The notes beneath the pieces were generated by a model. It saw only the letters and a program-made list of their open reading frames with translations, was not told the DNA's origin and ran no database searches. A stretch of 64,000 bases of DNA from Planctomycetota bacterium (GTDB taxonomy: Bacteria > Planctomycetota > MHYJ01 > WSZJ01). The translations under genes were made by a program, and so were the position numbers. This document shows, piece by piece, positions 1 to 64,000 of this stretch; positions within the stretch are counted from its first letter, which is position 1, and the number at the start of each line of letters is the position of its first letter. The stretch lies in NCBI GenBank assembly GCA_038060895.1, contig JBBTCT010000022.1, positions 229,301-293,300 of the forward strand, read 5' to 3'.

Positions 1-1
1 C

Positions 2-286
2 CCCGAAAACCTCGGCAACCCCGTCGCCGCCGGCGTCCGCGTCCAGGGAGAACTCATGACGGACGGGACGCTCACCTGCCAGGGCGCAGGCGAAGTCCAC
101 AAGGCGTACACCGACTACGTGGAAGCGATGCGCGGCCAGGGCTGGGAGCCGCGCTCGGCCGACGGCGACGACGTCAGCAGCATGAAGTGTTCGCTGAAGA
201 AGGACACGCGGCAGGTGGACGTCGCGATCACCGCCGAGGGGAACGGGGCGATCAAGGTGGTCGTCACGGTGGGGACGGCGAAGTAG
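2..286 (+). CDS. hypothetical protein, C-terminal part (gene probably starts upstream of the window)
   Basis: Track ORF 56..286. The same frame has no stop back to nt 2, so the gene is probably cut by the window edge. No motif recognised. Confidence 0.4.
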   Translation, partial: PENLGNPVAAGVRVQGELMTDGTLTCQGAGEVHKAYTDYVEAMRGQGWEPRSADGDDVSSMKCSLKKDTRQVDVAITAEGNGAIKVVVTVGTAK

Positions 287-545
287 GCTCGACCTTTGCC
301 CTGAATCCTCGCCGCCCTCGCTATGGCCGCTTCGACCTGCTCCGCCGGCGAGTCTGAGAACGTGGTGCTCTGCGACTGCCAGTGGAAGAGCGAGGAGGTG
401 CGCGCGTGTTGGCGGCAATTGGATTTCGGAGGGAAATCGAGCGCCGATTCCAGAGCGGCAGCAAGCTGCGGATCGGCAATTCCTGAGCAGTTGGCCGGAA
501 GATGTTGGTCGCACTTCGATACTCGACCGATATCATCTAGAACTA

Positions 546-2369
546 ATGAGTTCTGCTTCCTGCGCTTGGCAAGGCTCTGTCTCTTCCTTCCTGGAAACTT
601 CGGAGGAACGCGTCCTTTCCGATCTCACCGCGTTTCTGCGCGAAACCGGCGCGCCTCAGATCCTCGCCTGGGATCGCTCTCTCCGCGTCTTGCGAGACCA
701 GCTCCATACGTGTATGCCCGACGCCTCGAACTTCGCACTCGTCCTCGAATTCGAACTTCCGCGAAGCGGTGGCAGGCGCCCGGACTTGATCGTTCTGGAG
801 AACGGCCTCGTCCTCGTCATCGAATTCAAGAATCGCGTAACTGCGGAAGCGGCGGACCTCGCCCAGGTGAAGGGGTACGTGCGCGACCTCGAGGACTACC
901 ACGCCGCTTGCCGCGGCAAGACGCTCGTTCCGATCCTCGTGCCGATCGGGATGGAAGGGGAGCCCGAGGAGCGTGACGGCGTGCGCGTCGTCCCGTCGCG
1001 TCTGTTAGGCAGGGTGATTCGCGAGATCTCCAAAGGCGGCGAGGGGAAGCGCGGCGACGGGGAAGCGTTCGTTCTGGCACCATTTGAGCCTCTCCCCGCT
1101 CTTGTCGACGCCGCACGCCTACTATTCGAGCGCAAGCCTCTCCCTCGTATCAGAGCTGCCGAATCGGCACGCATCCCGGCGACGGTGGCCCGCCTCGAGC
1201 GGCTCGCTCGAGAAGTGCGCGGCACCGGAAGGCGGTCGCTCGCGCTTGTCTCGGGAGTGCCGGGAAGTGGCAAGACGCTTGTGGGTCTTCAACTGGTGCA
1301 CTCGCGCGACCTCGGTGTCCCGGCGGTGTTCCTCTCCGGAAACGGGCCGCTCGTCAACGTTCTCCAGTACGTCCTGGAGAACAAAGAGTTCGTGCGCGAC
1401 ATGAAGAAATTCATTCACGACCACCTCGTGCGTACGACCTCGGCGCCGCGGGAACACGTCGTTGTGTTCGACGAAGCGCAGCGAGCGTGGGACCGAGACC
1501 GTGTGCTCAAGAAGCATCGCGGGGCACTGGCGGACGGCGAGCCGGCTCTTCTCGCGAGGATTGCGACCAAGGTGAGCGACGGATTTGTGCTTGTCGCCCT
1601 GATCGGGACAGGGCAGGAGATCCATGAGGGAGAAGAAGGCGGGATTGCCCAGTGGGTGGGCGCGCTGAAAGAGGTCGGCGGGTGGGATGTGCTTGGACCC
1701 CCCGGGTACCGGGAGGAATTCGTGAAGGCCGGAATCGAATACACGGCGGATGACCTGCTTCATCTCACGGTAGCGCTTCGGAGTCACAGGGCGTCCGACA
1801 CGGCTCTGTGGGCCGGGCTCCTTCTTGAAGGTCGCCTGACCGAAGCGGCGAGCGTCGCTGCCGGCATGCGCGACAACAATTTCGAGATTCTCGGTTCACG
1901 ATCGCTGAACGCTCTTCGCGACTATGCGCGTGAGCGATACAGCAATGAGTCCGGAAAGAGGTTTGGGCTGGTGACTTCGTCGAGATTCCGAAATATCGAC
2001 GAGTACGGAGTGCGAACGCCACCCGCGAAATTCTTTCCGCATGGGCCGTGGTATGAGAGCCATCGTGACGATCCGAAATCCTGTTGTCGCCTCGAGGTCG
2101 CCGAAACGGAATTTGGATGCCAAGGACTGGAGCTAGACTTTCCGATCGTCTGCTGGGGACCGGACCTTGTCTGGCGCGGAGCTCACTGGGAAGTGGTGAT
2201 CAAGCGACGGAATCCCGACGTAAGGAATCCGGCCAAGCTGAGGCTCAACGCATACCGAGTCCTCCTGACGCGCGGCCGAGACGGCATGGCCGTGTTTGTG
2301 CCTCCTGGCCAAGCCGGAGACGCAACCTGGAGTGCACTCTTGGCGGGCGGGATCCGCGAACTGGCTTAG
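546..2369 (+). CDS. DUF2075-type protein: PD-(D/E)xK-like nuclease N-domain + P-loop NTPase + SF1-helicase-like C-terminus
   Basis: 607-aa ORF. 'RRPDLIVLENGLVLVIEFK' gives a D..ExK pattern. Walker A is 'GVPGSGKT' and a Walker B-like motif is 'VVVFDEAQRAW'. The C-terminal 'NAYRVLLTRGRDGMAVFV' is typical of this family. Confidence 0.85.
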   Translation: MSSASCAWQGSVSSFLETSEERVLSDLTAFLRETGAPQILAWDRSLRVLRDQLHTCMPDASNFALVLEFELPRSGGRRPDLIVLENGLVLVIEFKNRVTAEAADLAQVKGYVRDLEDYHAACRGKTLVPILVPIGMEGEPEERDGVRVVPSRLLGRVIREISKGGEGKRGDGEAFVLAPFEPLPALVDAARLLFERKPLPRIRAAESARIPATVARLERLAREVRGTGRRSLALVSGVPGSGKTLVGLQLVHSRDLGVPAVFLSGNGPLVNVLQYVLENKEFVRDMKKFIHDHLVRTTSAPREHVVVFDEAQRAWDRDRVLKKHRGALADGEPALLARIATKVSDGFVLVALIGTGQEIHEGEEGGIAQWVGALKEVGGWDVLGPPGYREEFVKAGIEYTADDLLHLTVALRSHRASDTALWAGLLLEGRLTEAASVAAGMRDNNFEILGSRSLNALRDYARERYSNESGKRFGLVTSSRFRNIDEYGVRTPPAKFFPHGPWYESHRDDPKSCCRLEVAETEFGCQGLELDFPIVCWGPDLVWRGAHWEVVIKRRNPDVRNPAKLRLNAYRVLLTRGRDGMAVFVPPGQAGDATWSALLAGGIRELA

Positions 2370-2374
2370 CGTTT

Positions 2375-2749
2375 TCAACCACGTTTTACAGTTCTTGCCG
2401 TCCGGACCCTGTGGACGACGGGAGGGGGGTCCGTTTTCGTGGCGTCGACTTGCCTGAACCTGCGTCGATCTCCTTTCGATTTCCTAGCCCAACTTTCGTC
2501 GGTCACCGACCAGTCGCCGTAGTACATGCCGTCGTAGTAGAGCAGGCACTCGCACGTCACCTGCAGGTCGGCGCTTGCGCACTCGTCTGGCTGCCCCTCA
2601 CCGTCGAGAGGACAGCACTTCAGGTCGCCCGCGTATGTCGTGTGGACGTAAGAGAGCGGACCGAGAATCGGGCCCTGTTCGCCCCAATCGTTGAGTTCTG
2701 ACCGATCGGTGGTCTCGGTTCCATGGAAGAGTTCGAGGTAGACGGGCAT
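2375..2749 (-). CDS. hypothetical small protein (Cys/Tyr/Trp-rich)
   Basis: 124-aa ORF 'MPVYLELFHGTETTDRSELNDWGEQGPILGPLSYVHTTYAG...'. Its composition is unlike the Arg/Pro-rich artefact ORFs. It is convergent with the DUF2075 gene. Confidence 0.5.
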   Translation of the reverse strand: MPVYLELFHGTETTDRSELNDWGEQGPILGPLSYVHTTYAGDLKCCPLDGEGQPDECASADLQVTCECLLYYDGMYYGDWSVTDESWARKSKGDRRRFRQVDATKTDPPPVVHRVRTARTVKRG

Positions 2750-2992
2750 GGAACCTCCTTGATCCGTGTGAGTTCAGAATTCCAATCGTGTGACATTGAT
2801 ACGTCCCGATCGAAAAACTCCTGGAGGAATTCCCAGGAATTCGGACAAGGTTCCACCGCGCCTGCCACCTCCTAGAACTCCTCAATGTGATTCCCCGTCC
2901 TCTTCCGCTTCACCCGGTCGAACTCCTTCACCGTCTTCGGGGATGAGGTCGAGGAACGCTTCCGATGCCACGACCTCGCGAGGCCGGGAGGA

Positions 2993-3811
2993 GTGGCGGG
3001 TTATCCTGCAACTATGCGAGCGCCGGCCCACTACGAATACACCGGCCTCATGGCCCAATCCTGGGACCTTCTCCGCGGCGACACTTCCGCCTGGCCCGAC
3101 CGTGCGTTCTACCTCGAGGTCATCCGCCGGCACGGGCAGCCGGTGCTGGATGTCGGGTGCGGGACGGGGCGGCTGCTGCTGGATTTTCTCGCGCAAGGGA
3201 TCGACGTGGACGGGGTGGACAACTCACCGGAGATGCTGGCGTTGTTGCGGGAGAAAGCTCGGGTGGCGGGACTGCAACCGCGCGTCTACGAGCAGCCGAT
3301 GGAAGCGCTCTCGCTGCCGCGGCGCTACCGGACGATTCTCATTCCGTCGAGCTCGCTTCAGCTGGTCACGGACGTCGCGGCGGCCGGAGCGGCGCTGCGC
3401 GGGATGCGGTCGCTTCTCCCGGAAGGCGGCGTCCTGGTCGCGCCGTTCATGACGCTCTGGCACGAAGGCCAGCCGCTGGAGTCGGGGCGCGAGACGAGGG
3501 CGGTGCGGCCGGCGGACGGGGCGGTTTTCCGGCGGATCGAGAAGTGCCGCTTCGACCCGGCGAATGGATGCGAGCACACGGAGGACCGGTATGAGGTGAT
3601 CGTGGACGGCCGCGTGGTCGGGGAGGAGACGCACCGGCGGTCGCCGGCGACGCGGTCGTACACGCAGGAGGAGGCGCGGCGGCTGTTTCTGGAAGCGGGG
3701 TTCGCGGAGGTGACGGTGACCAGCGGGTTCAGGTTGGTCGCCGCGAAGGCGGACGACCTGTTGTTCTGCGTGACCGCGCTGGATTCGAGGGCCCGTCCCG
3801 GGATAAGCTGA
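2993..3811 (+). CDS. class I SAM-dependent methyltransferase
   Basis: Motif I is 'VLDVGCGTGRLLLDF', followed by 'GVDNSPEML'. The start is either GTG 2993 or ATG 3014. Confidence 0.85.
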   Translation: MAGYPATMRAPAHYEYTGLMAQSWDLLRGDTSAWPDRAFYLEVIRRHGQPVLDVGCGTGRLLLDFLAQGIDVDGVDNSPEMLALLREKARVAGLQPRVYEQPMEALSLPRRYRTILIPSSSLQLVTDVAAAGAALRGMRSLLPEGGVLVAPFMTLWHEGQPLESGRETRAVRPADGAVFRRIEKCRFDPANGCEHTEDRYEVIVDGRVVGEETHRRSPATRSYTQEEARRLFLEAGFAEVTVTSGFRLVAAKADDLLFCVTALDSRARPGIS

Positions 3812-3815
3812 ATCC

Positions 3816-4094
3816 ATGTCAACGCTTCCCGACCACGGCGACTTCTTCGTCAAAACCACGCTCAACGAAGACCTCAAGGCGATTCGCCAGGCCACCGAGA
3901 TGGCGAAGCAGAACCCCTCGAAGCCGGGGCACTACTGGCTGCGGGCGGTGATCAAGGGGGACGGGCCGGAAGGGAAGTTCGAGGTGATCAAGATGTATCA
4001 CGTGGACCTGAACGCGGGGATCGTGGAGATCACGGAGACGATGGAAGGCGAAGAGCGGGCGCGGCGGACGCGCAAGCTGGACGATCTGGGGTAG
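3816..4094 (+). CDS. hypothetical protein
   Basis: 92-aa ORF beginning 5 nt after the methyltransferase stop. Normal amino-acid composition (Lys/Glu-rich). No motif recognised. Confidence 0.55.
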   Translation: MSTLPDHGDFFVKTTLNEDLKAIRQATEMAKQNPSKPGHYWLRAVIKGDGPEGKFEVIKMYHVDLNAGIVEITETMEGEERARRTRKLDDLG

Positions 4095-4120
4095 GCTCGT
4101 TTGCGGCGAGGGTCGAAACG

Positions 4121-4189
4121 ATGGGCTATGACGAAAAGCTGGCCGGCCGGATTGCCGGGAAGCTCGACGGGAAGAAGCCTCGGAAGTGA
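4121..4189 (+). pseudogene. possible TfoX-N-like gene stub (22 codons)
   Basis: The stub reads 'MGYDEKLAGRIAGKLDGKKPRK*'. It resembles the first ~15 residues of TfoX/Sxy N-domain proteins (MAYDEELAERIR..) and then stops. Confidence 0.25.
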
Positions 4190-4242
4190 GCGGCCCGCGG
4201 AACCGATCAGGCTTTCGCCGCACGAGCCGCTAACATGAGGGC

Positions 4243-5214
4243 ATGATCCGACTTGCCGCTCTCCTTCTGCCGTTCCTGGCCGGCGTTTCCGCGGCCCAGT
4301 CGCCGGCGACGCAGGTCACTTTCGAGCTGAACGACGCGTTCGTGAAAGGAAAGGCGCTGGAAGGGGTGGAGGTTTCGCTTCAGCGAAGCCCTGAAGGTCC
4401 TGTCGAGCACTCGGGGTTCACGGGCGCGGGCGGTCGCCTGGTGATCATCGTGGAGCCTGGGAAGTGGCTCGTGTCGTACCGGCTGCGCGGATACGTGCCG
4501 GTCGTGCGGAGCGAGACGGACTTTGTCCGCGGTGCGGCGATCGTGACGACGAGCCTGTCGATGAACCTTGAGAGCGAAGGGAGCGACGGCGGCCGCCGGG
4601 TCCGGATGATCCTGAACTGGGGATCCGGCGCTGACCAGGTCCGCGACCTGGATGCGCACGCGCTGTGTGTGTGCGTGCCGGCCAATCCGCACATCTACTA
4701 CCAGGCGAGGATGCACGAGGCCGGTGCGCACGAGGTGTCGCTGGATGTCGACGACCGGGACGGGGGCGGGCCGGAGACGATCACGCTACGGGATCCCACG
4801 CCGGGACAATATCGGTACTTCGTGCACAACTTCAGCGGCGCGCCGGCGCGGCTCGGCGCTTCGGACGCCGTCGTGCGCGTCCTCTCGGGGGACGAACTGA
4901 TCGGGGAATTCCGCGTGCCGCCCGACGTCGCGGAGCGGGTGTGGCGGCCGTTCAAGGCGATCGAAGTGACGCCCGAGGGAAAAGTCTGGATCGTGCCGTT
5001 CGCGGAGTCCGAACTGAAGCGCGCCGAGGACCGGCGGGCACCTGTCGGGACGTCGACGTTCCGGGAACCGGCGGATGAGGAAGGGGCGCCGGTGCGTGCC
5101 GCCGCGCCGGCGAAGAAGGACAACTCCTCTTCCTTCGGGGTCCCGATCGCCGTACTGGTTGTCGTCCTCATCATCCTGGCCGAATTGTTTTTGCGCCGCA
5201 GGCGCGCTTCCTGA
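4243..5214 (+). CDS. secreted, C-terminally membrane-anchored protein with carboxypeptidase-regulatory-like beta-sandwich region
   Basis: Signal peptide 'MIRLAALLLPFLAGVSAAQS'. C-terminal TM segment plus basic stop-transfer 'IAVLVVVLIILAELFLRRRRAS'. Beta-rich middle region. Confidence 0.75.
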   Translation: MIRLAALLLPFLAGVSAAQSPATQVTFELNDAFVKGKALEGVEVSLQRSPEGPVEHSGFTGAGGRLVIIVEPGKWLVSYRLRGYVPVVRSETDFVRGAAIVTTSLSMNLESEGSDGGRRVRMILNWGSGADQVRDLDAHALCVCVPANPHIYYQARMHEAGAHEVSLDVDDRDGGGPETITLRDPTPGQYRYFVHNFSGAPARLGASDAVVRVLSGDELIGEFRVPPDVAERVWRPFKAIEVTPEGKVWIVPFAESELKRAEDRRAPVGTSTFREPADEEGAPVRAAAPAKKDNSSSFGVPIAVLVVVLIILAELFLRRRRAS

Positions 5215-5269
5215 CCGGCGACGAGGTTTCCCGGGACCTTCCGGCGGCCTCCCGGCGCCGACGCGTCGC

Positions 5270-5750
5270 AGGTGAGCGTGCTGCTCACGCTCGGCGGCGT
5301 GGTCGACGAGGTCCTGAAGTAGCCGCGCGCCGACTTCAGGCGCGCACCACGCTTCGAGTACCTGCGAGCCGAGTTCCTTCTGGTCACGGCCGATTTTCTC
5401 CAGCGTCGTCGAGCGCAGCCGCCGGCGAGTGCGTGGCCGTTGATGGCGGCGACGAGGGGTTTGGGGAACGTGAAAGCGGCGCGGAGCGCGTCGTGAAGTG
5501 CCGGGATCAGATCGCGGATGTACGTGGGCCCGCCGTCGGCGAGTTGTTTGATGTCGAGCCCGGCGGAGAATATCGGGCCGTCTGCGGCGAGGACCACGGC
5601 GCGCGACCCGGATTTCGCCTCGCTCGCGAACGCCGCTTCCAGCTCGCGCAGCAGTCCGACGTCCATCGCGTTCGCCTTGCCCTGTCGGAGGCGCAGGATC
5701 GTGATCGCACTGCGGGATTCGGTGGCGAGCATGGAGGTCCATGGAACCAT
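5270..5750 (-). pseudogene. enoyl-CoA hydratase/isomerase (crotonase) remnant with internal deletion and frameshift
   Basis: The N-terminal ~105 aa are intact: 'MLATESRSAITILRLRQGKANAMD...VVLAADGPIFSAGLDI...KPLVAAINGHALAGGC'. The frame then turns to junk. A crotonase-like C-terminal piece 'LEKIGRDQKELGSQVLEAWCAPEVGARLLQDLV' follows in another frame. The oxyanion-hole and catalytic middle is missing. Confidence 0.7.
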
Positions 5751-5816
5751 GCCCGCGGCCGGGGCGCACGCCGTTCGGAATTCTGCGAAATTCCGCTTGA
5801 CATGAAATGAATTATA

Positions 5817-6965
5817 ATGGATCATAATGACATGAAACGATATGAGACGGACTTCGACGCCGCCCTGGCGTTCCTCCAGGTCAGCCGCTCCACCCTGAAC
5901 CGCTGGGTCCACGACGGCAAACTCCCCGCCCGAAAGGTCGGCGGCCAGTGGCGCTTCTCCGAAGAAGACCTCACCAGACTCCGCGACGGATCCGGGGAGC
6001 CCGCCCCGCTCGTCCGCGCTCGAGAAGAGCTGAAGACTTTCCTCGAATCCTCACGGGCCAACCGAAAGGGACCGAAAAACATGAACGCCATCGACACGAA
6101 ATCGCAGCCGCTCGCCGAAGCCCTGGTCTGGGAAGCGCACGACCGCAAGGCCTCCGAGCTGCACCTCCAGCCGAGGAAGGACGGCGTCCACATCTCCGTG
6201 GGCAAAGAAGCGCGGCTCGAGACGATCCGCGTCATTCCGGCGGACCTCGCGCGCGAACTCGAGCAGGCATGGGAAGAAATCGGGCTGCCGTTCGGCGACT
6301 CGGGCATCCGCCGGATCTTCCTCAGTCGCGCCGGGGACCAGGCCGTGAACGAAGTCTCCGTGCTACTCCAGGCCATCGACACCCTCCAGGGGCGCCGCGT
6401 CACGCTACGCTTCATGGGCGGCGGCCGCATCGCCGACCTCGATACCGTCGCGCCGAAAGCCGACGACCGCGCCGTCTTCGAGCGCTGGCTCAAGCGCCCC
6501 AACGGGATCATTCTCTTCTCGGGCCCGACCGGCTCCGGCAAGACGACGACGCTCCTCTCCTGCCTTCAGCATCTCGCGAAGGACGCCGGGCTGGCCGTCT
6601 TCAGCCTCGAGTACCCCGCTTATGTCCGCGTCGATGGCGTCGACCAGGTTGAGGTTCCGAGCGAAGACGGCCCGGTCGTCAAGGCCGCGCTCGAGCGCAT
6701 CATGAGGATGTATCCCAACGCGATCGGAATCTGCGTCGAGACCGAAGAAGCCGCCGCGGCCGCGCTGAACATGGCGATCACGGGGCATCTCGTGCTGATG
6801 CAGGTGCATGCAGAAGAGCACGAGGCGGCGGTGAAGCGCCTCGAGCAGCTCGCAGGCAGGCCGGTCGCGCCGTCCGTGATCGGGGTGATCTCGCAGCGGC
6901 TCAAGCGCGGCGACGCGGGCGGGAAGGTGGCTGAGTACCGCTTCTGGGAGCCTGGCGGGAGATAG
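5817..6965 (+). CDS. excisionase/MerR-type HTH fused to a GspE/PilB-like secretion ATPase core
   Basis: HTH is 'FLQVSRSTLNRWVHDGKLPARKVGGQWRFSEEDL'. Walker A is 'GPTGSGKTTT'. His-box-like motif is 'ITGHLVLMQVHA'. An alternative start is ATG 5832. Confidence 0.85.
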   Translation: MDHNDMKRYETDFDAALAFLQVSRSTLNRWVHDGKLPARKVGGQWRFSEEDLTRLRDGSGEPAPLVRAREELKTFLESSRANRKGPKNMNAIDTKSQPLAEALVWEAHDRKASELHLQPRKDGVHISVGKEARLETIRVIPADLARELEQAWEEIGLPFGDSGIRRIFLSRAGDQAVNEVSVLLQAIDTLQGRRVTLRFMGGGRIADLDTVAPKADDRAVFERWLKRPNGIILFSGPTGSGKTTTLLSCLQHLAKDAGLAVFSLEYPAYVRVDGVDQVEVPSEDGPVVKAALERIMRMYPNAIGICVETEEAAAAALNMAITGHLVLMQVHAEEHEAAVKRLEQLAGRPVAPSVIGVISQRLKRGDAGGKVAEYRFWEPGGR

Positions 6966-6987
6966 GCTCCCGCGCGACGGCGGCCCG

Positions 6988-8313
6988 TTGCGTAAGATGC
7001 CGGGGATGCCTCTGCTTCGCCGCCCGGGCTGGATCTGCGCCGCCGTCGCGCTCGCTTGCCTTGCCGGATGCGGGCAGAAAAAGCCGGCCGCATCCCGAAC
7101 TTCTTCGCCGGCGCCTCAGGAAATCACCGAACTCGACGCGGGGGAGCTCTTCACGAAGCTTCTTCCCGAAGGACTCCAGGCGCGCGTCACCCGCCGCGAG
7201 TACGCAGGCTACCGCGAGGGAGGCGTCTTCGTCATCGACGGCGACTACCAGTTCTTCCTCACCGTCATCAACAGCACGGCCGCGCCGGCGCGTGCGACGT
7301 GCCCGAAGTACCTGCTCGGCAAGGGCGAGGGGTGGAGGAACCCCAATCCGGGCGAAGGGCGGGAGCCGGAGTTCCTCTATTTCATGGTCGTCCGCGACCG
7401 GGAACTGCGGATCCCCGCGGGACAGGAGACGCGCGTTGAGCTCCGTGAAGCGCATTACCTGGGCAACGTAAACCGACCGCCCTATTTCGGGCCGGGGACG
7501 GAGCCGGAGCTGCGGATCTCGGTGCCGGCTGCGGATTCGCAGTATGTCAGAGCCGCTGAAGCGCTCGAAGCCCTGAAACCGTCGCTGGCGCCCTGGTTCC
7601 CGGGCCTCGCTTTCAGCCTCATTTCCGACGCGTCCCCCGACGAGATCCAGCGCAAGCGAATCCTGGCGTGGGAGTGGGTCGGGCTGAAGAGGCTTCGCGA
7701 GGCGCTGGAAGGGGCCGGTGTCCGGCCGCGGCAGGCATCGTCCTTCGAGGAGGCCGCGAAAAAGCGCGAGGGCATTCTCGGGAAGCTGCGCGCGGCCGTT
7801 GACGCCGCCGAGGCGATCCGCGCGGTGGACGAGCGATCGTGCGCCGGCGACGTCGAGGTCGCCGTCGCGGTCGCAGCTTTCCTCAAGCCGGAAGCCGACC
7901 GGACGGAGAAGTCACCGCTTCCCCTGGTCCTGGGCCGCCTCAAGGTCCGCGACCCCCGCATTCTCGACCGGCTCTTCGAATTCGCCCTGCGCGACGGCCA
8001 CGAATTCAGCCGCGTGCAGGCGGCCATGGAGGGAGCGAAGCTCGGCGACCCCCGGTGCATTCCGCTGCTCGTGCAGTACAGCCGGAACCCGGCCATGGCC
8101 GATGGCGACGTGGCGAAACTGGCCCAGGAATGCACCGGCACGCTGGTCGAGTTGTGGGAAGCGCAGGGAAAGTTCGCGCGGGGAGGGAAATGGAAAGAAG
8201 CCATCGACCGCTTCGGCGGCCTGGATGCCCCCGATCTGGCGGCCGTCCCGCAGGGGCAGCTCGCCGAGCTCAGGACCTTCCTCGAGTCCGGAAAAAACCT
8301 CCGCAGGAAATAG
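6988..8313 (+). CDS. lipoprotein, helical-repeat (HEAT-like) C-terminal half
   Basis: Lipobox 'LACLAGCGQ'. Helical repeats near 'PLLVQYSRNPAMADGDVAKLA'. The start is probably ATG 7006 (see the leaderless finding). Confidence 0.7.
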   Translation: MRKMPGMPLLRRPGWICAAVALACLAGCGQKKPAASRTSSPAPQEITELDAGELFTKLLPEGLQARVTRREYAGYREGGVFVIDGDYQFFLTVINSTAAPARATCPKYLLGKGEGWRNPNPGEGREPEFLYFMVVRDRELRIPAGQETRVELREAHYLGNVNRPPYFGPGTEPELRISVPAADSQYVRAAEALEALKPSLAPWFPGLAFSLISDASPDEIQRKRILAWEWVGLKRLREALEGAGVRPRQASSFEEAAKKREGILGKLRAAVDAAEAIRAVDERSCAGDVEVAVAVAAFLKPEADRTEKSPLPLVLGRLKVRDPRILDRLFEFALRDGHEFSRVQAAMEGAKLGDPRCIPLLVQYSRNPAMADGDVAKLAQECTGTLVELWEAQGKFARGGKWKEAIDRFGGLDAPDLAAVPQGQLAELRTFLESGKNLRRK

Positions 8314-8385
8314 CCGCCCCGTCCGTGGCTACAATGCCCGTGTCCTTTCGCCGTTCCGTGGAATCGCGGTCGCAGGGGGTGCGGC

Positions 8386-10608
8386 GTGGGCAGGGAGCTC
8401 GAGATTCTCGCTGGACTCATGGCAGTCCAGCTGCGCCTCGTGCCGGGCCCCCGATTCATCCACGCCGGCGCGCAGACCGAATCGGACCCGACGAAACTCC
8501 TCACCCGGCGACTGGTCGAGGAACGGGACATCGGCGAAGCCGAAATGGCGTCGATTCTCATGCTGGCGTCGGGGCAGGTCCGGCAGCACGGCGGGGACGA
8601 GACCGCCGCCCTGGCCTCGGCGCCGATCGACCCGAAGCTCCTCGACGCGCTTCTGGAGTGCGGGCCGTCTCCGAAAATGAAAGGGTTGCTGCGGCTGCTG
8701 CGTCCCGCGGAAAAAGTCGGCACTTCGGTGCTGCCGGGGCACGCACCGAAGCTGTCGCTCATCGACACTTCGGAGCTGGACGACGTTCTCGGCGGCGGCG
8801 AAGTCGACCTGGAACAGGAGCTCCGCGGCGCGCGGCCGATGGGCGGCGGCCTGGCCATCCCCGCTTCCATTCCGGCGCCGACCGCGGAATCGGCCGAGGC
8901 GGACGACGTCCGCAGGGTTGAGCGCGCGCTGAAAACGTACGCGGATTCGCTGGCGGCGGCGCAGGGGCAGAAAGGGTTCCATGCCAGGGGGATGACGCGC
9001 GGCGTCTCGGAGTCGAACGTGACGGCGCTCGGGTCCGACCAGTCCGCGACCCGGGAAGCCAGGCAGAAAGCGGCGACCTTGTTCGAGGGATTGCGCAAGA
9101 CGATCGAGGAAGCGGTCGCGCGCCGGCCCGCGAACCGCGCCATCCGGCACGCCGCGGCGGAGTTCTACACGCGCGCGGCGAGCCAGCGCGAAATCGAGGG
9201 AGAGGCGGCGGCTTCTTCCGAACTCAAGGCCCGCGCCCGGCTGCTCGACACCTCCGTTCACTCCGCGGTCCGGCGCTCCGGGACGCTGGGCGTGCGGACC
9301 CGGGCGTTTTCCTGCGCGTGCGTGCGCGAGGGACGCGAGTTCGCGCCCGGCGCGCTGGCACTTCGCGGCCTGAGCCTGTTCACCGGCCTCCCCGCAGTCA
9401 AATCGCCCTCGAAAGTTCCGGGAGATTCCGGCGAATCGGATCGCCCCGTCCGGCTGAAGGCCCACGGGCCCGAGTGCGTTCCGGCGCCCCTTCCCGGAGC
9501 CGACGTCTGGCTCTTCCGGTACGACCTCGGCACGGATCACTCCACGCTCACGACGCCGAAGGACGTGGCCGGGCGCGGGACCGATCCGCTGCCGGTTCAT
9601 CTGCGCGAAGCGCTTTTTGCGAAGAACTCCCCGCACGCGCCGGAAGGGCCCGGCGTCCACCTCGGGAAGACGCCGGTGGAGGGCCTCGTCCTCCCCTCCG
9701 GTTCGTGGATGCTGCTGGTCTGGCAAGCCGGCCGCAATCCGGCGCGGGTGCCCGTGCGCACGGGCGTCAGCGGCGACACTTCCATCGACGTGACGCTGTC
9801 GCTCCCCACGGAAGTTCCGCCGAAGTTCGCTTCGATCGCCGAAGGAACGTTCCTGTACCAGGGGGACGTGAAGAACCCGCACTCGGAGCCCGGCCAGTCC
9901 GGATCGACGCACGAGTTCCTGCTGGCGAAGTACCCGGTCACCGCGAGGGAGTACGCCGAATTTCTGAACGCCCGCTGCCAGGCGGAACTCGACCTCGTCG
10001 TGCGCCGGAGCGCGCCGCGGGACGTGGAAAAGGCGACCACTCTCTGGCCCGGGCCTCCGTTTGCCGTGCCGACGGCGCAGGCCCTCGAGGCCGCGCCCGC
10101 GGAGTTCCGCGCCGCCGCGAAGAAACTCCCCGGCTGCACCGCCGACTGGAATGAACGGTGGCCGATCGTCTCGATTTCGTGGCGCGACGCGATGATGTTC
10201 TGCGAATGGAAGCGCGCCACCACGGGATGGCTCATGACGCTTCCCCACGAAATCGACTGGGAGAAAGCCGCCAGGGGAGTGGACGGGCGGACGTTTCCGT
10301 GGGGGCACGGCCTGAAGCAGGGCAACTGCAATACCGTCAGCGCGCGTCCCGACTCGGCCAGCCCCTCGGCCGTGGAGGAGTTCCCGGCCGACGAGTCGCC
10401 CTACGGCGTCTTCGGGCTCGGCGGGAACGCGCGCGACATGTGCCTCAACCAGCCCGGGCCGGAATTCGCCGGGCAGCGCGTCATGCGCGGCGGCTACTGG
10501 GCGAGCGACGGCCTCCGCTGCCACTCCAGCTACCGCACCTGCGCCAGGCAGGACCACGTTTCCGCGAACGGAGGCTTCCGGCTGATGTGCATCACACGGC
10601 TCTCCTGA
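8386..10608 (+). CDS. FGE-sulfatase (SUMF1) domain protein with long N-terminal region
   Basis: The C-terminal domain contains 'LLAKYPVTAREYAEFLN', 'ISWRDAMMFCEWK', 'LPHEIDWEKAARG', 'ESPYGVFGLGGNARDMC', 'MRGGYW' and 'GFRLM'. Confidence 0.8.
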   Translation: MGRELEILAGLMAVQLRLVPGPRFIHAGAQTESDPTKLLTRRLVEERDIGEAEMASILMLASGQVRQHGGDETAALASAPIDPKLLDALLECGPSPKMKGLLRLLRPAEKVGTSVLPGHAPKLSLIDTSELDDVLGGGEVDLEQELRGARPMGGGLAIPASIPAPTAESAEADDVRRVERALKTYADSLAAAQGQKGFHARGMTRGVSESNVTALGSDQSATREARQKAATLFEGLRKTIEEAVARRPANRAIRHAAAEFYTRAASQREIEGEAAASSELKARARLLDTSVHSAVRRSGTLGVRTRAFSCACVREGREFAPGALALRGLSLFTGLPAVKSPSKVPGDSGESDRPVRLKAHGPECVPAPLPGADVWLFRYDLGTDHSTLTTPKDVAGRGTDPLPVHLREALFAKNSPHAPEGPGVHLGKTPVEGLVLPSGSWMLLVWQAGRNPARVPVRTGVSGDTSIDVTLSLPTEVPPKFASIAEGTFLYQGDVKNPHSEPGQSGSTHEFLLAKYPVTAREYAEFLNARCQAELDLVVRRSAPRDVEKATTLWPGPPFAVPTAQALEAAPAEFRAAAKKLPGCTADWNERWPIVSISWRDAMMFCEWKRATTGWLMTLPHEIDWEKAARGVDGRTFPWGHGLKQGNCNTVSARPDSASPSAVEEFPADESPYGVFGLGGNARDMCLNQPGPEFAGQRVMRGGYWASDGLRCHSSYRTCARQDHVSANGGFRLMCITRLS

Positions 10609-10660
10609 TGGCCCGTCCGGCGGCGCCTCCCTTGTCCGGCGCCTGGAGCAGGAGGTACGC

Positions 10661-12556
10661 TTGCAGACATCCATCAGCGGGGAAGCCGGCGATCCGCGCC
10701 GGGCGCTGGATTCAGGGGAAGCGGCGGTGACAGAGCAAGAGAATCCGGGCCGGTGCCGGAACTTCGTGAACGCCTGCCGTGAACGGCGGTCGGTGAAGGT
10801 CCTCGCCGCGGGGGTGTTCCTCCTCGCGGCCGCGTGGGTCGTGCAGATCGCCTCACAGCCCGAGGGCCCGCGCTTCCGCGAAGGCCTCGCTCTCTACGCG
10901 ACTCGCTTCTGGCCGCTTCTGGGAAGCGCCGCCGTGCTCTTCGCCGTGTGGGTCGCGCTGTGGGCCGCGACGCACCGCGCGAAGCTCTCGGCGGTCCTGC
11001 TCCTCGTGCTGTGGCTGCCGCCTGCGATCGCCAACGCGGCGAAGCTGGCGAGCCTCGACCTCCCGCTGATGCCGCTGGACGCGTACCGCACGGGGGACAT
11101 GCTGTCGATTTTTCACGCGGACCTCGTGCGGCCGGGGGGGTGGCTGAAGCTGTCGCTCCTGGTCGCGCTCACGGCGCCGCTCGTCATGGCATTCGCGGTG
11201 ATGCCGTCGCCGAAGACGCGGCCGCGCGTCCGCATCGCCGCCGGCGTGGCGGCCCTCGCGTTCCTGGGCTCGCTCTTTCTCCCGGCGACGAACGTCTTCG
11301 CGCAGCTCTCGGGACCGTTCACGCGCTACAGCTGGGACAGCCGCGGCACCCACGACCAGAACGGATTCGTCGTGTTTTTCGCCATGAACTGCCGGTACGT
11401 GAGGGTCGAAGAGCCGCGCGGCTACTCGGAGGAAGCGGTCGCGCGCATCATCCGCGAGCTGCCGCCGTCCACTGCGAAGACGAGCGGCCTCCGCCCGAAC
11501 GTCATCGTCGTCCTGAGCGAGTCGTTCAGCGACGTGACGCGCATCCCGGGCGTCGAATTCGAAACCGACCCGCTCCCGACCCTCCACGAACTCCAGCGCG
11601 ACTTCGGCCGCCTCGACCTCGTCAGCCCCGTCTACGCCGGCATCACGTGCAACGCCGAGCTCGAGATCCTCACCGGATTCAACATGCGCTTCTTCCCCGA
11701 ACCCTCCGCCGCCTGGGTCGATTCGATCCGCCGCCCGGTGCCGTCTCTCGCTTCCATCCTCCGCGGCCACGGATATCGCGCGATCTCGCTTCACGCCGCC
11801 GGCGGGTTCCACAACGACGCGCAGGTGCAGCCGCTTCTCGGTTTCGAAAAGTGCATTCCCGGAAGCGACTGGGTCAACCGCGACGCGATCGGCTGGCTCG
11901 TGACGGACGAAGCGGTGACGAAGGAGGTCATCCGCGTTTCGCGCGAGCTGCCGCGGCCGTGGTTCGTGTGCGTGAACACCATCGAGGGGCACGCGCCCTA
12001 CGACGGCAAGTACCCGGACCCGAAGTGCGGGATTCGCTTTACGAGGCCGCTCTCGGAGAAGTCGCGTGAGATTCTCGAAGGGTACGCGTACGGACTGAAC
12101 CGAGCCGACCGCGCGCTGCGCGCGCTCATCGACGGGTACCGCGACTCGCCCGAGCCCACGCTCATCCTGTTCTACGGCGACCACCTTCCCGACCTCGGCG
12201 AGAACTTCCTCGCCTGGAGCGAAACCGGTTTCCTCCCGCCCGGACAGGGAAGCTCCTCCCTCGCCATGCGCACCGTCCCCGCCGCGATCTGGAACAACTA
12301 CGGGAAGCGGCTTCCCGTGCTCAACGGTCCCGTCGGCATGTCGCGAGTCCTGCCGCTTCTCCTCGACGCGCTCGAGTTGCCGAAGCCGGCGCACGTGCGC
12401 GTCGTCGAGCAGGTGGGCGCCCGCTGGCCGGTCGTGAGCACCGCGGGATGCTTTGACGCCAGCGGGACCGGCGCGGACGCGGATCTCGCCGATTACTCCC
12501 TCATGCAGTACGACCTGCTGTTCGGCAAGCAGCACTTCCTGCAGGGCGGGCGCTGA
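10661..12556 (+). CDS. LTA-synthase-family sulfatase-like membrane transferase
   Basis: Several N-terminal TM helices are followed by an alkaline-phosphatase-superfamily domain ('NVIVVLSESFSD', 'NTIEGHAPY', 'FYGDHLP'). The true start may lie further downstream. Confidence 0.8.
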   Translation: MQTSISGEAGDPRRALDSGEAAVTEQENPGRCRNFVNACRERRSVKVLAAGVFLLAAAWVVQIASQPEGPRFREGLALYATRFWPLLGSAAVLFAVWVALWAATHRAKLSAVLLLVLWLPPAIANAAKLASLDLPLMPLDAYRTGDMLSIFHADLVRPGGWLKLSLLVALTAPLVMAFAVMPSPKTRPRVRIAAGVAALAFLGSLFLPATNVFAQLSGPFTRYSWDSRGTHDQNGFVVFFAMNCRYVRVEEPRGYSEEAVARIIRELPPSTAKTSGLRPNVIVVLSESFSDVTRIPGVEFETDPLPTLHELQRDFGRLDLVSPVYAGITCNAELEILTGFNMRFFPEPSAAWVDSIRRPVPSLASILRGHGYRAISLHAAGGFHNDAQVQPLLGFEKCIPGSDWVNRDAIGWLVTDEAVTKEVIRVSRELPRPWFVCVNTIEGHAPYDGKYPDPKCGIRFTRPLSEKSREILEGYAYGLNRADRALRALIDGYRDSPEPTLILFYGDHLPDLGENFLAWSETGFLPPGQGSSSLAMRTVPAAIWNNYGKRLPVLNGPVGMSRVLPLLLDALELPKPAHVRVVEQVGARWPVVSTAGCFDASGTGADADLADYSLMQYDLLFGKQHFLQGGR

Positions 12557-12559
12557 TGC

Positions 12560-12961
12560 CTAGGGCGGGCAAAGCAGCGGGATCGCTTCGCGTTTGTTCC
12601 TGCGATAGACATGAAAGTCGGTTCGGTCAGTCGTGATCACGATGTGGCGCGGGTACATCTCGCTCATGCGGATGAGGCAGAGATCGGCAAAATCGGGTTT
12701 CAAGTCGGCGTAACGCTTCGCCAGGGCTGCCAGCTGCGGAATATGCGCGCGGGATTCGAATGACGGAAGCACCAGGCCTTCCTCGATCATCGCCAGGACG
12801 ATGGCAGAGTCCTGTACGTGGAAGGCCGCTTCCGCAAGGACCGCATCGCAGGTGAGCAGCGGTTCCGTCATGCCTTCCGCCACGCTGACGGCCCAGTCGT
12901 GGTGCATGTCGTTCCGGCGGATGAAGGCGACGATGAAGCCGGTGTCGGCGATCCCCTTCAA
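12560..12961 (-). CDS. vapC: PIN-domain toxin (VapC-like)
   Basis: 133 aa beginning 'MKGIADTGFIVAFIRRNDMHHDWA' (N-terminal acidic D). It overlaps the upstream antitoxin gene by 4 nt. Confidence 0.8.
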   Translation of the reverse strand: MKGIADTGFIVAFIRRNDMHHDWAVSVAEGMTEPLLTCDAVLAEAAFHVQDSAIVLAMIEEGLVLPSFESRAHIPQLAALAKRYADLKPDFADLCLIRMSEMYPRHIVITTDRTDFHVYRRNKREAIPLLCPP

Positions 12962-13173
12962 TGCTTGCTGAAGCCCTTGCGCATCGAAAGGTCGCGAGGC
13001 CCTCCGCGGATGATGCCTGCGAGCCTCATGAATTTGCGTTGCTCGCCGGCCGCGCGAGCCTTCTCCAGCTGCTCGCGGACGAGACGGCCCTGTGAAATCC
13101 CGCTCCGGGCGGCGGCTTTTTCAAGCCAGTCGGCGAGGTCGGGGGTGAGGCGGATGGAGAGTGTACGACTCAT
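12958..13173 (-). CDS. ribbon-helix-helix (CopG/VapB-like) antitoxin
   Basis: 71 aa. 'RTLSIRLTPDLADWLEKAAARSGISQGRLVREQLEKA' fits the RHH pattern. Confidence 0.8.
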   Translation of the reverse strand: MSRTLSIRLTPDLADWLEKAAARSGISQGRLVREQLEKARAAGEQRKFMRLAGIIRGGPRDLSMRKGFSKH

Positions 13174-13342
13174 ATGGCAGAAGTGTACTCAGAGCGCGCG
13201 AAGAAGTCGAGTGCCGTCGGCGGTCGGACCTCGCTGCGCGACGCCGCCGAACGGCCGGCGTCGTCGCTTCGCTCGCCCCGACCGCTCGCCGTCACTCGAT
13301 TTCTTCGCGCGCTCTCACCTGGCCCGCACCGGTCAATGCGCC

Positions 13343-14929
13343 CTACTTTTCCGCCTCCAGCCGGACGGTCACGTTTTGCACCGATCGATCGCGGACTCTC
13401 AATTCCGCGCTCAACTTCTCTCCGTCCACTTCCCCCCACGCCACCAGGTCCAGCCGGTCCACGTCCTCGGAATCGAAGAGCAGGCTGAACCGCCCGTCCG
13501 CCCCGACGACGACGATGCCGGAGTCGGGGCGCTTGATGAGGGTGCAGACGCTCGCTCCCGCGCAGGGTTCGCCGTCGGGCTTGAGGACGACCCCGGCGAT
13601 GCGGAAGCCGGCGCGGAGGCGGACGACGAGTTCTTGCCCCTGGGGCTCGACGTTGCGGACGAGTCCCTTGACCCAGTCGATCGCGGCGGGGTCGTCGTCG
13701 GGAGGAGAGACCTCGACGAGCAGTTTCACGGGAGGGAGGCCGGTGAACGCGGCGACGCCGAGCTGATCCGTGACGCGGGCGCTGGCCGGGCTCTCGTAGA
13801 CTTCATAGAGCCGCACGGCCGCCGCGGCGACAGGCCCGCCCGTCGGCGATTCGACCTTGACCCGCAGCGTCCGGTCGAGCGGCTGCACCTGGAGCTGCAG
13901 GACGAGGTCGCGCGCGCCGGCGCTCACGCCGGGCAGCGAGCCGGTGACGCGGACCGGCCACGTGTCTTCCGCTTCCTGAAGCGCCGGCGCCTTCTCGCCG
14001 AAGTCGATCGCGAGCGTGACGGTTTCGCCTTCGGGGACGGTGGCTTCGAAGCGGCCCTCGGCGTCGGTTTTGGCCGTCGAGACCGTGTCCTTCCCCCGGA
14101 GAGTGGCGACGACGCCGCCCTTGAAGGGTCGCCCGCGAGGAGTCAGGACGACGCCTGAGGCGATGCCCGCATCCTCGAGCACGAAGCGCACGTCGTTGCC
14201 GTCGTCCGGGTACAGCTGCGTCTGCATCGGCAGCACGTAGCGGCGTCCGAAGGCGGGGGTTTCGACGACCTCGACCACGGGAAAGTCCCCGTACGACGTC
14301 AGCCGGGCGACGCCGAGCTCGTTGGTGGGGACGCACCCCTGCTTCGGGTCGTCGTTCGCGCGCTCCGACGAAACCACGACCTGCGCGCCGGCGACCGCGG
14401 CGCCGCGGGCGTCGACGACGGTCACGGTGATGATCCGCGCCTGCGGAAGGCGCAGTTCGAGGCCGTCGCGACTTCTTCCATCGGACAGGTCGAAGGGAAG
14501 CGTCACCACGCTTGCGGGGAAACGCAACGCGTCACCCGCCGAGAGGATTCCTGTGCTGGCGGGCAGGCCGTCAAACCGGAAAGCCCCGTCGGACCCTGTC
14601 TCCACGCCATTCATGAAGATGTCCGCAACCGATCTCGTCGAGCGAACCTGCACCAGGCAGCCGGCCGCGGCCGTCCCGTCGTGATTCAGCACCCGACCCG
14701 CGATGAAGAGTTTCCCGGCGGGCGCCGGAGCCCGCAGGCCCGTCGAACTTTCCTTCGGCGGGCTGCCTTCGCCGCCCTCGCCTGCCGCCGGCCTCTCGGG
14801 GCCCCGCGCCAGGTCCGCGGACGAGTCTTCGACAACGGGGCGCTCCGCCCCACGGAACCGGAGCCAGAGCCCGGCCGCCCCTGCCATCAGCAGGCAAAAG
14901 ACGACGCCGATGACAACGCGGTTCCGCAC
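13343..14929 (-). CDS. N-terminally anchored protein with repeated carboxypeptidase-regulatory-like beta-sandwich domains
   Basis: TM segment 'VVIGVVFCLLMAGAAGLWL'. Repeated 'G.V.d..G.P..GA.V' type units run through the 528 aa. Confidence 0.75.
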   Translation of the reverse strand: MRNRVVIGVVFCLLMAGAAGLWLRFRGAERPVVEDSSADLARGPERPAAGEGGEGSPPKESSTGLRAPAPAGKLFIAGRVLNHDGTAAAGCLVQVRSTRSVADIFMNGVETGSDGAFRFDGLPASTGILSAGDALRFPASVVTLPFDLSDGRSRDGLELRLPQARIITVTVVDARGAAVAGAQVVVSSERANDDPKQGCVPTNELGVARLTSYGDFPVVEVVETPAFGRRYVLPMQTQLYPDDGNDVRFVLEDAGIASGVVLTPRGRPFKGGVVATLRGKDTVSTAKTDAEGRFEATVPEGETVTLAIDFGEKAPALQEAEDTWPVRVTGSLPGVSAGARDLVLQLQVQPLDRTLRVKVESPTGGPVAAAAVRLYEVYESPASARVTDQLGVAAFTGLPPVKLLVEVSPPDDDPAAIDWVKGLVRNVEPQGQELVVRLRAGFRIAGVVLKPDGEPCAGASVCTLIKRPDSGIVVVGADGRFSLLFDSEDVDRLDLVAWGEVDGEKLSAELRVRDRSVQNVTVRLEAEK

Positions 14930-14935
14930 GAAGGT

Positions 14936-15664
14936 CTATTTGTCCTCCGTTTCGTCCGGCTTCCCGTGTTTCACCAGCTTCGCCGGCCCGTCCTTGATCA
15001 GCCCGATCCCCTTCACGTAGTACTTGTACTCAATGTGCCCGGGCTCGAGCGGCGTCGATTCCTGGATCTTGAGCACGTCCTTGAACTTCCCGGCCGGCGT
15101 CGTGACCTTGCGGTCGAGGCCGACGATCTCCGCCCGGTCCATCGCGACCCCGGGGGCGACTTCCTGCATGTAGCGGGCGCCCAGAAGCGCCGTCCCCGGC
15201 ATGATCATTCCGAACTTCGCGCCGTCCTTGCCGGCGAGCCAGGAGCCGTCGTGCGAGACGACCTTCCCGCCCTTGTACATGTCCACGTCCTCGCCGAAGT
15301 AGTACACGGCGTTGGTGCGCTTCGAGATCACGAAGTAGTTGCGCGAGACCTCGATCAGTTCGTCTCCTTCCCACTCTTTCTCCTCGACGATGCGCGTGTT
15401 GATGTCGCCGACCTTCTTCGTCTCTTTGAGGACGGTGATCAGGAGCTTGAGCTTCTTTTTCCCCTCCATCCCTTCGTACTCGAGCACGTAACCGGGATCG
15501 AGAATGAAGTAAGGGTTCTTGCCGGATGTCTCGAAGTCCGCGGGGTCCTCGCCGAAATCCTGTGTGAACACGGGCTCGTCCGGCGGCGGCGCTTTCGGGT
15601 CTTCTGCGCAGACGGTCAGGACGAGAAAAAGGGCGGAGGCGGTGAAAAGGGAAGCGCGGATCAT
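14936..15664 (-). CDS. secreted hypothetical protein
   Basis: The real start is 'MIRASLFTASALFLVLTVCAED' (ATG at 15664). Lys/Glu/Tyr-rich, normal composition. The longer 688-aa track ORF is an artefactual 5' extension. Confidence 0.75.
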   Translation of the reverse strand: MIRASLFTASALFLVLTVCAEDPKAPPPDEPVFTQDFGEDPADFETSGKNPYFILDPGYVLEYEGMEGKKKLKLLITVLKETKKVGDINTRIVEEKEWEGDELIEVSRNYFVISKRTNAVYYFGEDVDMYKGGKVVSHDGSWLAGKDGAKFGMIMPGTALLGARYMQEVAPGVAMDRAEIVGLDRKVTTPAGKFKDVLKIQESTPLEPGHIEYKYYVKGIGLIKDGPAKLVKHGKPDETEDK

Positions 15665-15798
15665 GGGGGCTCCTGCGGGCAGGTAGAAGTGCCTTCGACC
15701 ATACGCCCCGGAGCGTGGGCGGTTCAAGGACCATATGCGGGCTCCGCGGGCCGAAGTCTCGAGCAGACGATTGCCTGCTCCATGATTTTCAGTCCAAG

Positions 15799-16809
15799 TC
15801 AGCCACCGAGGATCACGCACGAGTCCCCGAACTCGTGGCAGAGGTAACCTTCGGATTCGGCGTGCCGGTAAGACTCGCGCAGCAGTTCCTCCGCCGCGAA
15901 TGCGCACAGCAGCCGGTAGTGGCTGGTGCCGGGTTCGTGGATGCCGGTGAAGATCCCGTGGACGACGCGGGGCCGGGTGTCCGGGGTCACGAGGTGCGTC
16001 GTGCGGCCGGCGCCGGCGCGGATTTCGCCATCGTGCGAACAGGCGCTTCCTTCGAGCGCGCGCACAACGCTGGTGCCGACGGCGATCACGCGGCGCGCGA
16101 CGGCGATCGCATCCACCGTGGCCTGCGGAATCTCGAAGCTTTCCCCGAACGGCAGGCGCGCGTCGAGCGCGGCGTCGCCGGAAGAAGAGAGCCCCGCCGA
16201 GTGCGTGATCGACGCGACGCGCACGCCGGCGCGCGCGAGCCCGAGCAGCGTCGCCCACGACAGCGGGCGCCCCGCCGACGGCGCTTCCGCCGCCCACGGC
16301 CGTGCGGCCCAGCCGGTCTGGACGTCCCAGAGCGCGAGGGGGCGGTCGAGGTACGAGTACTGCACGGGACGGCCGGCGCGATAGAGCGCGGGCCAAAAGG
16401 CGTCGGGGGGTTCGTCGAAACGGAGGTGCACGAGGCGGGGCGAAACGGCGTCCACGGCGGTGACGATGGCGTGCAACTCCGCGCCGAAATCGAGGTGCGT
16501 GCCGGCCGGAAGAAGCGGCGGCGCCGGTCGGTCCTCGGTGCGCGCACGCCAGTCGCCGGCGCCGAAGGCGATCGCTTCCCAGGAATCTGCTGACGGTGCG
16601 CCGCACAGGCGAAGCTCGACGGGATGCGAGGTGGAATTGAGGGAAGCGGGGAGAGTCGCGGCGTCGTTGACGACGACGAGGTCGCGGGGACGAAGGAAGG
16701 AGGGGAGGTCGCGGACGCGTGAGTCGTGGAAAGCGCCGGTGGATGGGTCGATTCGGAGAAGGCGCTCGGCGTCGCGGTCCGTGCGGGGGTGGCGGGCGGG
16801 GCTGAGCAT
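15799..16809 (-). CDS. queA: S-adenosylmethionine:tRNA ribosyltransferase-isomerase-like (QueA family)
   Basis: 'LRPRDLVVVNDAATLPA', 'RVIAVGTSVVRALE', 'FTGIHEPGTSHYRLLCAFA' and 'HEFGDSCVI' are colinear with QueA motifs. Confidence 0.7.
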   Translation of the reverse strand: MLSPARHPRTDRDAERLLRIDPSTGAFHDSRVRDLPSFLRPRDLVVVNDAATLPASLNSTSHPVELRLCGAPSADSWEAIAFGAGDWRARTEDRPAPPLLPAGTHLDFGAELHAIVTAVDAVSPRLVHLRFDEPPDAFWPALYRAGRPVQYSYLDRPLALWDVQTGWAARPWAAEAPSAGRPLSWATLLGLARAGVRVASITHSAGLSSSGDAALDARLPFGESFEIPQATVDAIAVARRVIAVGTSVVRALEGSACSHDGEIRAGAGRTTHLVTPDTRPRVVHGIFTGIHEPGTSHYRLLCAFAAEELLRESYRHAESEGYLCHEFGDSCVILGG

Positions 16810-16813
16810 GGTC

Positions 16814-16865
16814 TTTAGCCTCCGCCAGCTTTCGCCAGCCTCGGCCAGCCTTCGCCAGCCTCACC
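16814..16865. repeat. tandem 10-mer repeat, about 4.5 copies (TCCGCCAGCT TTCGCCAGCC TCGGCCAGCC TTCGCCAGCC), single arm
   Basis: Read directly. It belongs to the same family as the right arm at 32497-32550, including the leading 'CTTTAGCC'. Confidence 0.85.
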
Positions 16866-17585
16866 TTCCATTCCCGGCAAACCGCTGAGCCGCGTTCCGC
16901 TGGGGATTTCCTCAACCCCCTCGATGCACCGCACGATCCGCTTCGCCACTTCCGCCGGATCCGCCAGCGTCGCGGGGTCGGCCTCGGGCATTGCTTCGGC
17001 ATGCATGCGCGTGTTCATCTCGCCGGGGTCGATGCCGAGGAAGCGCACGCCGGTGCCTTCGAGTTCCGCGGCCCAGATGCGGGCGAGGTGATCGAGGGCT
17101 GCCTTGGAAGAGGAGTAGGCGCCCCAGCCGGGGTAGGCGCTTGTGGCGGCGTCGCTGGAGATGTGGAGGACGAGGCCGCGGCGGCGGAGGACCATGGAGC
17201 CGGCGAGGGCTTTGGTCAGGCGGAAGGGACCGACGAGGTTGACCTCGAGGACGCGGGAGAGGTCTTCGCACTCGGTGTCGAGGAGGAGGGGAAGGGGCGT
17301 TTTGCCGAGGGTGCTGGCGTTGTGGACGAGGAGGTCGATCGGGCCGACGAGGGCGGCCGCGGCGCCGGCGAGAGGGTAGATCGCGGACTTGTCGCCGATG
17401 TCGGCGGGGAGGGGGTGGGCTTCACCGCCTTCGGCGCGGATTTCGGCCGCGACGCGATCGAGATCCGTTCTTGAGCGGGCGACGAGGACGACGCGGGCGC
17501 CGCGGCGGGCGAGTTCCTTCGCGAGCGAGGCGCCGAGGCCGCGGCCGGCGCCGGTGACGAGAGCGGAAAGACGGTTGAGATTCAT
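16815..17585 (-). CDS. short-chain dehydrogenase/reductase (SDR)
   Basis: 'ALVTGAGRGLGASLAKELARRGARVVLVARS' (TGxxxGxG), 'NASTLG' and 'YSSSKAAL' (YxxxK). The last ~17 codons are translated from the 10-mer repeat. Confidence 0.9.
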   Translation of the reverse strand: MNLNRLSALVTGAGRGLGASLAKELARRGARVVLVARSRTDLDRVAAEIRAEGGEAHPLPADIGDKSAIYPLAGAAAALVGPIDLLVHNASTLGKTPLPLLLDTECEDLSRVLEVNLVGPFRLTKALAGSMVLRRRGLVLHISSDAATSAYPGWGAYSSSKAALDHLARIWAAELEGTGVRFLGIDPGEMNTRMHAEAMPEADPATLADPAEVAKRIVRCIEGVEEIPSGTRLSGLPGMEGEAGEGWPRLAKAGGG

Positions 17586-17682
17586 TGAGAGCCCTCCGGA
17601 TTGTGTTCCCTACTTAATAAAGTAACTCCTTTACTAAGTTTGTCAAGCGGGTTGGGTAGAAAGGCGGGAGAGAACGGAACCT

Positions 17683-17756
17683 GGCCCTTGCCCAGGGGAC
17701 GGAATGGGAGCGCCTGGGATTGAAGTTTGGTGGGCAAGGGCAAGGGCGAGGGCAAC
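17683..17756. repeat. GGCCCTTGCCC facing four tandem hexamers GGGCAA GGGCAA GGGCGA GGGCAA (imperfect inverted arrangement)
   Basis: Read directly. GGCCCTTGCCC (17683-17693) is the reverse complement of GGGCAAGGGCC. The tandem hexamers lie at 17732-17756. Confidence 0.7.
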
Positions 17757-17793
17757 GACTGCGCTGTGACCGAATTCCGGTAACATTCCGGCG

Positions 17794-19158
17794 ATGCGCA
17801 TCACACTGCTGCTCCTGTTCCTGACCTCCACCGCGTTCGCCGATCGCTGGGGGGCATACGTGGAAAACCGCACGGTGTCCCCCAACGGAAAACACTACGT
17901 CGTCGCCAGAAGCCCCGAGTTCATGAAGCTCTCCTTCCAGATCTGCCGCCGCCGCGACGGTGTCGCGCCCCTTCTCCCGGCCGAGAATCCCGATCCCATC
18001 GATCGCGATTCCGAGGACAAGCTGCTGGCGGAAGGGCAGCTCGACTGGTGCCCGATTGCGATCCGGGTGCTGGACTCGGAGCCCTCGGCGGTGCTGTTCG
18101 AGAAGCACGGCGGAGTCGGGCGCGGAAACTCGCTGGCGCTGGTGGACGAGAAGGGACAGACGCGGTGGACGGTGCAGCTGGACGACCTCTTCACGGCGCA
18201 GGAGATCGAAAAGTTCATGCGCACGGTGTCGTCGATCTGGTGGTCGCAGGGGTGGTGGATTGACGAAAAGCGCGGAAAGGTCGTGGTCGTCGCGACCGGG
18301 GACGCGCTTCGCGAGGTTGACCTCAAGGACGGCAAGGTTTCGACGCCGCCGGCGAAGGTGCTGCTCCTGCGCGTGGAGGAAGGACCGGTGGCGGACCGGT
18401 GCCTGGCGCTTGAGGTGATGTCGCGGATACTGCCGGAGGGGATGACGCCGTGGGTCACGACGGTGGCGCAGGATGAGAAACAGCCGGTTGCGGTGCGGCT
18501 GCGCGCCGCGATTGCGTCGAAAAAGGCGGGTGAGGATCCGAGGGCGGGAGATCTTTTCCTGGCGGCGATCCCGAAGGGACAGCCGATCGACGAGCGGCGG
18601 TACGCAATCGGGCATCTCGGGGAGATTCTCGGTGAGAAGGCGATCCCTCACCTGCGTGAAGCGATGCGCGGGACTGCCGACGGGGCCTGGGGCTCGGCGC
18701 AGGAGGGTCTGGCGGCGTTCGGGGAGCACGCGGTGCCCGTGCTGATCGAGATGATGAAGGAAGTCAAGGAGACGCCGGACTACCGTGGAGGCGCGGCGCA
18801 CGTGCTGGCGAAGATCGGGGCGAGGTCGTCGGTGCCGGCGCTGGTCGAGACGATTTCGGACCCGGTTGAATACGTTGCGAATGCCGCGGCAAACGCGGCG
18901 ATCGCGATCGGGGCGCCGGATCTGGAGGAGAAGCTCGCCGCGATTCTGCTGAAGGGATCGACGCAGGACTCGCGCCTGGCCGGGTACTTCGAGGATCACC
19001 CGGGCGAGCGGGCGGTGGAAGCGCTCGTCGCGGCGCTAGGGCGGACGAAGCCGGATACGTACGACCGGCGGAGGGTGCTGCAAACGCTGAGGAAAATTAC
19101 GGGGAAGGATTTCGGTGAAGAGGCGGAGGATTGGAAGGCGGGGTTGAAAGGGAGGTAA
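17794..19158 (+). CDS. secreted HEAT-repeat protein
   Basis: Signal peptide 'MRITLLLLFLTSTAFA'. The C-terminal half holds HEAT-like repeats ('RLRAAIASKKAGEDPRA', 'RRYAIGHLGEILGEKAIPHL', 'GGAAHVLAKIGARSSVPALV'). Confidence 0.8.
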   Translation: MRITLLLLFLTSTAFADRWGAYVENRTVSPNGKHYVVARSPEFMKLSFQICRRRDGVAPLLPAENPDPIDRDSEDKLLAEGQLDWCPIAIRVLDSEPSAVLFEKHGGVGRGNSLALVDEKGQTRWTVQLDDLFTAQEIEKFMRTVSSIWWSQGWWIDEKRGKVVVVATGDALREVDLKDGKVSTPPAKVLLLRVEEGPVADRCLALEVMSRILPEGMTPWVTTVAQDEKQPVAVRLRAAIASKKAGEDPRAGDLFLAAIPKGQPIDERRYAIGHLGEILGEKAIPHLREAMRGTADGAWGSAQEGLAAFGEHAVPVLIEMMKEVKETPDYRGGAAHVLAKIGARSSVPALVETISDPVEYVANAAANAAIAIGAPDLEEKLAAILLKGSTQDSRLAGYFEDHPGERAVEALVAALGRTKPDTYDRRRVLQTLRKITGKDFGEEAEDWKAGLKGR

Positions 19159-19273
19159 CGACGGCGGAAGGAAGCTGTCCTCGCGGCGCCATTCCTCTCA
19201 GGGCGGTGCCATTTCCCATTCCCTCATGCCGGGTAGGAGGGAAAGGACAAGACGGGCGGCTGAATTGGCCTGG

Positions 19274-21091
19274 TTACTTCGCTCCCAACGTCCTCGCCCG
19301 AACAAGGTAAACCCAGACCTCCCGCCCCTTCGCCCCGTTCCTTGTGACCGCCGAGGCCACGAACGCTCTCCCGTCCTGCAGATGCGCGTCGCATCCCAGC
19401 GACACGACCTCGCAGGTCGGCGTCTGCACGGCGCCCCCTGTCTCGGACTCGGTCTCCAGTGCCTCCGCCATCGAGGCTTCGGCCAGACCCGACTGAAGCT
19501 TCACCTGCAGCCGTCCCTCGGTGGCCTGGAGGACGCCGGCGTGGAGAAGGAAGCCGTCGTTCAGCGAATCGATGACGGGATCCCAGGCCTTGGCGCCCCA
19601 GGCGATTTCCACGTCGTGCTCCGCGACGAAATCGGCGTGGCGGCCGCGAAGCGAATGGAAAGGACTCCCGGTGCGGCCGAGCGCGGACGACTGGGCGACG
19701 AGGCGCGCGGTCCCTTTCTGCACGAGCCCGAGGATGTCGCCGAAAAGCGCGTCGGGGAGCCCGCCCGCCCGCTCCAGGACGTCGCGGCGGGCGAGCCACT
19801 CGGACTCGGGGAACGCGAGAAGCCACGACTCGGCCGCGAGGTTCGCGCCAAGGCGCAACTCCAGGTCGGTCAGCGTGCGCCGGATCTTGTCCTGCACTTC
19901 CGGCGGCGCGTGCACGACGAGGTCGTCGCCGATGATGGCGTAGCGGCAGCCGTCTTCGCTCCAGGTTTCTTCGCCGGTGCCGGCCTTGATCCGCTCGTCC
20001 AGTTCGTCGAGGTCCAGGCAGGTCGGATCGGGACCCGGGCCACATCGGATTCCCCCTCCGTTCTCGGGCGGATCGTTCAGCCCCAGATGGGGGGGCCTGC
20101 GATCGAACCAGGGGAGGCGCAGCAGAGCGCCGATGCTGTAGGCACGGAAGACCTCCGCGTTTCCCGCCCGCTCGGCGACGGCGTCGGAAGCGCCCTCGAC
20201 GCGTGCGCGCAGGAGGACGGCCGTGGTCCAGCCCGGAGTGAAGGGGCGGTAATCGGTCGCAGCGAGGAGGAGGGTCCGGCCCGGCTGAAGCGCGACGTAG
20301 GTGCGGATTTCCGTGGAATCCATGCGCGGAAGTTCGAGGCGTCCGCCGGACGCCGCCGGGAGTTTGAAATCGGCCAGCTCGGCCAGGCGCGCGGTCTGGA
20401 TCAGGAGCTCGAGGTGCAACAGGTCCTCGCCCGCCGAAAAATGCGGCCGCATCTCCAGGACCGCACCTTCCTGAAGTTCGTCCATGATCGGGTCGGCGAT
20501 CGCAGACTGCTGCGCAATCTCGATGTCGAAATCTCTCACATAGGTCTTCCGCCGGAGCGACGACGCAACCGCGTAGCGCCCCCCGCCCCCGCGGGCGACC
20601 AGCCGGTGCGCCACCCGGCCGCGCGCCTTGTCAGCCGCCGCGGCCCGAAGCCCCGCCGCCGCCGCTTCGTCCAGCAATCCCGGCGCAAGCCCGTCCGCAA
20701 CCCCGGGCGCCAATTCCACCATCTCCATCTCCACCACGATCGTCCGCGCCGCCCGCTTTTCGAGCAGCTCGAGCGCTGCGGCAATCGACTGAAGCACTTC
20801 CGGCCCCGCCGTCACGCGCAGCGTCCCGTTGGCGTACTCGAGCGTGTCCACGCCGCTGTCCCACGCGCCGGCATTCACGGTCTGGCCGAGGAGAAGCGCG
20901 ATGCTGTCTCCGGTGCCCTCCGTCTCGGGGGCCGCGCCCACCGGGGGCTCGTAAACGACAAAGCCGATCCGCGGCCCGCGCTTTTCGGGACGAGGGTCCG
21001 TCAGGGAGCGCAGATCCCACGTGCGGCGCTCCTGCGCGGAAGCGGCCGTTGCGAAGGCGAGGACGGCGAGGATGGCGATTGAGACCCGCAT
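19274..21091 (-). CDS. secreted protein with two secretin-like modules (paralogue 1)
   Basis: The start 'MRVSIAILAVLAFATAASA' (ATG 21091) overlaps the upstream stop as ATGA. Each module has a Secretin_N-like 'L.V.A.PEV...I...L..L' segment. That is followed by 'RDFDIEIAQQSAIADPIMDELQEGAVLEMRP' or 'EHDVEIAWGAKAWDPVIDSLNDGFLLHAGV'. Confidence 0.75.
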   Translation of the reverse strand: MRVSIAILAVLAFATAASAQERRTWDLRSLTDPRPEKRGPRIGFVVYEPPVGAAPETEGTGDSIALLLGQTVNAGAWDSGVDTLEYANGTLRVTAGPEVLQSIAAALELLEKRAARTIVVEMEMVELAPGVADGLAPGLLDEAAAAGLRAAAADKARGRVAHRLVARGGGGRYAVASSLRRKTYVRDFDIEIAQQSAIADPIMDELQEGAVLEMRPHFSAGEDLLHLELLIQTARLAELADFKLPAASGGRLELPRMDSTEIRTYVALQPGRTLLLAATDYRPFTPGWTTAVLLRARVEGASDAVAERAGNAEVFRAYSIGALLRLPWFDRRPPHLGLNDPPENGGGIRCGPGPDPTCLDLDELDERIKAGTGEETWSEDGCRYAIIGDDLVVHAPPEVQDKIRRTLTDLELRLGANLAAESWLLAFPESEWLARRDVLERAGGLPDALFGDILGLVQKGTARLVAQSSALGRTGSPFHSLRGRHADFVAEHDVEIAWGAKAWDPVIDSLNDGFLLHAGVLQATEGRLQVKLQSGLAEASMAEALETESETGGAVQTPTCEVVSLGCDAHLQDGRAFVASAVTRNGAKGREVWVYLVRARTLGAK

Positions 21092-22899
21092 CAGCGCACC
21101 TCCGGAAAGCGGACCCGGATGAGGAGAAGGAGCGTTTCGGCGGGGCCTTCGCGTCGCGCCTCCGTCACCGCCGTCCACTCGCCGGCCTTGACGGTCGAGT
21201 CCGTCCGGATTTCGAGCAGGTCGATCGTGGTCCGGTGGATGTCGCCGCCGTGCTCCGCCCCGGTTCCAAATGCTGCGATTTCCGAACGCCACCCGAACTG
21301 GCCCTGGAGTTCCACCCGCGCGCGCCCGCCAGCGTCGGCCGCAAAGGGCCTCACGTCAAGCAGGAGCCCTTCGCGCAGGACGTCGTTGACCGGGTCCGTC
21401 GCCGCCGCTTCCTGCGCAATCTCGACGTCGCGGTCGCGCACGAAGAGCGACTCGGCGCCCGCGAACGCGTGGACGCGCTGGCCGGTGAGCCCGAGAGCCG
21501 TCGCGCCTGCGACCACGCGCGCACGGTCGCCCTTGCGCGCCGCCGCGAGAACGTCCGCCGCCGGGAGGTCGCCGCGCTCCCTGCCCTCGAGGGCCACCAC
21601 GACCGCGTCCACCGCGACCCGCTTCAGCCGGAGTTCGGCCATTCCCTTGAGCGCCGCTTCCGTCGCTTCCAGGATCCCCTGCGGTGCGACGGCCATGATG
21701 CGGTCGTGCCTGAAGCGCAGTTCGCGGCCTTCCACCGACCAGGCGTCCTCCCCGCCGGCCGACTGGCGGAGCAGCGCCCCGAGAGTGTCGTCGTCGAGCC
21801 CGGGATTGCGCGGGTCTTCGATGAAGATGACGCCGCCCTGCTGTTCGTCCCAGTCCGAGAGGTCCAGCCGCTGCCCGGGGAAATCCGTCACGTTCCATTG
21901 GAGGGTGCCGGCCTCGAGGAAGCGCATCTTGAGATCGTCGAGGCCCGCCGCGAGATCGCCGAGGGGCTCTTCGACGCGCTTGGCGCGGACCAGCGCCACG
22001 AGCGTCCAGCCGTTCTCGATGCCTTCGACGCCGCCGGGGACGAGCAGGACGGTGCGCCCCGAAGGGCACGGCCACGTCCCGGCCGCGAACCAGGCCGCGC
22101 GCGAGGGGAGCTGGATCTTTCCCTCGGGTTTCGCCTTCGCGTCGAATTCGAGCACCGTGCCCGGGCGGGCGCACTGGAAGCGGTACTCCAGGAGGACCGT
22201 CGCGCCGTCGGGGGCGAGCACCGGCCGCACGTCGAGCACGGTCCCATCCAGCACTTTCTGCACGAACGGGTCGGCGACCGTGGCCGCCTGCGCAATTTCG
22301 ATGTCGTAGTCCACCACCAGTTGCCGCTCGCGCACGTCGGCCGCGTGAAACCGAAGCCCCGGCGCGCCGCCCGATCGCAGCACCGCCACTGTCCGCCCGC
22401 GCGTCCCGCCCGCCGCCGCTTCCCGCAACGACTGCTCCTGCGCATCCGTCACGACGCCCGCTTCGAGCCCGGCCGTTTCAAGCACCCCCGGCGCCAGCAG
22501 CATGACCTCCGCATCCACCACCACCCGGCGCGCGCCGATCCGCGCGAGCACGTTCAGGGCCGCGACGATCTTCTCCTGGGCCTGCTTCGTCTGCTTGACC
22601 GTCATCCACCCGTCGCCGGCGATGTCGAGCGACGCGTCCCCCGCTTCCCACGACTCCGGCTCGACCATCCGCTGGATCGCCCAGGTCAGCGTCTCGGCGT
22701 CGAAGGCGGCCACTTCCTCGTACTCCTCGCCGTTCTCAACGGCCGAAGTATCCGGAATGGTTTTCAGGCTCAGCCTCGGTCCCGGCTTCGAACTGCCCGT
22801 AGCCCGGAGCGCGCGGACGTCGTGCGTGCGCGTCACAAAGCCAGAGTCCTCGGCCCAGGCAAGTCCCGCGGCGAGGAAGAGGACGGCGATCGGTCGCAT
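21091..22899 (-). CDS. secreted protein with two secretin-like modules (paralogue 2)
   Basis: Start 'MRPIAVLFLAAGLAWA' (ATG 22899). Motifs are 'VDYDIEIAQAATVADPFVQKVLDGTVLDVRP' and 'RDRDVEIAQEAAATDPVNDVLREGLLLDVRP'. Colinear with paralogue 1. Confidence 0.75.
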   Translation of the reverse strand: MRPIAVLFLAAGLAWAEDSGFVTRTHDVRALRATGSSKPGPRLSLKTIPDTSAVENGEEYEEVAAFDAETLTWAIQRMVEPESWEAGDASLDIAGDGWMTVKQTKQAQEKIVAALNVLARIGARRVVVDAEVMLLAPGVLETAGLEAGVVTDAQEQSLREAAAGGTRGRTVAVLRSGGAPGLRFHAADVRERQLVVDYDIEIAQAATVADPFVQKVLDGTVLDVRPVLAPDGATVLLEYRFQCARPGTVLEFDAKAKPEGKIQLPSRAAWFAAGTWPCPSGRTVLLVPGGVEGIENGWTLVALVRAKRVEEPLGDLAAGLDDLKMRFLEAGTLQWNVTDFPGQRLDLSDWDEQQGGVIFIEDPRNPGLDDDTLGALLRQSAGGEDAWSVEGRELRFRHDRIMAVAPQGILEATEAALKGMAELRLKRVAVDAVVVALEGRERGDLPAADVLAAARKGDRARVVAGATALGLTGQRVHAFAGAESLFVRDRDVEIAQEAAATDPVNDVLREGLLLDVRPFAADAGGRARVELQGQFGWRSEIAAFGTGAEHGGDIHRTTIDLLEIRTDSTVKAGEWTAVTEARREGPAETLLLLIRVRFPEVR

Positions 22900-22990
22900 G
22901 AAGCGGTCTCCCGGGTGAATTGGCAGGGCGTCCCCCGGTGCATGAGACGGCCCGACGGGGGTGCGGGTCAAGCGCATTTCTGAAGTTCTG

Positions 22991-23030
22991 GGCTGGCATG
23001 GGCCGGCATGAGCTGGCGTTGGCTTAGTTC
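22991..23030. repeat. tandem 10-mers GGCTGGCATG GGCCGGCATG AGCTGGCGTT GGCTTAGTTC
   Basis: Read directly. Same family and orientation as the left arm at 32372-32432. Confidence 0.7.
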
Positions 23031-23228
23031 AGCAGGAAGACCAAGACCCGTACAGAGGGTGGGCTGAAACGCCAGTGACTCGGGGCCGGCCAGGGGACTA
23101 TACTCTGGTCGGGGGAGATTTTTCCGAGTGGACCGCTGCTTTGCGCTGAGATCGCTGGTGCGGGAGGGAGAAGTAATGAGCGACCTGCTCTGCGTTGGAC
23201 TTTCGAAACGCTCCGCCCCCTCTCGTGT

Positions 23229-23252
23229 GCAAGCAAGCAAGCAAGCAAGCAA
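23229..23252. repeat. tetranucleotide microsatellite (GCAA)x6
   Basis: Read directly: gcaagcaagcaagcaagcaagcaa. It lies in the divergent intergenic region between the secretin-like operon and the EBP gene. Confidence 0.95.
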
Positions 23253-23364
23253 GGTAACCCACCTCTCAGCGCTGTTTGCGCGCCGCCGAAAGTCGAGATG
23301 CGGAAGACCGCATGGACGCCAGATGTCGCTGTGCCTCCCAGTCTGAAGGTTTCAATGCCAAGTT

Positions 23365-24924
23365 TTGCCTGGTGCCTACGAGAGGAAATCGCCCATGGAA
23401 CGATTTGAGGCCGCACGTCGCGCACGCGCAGTTCTGCAAAATCTGGTCATCGCGGCGGCTCCGGCTGGTCAAATCCTGAATGCCACGCTTCGCGAGTGCC
23501 TCCTCCTGACTGGGGCGCGAACCGCGCTCTTCATTGGCGCCGCCGAGGTCCCAGAGCACCTTCGAAGCGTTCCCATGACCTTCGATGGACCGGGAAAGTG
23601 GCCGCCGCTTTCACCGAAACTGCTCGAAACGGTCATGCGTACGGCGAAGCCCTGGGTTCCCGTGGCAACGCCCGCGGATGGAAATGGCACTCCACCCCAC
23701 GTCTCCGAAGTGCTGTGCCTGGGCGATCGTTTCATGGGGGTCGCAGGGTTCATGCCCTGCTCGTTGGAAACTCTCGGTGAAGCGGGGCGTGAACTGCTCA
23801 CAGAGCTCCTACAGTCCATCGCCGAAGCTCTCTCCGCGGCCGTGTACCAGACGGCAATCGCCCGATTGGAGTCGGACCTGCGGCTTGCGAGAGTTGGCAA
23901 TGCCCTCACGCCGCTACCTCTCGTCGGCGGACCGACGAAGCTGCAGTCAAAGCGGCTGGTCGGCAATTCATCCCAGATGCGCGATTTGGACGGACGGATC
24001 GATCGTGCAGCCGCCACCGATGCAACGGTCCTGATCCAGGGGGAAACAGGAACGGGGAAGGAACTTGTCGCCCAGGAAATTCACGCCCGTTCGCCGCGGC
24101 GGCGGGGCCCGTTCGTCGATCAGCACATGGGAGCCTTGCCCGACGACCTGATCGAAGCGGTCATCATGGGGTACGTCAAGGACATCCACTCGCAAGCCCA
24201 CAAAGACAAGCCCGGCCAGTTCGAGCTAGCCGACAAGGGCACCTACTTCATGGACGAGGTCGGGCTGACCACCCTGATCGTGCAGGAGAAATTTCTGCGT
24301 GTTCTCCAGGAGCGAAAGGTCCGCCGCATCGGGTCGGAAGTGTCGTTCGATTTCGACACGCGCATCATTGCGGCGAGCAATCGCGATCTGCAGGAACTCG
24401 TCCGTGAAGGAAAAATGCGTGAGGACTTTTTCTACCGGCTCAAGGTCGTGACCATTCCCATCCCCCCGCTGCGTCACCATCTCGAGGACTTGCCGGCACT
24501 GTTCGAGTATTTCACCGAGCGCCTCGCCTGCAAGTGGAGCCTGCCCGCGCTTCGCGACCACAAATTCGATTCCGCCTGGGCCGCTCTCCTCGGGGGATGG
24601 TCGTGGCCCGGAAACGTTCGGGAACTTGAAAACACCGTTGAGGAGGTCGTAACGAATTCGGGAGGCGCGCCAAAGCTCGAGGAACTGGAAAAGATCATGG
24701 ACGCGAAGCGGAATGCGGCCGGGATCGAGGAGGCAGCGTCCGGCGAGCGGATTTCGCACGCCAAGCGGATGGAGAATGCCGAAGCGAACTTCCTGCGAAG
24801 CGACCTGCGCGAGAGCAACGGCAGCGTCCGCAAGGCGGCAGAGAAGAACGGCCTCTCGGAGCCGACCATGCGAAGGAAGGCAACCCGGTATCACCTCTCG
24901 ACTTCGTCAGGCGCTCAGAAATGA
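23365..24924 (+). CDS. sigma-54-interaction-domain (AAA+) transcriptional regulator, GAF-like N-terminus, Fis-type HTH; GAFTGA motif absent
   Basis: 'VLIQGETGTGKELVAQEIH', 'GTYFMDEVG', 'RIIAASNRDLQELVREGKMREDFFYRLKVVTIPIPPLR', 'WPGNVRELEN' and the HTH 'SVRKAAEKNGLSEPTMRRKATRY'. An alternative start is ATG 23395. Confidence 0.85.
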   Translation: MPGAYERKSPMERFEAARRARAVLQNLVIAAAPAGQILNATLRECLLLTGARTALFIGAAEVPEHLRSVPMTFDGPGKWPPLSPKLLETVMRTAKPWVPVATPADGNGTPPHVSEVLCLGDRFMGVAGFMPCSLETLGEAGRELLTELLQSIAEALSAAVYQTAIARLESDLRLARVGNALTPLPLVGGPTKLQSKRLVGNSSQMRDLDGRIDRAAATDATVLIQGETGTGKELVAQEIHARSPRRRGPFVDQHMGALPDDLIEAVIMGYVKDIHSQAHKDKPGQFELADKGTYFMDEVGLTTLIVQEKFLRVLQERKVRRIGSEVSFDFDTRIIAASNRDLQELVREGKMREDFFYRLKVVTIPIPPLRHHLEDLPALFEYFTERLACKWSLPALRDHKFDSAWAALLGGWSWPGNVRELENTVEEVVTNSGGAPKLEELEKIMDAKRNAAGIEEAASGERISHAKRMENAEANFLRSDLRESNGSVRKAAEKNGLSEPTMRRKATRYHLSTSSGAQK

Positions 24925-25081
24925 CGAAGCGCCGCTCATCTTTGACGAAACGCACTTCGTAAGTCGAAGCCCTGTGGTGCGCGAAACTTGTGTCGCGTGC
25001 CGCACCGGCCGGTTCCGTTGAATTCGTCAAGAGTGAGCGAGTGCCGGATCCTTTTCCGGATCCCGCCCCGGGGAATGTGAG

Positions 25082-25096
25082 TGGCCCGCGGCTTGC
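25082..25096 (+). promoter_or_regulatory. sigma-54-type -24/-12 promoter candidate TGGCCCG-N4-TTGC
   Basis: TGGCCCGCGGCTTGCG matches the consensus TGGCACG-N4-TTGCW, with GG and GC at the canonical spacing. It ends 13 nt before ATG 25110. Confidence 0.5.
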
Positions 25097-25109
25097 GATA
25101 AAGATTCGC

Positions 25110-25637
25110 ATGGGAGCCTGCTGCGGCGGATGCGATGAGGGCGCGAGTTGCGCTGGCAAACAGCCTGCGGCGGTTTTGCTGCCTCCGGACCTGATCATCC
25201 CGGGACCCGACCCGGATCGCACGGGAGTGCTTGAGCTGGAAGAAGTTCCGGATGAGACGACGAGCGATGAATCGGTCCCGCTGATCACGAAGTCGCTCGG
25301 CCCCACCCGGCCAGTCGCACTTAACACCCGTCTCGTCCTCACGGACGGCGGAACGACTGTCAGCGAAGCGCTGCACGTCCGGGGTTGCAACTCGGGTAGC
25401 GTCGACCTTGTCGTCTTCCTTCTGAATTCGATCTCGACCATAGACGCGGTCCTGGAGGGCGGAATCGACGGAGAAAACTACCGCCGGATTTCCTCGACGC
25501 GATTCAGCGCAGCCGGGTTTGCGAGGTTCCGATTTCGCCGGGTGGGTTACCGCTTTCTCCGAGTGTATTACAGCGCTTCCGGCTCGGCCGGTGGCGTCGC
25601 TGTCCTGACCACAACGATCAACGGTTCATCCAACTGA
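25110..25637 (+). CDS. cassette protein A: Cys-rich N-terminus, Pro/acidic linker, beta-rich C-domain
   Basis: 'MGACCGGCDEGASCAGKQ...'. The C-domain 'AVLEGGIDGENYRRI...YRFLRVYY' is paralogous to protein B. The track ORF extends to GTG 24990; the start chosen here follows the promoter candidate. Confidence 0.6.
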   Translation: MGACCGGCDEGASCAGKQPAAVLLPPDLIIPGPDPDRTGVLELEEVPDETTSDESVPLITKSLGPTRPVALNTRLVLTDGGTTVSEALHVRGCNSGSVDLVVFLLNSISTIDAVLEGGIDGENYRRISSTRFSAAGFARFRFRRVGYRFLRVYYSASGSAGGVAVLTTTINGSSN

Positions 25638-25656
25638 CCCCCAAAGGAGGACGTTC

Positions 25657-25980
25657 ATGGCCTATGCCAAGCTCTTTACAAACTTGTCCGTCGTCAACGG
25701 AGTTTCGCAGTACTCGCAACCGTTCAGTATGGCGGGGAACAACGCGTTCCGGTTCGGAGTGACGGTCTTCAGCAACTCCGCGACGAGTCTGACCTGTACG
25801 CCCCAAGGTTCCATCGACGGACAAAACTGGCGGGACCTCACCGCCGCAACCGGGCTCGTCGTCGGGTGGGCCTCGTTCACGCAAGGGAGCATCACCGACC
25901 TGATGGTGAGACTCGTCTGCACGGTCGTAGGAACCGGGACGATCGTCCTGGCCGCTGATGTGTACACGAGCCAGCAGTAG
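25657..25980 (+). CDS. cassette protein B: 107-aa beta-rich protein (possible major subunit)
   Basis: Strong SD (AAAGGAGG, 6 nt before the ATG). 'TPQGSIDGQNWRDLTAA...LMVRLVC' parallels protein A. A stable hairpin follows the gene. Confidence 0.7.
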   Translation: MAYAKLFTNLSVVNGVSQYSQPFSMAGNNAFRFGVTVFSNSATSLTCTPQGSIDGQNWRDLTAATGLVVGWASFTQGSITDLMVRLVCTVVGTGTIVLAADVYTSQQ

Positions 25981-26026
25981 GAACACGAAGAGTCGGAGCA
26001 GTCGCAACCCTCGGACCAGTCGGGGC

Positions 26027-26055
26027 GGAGGAGAGCCGTCGTCCGGCTCTCTTCC
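26027..26055 (+). other. intercistronic GC-rich hairpin (12-bp stem, 5-nt loop, no U-tract)
   Basis: GGAGGAGAGCCG tcgtc CGGCTCTCTTCC, read directly. It lies between cassette genes B and C. Confidence 0.6.
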
Positions 26056-26100
26056 GTCCGGCTTCCGAAATAAAAACATCGTCGTTACAAAGAGGTCGAA

Positions 26101-26667
26101 ATGCCCGAACTTCCGCTGACCTACGTCTACGAGCCGCCGAACTGGCTTGCGCGCGCGAACGCCTACGGCTCCTGCGTCGGCGGCCGGAGATTCTCCGTCG
26201 CGCATCAGACACCCGGGACGACCGTGACGGGGCAGACCTCCTTCGTGGCCACGACTCCCACGTTCCTGATCAACCAGGCGAGCGCCGCGCACCGCGTCGT
26301 GCTCTCGAACTTCGCGCTCTGCCAGATCGGGACGCCCGCGGGAGGGACGATCCACGTGGCGCTGGCGATCGACTCGTCGGATCGATACTCCTCAGGAGGG
26401 ACGTCGATCACCCCGCAGGCGACCGCGATGCCCAGTGCGCTCACCGCGGGCTTCAGTTTCCGGTTCAACCCGACCGCCGCCGCCGCCAGCGCCGTCCGGA
26501 TCCTGAACGAGTGGACCCAGCCCGCGTGGGCCGGTTCGATTTTCAATCCCGACCTGCATGACGGCGTCCTGATCGGATACACGGGTTCGATTCTGATCTA
26601 TACGTGGGCGGCCACGACGGCGCCGACGTGGATCATCGGCGGCTTCGACGTCCTGGAGGACGAGTAG
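26101..26667 (+). CDS. cassette protein C: 188-aa beta-rich protein
   Basis: SD 'AAGAGG' precedes the start. Ser/Thr/Ala/Gly-rich with alternating hydrophobic pattern ('VVLSNFALCQIG', 'ILIYTWAATTAPTWIIGGFDV'). The stop lies 1 nt before the gene D start. Confidence 0.7.
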   Translation: MPELPLTYVYEPPNWLARANAYGSCVGGRRFSVAHQTPGTTVTGQTSFVATTPTFLINQASAAHRVVLSNFALCQIGTPAGGTIHVALAIDSSDRYSSGGTSITPQATAMPSALTAGFSFRFNPTAAAASAVRILNEWTQPAWAGSIFNPDLHDGVLIGYTGSILIYTWAATTAPTWIIGGFDVLEDE

Positions 26668-26668
26668 G

Positions 26669-27553
26669 ATGCCGACGATCCGAGACCTGAGCCAGGGCGG
26701 CGTCCAGCCTCACGCCTCGACGCACATGTCGGGAGGTTCCGACGCGATCAAGCTCGACGAGCTCGCCGCGCCTACGGACGTCACGACGCTGAATGTCTCC
26801 ACTTCGGCTCACGGGCTGACGCCGAAGCTCCCGAACGATGCGACCAAATACCTCGACGGGACTGGCGCGTTCAGCGTCCCTGCGGGAAGCGGCGGCTCCG
26901 GCTCGTACCTCGGGACCACCGTGAAGACTTCCGGCACGACGTTCACGACCGGAGCCTCCACCAACACGATCCGTGTACGCCTTCAGGCCGGCGGCGGTGG
27001 AGGCGGCGGCGCTGCGTCGAATCTATTCAGCCCCGCCGGCGGCGGTGGCGCGGGCGGATACGCGGAAAAGACATTCGCCGTGAGCCCCTCGACCGCCTAC
27101 ACCTGCGCGATCGGCGCCGCAGGAGCCGGGGGCTCGGCAGGAAACAACAACGGCTCGGCCGGAGGGAACTCCACTTTCGCAGTCGGCGGAACGACCGTCA
27201 CAGCTTTCGGCGGCAATGGCGGAATCGGAACTGCCGGCGGAAGCGGCTCATCCGCGATCTTCGTTCTGGGGGGCGCTGCCGCATCCGTCTCCACGAGCGC
27301 CGACCTGAACGCAAGCGGCTCGCCGGGAGGGTTCGGGACAGGAAGTGGCGGCATTGGTGGTAGCGGCGCCTCGGGAGCCGGAGGTTCGTGCCTCTTCGGC
27401 GCCGGCGGAAACAGCCTCAATACCCAGAGCGGCGGCGCCGCGGGCGTCGGTTACGGCGCGGGCGGAAGCGGCGGCTGTTCGCTTTCCAGCGGCGGAAACG
27501 TTGCCGGCGGCGCAGGACTCGCCGGGGTGATCGTCGTCGAGGAGTTCTCGTAG
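26669..27553 (+). CDS. cassette protein D: phage-tail-fibre-like N-terminus + glycine-rich domain
   Basis: 'HASTHMSGGSDAIKLDELA...STSAHGLTPKLPNDATKYLDGTGAFS' is followed by a 'GGGGGGGAAS...GGGGAGGYAEK...GGNGGIG' glycine-rich domain. Confidence 0.8.
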   Translation: MPTIRDLSQGGVQPHASTHMSGGSDAIKLDELAAPTDVTTLNVSTSAHGLTPKLPNDATKYLDGTGAFSVPAGSGGSGSYLGTTVKTSGTTFTTGASTNTIRVRLQAGGGGGGGAASNLFSPAGGGGAGGYAEKTFAVSPSTAYTCAIGAAGAGGSAGNNNGSAGGNSTFAVGGTTVTAFGGNGGIGTAGGSGSSAIFVLGGAAASVSTSADLNASGSPGGFGTGSGGIGGSGASGAGGSCLFGAGGNSLNTQSGGAAGVGYGAGGSGGCSLSSGGNVAGGAGLAGVIVVEEFS

Positions 27554-27574
27554 CAAGATCGAGGAGATGAAGTC

Positions 27575-28015
27575 GTGAGCGGAAACGGCTGTTCCTTCTG
27601 GGCCCAGAACGTCTCCCCGGAGACGAGCTGGCCGATTTCCTCCGAAGCGCCGGCGGGGATGGACGGAATGTCCTGGTCGAGCGAGTGCGTCTGGGACGCG
27701 ATGTCCTTCCCGCAGGGAGTCCTGCAGGTCTCCGCGCCCGTCGAGATCCGGAACCCAAACAACACCGTGATCTTCTCCATCGTGATCATCGGCCAGAGCA
27801 GCGGGTCTCCTCAGCTCGCCATCGTATTCTCCGGCGCCAATTGTCCGGAGGGTCCCTACACCACGCTGAGCGGGCCGACCAACATCACGACCTTGGGCCT
27901 GCAGTTCCTAGGCGCCGTGACCGGAATCAGGTTCCCCTACGTCCGGGCAGAAGTCATGTCGTCGAACGGGAGTGCGGTGGCGGGGAGCGGGTGCTTTTGT
28001 GTCTCGGAAGCCTAA
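27575..28015 (+). CDS. cassette protein E: 146-aa beta-rich, Cys-containing protein
   Basis: GTG start with SD 'GAGGAG' 9 nt upstream. 'VIFSIVIIGQSSGSPQLAIVFSG...IRFPYVRAEV' is the same style as A and B. Confidence 0.65.
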   Translation: MSGNGCSFWAQNVSPETSWPISSEAPAGMDGMSWSSECVWDAMSFPQGVLQVSAPVEIRNPNNTVIFSIVIIGQSSGSPQLAIVFSGANCPEGPYTTLSGPTNITTLGLQFLGAVTGIRFPYVRAEVMSSNGSAVAGSGCFCVSEA

Positions 28016-28173
28016 AGCCAGCGTTCGCTCGACAAACCAACCGTCCAAAGCGCCATCGGTGTAGCACATAACGAGAAGAGGTTTCGCGCGACTGTCTCTC
28101 ATCAAAGTCAAGTCAGAGCTCTCCAGCGCCTGACGGGTCTTCGAGTCGATTTTCCCTAGAGAAGGAGGTACCG

Positions 28174-28656
28174 ATGCCAGATCCAGAGATTGTGTCAATT
28201 GACGAAATCTTGCGTGCTAATGAGCTAAGGGATCCGCTGACCGGGGTCAGAACCGGCGGCACCGTGCTACACCCTGGCACTGGCGTGAAACTTCGGAAAG
28301 ATCGGCCTTCAGGATCCATTGGAATCAACTTGGACACAGGTCAATTGGAGATGCATGACTGGGGGCCGACCGTTGCTGGGCCCAGTACTGATTTCTCAAA
28401 GTTACCTGAACGAATCCGACTCTTTGGGGGAGAAACTGGCGACGGGCCCAGGGTGGGTCGTGACCCAAAGGAGTCTGAGGACCGTGGCGTGGAGATGCTG
28501 CTTCCGGAAGGCGTGAGAAAATTCGTCGCAGGAGATGCGCTGAAGGCAGGTATTGTCTCCATTTCCTTCGAGTTCGGAGGACCTTGGGGCCTTACCGTCA
28601 CGTTTGGAAGGCCGCCTGAGCCGGCTGGGGTCAGACGGAAGGACCTGGAGAAGTGA
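28174..28656 (+). CDS. hypothetical protein (low-GC island)
   Basis: Strong SD (GAAGGAGG, 5 nt before the ATG). 160 aa. No motif recognised. Confidence 0.6.
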   Translation: MPDPEIVSIDEILRANELRDPLTGVRTGGTVLHPGTGVKLRKDRPSGSIGINLDTGQLEMHDWGPTVAGPSTDFSKLPERIRLFGGETGDGPRVGRDPKESEDRGVEMLLPEGVRKFVAGDALKAGIVSISFEFGGPWGLTVTFGRPPEPAGVRRKDLEK

Positions 28657-28760
28657 CGCAATGCGAAACACGATCCATTTCTCGAAGTCGAGGACTGTCT
28701 GGGATGGGATGACTTCCCAGGAGCTAACCGCGCCTCCGTCGAAATCTCAGGAGCACGTCA

Positions 28761-29909
28761 ATGCGAACAGAAGCTTCTAGCGAACTGACTCATTCGTCAA
28801 GGTGGTGTCATCCAGTTACATTTGCACTTGCCTTGTTTCTTGGATGCGCCGCGGGTCAGGGCACCAACGAATCGAAGCCAGAAGAACCCAGGATTCACAA
28901 TTCGGTGGAATTGAGGGACTCGCAAGGGAGGATCCGGCTCTCGATCTGTCTGGATCAAGATGAGTGTCCTCAAATCATGCTATTTGATCCCGCCGGACAC
29001 CCTCGCTCGCGAATTGGACTAAGTTCGGAATTCGAACCCGTAATTCGTATGACGGGTTCGAACGGCGAGGATGCGGTTTCGCTTGGTTTGCGCGAGGATT
29101 CCCCCCAACTCCGGCTGGAGTGTGGCGAGGGACGAAGTGGTATTCGGATCCAGGCTGAAGCAACGCGAGGACCGGAGTTGACGTTGTCGGATGGCGATGG
29201 TTTGGAGCGCGCCCGACTGGCAATTGATCGTGGCGCCCCACAACTTTCGATGTTGGACCCTGGACTCAAGCCTCGCCTGTACCTTGGAACCGAGGTCTCG
29301 ACACCGGATAATTACGGACTCCGCGTCACCTCAGACGACGGCCTTTCCCGCGCGGAGGTTGGCACGACAAAAAACTCGCCGGCGTTCATCCTCGTTTCTG
29401 GAGGCGCTGGCGAATGGTCAGCGCTTGCAATGAGCCGTGGCGGGCACCCGCTGCTAAGCTTTGTCGATTCGACCGACATCGAACGAATTCGAGTCAGCTT
29501 GACGCCTCAACAGGAGTCCGAAGTAGCGCTTTGTAGCGCCGAAGGTCAGATTTCCGTTCTGGCAAGATGTCCGAAGTCGGGTTTCGGGTTGGTCAACTTG
29601 TCCGATGGCGATTCACCGACAGCCGTGTTTCTGGGGAAAGGTTCGTCCGGTGATGTCTTGGCCGGGATCGTTGATGCGGCGGGGTGTAGACGAGCGAGCT
29701 TGTCGCTAACCCCGGAGGACCGAGCTTACGCCTCCGTACAGGATTCGACCGCCTCCTCAGCCTTTCTGACGAACGATGGCAAAGGACTTTGCAAACTCGA
29801 GCTGAATCGAAAGGGAAAGACCAGACTGCTCGCGGGTTTTGACAAGACTGATACAGCATCCTTCATGTCGCTTGATTCGGAGGAAATCGAAACTTGGCGA
29901 TCAAAGTAG
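28761..29909 (+). CDS. lipoprotein built from ~20-aa 'L.L.D..G..R..L' type repeats (low-GC island)
   Basis: Lipobox 'LALFLGCAAG'. Recurring units include 'VELRDSQGRIRLSI', 'IMLFDPAGHPRSRIGL', 'LTLSDGDGLERARLAI' and 'LRVTSDDGLSRAEVG'. Confidence 0.7.
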   Translation: MRTEASSELTHSSRWCHPVTFALALFLGCAAGQGTNESKPEEPRIHNSVELRDSQGRIRLSICLDQDECPQIMLFDPAGHPRSRIGLSSEFEPVIRMTGSNGEDAVSLGLREDSPQLRLECGEGRSGIRIQAEATRGPELTLSDGDGLERARLAIDRGAPQLSMLDPGLKPRLYLGTEVSTPDNYGLRVTSDDGLSRAEVGTTKNSPAFILVSGGAGEWSALAMSRGGHPLLSFVDSTDIERIRVSLTPQQESEVALCSAEGQISVLARCPKSGFGLVNLSDGDSPTAVFLGKGSSGDVLAGIVDAAGCRRASLSLTPEDRAYASVQDSTASSAFLTNDGKGLCKLELNRKGKTRLLAGFDKTDTASFMSLDSEEIETWRSK

Positions 29910-30203
29910 ACTGCGGGGCTGCCATTCTTCTACAGACAGGCTTCAGTAGATGCGGTCGGGCGTCTCGATGGGGTTGAGACGTCGGGTGTAGACGGTTTCG
30001 CGACGTTGTAGACGTCGTAGGGCGACTCTTCCGTTCGGACGGAGCCCAACACCTGGGCTTGCGGGACACCCCGAACCTCCGAACGCAAATCGCTTCGTCC
30101 ACATCCAATTTCCCCAGGAGTCTCATGCCCGCCTTGCTCCGCCTCCCCCGCCAATGCTAAAGTCGCCCTTCCGGGTAACCCAGGGCCCGGTTGAGGGCCT
30201 CTC

Positions 30204-30725
30204 ATGGACGCAACGAAACCGGAAGTCGCCGCTCCAGCACCGCCCGCGCCGCTGGCCGACCCGCGCGTGGACAAGCTCCTTGAAAAGATCGGGATCCTTG
30301 AGCAGCTTTTCGTGAAGCGCATCAAGGACGACCAGGCGCACGCGGCGGCGTACAACACGCTGTACCAGGACATGTCGAAGTACCGGGACGACGCGTTCCG
30401 GGGGGCGCAGAAGTCGCTTCTCAAGGGTCTAGTGCTCATTTACGACACGATGAAGCGGTCCATTTCGGGGATCGGGGACGGGACGGTGCGCGAGATGGTG
30501 AACCTGCACGTCGAGGAACTGCTCGAGCTGCTTCATCGCCACGACGTCGAGCGGATGCCGGACACGCTGGGAAAATTCGACCGGAACGTGCAGCAGGCGC
30601 TGGGGACGGAGCCGGCGGCGACGGCGGAAGAAGATCAGACTGTTGCGCGAGTGGTGCGTGACGGGTTCAAATGGGGGACTCAGGTGTTGAGGCCGCAGGA
30701 AGTAGTGATTAAGGTAAAAAAGTAG
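30204..30725 (+). CDS. GrpE-like nucleotide-exchange factor
   Basis: The C-terminal 'LGKFDRNVQQALGTEPA...DQTVARVVRDGFKWGTQVLRPQEVVIKV' matches the GrpE pattern G.FDP..H.A....V..V...GY....vlRpA.V.V. Confidence 0.7.
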   Translation: MDATKPEVAAPAPPAPLADPRVDKLLEKIGILEQLFVKRIKDDQAHAAAYNTLYQDMSKYRDDAFRGAQKSLLKGLVLIYDTMKRSISGIGDGTVREMVNLHVEELLELLHRHDVERMPDTLGKFDRNVQQALGTEPAATAEEDQTVARVVRDGFKWGTQVLRPQEVVIKVKK

Positions 30726-30757
30726 TAGGGAGCAGGGGGTAGTGGGTAGTTGGTAGG
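30721..30757. repeat. GGTAG-type oligomer repeat (contains GGTAGTGGGTAG)
   Basis: agtagtagggagcagggggtagtgggtagttggtagg, read directly. The 12-mer recurs reverse-complemented at 34670-34681, and an 8-mer recurs at 32549-32556. Confidence 0.7.
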
Positions 30758-30788
30758 AAAGGCAAAGACTCTTAACAGGAGACCGTCC

Positions 30789-32378
30789 ATGGCCGACCAG
30801 AAGACGCCGATGACGTGCGGGATTGACCTGGGCACGACGAACAGCGCCATCGCGTTCATCGACGAGCACGGCAAGGCGCAGGTGATCCAGAACACGGACA
30901 ACGAGCGGATCACGCCCTCGGTCGTGCTGTTCGAGGAGAAGGAAGTCATCGTCGGCAAGATCGCCAAGAACTCGGCGGTGGCAGCGCCGGACCGGGTAGT
31001 GCAGTTCGTGAAGCGGCACATCGGCGAAGAGGGCTGGGTGAAGACGTACTTCGGGACGGAGTACACGCCCGAGACGATCAGCGCGCTGATCCTGAAGCGC
31101 ATCGTGCAGGACGCCGAGAAGGTGAGCGGCGGCAAAGTTGGGAGCGTGGTGATCACGGTTCCGGCGTACTTCAACGAAGTCGAGCGCAAGGCGACGCAGG
31201 ACGCGGGGACGATCGCGGGCCTGAACGTCGTCTCCATCCTCAATGAGCCGACGGCCGCGGCGCTGGCTTACGGGCTGGACCGGCTGGGCGAGAAGAAGCG
31301 CGTCCTGGTCTACGACCTGGGCGGCGGGACGTTCGACGTGACGATCATCGAGATCGACGGCACGAAGATCGACGTGCTGGCGACGGACGGCGAGCGGCGG
31401 CTGGGCGGCATCGACTGGGACGACGAGATCATCAACATGGTCTCCGAGAAGTTCCAGGCGGAGCACGGGATCGACCCGCGCAACGACCTCGAAGCGTGCC
31501 AGGACCTGCGCAACAAGGCGGAAGACGCGAAGATCAGCCTGTCGAAGCTCGAAAAGGTGCGCATCCTCTGCCAGTGCCAGGGCAAGACGACCAAGGTCGA
31601 ACTGACGCGCGAAGATTTCGAGAAGATCACCAAGGGCCTGCTCGACCAGACCGAGACGTACCTCGGGGTCGTGCTCCAGAAGGCGAAGCTCGCCTGGAAG
31701 GACATCGGCACCGTCCTGCTCGTCGGCGGCATGACCCGCATGCCCGCCGTGCAGGGCATGATCCAGCGTGTCACGGGTCTTAAACCCGAAACCGGCATCA
31801 ACCCCGACGAATGCGTCGCGATGGGCGCCGCCTACTACAACGCCGTCCTCGCCCTCCAGGCCAAGCCGTCCGAGGAGCCCGAGCTGGCGCTTCAGGGCGA
31901 AGCGCTGAAGGAGTCGATCGACGAGGAAGTCATGATCCTGCTGCAGGGCGTCGAGGTCACGAACGTGAACTCGCACTCGCTGGGCATCGTGGGCATCCAC
32001 AAGAAGACCGGCAAGCTGGTCGCGTACAAGATGATCCCGAAGAACACGCCGATCCCGGCCGACATCACAAAGCCGTTCGGGACGGAGAAGGAAAACCAGG
32101 TCAGCGTGCAGATCAAGATCGTCGAGGGCGAAGGCGAGACCCCCGAGGATTGCACGGAGATCGGGATGTGCGAGATCAAGGACCTCCCGAAGGGCCACCC
32201 CGCGGGCTCGATCATCGACGTGACCTACTCGTACAGCGTCGACGGCCGACTGCAAGTCACAGGCAAGGACCGCCTGTCCGGCAAGGAGGCCAGGGTCGAG
32301 ATCGTCCGCGCGAGCGGTATGGATGACAAAGAGATCAAGGAGGCGAAGAAGGACGTGGTTGAGATGGAAGTAGGCTAA
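30789..32378 (+). CDS. Hsp70-family ATPase, short form (no long helical lid)
   Basis: 'GIDLGTTNSAIAF', 'VITVPAYFN', 'LVYDLGGGTFDVTIIE' and 'VLLVGGMTRMPAVQ'. The start at ATG 30789 has SD AGGAG 8 nt upstream. About 529 aa. Confidence 0.9.
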   Translation: MADQKTPMTCGIDLGTTNSAIAFIDEHGKAQVIQNTDNERITPSVVLFEEKEVIVGKIAKNSAVAAPDRVVQFVKRHIGEEGWVKTYFGTEYTPETISALILKRIVQDAEKVSGGKVGSVVITVPAYFNEVERKATQDAGTIAGLNVVSILNEPTAAALAYGLDRLGEKKRVLVYDLGGGTFDVTIIEIDGTKIDVLATDGERRLGGIDWDDEIINMVSEKFQAEHGIDPRNDLEACQDLRNKAEDAKISLSKLEKVRILCQCQGKTTKVELTREDFEKITKGLLDQTETYLGVVLQKAKLAWKDIGTVLLVGGMTRMPAVQGMIQRVTGLKPETGINPDECVAMGAAYYNAVLALQAKPSEEPELALQGEALKESIDEEVMILLQGVEVTNVNSHSLGIVGIHKKTGKLVAYKMIPKNTPIPADITKPFGTEKENQVSVQIKIVEGEGETPEDCTEIGMCEIKDLPKGHPAGSIIDVTYSYSVDGRLQVTGKDRLSGKEARVEIVRASGMDDKEIKEAKKDVVEMEVG

Positions 32379-32550
32379 GGACAGGCTGGCATAGGCTGGC
32401 GGAGGCTGCGGAGGCTGGCGGAGGCTTTGGCGCAAAGGGAGGCAACCCCCTATGAGTAAGCGCCGACGCAATCGCCAGCCCCGATTCAGCCGACGCCTTT
32501 AGCCTTCGCCAGCCTCCGCCAGCCTCTGCCAGCCTCCGCCAGCCTCTTCA
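32372..32550. repeat. large inverted repeat made of tandem 10-mers (left arm ~5x AGGCTGGCGG, right arm 5x AGCCTCCGCC), ~64-nt spacer
   Basis: Read directly. The right arm is in perfect 10-nt register at 32501-32550. The arms are reverse complements of each other. Confidence 0.9.
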
Positions 32551-32556
32551 CTACCC

Positions 32557-33771
32557 ATGCCTGAAAACCGCTTCCACGAACTTCTGGGCCTCCCAGAAGA
32601 GGTCTCCGACCCGGACTATTACCAGCTCCTGGGCGTGCCACGCTCCGAGAATGACGCCGCCGCAATCGAGGCGTGCTTCAAGGAGAAGATGACGCATGTC
32701 CAGCACATCGAGAACCCGCGCCACAAGGAGTTTCTCGAGTTTCTCAAGGGGGAGCTGAAGCGCGCCCGGTCGATCCTGACCGACGAAGAGCGGCGCGGCG
32801 AGTACGACCGCGAGCTGGCGGAGGAGCGCGGCGACGAGCTTCGGAAGGTGCTGTCGCACATGCTCGTGGACGGGACGCTGAGCTCGATCGCCGAGGTGTC
32901 GGTCTTCCGCGAGGGTCACAATCTCGGGCTGAGCGGCGAGTTCGTGAAGCAGGTCGTGGACGAGGAGTTGAAGAAGGCGGGGGCGCGCCGCGTCTCGGTC
33001 GCGACGGGGACCAACGGGCACCAGACGCAGGTCCTCATGAACCAGAAGGCGCAGGAAGTCGCGCGCCAGATGCAGGAAGCCCGCATGGCGGCGCGCATCG
33101 CCGACACGCGCGCGAAGATCGCGGAGACGCACCAGAAGAAGGCCGAGGAGCAGGTGCAGGTCGTGCTGCAGAAGGCCCGCGTGGCCGAGGTCCAGAAGAA
33201 GCAGGCCGTCGAACTGGCGCAGGAAACCCGCGAACGCGCGCGGCAGGCCGAGATCCACAAGATGCGCGCCGAACAGAAGGTCCAGGCCGTCACGCAGAAG
33301 GCCCGCGAAGCCGAGACGCTCGCGCGCAAGGCGATTACCCGTGAGCACCTCGCCGCCGCCCGCCACAAGATGTCCGAACAGGAACGCAAGCAGCTCGAAG
33401 CCGGCATGAAGGAGGCGGAGACCCGCTTCCAGGCCTACGTCGAAGCCTCCAACGAAGAACTTGAGTCGGTCCGTGAGAAAGGCATGGCAGGGCGGCGCCT
33501 CACGATGTGCTACGCCCTCCTCAGCATGTCGCTCGTCGCCGGCGCCGCGCTGCCTAAATACGTGCCGGGCGCCGCTTCCGCCATCACGAAACTGCTCGAA
33601 CCCTATGTCTCCAGGGTCAGCGGCATTCCGCACGCGGCCCTGCCGCTCATCGCCATCGCAATCCTGCTCCCGACGCTTCATTGGCTGGCAGGGACGCGGG
33701 CCACCGGGTTCTTCGCGCCGCTGCTGGTTATCCTCGCGCTGGCCGTCGCGGCGGGCGTGCTGCGGGGATAG
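32557..33771 (+). CDS. J-like-domain protein without HPD, long coiled coil, C-terminal TM helices
   Basis: 'DYYQLLGVPRSENDAAAIEACFKEKMTHVQHIENPRH...ILTDEERRGEYDREL' is a J-domain scaffold with HIE in place of HPD. A Gln/Lys/Ala/Glu coiled coil follows. C-terminal TM segments are 'LIAIAILLPTL' and 'FFAPLLVILALAVAAGVL'. Confidence 0.8.
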   Translation: MPENRFHELLGLPEEVSDPDYYQLLGVPRSENDAAAIEACFKEKMTHVQHIENPRHKEFLEFLKGELKRARSILTDEERRGEYDRELAEERGDELRKVLSHMLVDGTLSSIAEVSVFREGHNLGLSGEFVKQVVDEELKKAGARRVSVATGTNGHQTQVLMNQKAQEVARQMQEARMAARIADTRAKIAETHQKKAEEQVQVVLQKARVAEVQKKQAVELAQETRERARQAEIHKMRAEQKVQAVTQKAREAETLARKAITREHLAAARHKMSEQERKQLEAGMKEAETRFQAYVEASNEELESVREKGMAGRRLTMCYALLSMSLVAGAALPKYVPGAASAITKLLEPYVSRVSGIPHAALPLIAIAILLPTLHWLAGTRATGFFAPLLVILALAVAAGVLRG

Positions 33772-33857
33772 TGGCTGTCGGGAACGGAATTGAATGTAGC
33801 CGCGCCCGGCGAAGGATTGCAGGATTCCGCCCCTTAACCCATTCAGGGGAAACCGCC

Positions 33858-34267
33858 ATGAAGTTCCGCAACGCTCTCCCGCTCCTCGCCTCGTTTGCCC
33901 TTCTCGCTGGCTGCGCCTCGAACGGCGAGGGCACCGCCGACACTTCCGGCAAACCCGGCGCCTTCCACGTCCGGGGCGACCAGGTTGAAGCCTGCGAGTG
34001 CGACTCAGTCTGCCCGTGCATCTTCGAAAAAGATGTCACCCACGAACAGTGCCAGGGCTGGCTCGCCCTCGCGATCCGGGAAGGCAGCTACGAGGGGACG
34101 GACCTCGCGGGCGTCACCTGCGCGATCGCCCTGCTGAAGACCGAGAAAAACCTGGGCAAGTCGATGGGCAAGTTGCGGACAGCAACACGCTCAGCGACGG
34201 CCCGGTGAAGTGGGATTTCAAGGGTCGCAACGGCGGGTACGGCGGCTTCGAATTCAAGAGCAAGTAG
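33858..34267 (+). pseudogene. DUF1326-family lipoprotein gene remnant (frameshift plus probable internal deletion)
   Basis: 'MKFRNALPLLASFALLAGCAS' (lipobox) is followed by 'ACECDSVCPCIFE' (the DUF1326 CxCxxxCPC signature). The frame is lost near 34170. The tail 'VKWDFKGRNGGYGGFEFKSK*' continues in another frame. Confidence 0.6.
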
Positions 34268-34331
34268 CAGAGTCCCGGGAGCCCGGCGAAAACGCCGGGC
34301 TCCCTTTGTCTACGGACCACCCGGAGGTCCC

Positions 34332-34598
34332 ATGCCCCTCTACGACTCCGTCCTCCAGCTCATCGGCCGCACGCCGCTTGTCCGCCTCGCGCGCGTCGGC
34401 GCGGGATGCCCGGCGCGCGTCTGCGGCGTCGGAACAGGCGGCACACTGACCGGCGCCGGGCGCTTCCTCAAGGAGCGCAAGCCGGCGCTTCGCGTCGTCC
34501 TGGCCGACCCGGTGGGGTCGACGCTGTCCGGCGGGGCTTCGGGGACCTACTTGCAGGGGCAATCGGCGACCCAAGACCCGAATCCGCATCGTCCTTAA
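34332..34598 (+). pseudogene. cysteine synthase (CysK/CysM, PLP fold-type II) remnant with ~145-codon internal deletion and 3' truncation
   Basis: 'DSVLQLIGRTPLVRLARVG' corresponds to the CysK N-terminus. It is joined directly to 'GVGTGGTLTGAGRFLKERKPALRVVLADPVGS', which matches CysK at about residues 175-215. The PLP lysine region is absent. Confidence 0.75.
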
Positions 34599-34618
34599 CG
34601 AAGAGTCGCTAGAATCCC

Positions 34619-34697
34619 ACCCCCTTCAGGGGGTAGGGGGTAGTAAAGGCCCTGCGTAGCCGGTTTTTCCTACCCACTACCTCCTGCCACTGCCGTC
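34619..34697. repeat. hairpin ACCCCC-TTCA-GGGGGT followed by an imperfect inverted GGTAG-type repeat
   Basis: Read directly. GGTAGGGGGTAGT (34632-34644) faces CCTACCCACTACC (34669-34681). Confidence 0.7.
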
Positions 34698-34717
34698 CCC
34701 GCTTCCAGGAACCCACG

Positions 34718-35677
34718 ATGAGTCCCAAAGACGATTCGGAACGCAATACGTTCCGCCGCATCCACAGCGACCTCGTCGATGATTTCGACGAAGAGCTCGA
34801 GCTGGAATCCGAGGACTACGAGCCCGGGGACATTCCGGCGAAGGGGATTTCCGACGCCGAGCGCGTCCTGCGCCGCCGTTATTTCAAGGAGCTCTTCCGG
34901 CTCCAGTCCGACCTGATCAAGATGCAGGACTGGATCGTGCACAAGGGGCTGAAGCTGGTGATTCTCTTTGAAGGGCGCGACGCGGCCGGCAAGGGAGGGC
35001 TGATCAAGCGGATCACGCAGCGCCTGAACCCGCGCGCCCTTCGCGTCGCGGCCCTGCCGGCGCCGACGGACCGGCAGCGGTCGCAGTGGTACTTCCAGCG
35101 CTACGTGGAACACCTGCCGGCGGCGGGCGAAATGGTGCTCTTCGACCGCAGCTGGTACAACCGCGCCGGCGTGGAAAAAGTGATGGGGTTCTGCACGGCG
35201 GCGGAGCTCGAGGAGTTCTACCGGTCGGTGCCGGAATTCGAAAAGATGCTCGTGCGGTCGGGGATCCAGCTCATCAAGTACTGGTTCTCGATCAGCGACG
35301 AAGAGCAGGAGTTCCGGTTCATGTGCCGGACGATGGACCCGATGAAGCAGTGGAAGCTCTCCAAGATGGACCTCGAGTCGCGCCGGCGGTGGGAGGACTA
35401 CACGAAGGCGAAGGAGATGATGCTCGAGCGCACGCACATCCCGGAGGCGCCCTGGTGGGTGGTGATGGCCAACGACAAGAAGCGCGCGCGGCTGAACTGC
35501 ATCCACCACCTGTTGAGCCAGGTGAAGTTCCAGGAAGTGCCGCACACGCCGCTGACGCTGCCGAAGAGGGAGCACCGGGAGGACTACCACCGGAATCCGG
35601 TGCCGAAGAGCATGATCGTCCCGGACGTTTACGGAGAACCCGGAAGTCCTTCGGGTCAGGCTCCGACGGCCGAATGA
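34718..35677 (+). CDS. ppk2: polyphosphate kinase 2
   Basis: 'LVILFEGRDAAGKGGLIKRI', 'WYFQRY', 'LFDRSWYNRAGVE' and 'IKYWFSISDEEQ'. Confidence 0.9.
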   Translation: MSPKDDSERNTFRRIHSDLVDDFDEELELESEDYEPGDIPAKGISDAERVLRRRYFKELFRLQSDLIKMQDWIVHKGLKLVILFEGRDAAGKGGLIKRITQRLNPRALRVAALPAPTDRQRSQWYFQRYVEHLPAAGEMVLFDRSWYNRAGVEKVMGFCTAAELEEFYRSVPEFEKMLVRSGIQLIKYWFSISDEEQEFRFMCRTMDPMKQWKLSKMDLESRRRWEDYTKAKEMMLERTHIPEAPWWVVMANDKKRARLNCIHHLLSQVKFQEVPHTPLTLPKREHREDYHRNPVPKSMIVPDVYGEPGSPSGQAPTAE

Positions 35678-37527
35678 CTCGCGCTGCCGCTCCCGGAGTT
35701 CTCCTCCTGCTGGCCACCTTCGCCTCCGCCCAGACGACGACGGTCCGCGACGCGGACGGGTTCCGGCAGGCGGTGAGGACGGCGAAGCCGGGCGCGAAGA
35801 TCCTCCTTGCGGCAGGGGAGTACGGCGGAGGTTTTTATTTCGAGAACGTGAAGGGCGAATCCGGGAAGCCTGTGACCATCGCCGCCGCGGACCCCGCGCA
35901 CCCGCCCGAGTTCACCGGCGGCGCTTCCGCGATGCACTTCACGGACGCCTGCCACCTCGAGCTGCGCGACGTCACGGTGAAAGGCTCAACCGCCAACGGC
36001 CTCAACTTCGACGACGGCGGCACGTTCGACACGACGTCGCACCACCTAGTCCTCCGCGGGATCAGGGTCACCGACGTCGGCGCGAGAGGCAACGAGGACG
36101 GACTGAAGATGTCGGGCATCCAGGATTTCCGCGTCGAAGACTGCTCGTTCGAGCGCTGGGGCGCGAACGGATCGGGGATCGACATGGTCGGGTGCGTGCG
36201 GGGCGTGATCGAAAATTGCCGCTTCAGCCACCCGGGAGGCTCCAACGGCGTGCAGATGAAGGGGGCCAGCGCCTCCGTATCGGTCCGCAGGTGCCGCTTC
36301 GAGGACGCCGGCTCGCGCGCGATCAACATCGGCGGCAGCACCGGCCTCCCGTTCTTCCGGCCGCCGCTCAAGGAGCCGCCGTTTGCGGAAGCGCGGGACA
36401 TCACGGTCGAAGGAAACACGTTCACGGGGTCGGACTGCCCGGTGGCGTTCGTCGGCGTGGACGGCGCCGTGGTCCGCTACAACACGATCTACCGCCCGCG
36501 GCGCTGGGCGATGCGCATCCTGCAGGAGACGACGGCGGACGGATTCGTGCCGTGCCGCAACGGCGAGTTCAGCCGGAACATCGTAGTTTTCCGGAGCGAC
36601 GCGTGGTCGGAGGGCGGGGTCAATGCAGGCTCCGGGACGGAGCCGTCGAGCTTCAAGTTCGAGGGAAACGCCTGGTTCTGCCTCGACGCCCCGGCGCGGT
36701 CGAAACCCAAACTGCCGGCGGAAGAGATCAAGGGGTTGTACGGGACCGACCCGATGTTCGAGGATCCTGAGAAGGGTGACTTGCGCGTGAGGGCGGCGAG
36801 CCCCATCCGCGACGCGGGGGCTGAGGCGCTTCAGGACTCGCCGGTCGTCTGGCTCGACGATGCGAAAACGGTGAAGATGGAATTCCGCCGCATCAAGGCC
36901 GGGAAGTTCACGATGGGTGCGAAGGAAGGCGCGGACGAAAAGCGGCTGCCGCATTCGGTGACGCTGACGCGGGATTTCCTGATGCAGACCACAGAGGTGA
37001 CGCAGGCGCAGTTCGAGGCGCTGATGGGGTCGAATCCGTCGAAATCGAAAGGCAAGGACCTGCCCGTGGAGCACGTGACGTGGGATGAGTGCCAGGAATT
37101 CGTCGAGAAGCTGAACGTACGCCTCGCAGGATGGGTCGCAAGCCTTCCGACCGAGGCGGAGTGGGAATACGCCTGTGGCGCGGGGTCTGCCGGGAGATGG
37201 GGCAGCGGGAACGACGCGAAACAGCTCCTCGATTACGCCTGGCTCGAGCCGAACTCGGGCGGCAAGACGCACCCGGTCGCGCAGAAGAAGCCGAACGCCT
37301 GGGGACTCCACGACATGCACGGCAACGCGTGGGAGTGGTGCGCCGACTGGTACGGCCCCTTCCGCGGCGACGAAATCGACCCCAAAGGCCCCGAAACCGG
37401 CGTCGCACGCTGCCTGCGCGGCGGGAGCTGGACCAGCCTCGCTACCCACGCGCGGTCGGCCCACAGCCTGTGGTGCGCGCCGGACTACCGAATGGAAGAA
37501 GCGGGGTTCCGGGTGCTCCTCAAATAG
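35674..37527 (+). CDS. secreted right-handed beta-helix domain fused to FGE-sulfatase (SUMF1) domain
   Basis: The ATG overlaps the ppk2 stop (ATGA). Signal peptide 'LLLLATFASAQ'. The C-terminal domain has 'VTQAQFEALMG', 'VTWDECQEFVEKLN', 'LPTEAEWEYACGAG', 'PNAWGLHDMHGNAWEWCADWY', 'RGGSW' and 'GFRVLLK'. Confidence 0.85.
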   Translation: MTRAAAPGVLLLLATFASAQTTTVRDADGFRQAVRTAKPGAKILLAAGEYGGGFYFENVKGESGKPVTIAAADPAHPPEFTGGASAMHFTDACHLELRDVTVKGSTANGLNFDDGGTFDTTSHHLVLRGIRVTDVGARGNEDGLKMSGIQDFRVEDCSFERWGANGSGIDMVGCVRGVIENCRFSHPGGSNGVQMKGASASVSVRRCRFEDAGSRAINIGGSTGLPFFRPPLKEPPFAEARDITVEGNTFTGSDCPVAFVGVDGAVVRYNTIYRPRRWAMRILQETTADGFVPCRNGEFSRNIVVFRSDAWSEGGVNAGSGTEPSSFKFEGNAWFCLDAPARSKPKLPAEEIKGLYGTDPMFEDPEKGDLRVRAASPIRDAGAEALQDSPVVWLDDAKTVKMEFRRIKAGKFTMGAKEGADEKRLPHSVTLTRDFLMQTTEVTQAQFEALMGSNPSKSKGKDLPVEHVTWDECQEFVEKLNVRLAGWVASLPTEAEWEYACGAGSAGRWGSGNDAKQLLDYAWLEPNSGGKTHPVAQKKPNAWGLHDMHGNAWEWCADWYGPFRGDEIDPKGPETGVARCLRGGSWTSLATHARSAHSLWCAPDYRMEEAGFRVLLK

Positions 37528-37826
37528 ACATCATTTCTCCGGTGACCACTCCACCGGCGTTTTCACCGCTTCCTTGATCGCGTCCCACTCCTTCGGCGTC
37601 ATGTTCATGCGCTCGGCGCGGCTTGTCGTTTCGCGAATTTGGCAAAGCCGTCCGCCGGCATGATCGAGTTAGACGGAGTGCATCCCGATGAAGAGATCCT
37701 CGCCCAGGCCGCGCTCGCCGGCGAAGGCAAGGGTGCGTGCCTTGAAGGCGCGCTCAAGTTCCTTGGCGGAAAATGAACCGGGCATGACGTCCCGCAGCGA
37801 ATGAGCCGTGCTACGATCCGCCCGCG

Positions 37827-38663
37827 ATGACCATGCTGCGCGTCATGACGTACAACATCCTCGAGGGCGCGAACGACCGCCTCGACGTGGTCGCCTCGGT
37901 CGTGCGCGCGGCGGACCCGGACGTGCTCGGCGTCACCGAGGCGAACGGGTTCGAGGACCCGAAGCGGCTGAAGGAAGTCGAGAAGGCGTTCGGGATGAAG
38001 GGTGTCGTGGGGCATGCGAAGAGCGGTTTCCACGTCGCAATTTTCACGAAGCCGGCGTGGACCGTCGAGGCCAGCGGGTCCGAGTTCTACCCGTTTTTTC
38101 ACGCGGCGCTCTGGGCGAAGCTGCGGTTCGACAAGGACCGCCACTTCACCGCCGTCGTCGCCCACCTCAATCCGTTCAGCCCGGATGAGCGCCTCGCGGA
38201 AGTCCGGGCCCTGTGCCGTCACGCGGCGCCCAAGGAGCGCGCCGTCCTGATGGGAGACTTCAACTGCATGGCTCCCGGAGACGAGATCGACCAGAGCGTC
38301 CTCGAACTCCCGCGCAACATCCTGGCGCGCTTCATCAAGGAGGCCGGCGACCCCGTCGAGTTCGACCGCCGCGAGATCGCGCTCGCCGAGTGGGCGGGGT
38401 TCGTGGACGTTTACCGGAAAATGGTCCCGAAGAAACCGGGGTGGACGCTCATGACGACGCGGTTCGGCGCGGCGCTCCGGTCGCGAATGCGCATCGACTA
38501 CATGCTGGCGACTCCGGGGATGTCGAAGCGCGCGACTTCGTCGGAGGTCATCGAGACGAACGAGTCGCGGCGCGCGAGCGACCACTACCCGCTGATGGCG
38601 ACGTTCGACATGCGCGGGATGGGGACGGGGAAGTCGGAAAAGTGGATACCGCTTGAAAAGTAG
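37827..38663 (+). CDS. endonuclease/exonuclease/phosphatase (EEP) family protein
   Basis: 'LRVMTYNILEG', 'LMGDFN' and 'ASDHYPLMATF'. Confidence 0.85.
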   Translation: MTMLRVMTYNILEGANDRLDVVASVVRAADPDVLGVTEANGFEDPKRLKEVEKAFGMKGVVGHAKSGFHVAIFTKPAWTVEASGSEFYPFFHAALWAKLRFDKDRHFTAVVAHLNPFSPDERLAEVRALCRHAAPKERAVLMGDFNCMAPGDEIDQSVLELPRNILARFIKEAGDPVEFDRREIALAEWAGFVDVYRKMVPKKPGWTLMTTRFGAALRSRMRIDYMLATPGMSKRATSSEVIETNESRRASDHYPLMATFDMRGMGTGKSEKWIPLEK

Positions 38664-38696
38664 AGGCTTGCCATCCTGGAGGAAAGGCGGTAGCCC

Positions 38697-40808
38697 ATGA
38701 GACTTCATGGAACATTCACGGCGCTCGCGCTCATCGCCTTCGTCGCCGGCTGCGGGGGAAGCGCCGACCATGCCGACCCGGGGGAAACGGACTTGAGCGC
38801 GGACCCGCATCTCTGGCTTGAAGACGTCTACGGCGAGAAAGCGCTCGATTGGGTGCGCGCGCAGAACGCCGTGAGCCAGAAGGAGCTCGAGGCGCTGCCG
38901 GAATTCGAGCCGACGCGGAAGCGGCTTCTGGCGATCTACGATTCGCGGGAGCGGATTCCGCACGTGGGGAAGCGGGGGAAGTGGTTCTACAACTTCTGGC
39001 GCGATGCGAAGAACGTGCGCGGCGTGTGGCGGCGGACGACGCTGGACGAGTACCGCAAGGCGGCGCCGGCGTGGGAGACGGTGATCGACGTCGACCAGCT
39101 CGCGGCCGCGGAGAACGAGAATTGGGTCTGGCAGGGGACGCACTTCCTCGAGCCGGGTTGGGAGCGCTGCATGGTCCAGCTCTCGCGCGGCGGGCTGGAC
39201 GCGAGCGTGTGGCGCGAGTTTGACGTCGTGAAGAAGGAATTCGTGGCTGGCGGGTTCGCGGTGCCGGAGGCGAAGAGCTGGGTCGCGTGGCGCGACATCG
39301 ACACGATCTACGTCGGGACCGATTTCGGCCCGGGGTCAATGACGACATCCGGGTACACGCGCATCGGCAAGGAGTGGAAGCGCGGGACGCCGCTGGCGGA
39401 GGCGCGGACGGTCTTTGAGGGGACGGTGGACGACGTCAACGCGGACATCACGGTCATCCACGATCACGGCCGCACGTACGAGCTGGCGTCGCGCTCGCCG
39501 ACGTTTTTCACGGACGAGATGTTCGTGCGCCGGGGGGACGAGTTCGTGCGCATCGAGAAGCCGGCTGACACCCGACTCCGCTTCTTCGGCGACGCGGCGC
39601 TGTTCGAGCCGCGCACGGACTGGACCGTCGGCGGGAAGACGTGGCCCGCCGGCACGCTCCTTTCGACGGACTTCGACTCCTGGATGAGGGGCGAACGCAA
39701 CCTCGTCCCCGTCTTCGAGCCCACGGCGCGCGCTTCGCTGAGCAGCATCCATTCGACGAAGAGCTGCCTGATCCTGAACATCCTCGAGAATGTCCGCAGC
39801 CGCCCCGTTCTTCTGCACCTTGAAAAGGGAGCCTGGAAACGCACGCCCCTCGAGGTGCCGGAGATCGGCGTCGTGGGCGCGCACGGCGTTGACCCGGACG
39901 AGAACGACGACTACTTCCTGGACGTGACCAGCTTCCTCACGCCGTCCAGCCTGTGGATGGGGACCGTCGGGAAACCGGGGCGCGAAAAGTTGAAGAGTCT
40001 CCCGGAGTATTTCGAGGCCGACGGTCTCGAGATCCAGCAGTTCGAGGTCAAGTCGAAGGACGGCACGCGCGTCCCGTACTTCCAGGTCAGCCGCAAGGGC
40101 CTCGCGCTCGACGGCTCGAATCCCACCCTTCTCTACGGCTACGGCGGCTTCGAAATCTCCATGCTCCCTTCCTACAACTCCGGCCTCGGAGCCTCCTGGC
40201 TCGAGCGCGGCGGCGTCTACGTCCTTTCCAACATCCGCGGCGGCGGCGAGTTCGGCCCCGCGTGGCACAACGCCGTGCGAAAGGAGAACCGGCAGCTCGC
40301 CTACGACGACTTCATCGCGATCGCCGAGGACCTCATCGCGCGCAAGGTCTCATCCCCGCGCCACCTCGGCATCTCAGGCCGCTCGAACGGCGGCCTCCTC
40401 ATGGGCGCCATTCTCACCCAGCGCCCGGAACTCTTCCGCGCCGTCGTCTGCGGGAATCCGCTTCTCGACATGAAGCGTTACCACAAGCTGCTGGCCGGCG
40501 CGAGCTGGATGGACGAGTACGGCGACCCCGACAAGCCGGAGGAGTGGGCGTACATTTCGAAGTTCTCGCCGTACCAGAACCTGCGCAAGGAGCGGACGTA
40601 CCCGCGCGTGCTGTTCACGACGTCGACGAGGGACGACCGCGTCCACCCCGGCCACGCGAGGAAGATGTTCGCGCGCATGCAGGAGCAGGGCCATGACGCC
40701 CTCTACTACGAGAACATCGAGGGAGGGCACGGGTCGGCGGCGAACAACAAGCAGTCGGCCTTCATGGAAGCGCTGGCGTATGCGTTCCTGTGGAAGGAGC
40801 TGAAGTGA
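38697..40808 (+). CDS. prolyl oligopeptidase (S9A) family serine peptidase, lipoprotein
   Basis: Lipobox 'FVAGCGG'. Nucleophile elbow 'GISGRSNGGLLMG'. Also 'TSTRDDRVHPGHARKM' and 'IEGGHGS'. Confidence 0.9.
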   Translation: MRLHGTFTALALIAFVAGCGGSADHADPGETDLSADPHLWLEDVYGEKALDWVRAQNAVSQKELEALPEFEPTRKRLLAIYDSRERIPHVGKRGKWFYNFWRDAKNVRGVWRRTTLDEYRKAAPAWETVIDVDQLAAAENENWVWQGTHFLEPGWERCMVQLSRGGLDASVWREFDVVKKEFVAGGFAVPEAKSWVAWRDIDTIYVGTDFGPGSMTTSGYTRIGKEWKRGTPLAEARTVFEGTVDDVNADITVIHDHGRTYELASRSPTFFTDEMFVRRGDEFVRIEKPADTRLRFFGDAALFEPRTDWTVGGKTWPAGTLLSTDFDSWMRGERNLVPVFEPTARASLSSIHSTKSCLILNILENVRSRPVLLHLEKGAWKRTPLEVPEIGVVGAHGVDPDENDDYFLDVTSFLTPSSLWMGTVGKPGREKLKSLPEYFEADGLEIQQFEVKSKDGTRVPYFQVSRKGLALDGSNPTLLYGYGGFEISMLPSYNSGLGASWLERGGVYVLSNIRGGGEFGPAWHNAVRKENRQLAYDDFIAIAEDLIARKVSSPRHLGISGRSNGGLLMGAILTQRPELFRAVVCGNPLLDMKRYHKLLAGASWMDEYGDPDKPEEWAYISKFSPYQNLRKERTYPRVLFTTSTRDDRVHPGHARKMFARMQEQGHDALYYENIEGGHGSAANNKQSAFMEALAYAFLWKELK

Positions 40809-40827
40809 ATCGAGGCTGGTTGCAGCA

Positions 40828-41241
40828 GTGAGCACGAAGCCACAATTTCCATGTCCGTGTTGTGGATACGTCGTGTTTTTCGAGCGTCCGGGTAACTACG
40901 AAATTTGCCCGATCTGTTTCTGGGAAGACGACCTCGTTCAACTTCGTGACCCGCGGTTTCCAGGGGGCGCCAACAAATCCAGCCTGGTGGATGCGCAGCA
41001 GAACTGCATTTTGGAAGGTGCCATGGAATCCCGATTCAAGGGGAATGTCCGCAAGCCGCGACCTACCGACGAACAGGATCCGCATTGGCGGCCGGTCAAC
41101 CTCGAGAAGGACAACCTGGAGCAGTGCCTGCCTGAAGGGGTCTTCCCTGCCCGAGCTTCCGATTCGCCGGCGCGAGATTTCAGGTGTTCGACTGCCCCCG
41201 CCGCGGCATCATGCCTGCAACCTCTCAGCCGGAGAATTGCC
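40828..41241 (+). CDS. CPCC-family cysteine-rich protein; no in-frame stop before the next gene
   Basis: 'FPCPCCGYVVFFERPGNYEICPICFWEDD'. The ORF reads straight on into the signal peptide of the next gene (the track shows one 377-aa ORF). Confidence 0.5.
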
Positions 41242-41961
41242 ATGCGCGTTTGCCTCGTTCTCGCCTTCGTCGGCATCGCCGCTTCCCTCGCTGCCGCCCA
41301 GGACTCGAAGCCCGACGTCTCCGAAAACGCCTGGCTCGACTACGACGTCGCTTCGCTCAAGAACGGCGAGTGGGTGAAACTGAAACTCGACCGCGACGGG
41401 GAGAAGCCTCTGGAGTACCGGCTGTCGTGCGTGGGGCTGGAAGCGGAGGTGGTCTGGATCGAGGAGGACCGGACGACGGTGGAGTCGTTCCCGGGGACGG
41501 TGATCCTGTGCTCGGTGGGGTTGAAGGACCGGAAGGTGAAGCGCGCGTTCTGGGGGAAGCCGGGTGAGAAGGGCCGGGAGCTGAACCTGACGCGGCGGAT
41601 TTTGCCGGATCCGGGCAACGACGCGGCGAAGGGGACTGCGGAAGTGACCGCGGGCAAGGTGACGATCAAGGGAAAGGAGCACGTCACCGAGAAAATCGAA
41701 ATCAAGGTGGAGATCGAGGGGTTCGGCGCGCCGATCAAGACGAAGCAGGTGATCGTCCTTGCAGCCGAGATCCCATTCCCGCTGGCGATGGACGAGAAGG
41801 GCAACTGCCGCGCGAGCATTTCGGAGGGGAAGATCGAATGGAAGGGGAAGCCGACGTGGAAGGGCGGGGTGGTGACGCTTCAATTTGAGGGCGGAACGAA
41901 GTCGACGCTGTCGCTTGTGGACTGGGGGGCGGACGCGAAGGCGACGTTGTTCAAGCCCTAG
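41242..41961 (+). CDS. secreted hypothetical protein
   Basis: Internal start 'MRVCLVLAFVGIAASLAAAQ' is a signal peptide. The body is Lys/Glu/Val-rich and beta-type. Confidence 0.6.
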   Translation: MRVCLVLAFVGIAASLAAAQDSKPDVSENAWLDYDVASLKNGEWVKLKLDRDGEKPLEYRLSCVGLEAEVVWIEEDRTTVESFPGTVILCSVGLKDRKVKRAFWGKPGEKGRELNLTRRILPDPGNDAAKGTAEVTAGKVTIKGKEHVTEKIEIKVEIEGFGAPIKTKQVIVLAAEIPFPLAMDEKGNCRASISEGKIEWKGKPTWKGGVVTLQFEGGTKSTLSLVDWGADAKATLFKP

Positions 41962-42785
41962 CGCCCGAGCCTCTCGGAAGCATCCCACTCTTCTTCATTT
42001 TCCAGACCTGTCCTGTAGTCCGGATTCTCGACGAAGTGGCCGAGGTCCTGGTCCCAGAAGAACACCTTCCGGCAGGGGAACTCGGAAACCGGATCCCGGC
42101 GGATGATGCCTTCCTCACCTTCAATTGTGTCACCGTCGTCTTCTCCCTTGTCGACGACGGTTCCCGTGAGATCGAGGTCGTCGTACCCGTCGAGGTCGAT
42201 GTCGCGATAGCAGGGAGACAGCAGGCCCCCCTTGTAGGTGTACCGGTCGTCATGGTCGTCCACGGCGCGCGTCTCGAGGAGCAGCACCAGCTTCCGGCCG
42301 CGCAACTCGTACAGGTACAAGCCTCCGTTGCCCATGTGCGTCTGGCCGAAAACCTCGAACACCGGATTGGGGATTCCGTGCAGCGCCAGGGCCCGCATCT
42401 CCCGGACCGATTGCTCCCCGGGCTGGTTTTCGCACTCCGCCTGCCAGACAATGGCATCCTCCTCAACCCCGTACACCGTCATGAATCCCCACCACTGGCC
42501 TTCGTAGTCGCAAATGGCGCCGAGCAGATCGGGGTGCCCGGCGACCGGGACTGAAGTGATCGCGCGGAGTTCGGCCGACTCGTGTTTCAGGTTCCATGCG
42601 GCGATCGCGGCGTTGAAGCGGCCTGAATCGTCTCCCTCAGGGTCCTCCAGGCGGGGAGAGATTCCGGCCTCATCGGCGGATTTGCGCGACGAGAGCCGCC
42701 GGCATCCGGCGAGCAGAAGAGCGATCGCGACTGAGATCGTAAGGACTCTGATGGGGCACCTCGGGCTGTGAGCGACGCGCGGCAC
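41958..42785 (-). CDS. lipoprotein, hypothetical
   Basis: Lipobox 'IALLLAGCRR'. Acidic 'DIDLDGYDDLDLTG' segment. Confidence 0.7.
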   Translation of the reverse strand: MPRVAHSPRCPIRVLTISVAIALLLAGCRRLSSRKSADEAGISPRLEDPEGDDSGRFNAAIAAWNLKHESAELRAITSVPVAGHPDLLGAICDYEGQWWGFMTVYGVEEDAIVWQAECENQPGEQSVREMRALALHGIPNPVFEVFGQTHMGNGGLYLYELRGRKLVLLLETRAVDDHDDRYTYKGGLLSPCYRDIDLDGYDDLDLTGTVVDKGEDDGDTIEGEEGIIRRDPVSEFPCRKVFFWDQDLGHFVENPDYRTGLENEEEWDASERLGR

Positions 42786-42817
42786 TGCTATCGGCGCGCC
42801 GCCGACCCGGGCCGCAC

Positions 42818-43285
42818 TTACTCTTTACCGCCGCAGCACTTCTTGTACTTCTTGCCGCTCCCGCAAGGGCACGGATCGTTGCGGCCGAGAGGCGCGCCCG
42901 CATTCTTGAAAGGCGTTCCCTCGGGTTTCGCCTGCTTTTCGAACGCCGCGGTGAGCGCGCCGGCGTAGGTGGCGAGCTGGCGGCCGCCGTAGAGGCGACC
43001 CTCGGATTCCAGGAATTCGAGGAAGGCGCCGACGAGGTGGGGGACGGAGGCGCGCGCTTCGGGTGGAAGGGCAAGCCGGGCGAGGCCGGTGAGGAGGCCG
43101 TTTCTGACGGAGAGTTCGTCGAGATCGCCGGGAGAAACGGAGGCGCACGCCGTTTCCATGAAGGCCATGAGGAGCGGGGCGGCGTCCAGATCGGGGCGTG
43201 CGCGGAAGGGGCGGAAGGGAGTGGACTCGAGGAAGTCAGCGATCCAGGCTTCGACGCTGTCGCGTTCGAACGTTTCCATGGGCAA
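42818..43285 (-). CDS. SEC-C motif protein
   Basis: C-terminal '[18 protein letters not shown]'. Confidence 0.8.
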
Positions 43286-43426
43286 AGCATCGTACGCGCG
43301 GGGCTGCTGTCGCGCGAGTGGCAGGGGGAATAGTCGCCGGAACGCTCAGCCGAGATCGTATAAAATAAGTACTCTGCGCTGCTTAATGATATGCGTGGCT
43401 GGAGTCTGACGCACAGCGAATTTCAA

Positions 43427-43447
43427 CGGGATTATGCACTTGACAAA
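43427..43447. repeat. left terminal inverted repeat CGGGATTATGCACTTGACAAA
   Basis: Exact reverse complement of 45542-45562. Confidence 0.95.
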
Positions 43448-43522
43448 CTTAAAATCCATGAACGAAACTCGTACAGGCATCATGGTTTGCGTCGATTATG
43501 GCCCCGCGATTAAACGAATAAG

Positions 43523-43557
43523 AAAATCGCCAGAGTCCCGTTTCAGGACGCGATTTT
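43523..43557 (-). terminator. intrinsic-terminator-like hairpin after the 42-aa ORF
   Basis: AAAATCGC...GCGATTTT, with inner GTCC/GGAC pairing. On the minus strand it is followed by TTTTCTTATT. Confidence 0.5.
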
Positions 43558-43573
43558 GGCCCGCGACGAGGAT

Positions 43574-43702
43574 TCAGGACTTACGGCGAGGTTTCCCGGC
43601 CTTCTTAGCCCGCTTCAGGGGGGGTGTAGCGAGGGCCTTCCGGATCATGGCGTCGAAGTCCACGCGGGTCACTTCTCGGTGGCTCTCTGGCTTGGGTTTC
43701 AT
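43574..43702 (-). CDS. small basic protein (42 aa), IS cargo
   Basis: 'MKPKPESHREVTRVDFDAMIRKALATPPLKRAKKAGKPRRKS'. SD AAGGAG lies 8 nt upstream and a terminator hairpin lies downstream. The ORF is below the track's size cutoff. Confidence 0.45.
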   Translation of the reverse strand: MKPKPESHREVTRVDFDAMIRKALATPPLKRAKKAGKPRRKS

Positions 43703-43749
43703 CTATCTATCTCCTTGGGGGTTATCAGGCTGATTCCCCTAGAAAGTAT

Positions 43750-43778
43750 TTGACAGCGTCTGCGGCGCAGCTTAGGAT
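43750..43778 (+). promoter_or_regulatory. sigma-70-like promoter TTGACA-N17-TAGGAT
   Basis: -35 at 43750-43755, -10 at 43773-43778. ATG 43786 starts 7 nt after the -10, a leaderless geometry. Confidence 0.5.
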
Positions 43779-43785
43779 TTCCCAG

Positions 43786-44175
43786 ATGCGAAGGAACAAC
43801 AAGATCGTGAGCCTTGGAGAGGAAATCGCGGCGAAGCGCCGGGAGCTGGCGGCGCTTGAGGCCGAACTTGACATCGAAGTCAGGCGGTATAGCGGTGGTC
43901 ATGCGAAGGCTCCACAAGCGGTGGTGACACCGCCTAGACCTGCGGACCCTGAAGAGGTCCTTCTGAGTGATGCCATCATCGCTGGCAAGGTGGTGCCTCT
44001 CTTGGACAGGGAGCCGGATCGGGTGTTCACCGTGGATGATATCACAAGATTGACCGGAGTGCCGCGCCACCTTCTGGTGATGTCTATCGGGCGCATGGTG
44101 CGCTGGCACAAGGTCCACAAAGTGGAAGCTGGCAAGTACAAGGCATCCACGGTTAAGAAAGCGATGGAGGGATAA
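43786..44175 (+). CDS. IS cargo protein: coiled-coil N-terminus + possible winged-helix C-terminus
   Basis: 'MRRNNKIVSLGEEIAAKRRELAALEAELD...FTVDDITRLTGVPRHLLVMSIGRMVRWHKVHKVEAGKYK'. The track starts it at TTG 43750, which coincides with the -35 box. Confidence 0.6.
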   Translation: MRRNNKIVSLGEEIAAKRRELAALEAELDIEVRRYSGGHAKAPQAVVTPPRPADPEEVLLSDAIIAGKVVPLLDREPDRVFTVDDITRLTGVPRHLLVMSIGRMVRWHKVHKVEAGKYKASTVKKAMEG

Positions 44176-44182
44176 AGAAAAA

Positions 44183-44203
44183 CCCTCGGTCGTTGGCCGA
44201 GGG
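44183..44203. other. hairpin CCCTCGG-N7-CCGAGGG between the cargo ORF and the first tRNA
   Basis: Read directly. An A-run lies on the + side and a T-run on the - side, so a terminator function would be leftward only. It could instead be a processing or stability element. Confidence 0.4.
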
Positions 44204-44215
44204 TGTACGTCGGTT

Positions 44216-44307
44216 GGAGAGGTGTCCGAGTGGCTTATGGTGCTGGTTTCCAAAACCAGTGAACGGTGGTGACACACCGTCCGAGGGTTCGACTCCCTCC
44301 CTCTCCG
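44216..44307 (+). tRNA. type II tRNA, Ser-like body (G73, long variable arm), anticodon CCA
   Basis: Manual cloverleaf. Acceptor GGAGAGG/CCTCTCC. D-arm TCC-GAGTGGCTTAT-GGT. Anticodon stem CTGGT/ACCAG with loop TTCCAAA. 23-nt variable arm (ACGGTG-GTGACA-CACCGT). T-arm GAGGG-TTCGACT-CCCTC. Discriminator G. No encoded CCA end. Confidence 0.8.
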
Positions 44308-44325
44308 TTTTGCTGTTCTGAGGCT

Positions 44326-44420
44326 GGCCGGGTGGCGGAACTGGTTTACGCGCCCGACTTGGAATCGGGTGGTTGTCTCTTGACGGGGGCACCATGCGGG
44401 TTCGAATCCCGTCCCGGTCA
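44326..44420 (+). tRNA. type II tRNA, Leu-like body (A73, GGCGGAAYTGGT D-arm), anticodon UGG
   Basis: Manual cloverleaf. Acceptor GGCCGGG/CCCGGTC (one G.U pair). D-arm GCG-GAACTGGTTTA-CGC. Anticodon stem CCCGA/TCGGG with loop CTTGGAA. ~26-nt variable arm. T-arm GCGGG-TTCGAAT-CCCGT. Discriminator A. Confidence 0.75.
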
Positions 44421-44484
44421 GTCTCATTTTTGAAAGATCGAAGCGCCTTTGCGAAGTGCTTGAGGCTGGCGCGTGTCAAAAGAA

Positions 44485-44528
44485 TACAACAAGACTGGGT
44501 GCGTGTCAACTTGCGAAATTGACGCACC
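44485..44528 (-). terminator. hairpin plus T-rich tract downstream of the transposase
   Basis: GGTGCGT(GT)CAA-N9-TTGACGCACC (44498-44528). On the minus strand it is followed by CAGTCTTGTTGTATTCTTTTG. Confidence 0.45.
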
Positions 44529-44541
44529 GCGCCAACTCTGA

Positions 44542-45495
44542 CTAGCGCTTCACATCCCGCTTTGGCGCTTCCAGAGTGAGGCGTTTTCCTTCGGTGCGCT
44601 GGATCGCGTCGAGCATCTTCGCCCCGTCTGACTTCTTCCGGTTGTTGAACGTCCAGAGGTAGGAATCGAGGTACTTCGGAAGGTAGTCATGCCCAACGCC
44701 GTGGAAGATGCCCACGATGGAAGTCTTGAAGTTGGCGAAGAGGCCCTCAACGCCGTTCGTCGTGACGTCCCCACGGGCGTACTCTTCGATGGAGTGGTTG
44801 ACGGTTTCATGCTTCACCATCATCCGCCCTGGCGTGACGTACAGCTTGGATTCGTCTGAGTGAAGCACCGTCCGCTTGGGATCAACGTTCTTCATTACGA
44901 AGCGGCGGATGTCCCGCGCGTTGGCCTTGGGCGCTGGCTTGACGACGGCACGCGCGGACCCTCCACGCTGAACCAGCGCCAGCACGGTTGACTTCTTCAC
45001 GGCCTTGCCACGGCGCGATCCGCGCCCCTTGTGGCCGAAGTAGGTTTCGTCCGCTTCGATGATCCCGGCGAGTGGTGACTTGTCGGAGTTCTGGAGAGCG
45101 TGGCGCACCCGATGGCAGAGAAACCACGCGGTGCGATAACTGCCGAGTTCAAGGTGCCGCTGGATTGCCAGCGCCGAGATTCCTGTCTTGCTGGACGAAA
45201 TGAGGTAGAAGGCCAGCAGCCACTTGTTGAGCGGGATGTGGCTGTCCTCGAAGATCGTGCCAACGGTGCAAGTGAACTGCTTCCGGCACGCCACGCAGAA
45301 CAGCAGCCCCTTGCGAATCTTCTTCTCCGCGTCTGGCTTGAGCCGGGCGACCTTCTCGCGTTCGGTGCAGCCACAGTGCGGGCAAACGGGGCCAGAGGGC
45401 CAGCGCACCGCTTCGATGTAGTTACGCGCGGCGTCCTCGTCTGGGAAGAGAGAGAAGATGTTCGTCAGGCTCACGGCATCGGGCGTCGGGATCAT
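44542..45495 (-). CDS. IS1595-family (ISXO2-like) DDE transposase with N-terminal zinc ribbon
   Basis: 'RWPSGPVCPHCGC...LLFCVACRKQFTCTVGTIFEDSHIPLNKWLLAFYL', 'DETYFG', 'VLHSDESKLY' and 'TNGVEGLFANFK'. SD AAGGAG. Confidence 0.92.
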   Translation of the reverse strand: MIPTPDAVSLTNIFSLFPDEDAARNYIEAVRWPSGPVCPHCGCTEREKVARLKPDAEKKIRKGLLFCVACRKQFTCTVGTIFEDSHIPLNKWLLAFYLISSSKTGISALAIQRHLELGSYRTAWFLCHRVRHALQNSDKSPLAGIIEADETYFGHKGRGSRRGKAVKKSTVLALVQRGGSARAVVKPAPKANARDIRRFVMKNVDPKRTVLHSDESKLYVTPGRMMVKHETVNHSIEEYARGDVTTNGVEGLFANFKTSIVGIFHGVGHDYLPKYLDSYLWTFNNRKKSDGAKMLDAIQRTEGKRLTLEAPKRDVKR

Positions 45496-45520
45496 GGGCG
45501 TCTCCTTTGAGTACGCCTAA

Positions 45521-45549
45521 AAGATACTAGATCATGCTTGTTTTGTCAA
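45521..45549 (-). promoter_or_regulatory. transposase promoter candidate, -35 TTGACA inside the right IR, N17, -10 TATCTT
   Basis: Minus-strand reading gives TTGACA (45549-45544), a 17-nt spacer and TATCTT (45526-45521). Confidence 0.5.
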
Positions 45550-45562
45550 GTGCATAATCCCG
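45542..45562. repeat. right terminal inverted repeat TTTGTCAAGTGCATAATCCCG
   Basis: Exact reverse complement of 43427-43447. Confidence 0.95.
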
Positions 45563-45721
45563 ATTTCAAGCTTAACATTATGATATTAAATAAGTTATGA
45601 CACATTGTCTGCAACGGTTCATTCGGCACGTGCGTTGCAATTCAATCTTGACGCGACCTGATCAACGAACGGTTGCGGCCTTCACTTCCCAAACAACAAC
45701 TCACCGATCGGAGAACGACCC

Positions 45722-46261
45722 ATGAGCAACACATTGGACACAACCATCCGGGTTCAGTGGTCCCCGGCCCCCGGCTCCCCCGAAGCCCTTTCTTCCAACC
45801 GCCGTCTCTCGAAGCTCGCCGCTGCGGCGCTTCACTGCGCCTGGCTGTCCTACATCGCGGCGCTCTTCCTTCCTGCCGCTGTCTACACACCCGGCTACCT
45901 GTGCCTGCTCGGGTCGGCCGTTTCGGTGGTGGTTCTCTGCCTGGGCTCGGTCTCCGCGCTCGTTCCCGCGCTTCTGTTCATCCCGAACCTGGCGATGCTC
46001 CTGAGCCCGATGGTCCTGGCGCGGTCCGTGCGTCGCGGCCGCATGATGCAGGTCCTGAGCGGGCTCAGCGTGGCCGGCGCCATCCTGACCGTTTCGTGCG
46101 GCGCGCTGATCTGCTCCCAGGGGCTCGACACCGGCGGCTGCGGCGGCACGGGCGGACGGAACTCCGATCCGGAGATCGGGTTCTTCATGTGGGTCGTGTC
46201 GGCGGTCTTCCTCGCGGCCGGCACGGTCCTCGCCCGCCGGTCGGAAGGCGCCGCGAAGTAA
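45722..46261 (+). CDS. multi-pass membrane protein, hypothetical
   Basis: Four or more hydrophobic segments, including 'AAALHCAWLSYIAALFLPAAV', 'LLGSAVSVVVLCLGSVSALVPALLFI' and 'FFMWVVSAVFLAAGTVL'. SD GGAGAA. Confidence 0.65.
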   Translation: MSNTLDTTIRVQWSPAPGSPEALSSNRRLSKLAAAALHCAWLSYIAALFLPAAVYTPGYLCLLGSAVSVVVLCLGSVSALVPALLFIPNLAMLLSPMVLARSVRRGRMMQVLSGLSVAGAILTVSCGALICSQGLDTGGCGGTGGRNSDPEIGFFMWVVSAVFLAAGTVLARRSEGAAK

Positions 46262-46353
46262 GTCCGGTCTCCTCTCTGCCGAACGGGCCGCGCGATCCCC
46301 ACGGATCCGCGGCCCGTCGCGTTTCCGGCATTCTTCGGGGACAATGCCCCGGA

Positions 46354-46713
46354 ATGGACCAGCTGAACACCGTGCGCGTTCACCTCCTCGAACTTCATCG
46401 CCTCCTCCTCGCCGTCGAGCGCGAGGACTACGAACGCGTCCACGGCCGCGTGACGGGCGCCACCTTCCTGAACGTGCTGACCTCCGACCCGGCGTTCGCA
46501 TGGCTGCGGCCCCTCACGTCGCTGATCCTCACGCTGGACGAGATGCTGGAAGCGGAACTCACCGAGGCCGACCGGGTGGACGGCATCACGCGCATCCGCG
46601 CTTTCCTGGCCCCCGACGAAAACGGGAACGAGTTCCAGAGGAGGTACGCCGACGCGCTTCAGCAGAGCCCGCACGTTCTACTCGCGCACGGGGTGGTGAT
46701 GAAGGCGCTGTAG
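46354..46713 (+). CDS. hypothetical helical protein
   Basis: C-terminal 119 aa of track ORF 45673..46713, starting at 'MDQLNTVRVHLLELHRLLL'. The upstream part of that ORF is antisense-type junk. Confidence 0.5.
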   Translation: MDQLNTVRVHLLELHRLLLAVEREDYERVHGRVTGATFLNVLTSDPAFAWLRPLTSLILTLDEMLEAELTEADRVDGITRIRAFLAPDENGNEFQRRYADALQQSPHVLLAHGVVMKAL

Positions 46714-46744
46714 ACCGCCGCCGGGCGCTCCCCCGGCTCACTGT

Positions 46745-46772
46745 AATAGACAATAAAACCATTATGTCTATT
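46745..46772. promoter_or_regulatory. palindrome AATAGACA-N12-TGTCTATT upstream of the antitoxin gene (candidate operator)
   Basis: Read directly. It sits in an AT-rich stretch 40-65 nt before ATG 46812. ATTATG direct repeats are nearby. Confidence 0.45.
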
Positions 46773-46811
46773 CTGGGCATTATGGTAATTTCCGTCCAGG
46801 AGGTTTCACCC

Positions 46812-47162
46812 ATGACGACAAGTTCCCTGCCGACGCCGACGGGCGAATCCGTTCCCATGACCAGCTTCCCGGCCTCTGCGCTCAAGAACTCCGCTGCGGA
46901 TGTCCTGGAGATGGTCCTGACCTCCGGCGCCGTTGTCATCACCCGACACGGCAAGGAGAAGGCCGTGATCCTGTCCGTCGAAGCCTACCGGCGACTCGTG
47001 GCTTCCCGCCGCGACGACCTGGACGTTCTACGCGCAAAATTCGGCGGGCTGCTAGCCAGAATGCAGACTCCCGCTGCGCGAAAGGGCGCACGGGCCGCCT
47101 TCGACGCTTCGCCGGATGAAATGGGCAAAGCAGCCGTAAAGGCGGCGCGCCGCCGTGGCTGA
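46812..47162 (+). CDS. Phd/YefM-type antitoxin
   Basis: 'SALKNSAADVLEMVLTSGAVVITRHGKEKAVILSVEAYRRL'. SD AGGAGG. It overlaps the toxin gene by 8 nt. Confidence 0.75.
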   Translation: MTTSSLPTPTGESVPMTSFPASALKNSAADVLEMVLTSGAVVITRHGKEKAVILSVEAYRRLVASRRDDLDVLRAKFGGLLARMQTPAARKGARAAFDASPDEMGKAAVKAARRRG

Positions 47163-47802
47163 CCGCCGCGCCGTCATCACCGTGCTCGCCGGCACGAATG
47201 GCGCCGGCAAGAGCAGCATTGCAGGAGCCACGATTCGTTCGCGCCAGGCGGACTACTACAACCCTGACGAAGCGGCGCGCGCTCACAAGGAAGCGCATCC
47301 GGAGGCGACTGCCGAAGAAGCGAACGCCGCTGCGTGGGAATTCGGCCGCCGCATGCTCGAAGAGGCCGCTCGTGAGCGGAAGAACTTCGCCTTTGAAACG
47401 ACACTGGGCGGCAACACGATCATGTTTCTTCTTGAGAATGCAGCGAATTCCGGTTTGGACGTGCGGATCTGGTACACCGGACTTGCTTCAGTCGAGTTGC
47501 ACCTCAAACGCGTCCGGCAACGGGTCCGCCTGGGAGGTCACGACATTCCCGAGGAAATGATCCGGCGCCGCTATGAGAACGGGCCCCGGAACCTGATCCG
47601 CCTCATGCCGAAGCTCGCCTCGCTGCGCGTCTACGACAACAGTGCCGCAGGGGATCCCGCCGCGGGAGTGGCTCCGAAACCAGTTCTTGTTCTGCAGATG
47701 GAAAAGGGCCGAATTGCCGGGCCGAAGGATCTGTCCCGGACTTCCGAATGGGCGAAATCGATCGTCGCGCGGGCCATGGAACTTCACTCGGCGCCCAGGT
47801 AG
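47155..47802 (+). CDS. zeta-toxin-family P-loop kinase
   Basis: '[15 protein letters not shown]' (Walker A) and 'FAFETTLGG'. About 215 aa. GTG start. Confidence 0.75.
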
Positions 47803-47863
47803 CGACCCCGCTCGGATCGGCATTGTGCTATCCTCCCGCCCCCTCATTTCCGGAACCACCTTG

Positions 47864-49387
47864 ATGCGTTTCGCAGACCTGCACCTGATCGAGCCTCTTC
47901 TCCGCGCCGTGCACGACGAAGGCTATGTCACGCCCACCCCCATCCAGGAAATGTCGATCCCGCACGTGCTGGAAGGGAAGGACCTGCTCGGCTGCGCCCA
48001 GACCGGCACCGGCAAGACGGCGGCCTTCGCACTTCCGATCCTCCAGCGCCTCCACGCCCAGCCCATCCCGAACCCGCGATACGTGCGCGTGCTGGTGCTC
48101 GCGCCCACGCGCGAGCTGGCGACCCAGATCGGCGATTCGTTCCGGACCTACGGGAAACACCTCGGCTTCCGGCACGTCACCATCTACGGCGGCGTCGGCC
48201 AGAACCCGCAGGCACAGGCGCTTCACCGCGGCGTCGACATCGTCGTCGCCACCCCCGGCCGGCTGCTCGACCTGATGCAGCAGGGGTATGCGAAGCTGAA
48301 CCGGGTGGAAGTGCTGGTGCTCGACGAAGCGGACCGGATGCTGGACATGGGGTTCATCCACGACGTGAAGCGGATCATCGCGGCGATCCCGAAGAAGCGG
48401 CAGACGCTTTTTTACAGCGCGACGCTGCCGCGCGAGATCCAGTCGCTGGCGCACGACATCCTGTCGAGCCCGGTTCGCGTCGAGGTCACGCCCGCGGCGA
48501 CGACGGTCGAGAAAATCGCACAGTCGGTGTGCTTCGTGGACAAGGGAAACAAGTTCACGGTCCTTCAGGGGCTTCTGCGCGACACGAAAATTCAGCGCGC
48601 CCTCATTTTCACGCGCACGAAGCACGGCGCGAACAAGCTCGCCAAGCAGCTCAACCAGGTCGGCGTCCGATCCGACGCCATCCATGGGAACAAGGCGCAG
48701 ACGGCGCGCGAGCGCGCGCTGGCGGACTTCGGGCGAGGCAAGATCCGGGTCCTGGTCGCCACCGACATCGCCGCGCGCGGGATCGACGTCGAGGGCATCA
48801 CGCACGTCTTCAACTACGACCTCCCCAACGTCCCCGACAGCTACGTGCACCGCATCGGGCGCACCGCGCGAGCGGGGGCTTCCGGCGAAGCGATTTCATT
48901 CTGCTCCCCCGAGGAGCGCGGCGAGCTGTCCGACATCGAGCGGCTGATCCGGATGACGCTTCCGACGCGGCCGGGACAGCCGGAACGGCCCGCGGCGGGG
49001 CGGCCGGGCGGCCAATCGGCCGGGCGGGCAGGCGGGCGCAGCTTCGGCTCCTCAGGGCAGATGGGCGGCTCCTCGAATCGCTTCAATCGCCCGGGACAGG
49101 GACATGGAGGCCACGCGCACCGCTCGCAGGGCGCGAAGCCGGCCGGTCACGGCCACTCCGGGTCCCACGGCCACCACACTTCCGGCGGTCACGCCGCTTC
49201 CCACGTCCAGGCAGCCTCCCACGGCTCAACTCCCGCGCACCCGGCTCCGCACTCCCACGCCGCGCCTCACTCGCACGGAGCTCCGCGATCCGCCGGCGGT
49301 TCGCATCAGCACGGCGGCGCGCCGGCTCACGGCCAGGGCCGCTTCGCGGGAAAACTCCGGGGACGGCATCCCCGGAAGGGGCGTTAG
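47864..49387 (+). CDS. DEAD-box ATP-dependent RNA helicase (RhlE-like) with His/Gly/Ala-rich basic tail
   Basis: Q-motif 'YVTPTPIQ', 'AQTGTGKT', 'PTRELA', '[13 protein letters not shown]', 'SAT' and '[10 protein letters not shown]'. Confidence 0.92.
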
Positions 49388-49472
49388 CCGGAGTTCGTCC
49401 AGGGAGATCGAACCCGCGGCTCAGCGGTTCGTTGAAGGGGAGGACGCCCGGACGGGCGGCCCAACCCTTCTC

Positions 49473-50933
49473 ATGAGAACACTTCTCAGCCCCTGTCTTG
49501 CCGCGCTTGCGACGGCGGCCTGCTTCGCGATGAACGCGAGCGCCGAAGAGCCCGCTTCCGCCGATGTGTTCATCGAAACGGCCGACGGAACGATGATCGC
49601 GGGCACCTTGCCCTCGGACCTGGCGTTTGTGCTCGCGCGACCGGACGGAGAAACGAAAATCGCCGCGGGTGCGGTGCGCCGGCTGGCGGTGTCGAGCCTT
49701 CGGGAAGCGGAAGCGCTGGAGCTGGAGGCTTCGGTCAAGGGGATCGGAGTGCGGTGGAAGAGCGAGGAATTCGAGGAGCGCGAAGCGGCGACGAAGGAAG
49801 CGTTGAAGCTGCCGGCGGCGGCGGCGGCGTTCCTGTCGCGATTGAGAGCGGACCCGGACGCGGAGGTGGGCGCGCGGGCGCGCGAGGTGCTGGAAGAGAT
49901 CCAGGCGCGCGGAGACCCGGGCGATGCGCGCGACCAGGTATTTGCGGACGGCAAGATCCTGCGGGGCTGGCTGAAGCTCGAGACGTTCACGCTCACGACG
50001 ATGCTGGGGCCGGCCAAGATTTCACTGGCGGACGTGCGCACGCTGCGCCGGGTGGAAGAGCCGGAGCGCCTGCCGCGCGCGACACAGGAGGACGAATGGC
50101 CACCGCCGCCGCCGGACCGGCCCGCGCCGCCGCCGGCGAACGGTTCTATTCAGGTCGCGATGCTTCTGCGAAACGGCTGGCGGCTCGTGGGCGAGTTGGC
50201 GCCGGAGGCTCTTTCTCTCGAAGGAGAGAACGGCGACCTGGTGGCGATGGAGAACCTCGTCCGGCTCGAACGGGCGAAGGACGATCGCAAGTTCTTCCGG
50301 GTGATCCGAAAGGGAAAACCTTCGGTCAGCGCGACGCTGGCGGCAGATGAGGTCGCTCTCGATGCGCTCGTCGGGCGCTGGGCCGTGCCCGCCGACGACA
50401 TCGAGTGGATTGAGTTCGGGCCGCTTCGGCGCAACTCGGGAGCCCTCGTTCAACTCATTGCCGACTTCACCGCGGCGAAGGCCGCCGGCGAAAAACGGCT
50501 GGAGTCGAAGTTCTGGGTCCACATCCGCGACCAGCGTGCCAACCCGTGGGACAGCGCGGGAAAGGTGGGAATGACCTGGTCGCTTCTCGACGTCCAGGGC
50601 GACGCCTGCCTGGTCGGCGTGCACGCGAAGAGCAACGCCTACCAGGGCGATACGTCCGTGGAGGAAGAGCTTCCGATCCTCGCGATCCGCAAAGGGAAGT
50701 TCGCGCCGCCGGAGGGGCTGGACGTCTCGAACGCGTACCGGGGCTGGGCCTCGGGCGAGATCCGGCTGACGCGGCCGGTGCGCGGGACGGCGATGACTTC
50801 GCTGGAAGCGGCGAACAAGCTGGTCGTGGAGGAGTTCGGGGACGGCTGGCGGATGGCGCAGTTCCACGATACGAACAGGACGGGATGGCACTGGTGGGCC
50901 TACTGGGTGGATCCGACCGGGAAAGAGAAGTAG
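49473..50933 (+). CDS. secreted hypothetical protein
   Basis: Signal peptide 'MRTLLSPCLAALATAACFAMNASA'. Normal composition. No motif recognised. Confidence 0.7.
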   Translation: MRTLLSPCLAALATAACFAMNASAEEPASADVFIETADGTMIAGTLPSDLAFVLARPDGETKIAAGAVRRLAVSSLREAEALELEASVKGIGVRWKSEEFEEREAATKEALKLPAAAAAFLSRLRADPDAEVGARAREVLEEIQARGDPGDARDQVFADGKILRGWLKLETFTLTTMLGPAKISLADVRTLRRVEEPERLPRATQEDEWPPPPPDRPAPPPANGSIQVAMLLRNGWRLVGELAPEALSLEGENGDLVAMENLVRLERAKDDRKFFRVIRKGKPSVSATLAADEVALDALVGRWAVPADDIEWIEFGPLRRNSGALVQLIADFTAAKAAGEKRLESKFWVHIRDQRANPWDSAGKVGMTWSLLDVQGDACLVGVHAKSNAYQGDTSVEEELPILAIRKGKFAPPEGLDVSNAYRGWASGEIRLTRPVRGTAMTSLEAANKLVVEEFGDGWRMAQFHDTNRTGWHWWAYWVDPTGKEK

Positions 50934-51008
50934 GGAGGAGCGCTCGATCGCGGCCCTCTGTCCGCCGAACAAGCCGGAAAGGAGGTCCCTGCAACTACAC
51001 TCCGTTCC

Positions 51009-54000
51009 ATGAGCGGCGATTCGTCCCTGCAGAACCGCGCCCTTGCCGAGCTGGCCCGCGCCCGCGGGTGGGTGGAGGACGCGGCGCTCGACCGGGCGGT
51101 CTCGGAAGCGGCAGGCGCCGATCTTGGAAACCGGCTGCGGGACGCCGGGCTGATTTCGCAGGGGCAGCTCGAATCGCTTCGCGCCGCCCTCGGCGTGCCT
51201 CTTCAGCCGGGCTCTGATGCGACGGTGGTCCCGGGCGCGGTCGTCGGCGAGGCGTCTGCGGCAGACACCCAGGTCGGGCCTTACCGGATCCTGCGCGAAC
51301 TCGGCCGCGGTGGCATGGGGGTCGTCTACCGCGCGCTCGACCCGAAGCTCGGGCGCGAAGTCGCGCTCAAGGTGCTTCTCGGTGGCGGCATCGCTCCCGA
51401 GGACCAGGTCGAGCGCTTCCGCCGCGAAGCCGCCCTCCTCGCGCGGCTCGGCCGCCATCCGCATCTCGTCGCGGTGCACGACGCGGGGCGCGACGGGGAT
51501 TCGCTGTACTTCACGATGGACCTCGTCGCCGGGAGGTCGCTGCAAAAGCGCCTCGATGACGAAGGCGCTCTTCCTCCCCTCGAAGCCGCGCGCATCGCCG
51601 CGGAGGCCGCTTCGGCCCTGGCGTTCGTGCATGCTGCGGGGGCGGTGCACCGCGACGTGAAGCCCGCGAACGTCCTGCTCGACGCGGAAGGCCGCGCGTA
51701 TCTCACGGATTTCGGGCTGGCGCGGGCGGGGGATTCCGGGCTGACGCTGACGGGGGACGTCTTCGGGACGCCCGCGTTCATGCCGCCGGAACAGGCGGCG
51801 GGGATGGGGAAGTCCGCGACCGCCGCGGCGGACGTCTATTCGTTGGGCGCGACGCTGTACCAGGCGATGACCGGCGCGGCGCCTTTCGCGGGCGAAAGCG
51901 CGGCCGAGATTCTGCGGCAGGTCGTGAGCGAAGAGCCGCAGGCGCCGCGCTCGGTGCGCGCGGCGATCCCCGTCGATCTCGAAGTCATCTGCCTGAAGGC
52001 GATGCGCAAGGAACCTCACCGCCGGTACGGATCGGCTGCGGACATGGAAGCGGACCTGCGGCATTTCATCGCGGGAGAGTCGATCCAGGCGCGCCCGGCC
52101 GGCGCGGCCGAGAGGGCGGCGGGCTGGGCGCGCCGCCATCGCGGCCCCGTCGCGGCGGGAGCGGTGGCGCTTCTGCTCATCGCCGCAGCAGGCGGCGCCG
52201 CCGGCTGGAAGGCGATCACCCAGGCGCGCTCGGACCGCTCGCGGCAGGAAAACGAATCGCGGGCGCGCGCGGAAGCGGCGCCGCTTCTGGCCGAAGGAAG
52301 TTCCCTGATCCGGCAGTCCGACGAGGCCTGGAGGGCGGGCGATCCCTCCCTCCGCGCCGCGATCGCCGCGCGCGCGATCGCGCCGCTTCGCCGCGCCGCC
52401 GGCCTTCTCCCCGGAGACGGCGACATCGCCTGCGAACTCGGCCGCGCGCTCCGGAGGTCCGGGCATCGCGGTGAAGCGCTGGCCGCGCTCGAGCGCGCGC
52501 AGCGGCTGAGCCCCCGGAACTCGCTGGCGTGGTACGAACACGGGGCGACGCTGATGGACCAGCTCGAAGACCAGCGCGGGCGGATCCTGCGCACGGTCAT
52601 TCCCCGCGGAACCTTCAGCATGGAGCAGGACAGCAAAGTTCGCCCCGTCATGGAAGTGTCGCTGGATGAGACGGCCTCGCCCGCCGCGGAGTCGCTGAAA
52701 GCCCGCGCGGCCCAGGATTTCCGCGCGCTGGTCGATCTCGAGCCGGCCGGCGAACGCTCGGCCTACGGGCGGGGGATCCTGCACTTCTTCGAGAAGCGAT
52801 ACGAGGACGGGCTCCGCGAGCTCGACGCCGCGCTGGCCGAGAATCCGTATTTCTTCGAAGCGCGCGAGGCCCGTGCGCAGCTGCTCGACCTCTGGACGAA
52901 GGACCCGCTTCGCGCCCTCGAAGACCGCCGCACGCTCGCAGCGCAGCTTCCGCTCAACCTGCTCGCGCGCCTCGGATACGCCATGTCGCTGGCGGCGGTG
53001 GGGCGCAAGGAGGAAGCGCTCGCCGCGGCCCGCGGCATCGCCGCCGGGTGGCCGGACGACCTCGTCAGTCAGTTCAACGCGGGCGTGATCTGCCTCGCGT
53101 GCGACGACCGCGACAGCGCGAGCCGCTGCGCCGTCCGCGTGCTCGAGCTGGCGGACACGCAGGAAGAGCTGGAGGCCGGCGTCGAGCTCTCGGTCAATTC
53201 CTGCCTTCTCGTGCACGACGTCGCGGCCGCCGACGAAGCCCTGGAGCGCTTCGCGTCGCGCATCGACCCCGATTTCGCCCACCTCTTGCGCGCCATGGTC
53301 CGCCGCGAACAGGGGCGCCACGCCGAGGCCTCCCGCGAACTCCGGGCGATTTCACCGGATGACCCCTACTACCTCATCTGCTCCGACATGCGCGGCTGGG
53401 TCGAGTGGACCTGCGGCAACCTCGACCTCGCCGACAAGGCCTCCTTCGACGGCGCCCGGCGCTTCAGCGAAGGCGGCAGCTTCTGGGTCCGCGGCCTCAT
53501 CCTCATGGACCTCGGCCGCTACCCCGAGGCCGTCGAAAACCTCGACGCAGCCTGCCGCATCACGCCGGACTTCAACGCCTACATCATTCACCTCTCCGGC
53601 GCCCGCTTCCTCAATCGCGACCTCCCCGGCGCTGTCGAAGCGCTGGCGCAGGCGATCGCGACGACGCCCATGCCCGAGTCGGCGCGCAAGACCGCCGACA
53701 GTTACGTCGCCAACCTCCGCAAGCAGGCGGAAGCGGCAAAAACGCCCGCGCAGGAGGGCGCGCTCGTGCAGGGCGTCGCGGGTGCGCTGGCCTTTCTGGG
53801 GGCGCAGGTCGAGGCCCGCTCGGCGACCCGGCAGGCGATCGACATCGGCCTCGCCGGCCTCTGGTACCTGCTCCAGCAATTCTACTTCGACCGAGGGATG
53901 CACAAGGAATCGTCGACGGCCGGCGAAGCGCACCTGAGGATCCAGCGCAACGGGGCGGTCTTGTACAAGCTGGCGCGCTCAAAAGCTTCCGAGGGGAAGA

Positions 54001-54137
54001 CAAAGTCGGCGCTGAAGGCGCTCGCGGAGGCGTTCGAGAAAGGCTTCGACGACGGAAAGCGGCTGGACTCGGAAAAGGCGTTTGACGGAGTGAGGGAGTC
54101 GGGGGATTTCATTGAGCTTCGGAAGCGGTGCCGGTGA
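51009..54137 (+). CDS. Ser/Thr protein kinase with TM segment and TPR-repeat C-terminal region
   Basis: 'LGRGGMGVVYRA...VALKV', 'HRDVKPANVLL', 'DFGLAR' and 'TPAFMPPEQ'. TM segment 'AAGAVALLLIAAAGGAAG'. TPR-like repeats follow. Confidence 0.9.
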   Translation: MSGDSSLQNRALAELARARGWVEDAALDRAVSEAAGADLGNRLRDAGLISQGQLESLRAALGVPLQPGSDATVVPGAVVGEASAADTQVGPYRILRELGRGGMGVVYRALDPKLGREVALKVLLGGGIAPEDQVERFRREAALLARLGRHPHLVAVHDAGRDGDSLYFTMDLVAGRSLQKRLDDEGALPPLEAARIAAEAASALAFVHAAGAVHRDVKPANVLLDAEGRAYLTDFGLARAGDSGLTLTGDVFGTPAFMPPEQAAGMGKSATAAADVYSLGATLYQAMTGAAPFAGESAAEILRQVVSEEPQAPRSVRAAIPVDLEVICLKAMRKEPHRRYGSAADMEADLRHFIAGESIQARPAGAAERAAGWARRHRGPVAAGAVALLLIAAAGGAAGWKAITQARSDRSRQENESRARAEAAPLLAEGSSLIRQSDEAWRAGDPSLRAAIAARAIAPLRRAAGLLPGDGDIACELGRALRRSGHRGEALAALERAQRLSPRNSLAWYEHGATLMDQLEDQRGRILRTVIPRGTFSMEQDSKVRPVMEVSLDETASPAAESLKARAAQDFRALVDLEPAGERSAYGRGILHFFEKRYEDGLRELDAALAENPYFFEAREARAQLLDLWTKDPLRALEDRRTLAAQLPLNLLARLGYAMSLAAVGRKEEALAAARGIAAGWPDDLVSQFNAGVICLACDDRDSASRCAVRVLELADTQEELEAGVELSVNSCLLVHDVAAADEALERFASRIDPDFAHLLRAMVRREQGRHAEASRELRAISPDDPYYLICSDMRGWVEWTCGNLDLADKASFDGARRFSEGGSFWVRGLILMDLGRYPEAVENLDAACRITPDFNAYIIHLSGARFLNRDLPGAVEALAQAIATTPMPESARKTADSYVANLRKQAEAAKTPAQEGALVQGVAGALAFLGAQVEARSATRQAIDIGLAGLWYLLQQFYFDRGMHKESSTAGEAHLRIQRNGAVLYKLARSKASEGKTKSALKALAEAFEKGFDDGKRLDSEKAFDGVRESGDFIELRKRCR

Positions 54138-54152
54138 TCCGACGCACGACCA

Positions 54153-54758
54153 TCAACAATTCTCGTACTTCCAGTTCCGCGACTTTCCTTTCGTCAGCCA
54201 CTCCAGCGTCGTCGCGAGGCGGCGCTGGCGCGTCGCCTCCTGTTTCGCTTCCGTGATCCACTCGATGTACTCGCGCCGGTGGCTCGGCGGAAAGGCCTCG
54301 AACGTCGCGCGCGCCTTCGCGTTTTTCTTGAGCGCCGCGGCGAGATCCGCCGGCACCTTCGCCTCAGGCTTCTTCGTGCGTGGCCGCGACATCGGCGACT
54401 TCGCACCGGAGAGGTTCAGCTCGACGGCCTGCCGCACGTAGTCCGCGATCACTCCGTCCGGCGGAAGCTGCGACACGTCCGTGTACCGAGACCCCATCAT
54501 CCCGTCGTGCCTGCCGAGAATCCCCGCCGGGTCCTTCATCTGCTTCTCGCGCCAGAACCCGAACGTCGCGTGCGCCTTGAACGCCGCCATCCCGCAGACC
54601 ATTCCGTACTTCTCGAAGCTCGGCACACCCCACTTGATTTTCTCCTCGATCCCGGGGCACCCCGTGCGCACCGCCGCGCGGACGCGCTTCAGGATCGGCT
54701 GCGCGAACGGCGCGGCCTTCGCGATGTACGCATCGACTTTCTTCGAGTCGTCGGGCAT
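54153..54758 (-). CDS. DUF1801 (YdhG-like) + YdeI/OmpD-associated domain protein
   Basis: 'VDAYIAKAAPFAQPILKRVRAAV...IKWGVPSF' and the C-terminal 'FPPSHRREYIEWITEAKQEATRQRRL'. The start is ATG 54758. Confidence 0.8.
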   Translation of the reverse strand: MPDDSKKVDAYIAKAAPFAQPILKRVRAAVRTGCPGIEEKIKWGVPSFEKYGMVCGMAAFKAHATFGFWREKQMKDPAGILGRHDGMMGSRYTDVSQLPPDGVIADYVRQAVELNLSGAKSPMSRPRTKKPEAKVPADLAAALKKNAKARATFEAFPPSHRREYIEWITEAKQEATRQRRLATTLEWLTKGKSRNWKYENC

Positions 54759-54845
54759 GGCGGGACCTCTTGCAGGAGAAGCGCCGATGTTGCGGAAGGC
54801 CGCCCGGCGAGTCAAGCCGCGCGCACCGCGTATAATGCGCACCCC

Positions 54846-55307
54846 TTGCGACTCTTCCTCGCCACCGGCTGCGGCCTCGGCCGATTCCCCTTCGGCGGAT
54901 CGATCGCGTCGCTTGCCTCCTGCTTCTTCGCCGTCGTCGTCGCCGAATCGACGTTCCCTGACCGGCTCGAGTGGGCGGTGCTCGCCGTCCTTGCGTCGCT
55001 CGTGTGCCTTGCGACAGCCGGAGAAGCGGAGCGGGTGCTCGGGAGGAAGGACCCGCTGGAAGTCGTCGCCGACGAATTCGCGGGGATGTGGCTGGCGTTT
55101 GCAATCGCGCCGCCGGGGCGGAATCTCGCACTGGTCTTCGTGGTGTTCGGACTATTCCGACTCTTCGACGGCGTAAAGCCGTTCGGGCTGAAGAAGCTCC
55201 AGGCGGCACCGGGCGCAGTGGGGATCCTGATTGACGACCTGGTGGCAGGTGCCATAGCAGGAGCCGGCACCCTCGGCCTGTCCGCCGCGTTACCGGGAGT
55301 CCTTTAG
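54846..55307 (+). CDS. pgpA: phosphatidylglycerophosphatase A
   Basis: 'LATGCGLGRFPFGGSIASL', 'DPLEVVADEFAGMW' and 'FRLFDGVKPFG'. No in-frame ATG exists, so TTG 54846 is proposed. TATAAT (54831-54836) lies 9 nt upstream. Confidence 0.7.
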   Translation: MRLFLATGCGLGRFPFGGSIASLASCFFAVVVAESTFPDRLEWAVLAVLASLVCLATAGEAERVLGRKDPLEVVADEFAGMWLAFAIAPPGRNLALVFVVFGLFRLFDGVKPFGLKKLQAAPGAVGILIDDLVAGAIAGAGTLGLSAALPGVL

Positions 55308-55318
55308 CCGACCGCGGG

Positions 55319-55903
55319 CTACTTCGTGCCTGCCGGGGCCATCCAGGCACTTGGGTCGCCGTCGAGGAGGTCATCGGCGAGCGAGCCGGTCGGACTGTCG
55401 TACGTAAAGACGTCCACGCGGCCCTGGAAGAAGAGGACGTTGAGATCGTCCCCGTTGCCGTGATTCGGCTCGCCCGTCGCAGGATTGTCGTCGTCGCAGG
55501 CGATCGGCAGGTCCGGGGGCGCGCCGTCGTTGATGCCCGCGGTCGTCCACGTGTAGGTCACGCCGCCTTCAGGCGTGTAGGCGCCCGCGTCCACGATCGC
55601 GGCGTAGTGCGTCCCCGTGCCGCCCTTGCCGACTACGGCGCAGCGGAACAGATTGCCGTCGGTCGCCAGGTCGGGGCGCCAGAGCAACCCGAACCACGTC
55701 AGGGCGCCCGGCGTCGGGTAGGCCTTGAACTTTCCCTCGTACAGGGCGAAGTACACGCCGATCTGCTTGAGCGAGTTCTTGCAGTCCGTCTTGCGGCTCG
55801 ATTTGCGCGCCGCGGCCAGGGCAGGGAGGAGGAGCGCCGCCAGGATGCCGATGATGGCGATGACGACGAGCAGTTCGATGAGAGTGAAGCCTTTGCGTCG
55901 CAT
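55319..55903 (-). CDS. prepilin-type N-terminal cleavage/methylation domain protein (pseudopilin-like)
   Basis: '[29 protein letters not shown]'. SD AGGAG. Confidence 0.85.
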
Positions 55904-56108
55904 CAGACGTCTCCTGCTCCAAGAATAGCGTTTGTTCCCCACAAAGAGATGCCGGCATTCGTGAGGGGCTTTCACGGGGAAGCGGAATTCGTCCATCGGG
56001 GGAGGAGGGGCTATCGAATAGCCGCCACGACCTAACTTCCGGCTTACTTCAGCTCCGTCTGCGCGCTCTTTCCCCCACCCGTCCCGCTATCATGCATCTC
56101 CGACACCC

Positions 56109-56762
56109 GTGCCCACCTTCCCCAGCACCATCTGGCACGACCTCGACCGCGCCCGCAACGGCGAGGCCGCCGCGTGGACCGCCGTCGTCACCCGCTATCG
56201 CCCGGCGATTCACTCCTTTCTTCGAAGCGCCGGCAGATCGGAGGCCGACGCGGATGACATCGCGCAGGATGTCTTCCTCCAGATGGTCCGCAGCAGCCTC
56301 CTCGACGGCGCGCACCCCAGGCGCGGCAAGTTCCGGAGCCTCGTCCTCGCCGTGACGACCAACGTCATGCGCCACAAGCTCCGCGACGACCGCGCGGAAA
56401 AACGCGGCGGCGGCAGGAAGCCCGTCCCGCTCGAAGGGCAGGACGTCCCGGCGCCCGAGGAAGAAGAGCGCTTCGACCGCGAATGGGTCAAGCGCATGGT
56501 CGCCTCGGCGCTCGAAGAGCTGGCCCGGACACGGCCGCTCTATCACGAAGCGCTCCGGCTCTCCCTCGAGGACCGGACGCAGGCGCAGATCGCGCAGACG
56601 CTGGGAAAGTCGTCCGCCCAGGTGAACAACCACATCCATCGCGCGAAGAAGTGGGTCCGGCGGCGGTTGCGCGCGCTGGTGAGGGAGTCGTGCGCGGACG
56701 CGGTGACGTACCGGGAGGAGCTCGCCTACCTCGGGAAGTACCTGGACCTGGAGGGGGAATAG
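56109..56762 (+). CDS. ECF-type RNA polymerase sigma factor
   Basis: Region 2 is 'YRPAIHSFLRSAGRSEADADDIAQDVFLQMV'. Region 4 is 'LEDRTQAQIAQTLGKSSAQVNNHIHRAKKWVR'. GTG start. Confidence 0.85.
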   Translation: MPTFPSTIWHDLDRARNGEAAAWTAVVTRYRPAIHSFLRSAGRSEADADDIAQDVFLQMVRSSLLDGAHPRRGKFRSLVLAVTTNVMRHKLRDDRAEKRGGGRKPVPLEGQDVPAPEEEERFDREWVKRMVASALEELARTRPLYHEALRLSLEDRTQAQIAQTLGKSSAQVNNHIHRAKKWVRRRLRALVRESCADAVTYREELAYLGKYLDLEGE

Positions 56763-56764
56763 CC

Positions 56765-59332
56765 CTATTTCGCAGCTTCCACCGACCGCACCAGCCTGAA
56801 CCCGATGTCGCTGTCCACTTCTCTCTCCGGATCCCCATCCACGAACGTCGTCCGAAACTCGACCCAGTCCATGTCGCGCGACCCGCCGCCCCGCACCCCG
56901 CGCAGCCTCACCGACTTGTCCTGCCAGTTCGAGCACCACTCCTTCACATTCCCCGCCAGGTCCATGATCCCGTACGGGCACTCGTCCGCGGGATTCGACC
57001 CGACGGGAAGCGCCCCGAGTTCCACCGTCGGTCGCGACCGCCCGCCGTTCGTCCAGATCCAGTCGAACGTCGGTCCCCACGGAAACGCACGCCCGTCCGC
57101 GCCGCGGGCGATCGCTTCGCGCTCCCGCGTCGTCGGAAGCCGCCACGGGAGCCCGTCCCGCTGCGCCCGCCACGCGCAATACTTCCGCGCGTCCCAGTAC
57201 GACACTTTCACCATCGGCAGACGCAGACCTCCGTCCGGGTAACCCGGCTCCGCCGGCATCAGCCGCCCGTCCCGCATCTCCCAGCCGTCCGGCGGCGCCC
57301 GCTTCCGCAATTCCTCCGGGTCCCCCGCTGCCGCAAGCGCCGCGAGATACTCCGCGTACTCCGCACGCGTAACCTCGTACTTCCCGGCCACCAGGTCCCC
57401 CATCTCGCGAACCCGCCGCCTCTCGTCCGGACCCACGACGAATTTTCCGGCAGGCACGTGCACGAAGTCCGCACCGATCTCCGCTTCCGTCAGCAGCCGT
57501 ACCGTCGCGGCCACCTGCGGATACTTGCGCGTGATCGCGAACGGGAAGCGCGTGTCCCGGCGGCCCGGGAGCCGGAGGATCGCCAGGTACGAACCCGCCG
57601 GCAGCTTTTCCGGCGGCGCTTTCATCGGGCGCAGCACGAGTCGTGGATCCTCTCCCTGCTCGTACCGGAAGTACTCAACGGCAGCGCCCGGCGGGTCCGA
57701 GGTGATCACCACCGAGCCGCTCGCGCGGTCGCACTCTTCCGACCTCGGCTTGTCGTAGAGCTTCAGCAGACCTTTCGCTTCCGCCATCTTGAGTGCATCC
57801 CCGGCCCACTCCGCGCGCTTGAAAGCTCTCCAGTAATAGCCGGACAGGAATTCCCGGGGCGGCGCGTAGTCCGGGTCGGCCTGTACGGCGGACGAATAGA
57901 AGTGGACCACCTTTGTGCGTTCCTCGGAGAGTTCGCGCTCGAGCGTGGCGATCCGGGTTTCCATTCTCCAGAGCTCGTCGTGCTTGCCGGAGGGCGCGGT
58001 GGTGTCGAGCGAAGCGAACAGCGCGTCGCGTTCGACCTGAAGTGCCTTGAGCGAGGCGCCAATCTCCTTCACACGCGCGCGTGCCGCCTTTCCCTGCTCG
58101 GTGTTGCGCTCCGCGTTGTACCGCTTTGCTTCCCGACGCTTGAGCGCCAGCAGGTTCGAGTTCCGGTCGCTCTTCTCGAGATTCCAGAGCTGGCTGGCCA
58201 GCCACACGGCCTGCTCCGTGTCGCGTTCCGCCAGGACCTCCGCGTGTTTCGCTTCGACGTCGCTCCGGTGGCGGGCGGCATCGACGGCGAGCTTCACGCC
58301 GAGTCCTGCGAGTGCGAGCACCAGGGCGGCTCCCGCCGTCGCGGCCGCGACATGACGGCGCACCCAGAGTTCCGCCTTGCGCGCCGGCGAAGGCGGGCGC
58401 GCGAGCACGCGGCCTCCGTCGAGATGTCTGCGGAGGTCGTCGGCAAAGGAAGCGGCATCCGGGTATCGGCGCGCAGGATCTTTTTCGAGGGCGCGCAGGG
58501 CGACGAGCTCGAGGTCGCGCGGGACGCCGGGATTCAGCGCGTTCGGGGGAAGCGGATCTTCATACGCGACCCGCCGGATCACGTCGGCCGCGTTATCCCC
58601 CTGGTGCGGGGCGCGGCCGGTGAGGATGTGGTACAGGATCGCGCCGAGCGCGTAGACGTCGGTGCGGACCGAAAGGAGCCCCGACTGCCCGAGCGCCTGC
58701 TCGGGCGCCATGTACCACGGCGTCCCCAGCGTCGTCCCGCTCTGCGTCAGCGCCGTCTCGGAATCGATCTTCCGCGCAAGGCCGAAGTCCGCGACCTTCG
58801 GCACGCCGGCAGGCGTCAGCAGCAGATTTCCCGGCTTCAAATCGCGGTGAATGATCCCCGTCCCGTGCGCGTAATGCACCGCCCGGCTCACCGTTTCCAG
58901 GATCTCCGCCCCCTTGCGAATCTCCACGTCGTTCGCGCTCAGCGCTTCCGCCAGCGTCCTCCCGCGGATCAGCTCCATCACCAGGATCATTCGCCCTTCT
59001 TCCCAGCCCACGTCGTAAATCGTCACGATGTTCGGGTGCGTCAGCTTCGCCGCCATCTCCGCTTCACGCCGGAACCGGATCCCCATCTCCGCGTCCCCGC
59101 GGCTCTCCTCGCGCAGCACCTTGACCGCGACCTCGCGCTGCAGCTTCTTGTCGAACGCCGCGTAAACCACCGCCGTGCCGCCGCGCCCGAGCTCCTCGCG
59201 CATCTCAAACCGCGAAGCCGCCAGCGGCGGCGCCATCTGCACCGTCGCCACTTCCTTCATGGCGCTTCGCATCGCATCGTCGAGGGATTCGGGTTTCATG
59301 GTCGAGGTCCGGGAAGCGGCGGGCATTTTCAC
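56765..59332 (-). CDS. Ser/Thr protein kinase - TM - coiled coil - FGE-sulfatase (SUMF1) domain fusion
   Basis: 'LGRGGTAVVYAA...VAVKV', 'HRDLKPGNLLL' and 'DFGLAR'. TM segment 'AATAGAALVLALAGLGV'. The C-terminal domain has 'VTRAEYAEYL', 'VSYWDARKYCAWR', 'LPTTREREAIARG', 'CPYGIMDLAGNVKEWC', 'RGGGS' and 'GFRLV'. Confidence 0.9.
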   Translation of the reverse strand: MKMPAASRTSTMKPESLDDAMRSAMKEVATVQMAPPLAASRFEMREELGRGGTAVVYAAFDKKLQREVAVKVLREESRGDAEMGIRFRREAEMAAKLTHPNIVTIYDVGWEEGRMILVMELIRGRTLAEALSANDVEIRKGAEILETVSRAVHYAHGTGIIHRDLKPGNLLLTPAGVPKVADFGLARKIDSETALTQSGTTLGTPWYMAPEQALGQSGLLSVRTDVYALGAILYHILTGRAPHQGDNAADVIRRVAYEDPLPPNALNPGVPRDLELVALRALEKDPARRYPDAASFADDLRRHLDGGRVLARPPSPARKAELWVRRHVAAATAGAALVLALAGLGVKLAVDAARHRSDVEAKHAEVLAERDTEQAVWLASQLWNLEKSDRNSNLLALKRREAKRYNAERNTEQGKAARARVKEIGASLKALQVERDALFASLDTTAPSGKHDELWRMETRIATLERELSEERTKVVHFYSSAVQADPDYAPPREFLSGYYWRAFKRAEWAGDALKMAEAKGLLKLYDKPRSEECDRASGSVVITSDPPGAAVEYFRYEQGEDPRLVLRPMKAPPEKLPAGSYLAILRLPGRRDTRFPFAITRKYPQVAATVRLLTEAEIGADFVHVPAGKFVVGPDERRRVREMGDLVAGKYEVTRAEYAEYLAALAAAGDPEELRKRAPPDGWEMRDGRLMPAEPGYPDGGLRLPMVKVSYWDARKYCAWRAQRDGLPWRLPTTREREAIARGADGRAFPWGPTFDWIWTNGGRSRPTVELGALPVGSNPADECPYGIMDLAGNVKEWCSNWQDKSVRLRGVRGGGSRDMDWVEFRTTFVDGDPEREVDSDIGFRLVRSVEAAK

Positions 59333-59482
59333 ACAAAGAGATGCCCGGTGGCGTCCGGTTGTTTCACTTCATTCCAGGAATGACGGCATTTAAGGTTCGG
59401 TGAAGGTTCGGCCGCTTCTCGAATGGGCATCTCACGCTCGTTGCTTCGCGTCCCGCGATTCCCGTAGAATCCATGGGCTCAC

Positions 59483-60616
59483 ATGGGGGACCTCGCGATG
59501 GGCGAACACACGCGCGATCGGGCTGGCGCCGACGCGGATTCACTGCGCGCGGAGAATCTGCGCCTCGAGACCCTGGTTCGCAAGCAGGAACTGGACTTCA
59601 AGACGCTCCTCGAGATGGCCAACGCGATCAACGAGCGGTCGCTGGATCCGCGCGGGATCGAGGCCTACCTCATCTACATCTGCAACGCTGTGCGCGGGCA
59701 GTTCGGGGTCACGAAGGCGCATGTGGTGCGGGAAGCGATGGACGGGGAAGCGCGGCGGTTCATCCTGATGGAGCGGGGGAAGACGGTGTTTGAGTGCGCG
59801 CGGGACGGGGAGTTCGCGAAGGCGATGGTGAAGGCGCGCGGGGCGGTGCCGCTCTCGGGGGATCCGGTGGCGAATCTGCCGGAGGCCGCGCAGCTCAAGG
59901 CGCTCGACCTCGAAACCGTGGCGCCGCTTCTGAGATTCGCCGAAGGAAAAGCCGAACTCAAGGGGGTGCTCGCGATCGGAAAGCGGCTCGTCAAGGCGCC
60001 TTTCGCGGCCGACGACCTCCAGATGTTTGGATTGCTGGGGAGCATCATCGCGATTTCGCTGCATAATGCGGAACTGCACCGGAAGGCGATCGTGGACACG
60101 CTGACGCAGGTGTACAGCCGGGGGCATTTCGACCTGGCGATGGAAGCGGAGATTTCCCGTGCGGAGCGGTACGGCGGACAGCATCATTCCGACGAGGTGC
60201 GGTTCGTGTCGCTGGTGATGATGGACATCGACCACTTCAAGAAGGTGAACGACACGCACGGCCACCTGGGCGGGGACGCGGTGTTGCGGGTGGTGGCGCG
60301 GGCGCTGAGGCAGACGGTGAGGAAATCGGACGTGGTGTCGCGGTACGGCGGCGAAGAGTTTGCGTTGATCGCGCCGGAGACGAACAAAGAGGAGGCGATC
60401 CGGATGGCGGAGCGGTTGCGGCTGAGGATCGCCGGGGAGAAGGCGGAGAGCGGCGGGAAGTCGCTGGCGGTCACCGCGAGCTTCGGGGTCGCGACGTACC
60501 CCAATGATGCGGGGGATCTGCGCGCGCTGGTGGCGGCCGCCGACAAGGCGCTGTACGCGGCCAAAGAGCGCGGGCGTAACCAGGTCGTCGCCGCTTCCGG
60601 CCGGGAGCACGCCTGA
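59483..60616 (+). CDS. GAF-domain diguanylate cyclase (GGDEF)
   Basis: 'DIDHFKKVNDTHGHLGGD', 'RYGGEEFALIAPET' and 'ALYAAKERGRNQV'. Confidence 0.9.
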   Translation: MGDLAMGEHTRDRAGADADSLRAENLRLETLVRKQELDFKTLLEMANAINERSLDPRGIEAYLIYICNAVRGQFGVTKAHVVREAMDGEARRFILMERGKTVFECARDGEFAKAMVKARGAVPLSGDPVANLPEAAQLKALDLETVAPLLRFAEGKAELKGVLAIGKRLVKAPFAADDLQMFGLLGSIIAISLHNAELHRKAIVDTLTQVYSRGHFDLAMEAEISRAERYGGQHHSDEVRFVSLVMMDIDHFKKVNDTHGHLGGDAVLRVVARALRQTVRKSDVVSRYGGEEFALIAPETNKEEAIRMAERLRLRIAGEKAESGGKSLAVTASFGVATYPNDAGDLRALVAAADKALYAAKERGRNQVVAASGREHA

Positions 60617-62493
60617 TGGAACGGCCCATGGGGGGAGCGCGCCGTCCGGCGCCGGGAGGCACCAGCGCCAAGATGGGCGGGACGGGACAGCACCGTGCGG
60701 TCCGACCCGCGCCGGGGCACACCCCCGCGGGAACGCCACCGCCGTCGGACACCAGCCACCTGAGACGGACGGACGGCGGGCACAGCGCCGGCCACGGCGG
60801 GGGACACGCCGCCGGCCCCGCGCGCTCTCCGGGGACCTCCAGCGGGTCGCTCGGCGGCATGGGCCTCGGCGCCAAGTTCGCGCTCTTCATCGCCCTCACC
60901 GTCGCCATCGCCAGCTCCTTCCTCGTCGTCGGCGGGTACTACTCCGTCGCGAAGGAAATGGACCAGGAGATCGACGAAGCGGGCGTTCGGCTGACGAAGC
61001 TCGCCGCGGCGACGGCGTGGCCGATCATCAAGAAGCACATGGACGCCGGCGATGACAACCCGCGCGAGAAGCTGCTCGAGAACCTCAACAACATGGTCAA
61101 GCTGGTCGATCCCACGAACCAGCCGGCCTACAAGAAGCTCGACGACGAGAACCGCAACAAGTGGCTGAAGGCCATCCTGGAATCCAGCGACATCGACCCT
61201 TACAGCCTCCTGACCAATTCGACGATGGAGCTCGAAACCCCCGAGATCATCAACATCATCATCCTCCTGCCGAACGGGCGGGATTACATCGCCTCCATGA
61301 AGCGAGACCCGATCACCCTTGGAAATCCGACGCCTCGCGCCAAGATCGGCGGCGTGGAGATCCAGGAGGGCATCTACTCCTCCGGCAACAACGTCCGGGT
61401 GCGGCTCTTCAAGAAGCCCGTCCTCGACCAGAACGGAACCGAGCGCGGCACCGTGCAGGTCTACCTGAAGGCCGCGAAGATCGACGCGGCGAAGTCGCAC
61501 ATCCTGACGGCCATGATGATCCCGCTGCTCTTCGCGATCGTCATCGGCGCCGGCATCGGCTTCTACCTGTCCACGATCGTGACCAAGCCGCTCAAGACGC
61601 TCATCAGCGACATCCAGATCGTGTCGCAGGGTGACCTCGAGCACGAGACGAAGGCGCGGTCCACCGACGAGATCGGGTACCTCGCGCGGACGTTCAACCT
61701 CATGACGAAGAGCCTCGCGGTGGCGCACACGGCGGAGCTGCAGACCAAGGCGATGGAGCACGAGTTGAGCATCGCCGTGGACATCCAGTCGAACCTGTTG
61801 CCTAAGCGCATCCCGAAGATCCCGAAGTTCGAGATCGGCGCGTACTACCGGCCGTCAAAGGAAGTCGGCGGCGACTACTACGACTTCATCCAGATCGACC
61901 AGAACCACCTGGGCGTGATCGTGGCCGACGTGTCGGGCAAGGGCATTCCCGGGTCGATGGTGATGACGATGGCGCGGTCGCTTATCCGGATGGAAGCGGA
62001 GCGAAATCTGTCCACGGCCGACACGCTGATCAAGACGAACCGCATCCTCGCGCGCGACATCCGCCGCGGAATGTTCGTGACGTGCCTCTACGCGCTCATC
62101 GACGTGCAGAAGAACTCGATGCTCGTCTCGAGCGCCGGGCACAACCCGATGGTGGTCTACCGCAAGGCGACCAACAAGTACGAGCTGATCAACCCCAACG
62201 GCATCGCCCTCGGTTTCGACAAGGGCCCGATCTTCGAGCGCACCATCAAGGAACAGTCGATCCCGTACGGCCCGGGCGACCGCTTCGTCCTCTACACCGA
62301 CGGCGTCGTCGAGGCCATGAGCCCCCGGAACGTCGAGTTCGGGGACGAACGTTTCTACAAGATGGTCCAGACCCTCGCCGACAAGGATTCGAACGTGTTC
62401 ATCAACACCATCGTGAAGGCGCTCGACGACCACCAGGGCGACGGGGAGCAGCACGACGACATCACGCTCGTTACGGTGAGGGTGCTGGGCTAG
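60616..62493 (+). CDS. membrane HAMP-domain PP2C/SpoIIE-type phosphatase (RsbU-like)
   Basis: The start overlaps the GGDEF stop (TGATG). A low-complexity N-terminus is followed by the TM segment 'FALFIALTVAIASSFLVV' and the HAMP motif 'IGYLARTFNLMTKSL'. The PP2C domain has 'GGDYYDF', 'VADVSGKGIPGS', 'LYTDGVVEA' and 'HDDITLV'. Confidence 0.85.
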   Translation: MERPMGGARRPAPGGTSAKMGGTGQHRAVRPAPGHTPAGTPPPSDTSHLRRTDGGHSAGHGGGHAAGPARSPGTSSGSLGGMGLGAKFALFIALTVAIASSFLVVGGYYSVAKEMDQEIDEAGVRLTKLAAATAWPIIKKHMDAGDDNPREKLLENLNNMVKLVDPTNQPAYKKLDDENRNKWLKAILESSDIDPYSLLTNSTMELETPEIINIIILLPNGRDYIASMKRDPITLGNPTPRAKIGGVEIQEGIYSSGNNVRVRLFKKPVLDQNGTERGTVQVYLKAAKIDAAKSHILTAMMIPLLFAIVIGAGIGFYLSTIVTKPLKTLISDIQIVSQGDLEHETKARSTDEIGYLARTFNLMTKSLAVAHTAELQTKAMEHELSIAVDIQSNLLPKRIPKIPKFEIGAYYRPSKEVGGDYYDFIQIDQNHLGVIVADVSGKGIPGSMVMTMARSLIRMEAERNLSTADTLIKTNRILARDIRRGMFVTCLYALIDVQKNSMLVSSAGHNPMVVYRKATNKYELINPNGIALGFDKGPIFERTIKEQSIPYGPGDRFVLYTDGVVEAMSPRNVEFGDERFYKMVQTLADKDSNVFINTIVKALDDHQGDGEQHDDITLVTVRVLG

Positions 62494-62542
62494 GCGCGTC
62501 CTGAGGTTGGCGGCGTGAATTCAACACCTGGGAGAGCAGCGG

Positions 62543-62989
62543 ATGGGTGAAGTGCACGACCGGATCGTCATCACGAACGACACCAAGTTCCTCGGTTTCG
62601 TGCGCGAGTTCATGTCGCGCATGATCCGCCAGTCGTCGCTCTCCCGCGAGGACGAGAACAAGATCATCCTCGCGGTGGACGAAGCCGTCGCGAACATCAT
62701 CGAGCACGCGTACGAGAACCAGCGCGAGGGGACGATCGACGTCGAGTGCCTGGCCGACCCGGTGAAGTTCGTCGTGACGATCCGCGACTCCGGCCACCAG
62801 TTCAGCCCGGAAGCCATCGAGACGCCGAGCATCGAAGGGCACGTGAAGATGAAGAAGAAGAAGGGCCTGGGCATCTACCTGATGCGCCTCATCATGGACG
62901 AGGTGCGCTACACGTTCCGCGAGGGAATCCAGAACGAACTCGTGCTCGTCAAGTACATCGGGGGAAAGCCCAAGGCACCGCAGGCTTAG
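62543..62989 (+). CDS. anti-sigma-type Ser kinase (RsbW/SpoIIAB-like HATPase)
   Basis: 'ILAVDEAVANIIEHAY' (N-box), 'IRDSGHQF' and 'KKGLGIYLMRLIMDEV'. Confidence 0.85.
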   Translation: MGEVHDRIVITNDTKFLGFVREFMSRMIRQSSLSREDENKIILAVDEAVANIIEHAYENQREGTIDVECLADPVKFVVTIRDSGHQFSPEAIETPSIEGHVKMKKKKGLGIYLMRLIMDEVRYTFREGIQNELVLVKYIGGKPKAPQA

Positions 62990-63047
62990 TTCCGTTGAGT
63001 CAGCCGGGGAGGATCGCTAGAATCCCCGTCCAACATCGAGGAATCAG

Positions 63048-63395
63048 ATGGCCGAGTTCCACATCCAGACCAAGAAGCTGAACAACAACATCGTCTTCAT
63101 CGCGGTGCAGGGTTTTCTCGACGCCCACACCTTCGAGGAGATGGAGAAGACGATCAACGACCTCTTCGACGGCGGCACCTACCGCCTCGTGGTCGACCTC
63201 TCCAAGCTCGACTACATCTCCAGCGCCGGCGCGGGCGTCTTCATCGGCGCGATCGGCACCGCGCAGGAGAACGACGGGAACATCGTCCTCATGAAGCCGA
63301 GCCCGAACGTGAAGGAAGTCTTCGACCTGCTCGGCCTCAGCCAGATCTTTCCGTTCGCCAACGACGTCGACGGAGCTTCGAAACTGTTCGCGTAG
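63048..63395 (+). CDS. STAS-domain anti-sigma-factor antagonist (RsbV/SpoIIAA-like)
   Basis: 'LVVDLSKLDYISSAGAGVFIG' (phosphorylatable Ser context) and 'VKEVFDLLGL'. Confidence 0.9.
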   Translation: MAEFHIQTKKLNNNIVFIAVQGFLDAHTFEEMEKTINDLFDGGTYRLVVDLSKLDYISSAGAGVFIGAIGTAQENDGNIVLMKPSPNVKEVFDLLGLSQIFPFANDVDGASKLFA

Positions 63396-63471
63396 AGGGG
63401 CCGGGCCGGAATCAGAAATGAAGTCGCCCGGAGCGGAATCGCTCCGGGCGAAGTTGTTTTCGGGGACTCCG

Positions 63472-64000
63472 TCATTCGCCGCGGCGCGCCCAGTCGATGA
63501 CGCGCTTCCAGAATGGGTAGAACCACGGCTCGTCTCCGCTGCGGAACCTCCATCGCCAGGTTTCGTCGGTGGCGGAGCAGAAGACGCGGCCGCGGCCGGT
63601 TTTCCTCGTGACGAATAGCGGCATGCGCCGGTCTTCGGGGCCGCATTCCACAAGCGCCTGCGCGTCCGCCTTGCAGCGGGTCGCAAGAAGCCAATGGATT
63701 CCCGGGATGCCGTCGCTGCGGCGGTCTCTGTCCTCCCAGACTTCCGTGGAGGGCGCCGGATTGGCCGAAAACGAAGTGATCGAGCTCAGGATCCCGAAGT
63801 CGGTCAGCCTGTATGCGTAGACAGCGGGTGATTCGGGGAGCGGCGTGTCGATTTCCACCGGCAGGAGCGGCTGAAGGTCCTTCTCGTCCCAGAGACTCGG
63901 CATCGCCTGTTCGCCGGCGATCAGGATGAGGCCGCCGCCCTCTTCCGCGACCCACGTGACCAGATTCTGCCAGCACATCCAGGACGCCATGTCCGGAGTC
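63472..64000 (-). CDS. C-terminal part of a GATase1-like/BatA-neighbourhood-type protein (gene continues beyond the window)
   Basis: The frame is open to the window edge. 'LVTWVAEEGGGLILIAG', 'RGRVFCSATDETWRWR'. The family assignment is tentative. Confidence 0.5.
   Translation of the reverse strand, partial: TPDMASWMCWQNLVTWVAEEGGGLILIAGEQAMPSLWDEKDLQPLLPVEIDTPLPESPAVYAYRLTDFGILSSITSFSANPAPSTEVWEDRDRRSDGIPGIHWLLATRCKADAQALVECGPEDRRMPLFVTRKTGRGRVFCSATDETWRWRFRSGDEPWFYPFWKRVIDWARRGE

What the first reader, a model, noticed from the sequence alone, without database searches (positions are those of the whole stretch)
44326..44420. Leu-type tRNA body carrying a proline anticodon (UGG), with an exceptionally long variable arm
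The 95-nt sequence has the tRNA-Leu signature 5' half. 'GGCCGGGTGGCGGAACTGGTTTACGCG' compares with E. coli 'GCGAAGGTGGCGGAATTGGTAGACGCG'. It also has discriminator A73 and a T-arm GCGGG-TTCGAAT-CCCGT. With the anticodon stem CCCGA/TCGGG, the loop is CT-TGG-AA (44358-44364), giving anticodon UGG, which reads CCN Pro codons. LeuRS is also anticodon-independent, so Pro-to-Leu misreading is the naive prediction. The variable region is ~26 nt (TGGT...ACCA outer pairs, inner GTC/GAC), longer than I expect for Leu or Ser tRNAs. Two extra base pairs (C44324-G44421, T44325-A44420) could extend the acceptor helix in the precursor. The two cargo anticodons, 5'-CCA-3' and 5'-UGG-3', are perfectly complementary to each other. 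That could be coincidence or could hint at a paired function.
Basis: partly seen in the sequence, partly recalled or inferred. Interest (0 to 1): 0.85.

Follow-up and report, generated by a model that had tools for sequence, protein, structure and literature searches.

The report
Transposon-borne leucine tRNA reading proline codons
A jumping gene (an IS1595 insertion sequence) in a Planctomycetota genome carries an intact leucine-type tRNA with a proline anticodon, and dozens of related elements in soil and peat bacteria carry the same kind of tRNA, so it looks like a selected, mobile device for misreading the genetic code rather than a broken gene.

Summary
Window 44326-44420 (+) is a canonical 7/5, long-variable-arm tRNA (Rfam 55.5 bits against a cut-off of 29) with a Leu-type body, A73 and anticodon UGG. 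A Ser-type tRNA with anticodon CCA sits 18 nt upstream.

Both tRNAs are passengers of a 2,136-bp IS1595-family element (43427-45562). It has perfect 21-nt inverted repeats and a 7-bp target duplication. It also encodes a coiled-coil/winged-helix protein just upstream of the tRNAs and a convergent transposase.

The tRNA is not a one-off:
- 34 distinct Leu-type tRNA(UGG) sequences (33 from other genomes and metagenomes plus the window copy) keep the cloverleaf. In an alignment of 31 of them, 98.3% of cells are paired and 18 of 23 pairs show compensatory changes.
- All 34 have A73 and the Leu-type A15:U48 pair.
- Where the contig reaches far enough they sit 100-300 nt from an IS1595 transposase, inside IR/TSD boundaries.

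IS1595 loci chosen by transposase alone also yielded UGG tRNAs, one with a different class I body. They also yielded Leu-, Ser- and Ala-identity tRNAs with other mismatched anticodons.

Best reading (inferred, not tested): a LeuRS-charged missense suppressor that inserts Leu at Pro codons, carried as regulated conflict-type cargo. The anticodon complementarity with tRNA1 is not conserved. I found no published description. The closest known are allo-tRNAs, nev-tRNAs and tRNAProX.

The parts
44326..44420 (+). tRNA2: class II, Leu-type body, anticodon UGG (44359-44361), A37, A73, 26-nt variable region, no encoded CCA
   Evidence: ARAGORN; Rfam 55.5 bits; family model R1 87.2 bits; covariation in 31 relatives
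44216..44307 (+). tRNA1: class II, Ser-type body (G73, G1-C72, G2-C71, G4-C69, C11-G24, G30-C40), anticodon CCA (Trp codon), one U10.U25 mismatch in the D stem
   Evidence: ARAGORN; Rfam 48.8 bits; 74-76% blastn identity to annotated phage tRNA-Ser genes
44320..44325 (+). 5' leader that can pair with 44420-44425 and extend the acceptor helix to 13 bp in the precursor
   Evidence: fold of 44320-44426: -54.8 kcal/mol, z = -3.4; only 4 of these pairs recur in L002, none elsewhere
43427..43447 (+). Left terminal inverted repeat of the IS1595-family element (CGGGATTATGCACTTGACAAA)
   Evidence: perfect 21-nt inverted repeat with 45542-45562; only these two copies in the window, 0 expected by chance
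45542..45562 (-). Right terminal inverted repeat; contains the transposase promoter-like site
43420..43426 (.). Target-site duplication ATTTCAA (second copy at 45563-45569)
   Evidence: read; related elements show 8-bp duplications
45563..45569 (.). Target-site duplication ATTTCAA, right copy
   Evidence: read
43786..44175 (+). ORF129: N-terminal coiled coil plus C-terminal winged helix; directly upstream of the tRNAs on the same strand, probably co-transcribed with them
   Evidence: gene called in public assemblies; 47-52% identical homologue in the sister element; remote homologues hit Pfam AbiEi_4; AlphaFold2 winged helix with Foldseek matches to Zalpha, SelB and Rpa2 winged-helix domains
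43750..43778 (+). Sigma-70-like promoter (TTGACA-17-TAGGAT) for ORF129 and the tRNAs
   Evidence: consensus match only
44182..44204 (-). Hairpin between ORF129 and tRNA1; it has a T tract only on the minus strand, so it would stop antisense transcripts and let sense transcripts run into the tRNAs
   Evidence: same arrangement read in L002 and L014; not family-wide
44481..44509 (-). Sigma-70-like promoter pointing back into the tRNAs (possible antisense RNA)
   Evidence: similar sites in 12 of 34 related loci against 3 of 34 on the sense strand
44542..45495 (-). IS1595-family transposase, 317 aa, convergent with the tRNAs
   Evidence: Pfam DDE_Tnp_IS1595 2.3e-29 and Zn_ribbon_IS1595 5e-12
43574..43702 (-). 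Small basic 42-aa ORF, divergent from ORF129; its DNA is conserved in the sister element
   Evidence: gene call in L001; DNA conservation with L002

Best explanation
tRNA2 is a functional missense-suppressor tRNA carried as cargo of an IS1595-family insertion sequence.

Proposed sequence of events:
1. It is transcribed from the ORF129 promoter, together with the winged-helix protein gene and tRNA1.
2. It is processed by RNase P (U at -1) and a 3' trimming plus CCA-adding pathway, because no CCA is encoded.
3. It is charged with leucine by the host LeuRS, which ignores the anticodon.
4. It then competes with genuine tRNAPro at CCN codons, mainly CCA and CCG, and puts Leu where Pro is encoded. 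tRNA1 would put Ser at UGG (Trp) codons in the same way.

Such substitutions are damaging. I therefore infer that expression is normally held low by the winged-helix protein acting as an autorepressor, and perhaps by an antisense transcript. On that view the module is a conditional, toxic 'conflict' cargo, like the restriction, Pycsar-like and toxin cargo of sister IS1595 elements, or a stress-inducible mistranslation device.

Shown here: the tRNA anatomy, its position inside the IS, the existence of the family, and structural selection on it. Inferred: expression, charging by LeuRS, decoding at the ribosome, the regulatory role of ORF129, and any benefit to element or host.
For: Anatomy:
- Full-length tRNA match with no bad pairs.
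- Leu determinants listed for E. coli in PMC9976931 are present: A73, A15:U48, G18G19, U54:A58.
- A73, U48, A14 and U8 are invariant in 31/31 aligned relatives, although A73 and U48 lay outside the search pattern.

Selection:
- 34 distinct sequences.
- In the 31 aligned, 98.3% of cells are paired, 18 of 23 pairs have compensatory changes, and 0 of 500 shuffles reach this; slid controls give 40-51% paired.
- The elbow contact covaries: A18 goes with G55 in 9 of 9 cases. This argues for a preserved L-shape.
- U at -1 in about 70% of members, as RNase P prefers (the preference is my own knowledge).

Cargo status:
- IR plus TSD enclose the tRNA in the window and in L002, L025, L036, L050 and L053.
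- An IS1595 transposase lies 100-300 nt away in about 25 loci.

Unbiased sampling by transposase only:
- L065/L066: class I tRNA with UGG.
- L094: Leu-type with UGG.
- L101: Leu-type with UUA, plus an Arg-like tRNA with ACC.
- L118: Ser-type with UAU.
- L132: G3:U70 tRNA with AUG.
The mismatched bodies are mostly those of LeuRS, SerRS and AlaRS, the three synthetases that ignore the anticodon. That is what selection for mistranslation predicts.

Precedents:
- Leu-derived class II nev-tRNAs are charged only with Leu and decode GGG as Leu (PMC3333845).
- Ser-identity allo-tRNAs with Leu anticodons insert Ser and kill E. coli when induced (PMC5389517).

Context: sister IS1595 elements carry N6_Mtase+ParE, PycTM or PIN cargo.
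Against: - No expression, processing, charging or proteomic data exist.
- The window copy has U instead of A at D-loop position 20a, which is listed as important for E. coli LeuRS.
- It has a 13-bp potential precursor helix that might hinder RNase P.
- G35, G36 and A73 are also ProRS determinants, so ProRS could compete, especially a eukaryote/archaeon-like ProRS that relies on the anticodon.
- The class I UGG tRNA in L065 has no obvious anticodon-independent identity (no G3:U70).
- Several unbiased UGG examples have C33 instead of U33, which should weaken decoding.
- The sister element L002 carries the altered A18:G55 elbow, and neither ARAGORN nor Rfam recognises it as a tRNA.
- The advantage to the IS or the host is unknown.
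- The metagenome search pattern fixed the anticodon loop, so the 33 pattern-derived hits say nothing about anticodon conservation. Only the transposase-based samples do.
Confidence: 0.5

Rival explanations
1. It is charged by ProRS, alone or in competition with LeuRS. It would then act as an extra, unusually shaped tRNAPro(UGG). Because it has A37 instead of G37 it cannot carry m1G37, so it could be prone to +1 frameshifting at CCN codons rather than causing amino-acid substitution.
For: G35, G36 and A73 are ProRS determinants (PMC9976931). UGG with A37 and A38 recurs on unrelated bodies, including an Arg-like class I tRNA that LeuRS, SerRS and AlaRS should not charge. All members have A73. 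Methylated G37 in tRNAPro is said to suppress frameshift errors (PMC9976931).
Against: C72 instead of G72, A15:U48 instead of G15:C48, and A37 instead of G37 remove three of the E. coli ProRS determinants (read from the sequence, compared). The Leu-specific features are strictly conserved. Other IS1595-borne chimeras use Leu, Ser and Ala bodies with unrelated anticodons, which a ProRS model does not explain.
Confidence: 0.17
2. It is a tRNA-shaped non-coding RNA that works outside decoding. Possibilities are a regulator of the convergent transposase through overlapping antisense transcripts, a decoy or substrate for tRNA-targeting enzymes, a ligand of the winged-helix protein, or an uncharged A-site tRNA that triggers the stringent response.
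For: - In many relatives the transposase stop codon lies only about 13 nt from the tRNA 3' end, so transcripts must overlap.
- Antisense promoter-like sites are enriched, 12 of 34 against 3 of 34.
- Long variable arms share a conserved architecture that could be a protein platform.
- The winged helix of ORF129 resembles RNA-binding winged-helix domains such as SelB and Zalpha as much as DNA-binding ones.
- L002 and eight others have non-canonical D and T loops.
- Mukai et al. found allo-tRNA(UAU) variants and G-1 tRNAs that were not used in translation in E. coli (PMC5389517).
Against: Every universal feature needed for aminoacylation and ribosome use is conserved: 7/5 arms, 7-nt anticodon loop, U8, A14, A58, A73 and the elbow covariation. 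The orientation relative to the transposase is not fixed, being on the same strand in L017, L063 and L094. No conserved UUCCAA target exists in transposase mRNAs. Antisense terminators are not family-wide.
Confidence: 0.2
3. The IS needs the tRNA to translate its own genes correctly. Pro codons at key positions of the transposase would be meant to be read as Leu, giving a private code that limits transposase activity to cells expressing the tRNA.
For: It would neatly explain why an IS keeps such a tRNA. This is an idea only, with no supporting result.
Against: In an alignment of 15 carrier transposases with 116 relatives from the transposase search whose cargo was mostly not inspected, no column with a conserved Leu in the latter becomes Pro in carriers. 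The columns enriched for Pro in carriers are variable or charged in the comparison set.
Confidence: 0.03
4. It is a decaying or accidental hitch-hiker, a captured tRNALeu gene whose anticodon mutated, with no function. The complementary anticodons of the two tRNAs are either chance or reflect loop-loop pairing.
For: The element is single-copy in this genome. tRNA1 has a D-stem mismatch and its counterpart in L002 is degenerate.
Against: There are 34 variants with pervasive compensatory changes and invariant identity bases. They are linked to transposases only 36-44% identical to each other. The UGG anticodon was recovered independently of the search pattern. The CCA/UGG pairing is seen in the window only.
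Confidence: 0.05

Closest known systems
allo-tRNAs and 'irregular tRNAs' of soil Acidobacteria and relatives (Mukai et al. 2017, NAR, PMC5389517)
   Same: Bacterial long-variable-arm tRNAs whose identity elements (Ser, Ala) disagree with very diverse anticodons. They come from soil and peat metagenomes, are reported near toxin-antitoxin systems and a transposon-related ORF, and are toxic missense suppressors when expressed in E. coli.
   Different: allo-tRNAs are defined by an 8/4 or 9/3 acceptor/T branch and a tRNASec-like D arm, with Ser or Ala identity. tRNA2 is a canonical 7/5 Leu-type tRNA. The paper mentions neither UGG or Pro anticodons, nor LeuRS, nor IS1595. Here the tRNA is shown to lie inside IR/TSD-bounded IS1595 elements next to a winged-helix gene.
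nev-tRNAs of nematodes (Hamashima et al. 2012, NAR, PMC3333845)
   Same: Class II tRNAs derived from tRNALeu that carry non-Leu anticodons (Gly, Ile). They are charged only with Leu and decode GGG as Leu in vitro. This is the direct functional precedent for a Leu body with a foreign anticodon.
   Different: They are eukaryotic nuclear genes restricted to nematodes, are not on mobile elements, and have different anticodons.
tRNAProX / ProRSx of Streptomyces and Kitasatospora (PMC10404621; review PMC11415595)
   Same: Dedicated bacterial mistranslating tRNAs with dual identity from soil bacteria. They are toxic in E. coli, and some have a non-U33 anticodon loop, as do several IS1595-borne UGG tRNAs found here.
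   Different: The logic is the reverse: a Pro body with Ala, Asn or Thr anticodons, putting Pro at other codons. They are class I tRNAs encoded next to a special ProRS isoform and are not IS cargo.
IS1595-family insertion sequences with passenger genes
   Same: DDE_Tnp_IS1595 plus Zn-ribbon transposase, terminal inverted repeats, about 8-bp target duplications, and extra genes between the repeats.
   Different: The passenger here is a tRNA (or two) plus a small winged-helix protein. No paper in the held library links IS1595 or IS passengers with suppressor tRNAs.

Membership tests
tRNA (Rfam RF00005) | Cloverleaf scoring above the family gathering threshold | tested here: met
   55.5 bits against 29, full length 1-71, no non-standard pairs; ARAGORN call
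Bacterial tRNA-Leu (identity set, PMC9976931) | Discriminator A73 | tested here: met
   A at 44420; A73 in 31/31 aligned relatives
Bacterial tRNA-Leu (identity set, PMC9976931) | A15:U48 trans-Levitt pair, G18G19, U54:A58 | tested here: met
   D loop AACTGGTTTA, U before the T stem, T loop TTCGAAT; A15 and U48 invariant
Bacterial tRNA-Leu (identity set, PMC9976931) | A20a in the D loop | tested here: not met
   The window copy has T at alignment column 23, the only one of 31 aligned members to do so; the other 30 have A there. Equating that column with position 20a is my own numbering of the D loop
Bacterial tRNA-Leu | A leucine anticodon (NAG or YAA) | tested here: not met
   The anticodon is UGG
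Bacterial tRNA-Leu | Charged by LeuRS | not testable with these tools
   Needs an aminoacylation assay
Bacterial tRNA-Pro (identity set, PMC9976931) | G35, G36, A73 | tested here: met
   Loop CTTGGAA and A73
Bacterial tRNA-Pro (identity set, PMC9976931) | G72 (C1:G72), G15:C48, G37; short variable loop | tested here: not met
   G1:C72, A15:U48, A37 and a 26-nt variable arm (read)
allo-tRNA (PMC5389517) | 12-bp acceptor branch in an 8/4 or 9/3 configuration | tested here: not met
   7-bp acceptor and 5-bp T stem, both with covariation. ARAGORN's optional eighth pair, U-1:A73, leaves a 5-bp T stem
allo-tRNA (PMC5389517) | Identity elements that disagree with the anticodon; association with transposons or toxin-antitoxin systems | tested here: met
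   Leu body with UGG; inside an IS1595 element; a Phd/Zeta pair lies 1.2 kb away
nev-tRNA (PMC3333845) | Class II, tRNALeu-derived, non-Leu/Ser anticodon | tested here: met
nev-tRNA (PMC3333845) | Nematode nuclear gene family | tested here: not met
   The host is a Planctomycetota MAG; relatives come from bacterial MAGs and soil metagenomes
tRNAProX (PMC10404621) | tRNAPro body with a non-Pro anticodon, next to ProRSx | tested here: not met
   Leu body with a Pro anticodon; no synthetase gene in the element
IS1595 family | DDE_Tnp_IS1595 transposase with N-terminal Zn ribbon | tested here: met
   Pfam 2.3e-29 and 5e-12
IS1595 family | Terminal inverted repeats and an 8-bp target duplication | tested here: inconclusive
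   Perfect 21-nt IRs, but a 7-bp duplication in the window. 8-bp duplications in L002, L025, L036, L050 and L053. That 8 bp is the family norm is my own knowledge

The most novel reading that the evidence does not exclude
IS1595 elements mobilise 'tRNA effectors'. These would be mistranslating or suppressor tRNAs kept silent by a small winged-helix protein, and possibly by an antisense RNA. When derepressed, for example by phage infection or stress, they would rewrite Pro, Trp, stop, Ile, Gly or His codons across the proteome. The tRNA itself would then act as the toxin of an abortive-infection or addiction-like module that spreads between phyla.
Probability: 0.25. Interest if true: 0.88.

Novelty: new variant of a known kind. 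Interest (0 to 1): 0.72.

Why it matters
Natural tRNAs that deliberately break the codon table are rare and mostly known as isolated curiosities. Here a canonical leucine tRNA with a proline anticodon turns out to belong to a conserved family, spread across phyla, that travels as cargo of one insertion-sequence family. Ser-, Leu- and Ala-identity tRNAs with other mismatched anticodons travel the same way.

If these tRNAs are active, three things follow:
- Mobile elements can move genetic-code ambiguity between bacteria.
- A tRNA can be the effector of a conflict or stress module.
- Annotation pipelines are mislabelling these genes as tRNA-Pro or tRNA-Trp.

The family also offers natural, anticodon-flexible Leu-type scaffolds, with long variable arms and an alternative A18:G55 elbow, for genetic-code engineering.

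Tried and rejected
- **E. coli genomes:** blastn of tRNA2 found nothing. Against phages and plasmids there were only weak, partial hits, and the few annotated ones are tRNA-Leu. Isotype assignment therefore rests on identity elements, not on database similarity.
- **ORF129 homologues:** only one in 5.8 billion proteins by word-indexed search. The exhaustive profile search gave nine weak relatives. Pfam does not recognise the upstream ORFs of ten other family members, and my HMM found only L014. The claim that most elements have a winged-helix gene therefore rests on visual inspection of their C-termini and is weak.
- **Private-code idea (Pro codons meant as Leu in the transposase):** no signature found.
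- **Anticodon loop pairing with the transposase mRNA:** no conserved UUCCAA site. Hits beyond the stop codon are simply the tRNA's own antisense.
- **Antisense terminator upstream of the tRNA as a family feature:** not supported, 5 of 33 antisense against 6 of 33 sense.
- **Paired function of tRNA1 and tRNA2:** rejected for lack of conservation.
- **Rfam and ARAGORN on the sister element L002:** nothing found, although the homologue is obvious by alignment.
- **Pattern hits that are not tRNAs:** seven loci of the metagenome scan, five distinct sequences (L020/L054, L031/L061, L037, L045, L062), were discarded.

Full report
**1. The observation**

ARAGORN finds exactly two tRNA genes in the 64-kb window: 44215-44308 (anticodon cca) and 44325-44421 (anticodon tgg). 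Rfam's tRNA model matches 44326-44420 over its full length at 55.5 bits. The gathering score is 29, E is 3.1e-9, and there are no non-standard pairs. It matches 44216-44307 at 48.8 bits. The thermodynamic fold reproduces the cloverleaf.

tRNA2 reads as follows:
- acceptor GGCCGGG/CCCGGTC
- U8 G9
- D arm GCGG-AACTGGTTTA-CGC
- anticodon arm CCCGA-CTTGGAA-TCGGG
- a 26-nt variable region
- T arm GCGGG-TTCGAAT-CCCGT
- discriminator A73, with no encoded CCA

The leader and trailer can add six pairs, not two, to the acceptor helix (44320-44325 with 44420-44425).

**2. Identity**

I compared tRNA2 with the determinants compiled in PMC9976931.
- LeuRS set: A73, A15:U48, G18G19 and U54:A58 are present. 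A20a is not, because the window copy has U there.
- E. coli-type ProRS set: G35, G36 and A73 are present. G72, G15:C48 and G37 are absent.
- tRNA1 has the complete bacterial Ser set (G73, C72, G2-C71, G4-C69, C11-G24, G30-C40, large variable arm) with anticodon CCA and one D-stem mismatch. By blastn it resembles annotated phage tRNA-Ser genes.

**3. Context: both tRNAs are cargo of an insertion sequence**

A perfect 21-nt inverted repeat (43427-43447 / 45542-45562) occurs only at these two places in the window. It is flanked by the direct repeat ATTTCAA. Between the repeats, in order, lie:
- a small minus-strand ORF of 42 aa
- a sigma-70-like promoter
- ORF129
- a hairpin whose T tract is on the minus strand only
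- tRNA1 and tRNA2
- a minus-strand promoter-like site
- a convergent 317-aa transposase with the Pfam domains DDE_Tnp_IS1595 and Zn_ribbon_IS1595

G+C drops to 0.587 here against 0.62-0.71 in most of the window (0.56-0.71 overall). The host is a Planctomycetota MAG, and the element is single-copy there.

ORF129 is predicted as a long N-terminal helix followed by a winged helix. Its fold matches Zalpha, the SelB SECIS-binding domain, Rpa2 and many transcription-factor winged helices. Its remote homologues hit the AbiEi_4 antitoxin/regulator domain.

**4. The sister element**

The closest transposase (75% identity, P0003) sits in an element with the same inverted repeat, a 47-52% identical ORF129 homologue, and homologues of both RNAs.

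The tRNA2 homologue keeps the cloverleaf and the identical CTTGGAA loop. It has four compensatory changes in the anticodon stem and one in the acceptor stem. It also has A18 and G55 in place of G18 and U55, so ARAGORN and Rfam miss it.

The tRNA1 homologue is degenerate and has lost the CCA loop.

**5. A family**

A pattern requiring the Leu-type D arm plus the CTTGGAA loop found one locus among 185,579 species genomes, in a proteobacterial MAG. It found 48 loci in JGI metagenomes, mostly peat, bog, forest soil, groundwater and sediment. It found one IMG/VR contig.

After discarding seven non-tRNA hit loci (five distinct sequences), 34 distinct sequences remain. All have 7/7 acceptor pairs, 4-5 of 5 T-stem pairs and A73.

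On an alignment of 31 of them:
- 98.3% of cells are paired, against 76% in shuffles and 40-51% when partners are slid.
- 18 of 23 pairs show changes on both sides.
- 0 of 500 shuffles reach the observed values.

A73, U48, A14, A15 and U8 are invariant. A73 and U48 lay outside the search pattern. G18:U55 is replaced by A18:G55 in nine members, with perfect correlation. Variable regions span 15-32 nt, and about half the family has the long form with a shared architecture.

**6. Linkage to IS1595**

tblastn with the window's transposase finds a relative (36-44% identity) 100-300 nt from the tRNA in about 25 loci. Most are convergent, but some lie on the same strand. Terminal inverted repeats with 8-bp target duplications enclose the tRNA in L002, L025, L036, L050 and L053. 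Most loci also have a 130-230-aa ORF just upstream on the tRNA strand. Its C-terminus looks like a winged helix by eye, but Pfam and my HMM do not confirm this.

**7. Is the anticodon itself conserved?**

The pattern fixed the anticodon loop, so I sampled IS1595 loci by transposase only. The sample was six Logan/NCBI neighbourhoods and 80 IMG/VR loci.

tRNAs adjacent to the transposase were:
- L065/L066: a 76-nt class I, Arg(CCG)-like tRNA with loop UCUGGAA (UGG, C33, A37, A73), inside the same type of inverted repeat.
- L094: Leu-type with loop CCUGGAA (UGG).
- L101: Leu-type with UUA, which would read the UAA stop codon, plus an Arg-like tRNA with ACC.
- L118: Ser-type with UAU.
- L132: a G3:U70 tRNA with AUG.

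The second, pattern-independent copy in L018 also has UGG, with C33.

So UGG with A37 recurs on different bodies, but it is not the only anticodon. The bodies are mostly those of the three anticodon-blind synthetases. The remaining sister elements carry N6_Mtase+ParE, PycTM or PIN-type cargo, which looks like conflict-system cargo.

**8. Mechanism**

The most economical reading is a LeuRS-charged missense suppressor that inserts Leu at CCN codons. It would be co-transcribed with a winged-helix protein and probably repressed by it.

Precedents show that such tRNAs are charged according to their body and are used by ribosomes: nev-tRNAs (PMC3333845) and allo-tRNAs (PMC5389517). They also show that such tRNAs are toxic when induced. 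tRNAProX (PMC10404621) shows that bacteria maintain dedicated mistranslation genes.

Expression, charging, decoding and regulation are all inferred here. ProRS competition, a non-decoding role and a frameshift-prone tRNAPro mimic remain open.

I tested and found no support for three ideas:
- a private Pro-as-Leu code in the transposase
- a conserved mRNA target for the anticodon loop
- a family-wide antisense terminator

Antisense promoter-like sites are moderately enriched.

**9. Novelty**

Full-text searches found no paper that links IS1595 or IS passengers with suppressor or mistranslating tRNAs, and none that describes a bacterial Leu-type tRNA with a Pro anticodon.

Mukai et al. describe the neighbouring phenomenon: 8/4 and 9/3 allo-tRNAs near toxin-antitoxin systems and one transposon-related ORF. 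Their text does not mention UGG, LeuRS or IS1595.

I therefore rate this a new variant of a known kind. It is a canonical 7/5 Leu-identity missense-suppressor family that is a defined IS1595 passenger.

Noticed in passing
window 46812-47802: A Phd/YefM antitoxin gene (116 aa) overlaps a Zeta-toxin/AAA_33 gene (215 aa), 1.2 kb from the right end of the IS. Together with the IS this looks like a small mobile or conflict island.
   Followed up: partly
L101 4595-4668 and 5130-5211 (minus strand), IMG/VR contig IMGVR_UViG_3300036760_000229: Next to an IS1595 transposase: a Leu-type class II tRNA with anticodon UUA, a would-be ochre suppressor, and an Arg-like class I tRNA with anticodon ACC (Gly codons).
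   Followed up: partly
L065 4044-4119 and L066 (two tandem IS copies), GCA_964621525.1: A 76-nt class I tRNA with an Arg(CCG)-like body, loop UCUGGAA (UGG, C33, A37), T loop UCCGAGU, A73 and an encoded CCA. It lies inside an IS with the same terminal repeat as the window's element. It cannot be explained by LeuRS, SerRS or AlaRS identity.
   Followed up: partly
L118 1422-1517; L132 5214-5284; L047 1255-1325; L044 (oriented 1032-1106): Further mismatched or irregular tRNAs near IS1595 transposases: Ser-type with UAU (Ile), a G3:U70 tRNA with AUG (His), an irregular 71-nt G3:U70 tRNA with CCA, and a class I tRNA with CGC that lacks G3:U70.
   Followed up: no
family alignment A5, columns 19 and 85 (L002, L018, L024, L033, L035, L041, L044, L049, L053): G18:U55 is replaced by A18:G55 in 9 of 31 members, with perfect correlation. 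This is an alternative D-loop/T-loop elbow contact that makes ARAGORN and Rfam miss some of these genes.
   Followed up: partly
L012, L013, L064, L067/L068, L069: IS1595 elements with transposases 46-50% identical to the window's carry other cargo: large N6_Mtase (type IIG-like) genes with ParE, a PycTM protein next to a 290-aa ORF, or a PIN protein. This IS lineage seems to specialise in conflict-system passengers.
   Followed up: partly
L014 4211-4245: Just after the Leu-type tRNA(UGG), a hairpin (CACCGCTAG...CTAGCGGTG) displays TCTTGGAAC in its loop. This is a second copy of the anticodon-loop sequence and may be chance.
   Followed up: no
L123 5149-5331: A Leu-type acceptor, D arm and T arm, with a 73-nt insertion in the anticodon region and a 35-nt one in the variable region (45.9 bits with model R1). 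It lies 2.5 kb from an IS1595 transposase.
   Followed up: no
L002 5960-6700 (minus strand): The sister element carries about 840 bp of extra cargo between the tRNA and the transposase: a 160-aa ORF and a ~76-aa ORF of unknown function.
   Followed up: no
window 35086-41961: Neighbouring host genes are a beta-helix/FGE-sulfatase protein, a prolyl oligopeptidase (S9) and a CPCC cysteine-rich protein. They are ordinary chromosomal context and unrelated to the element.
   Followed up: no
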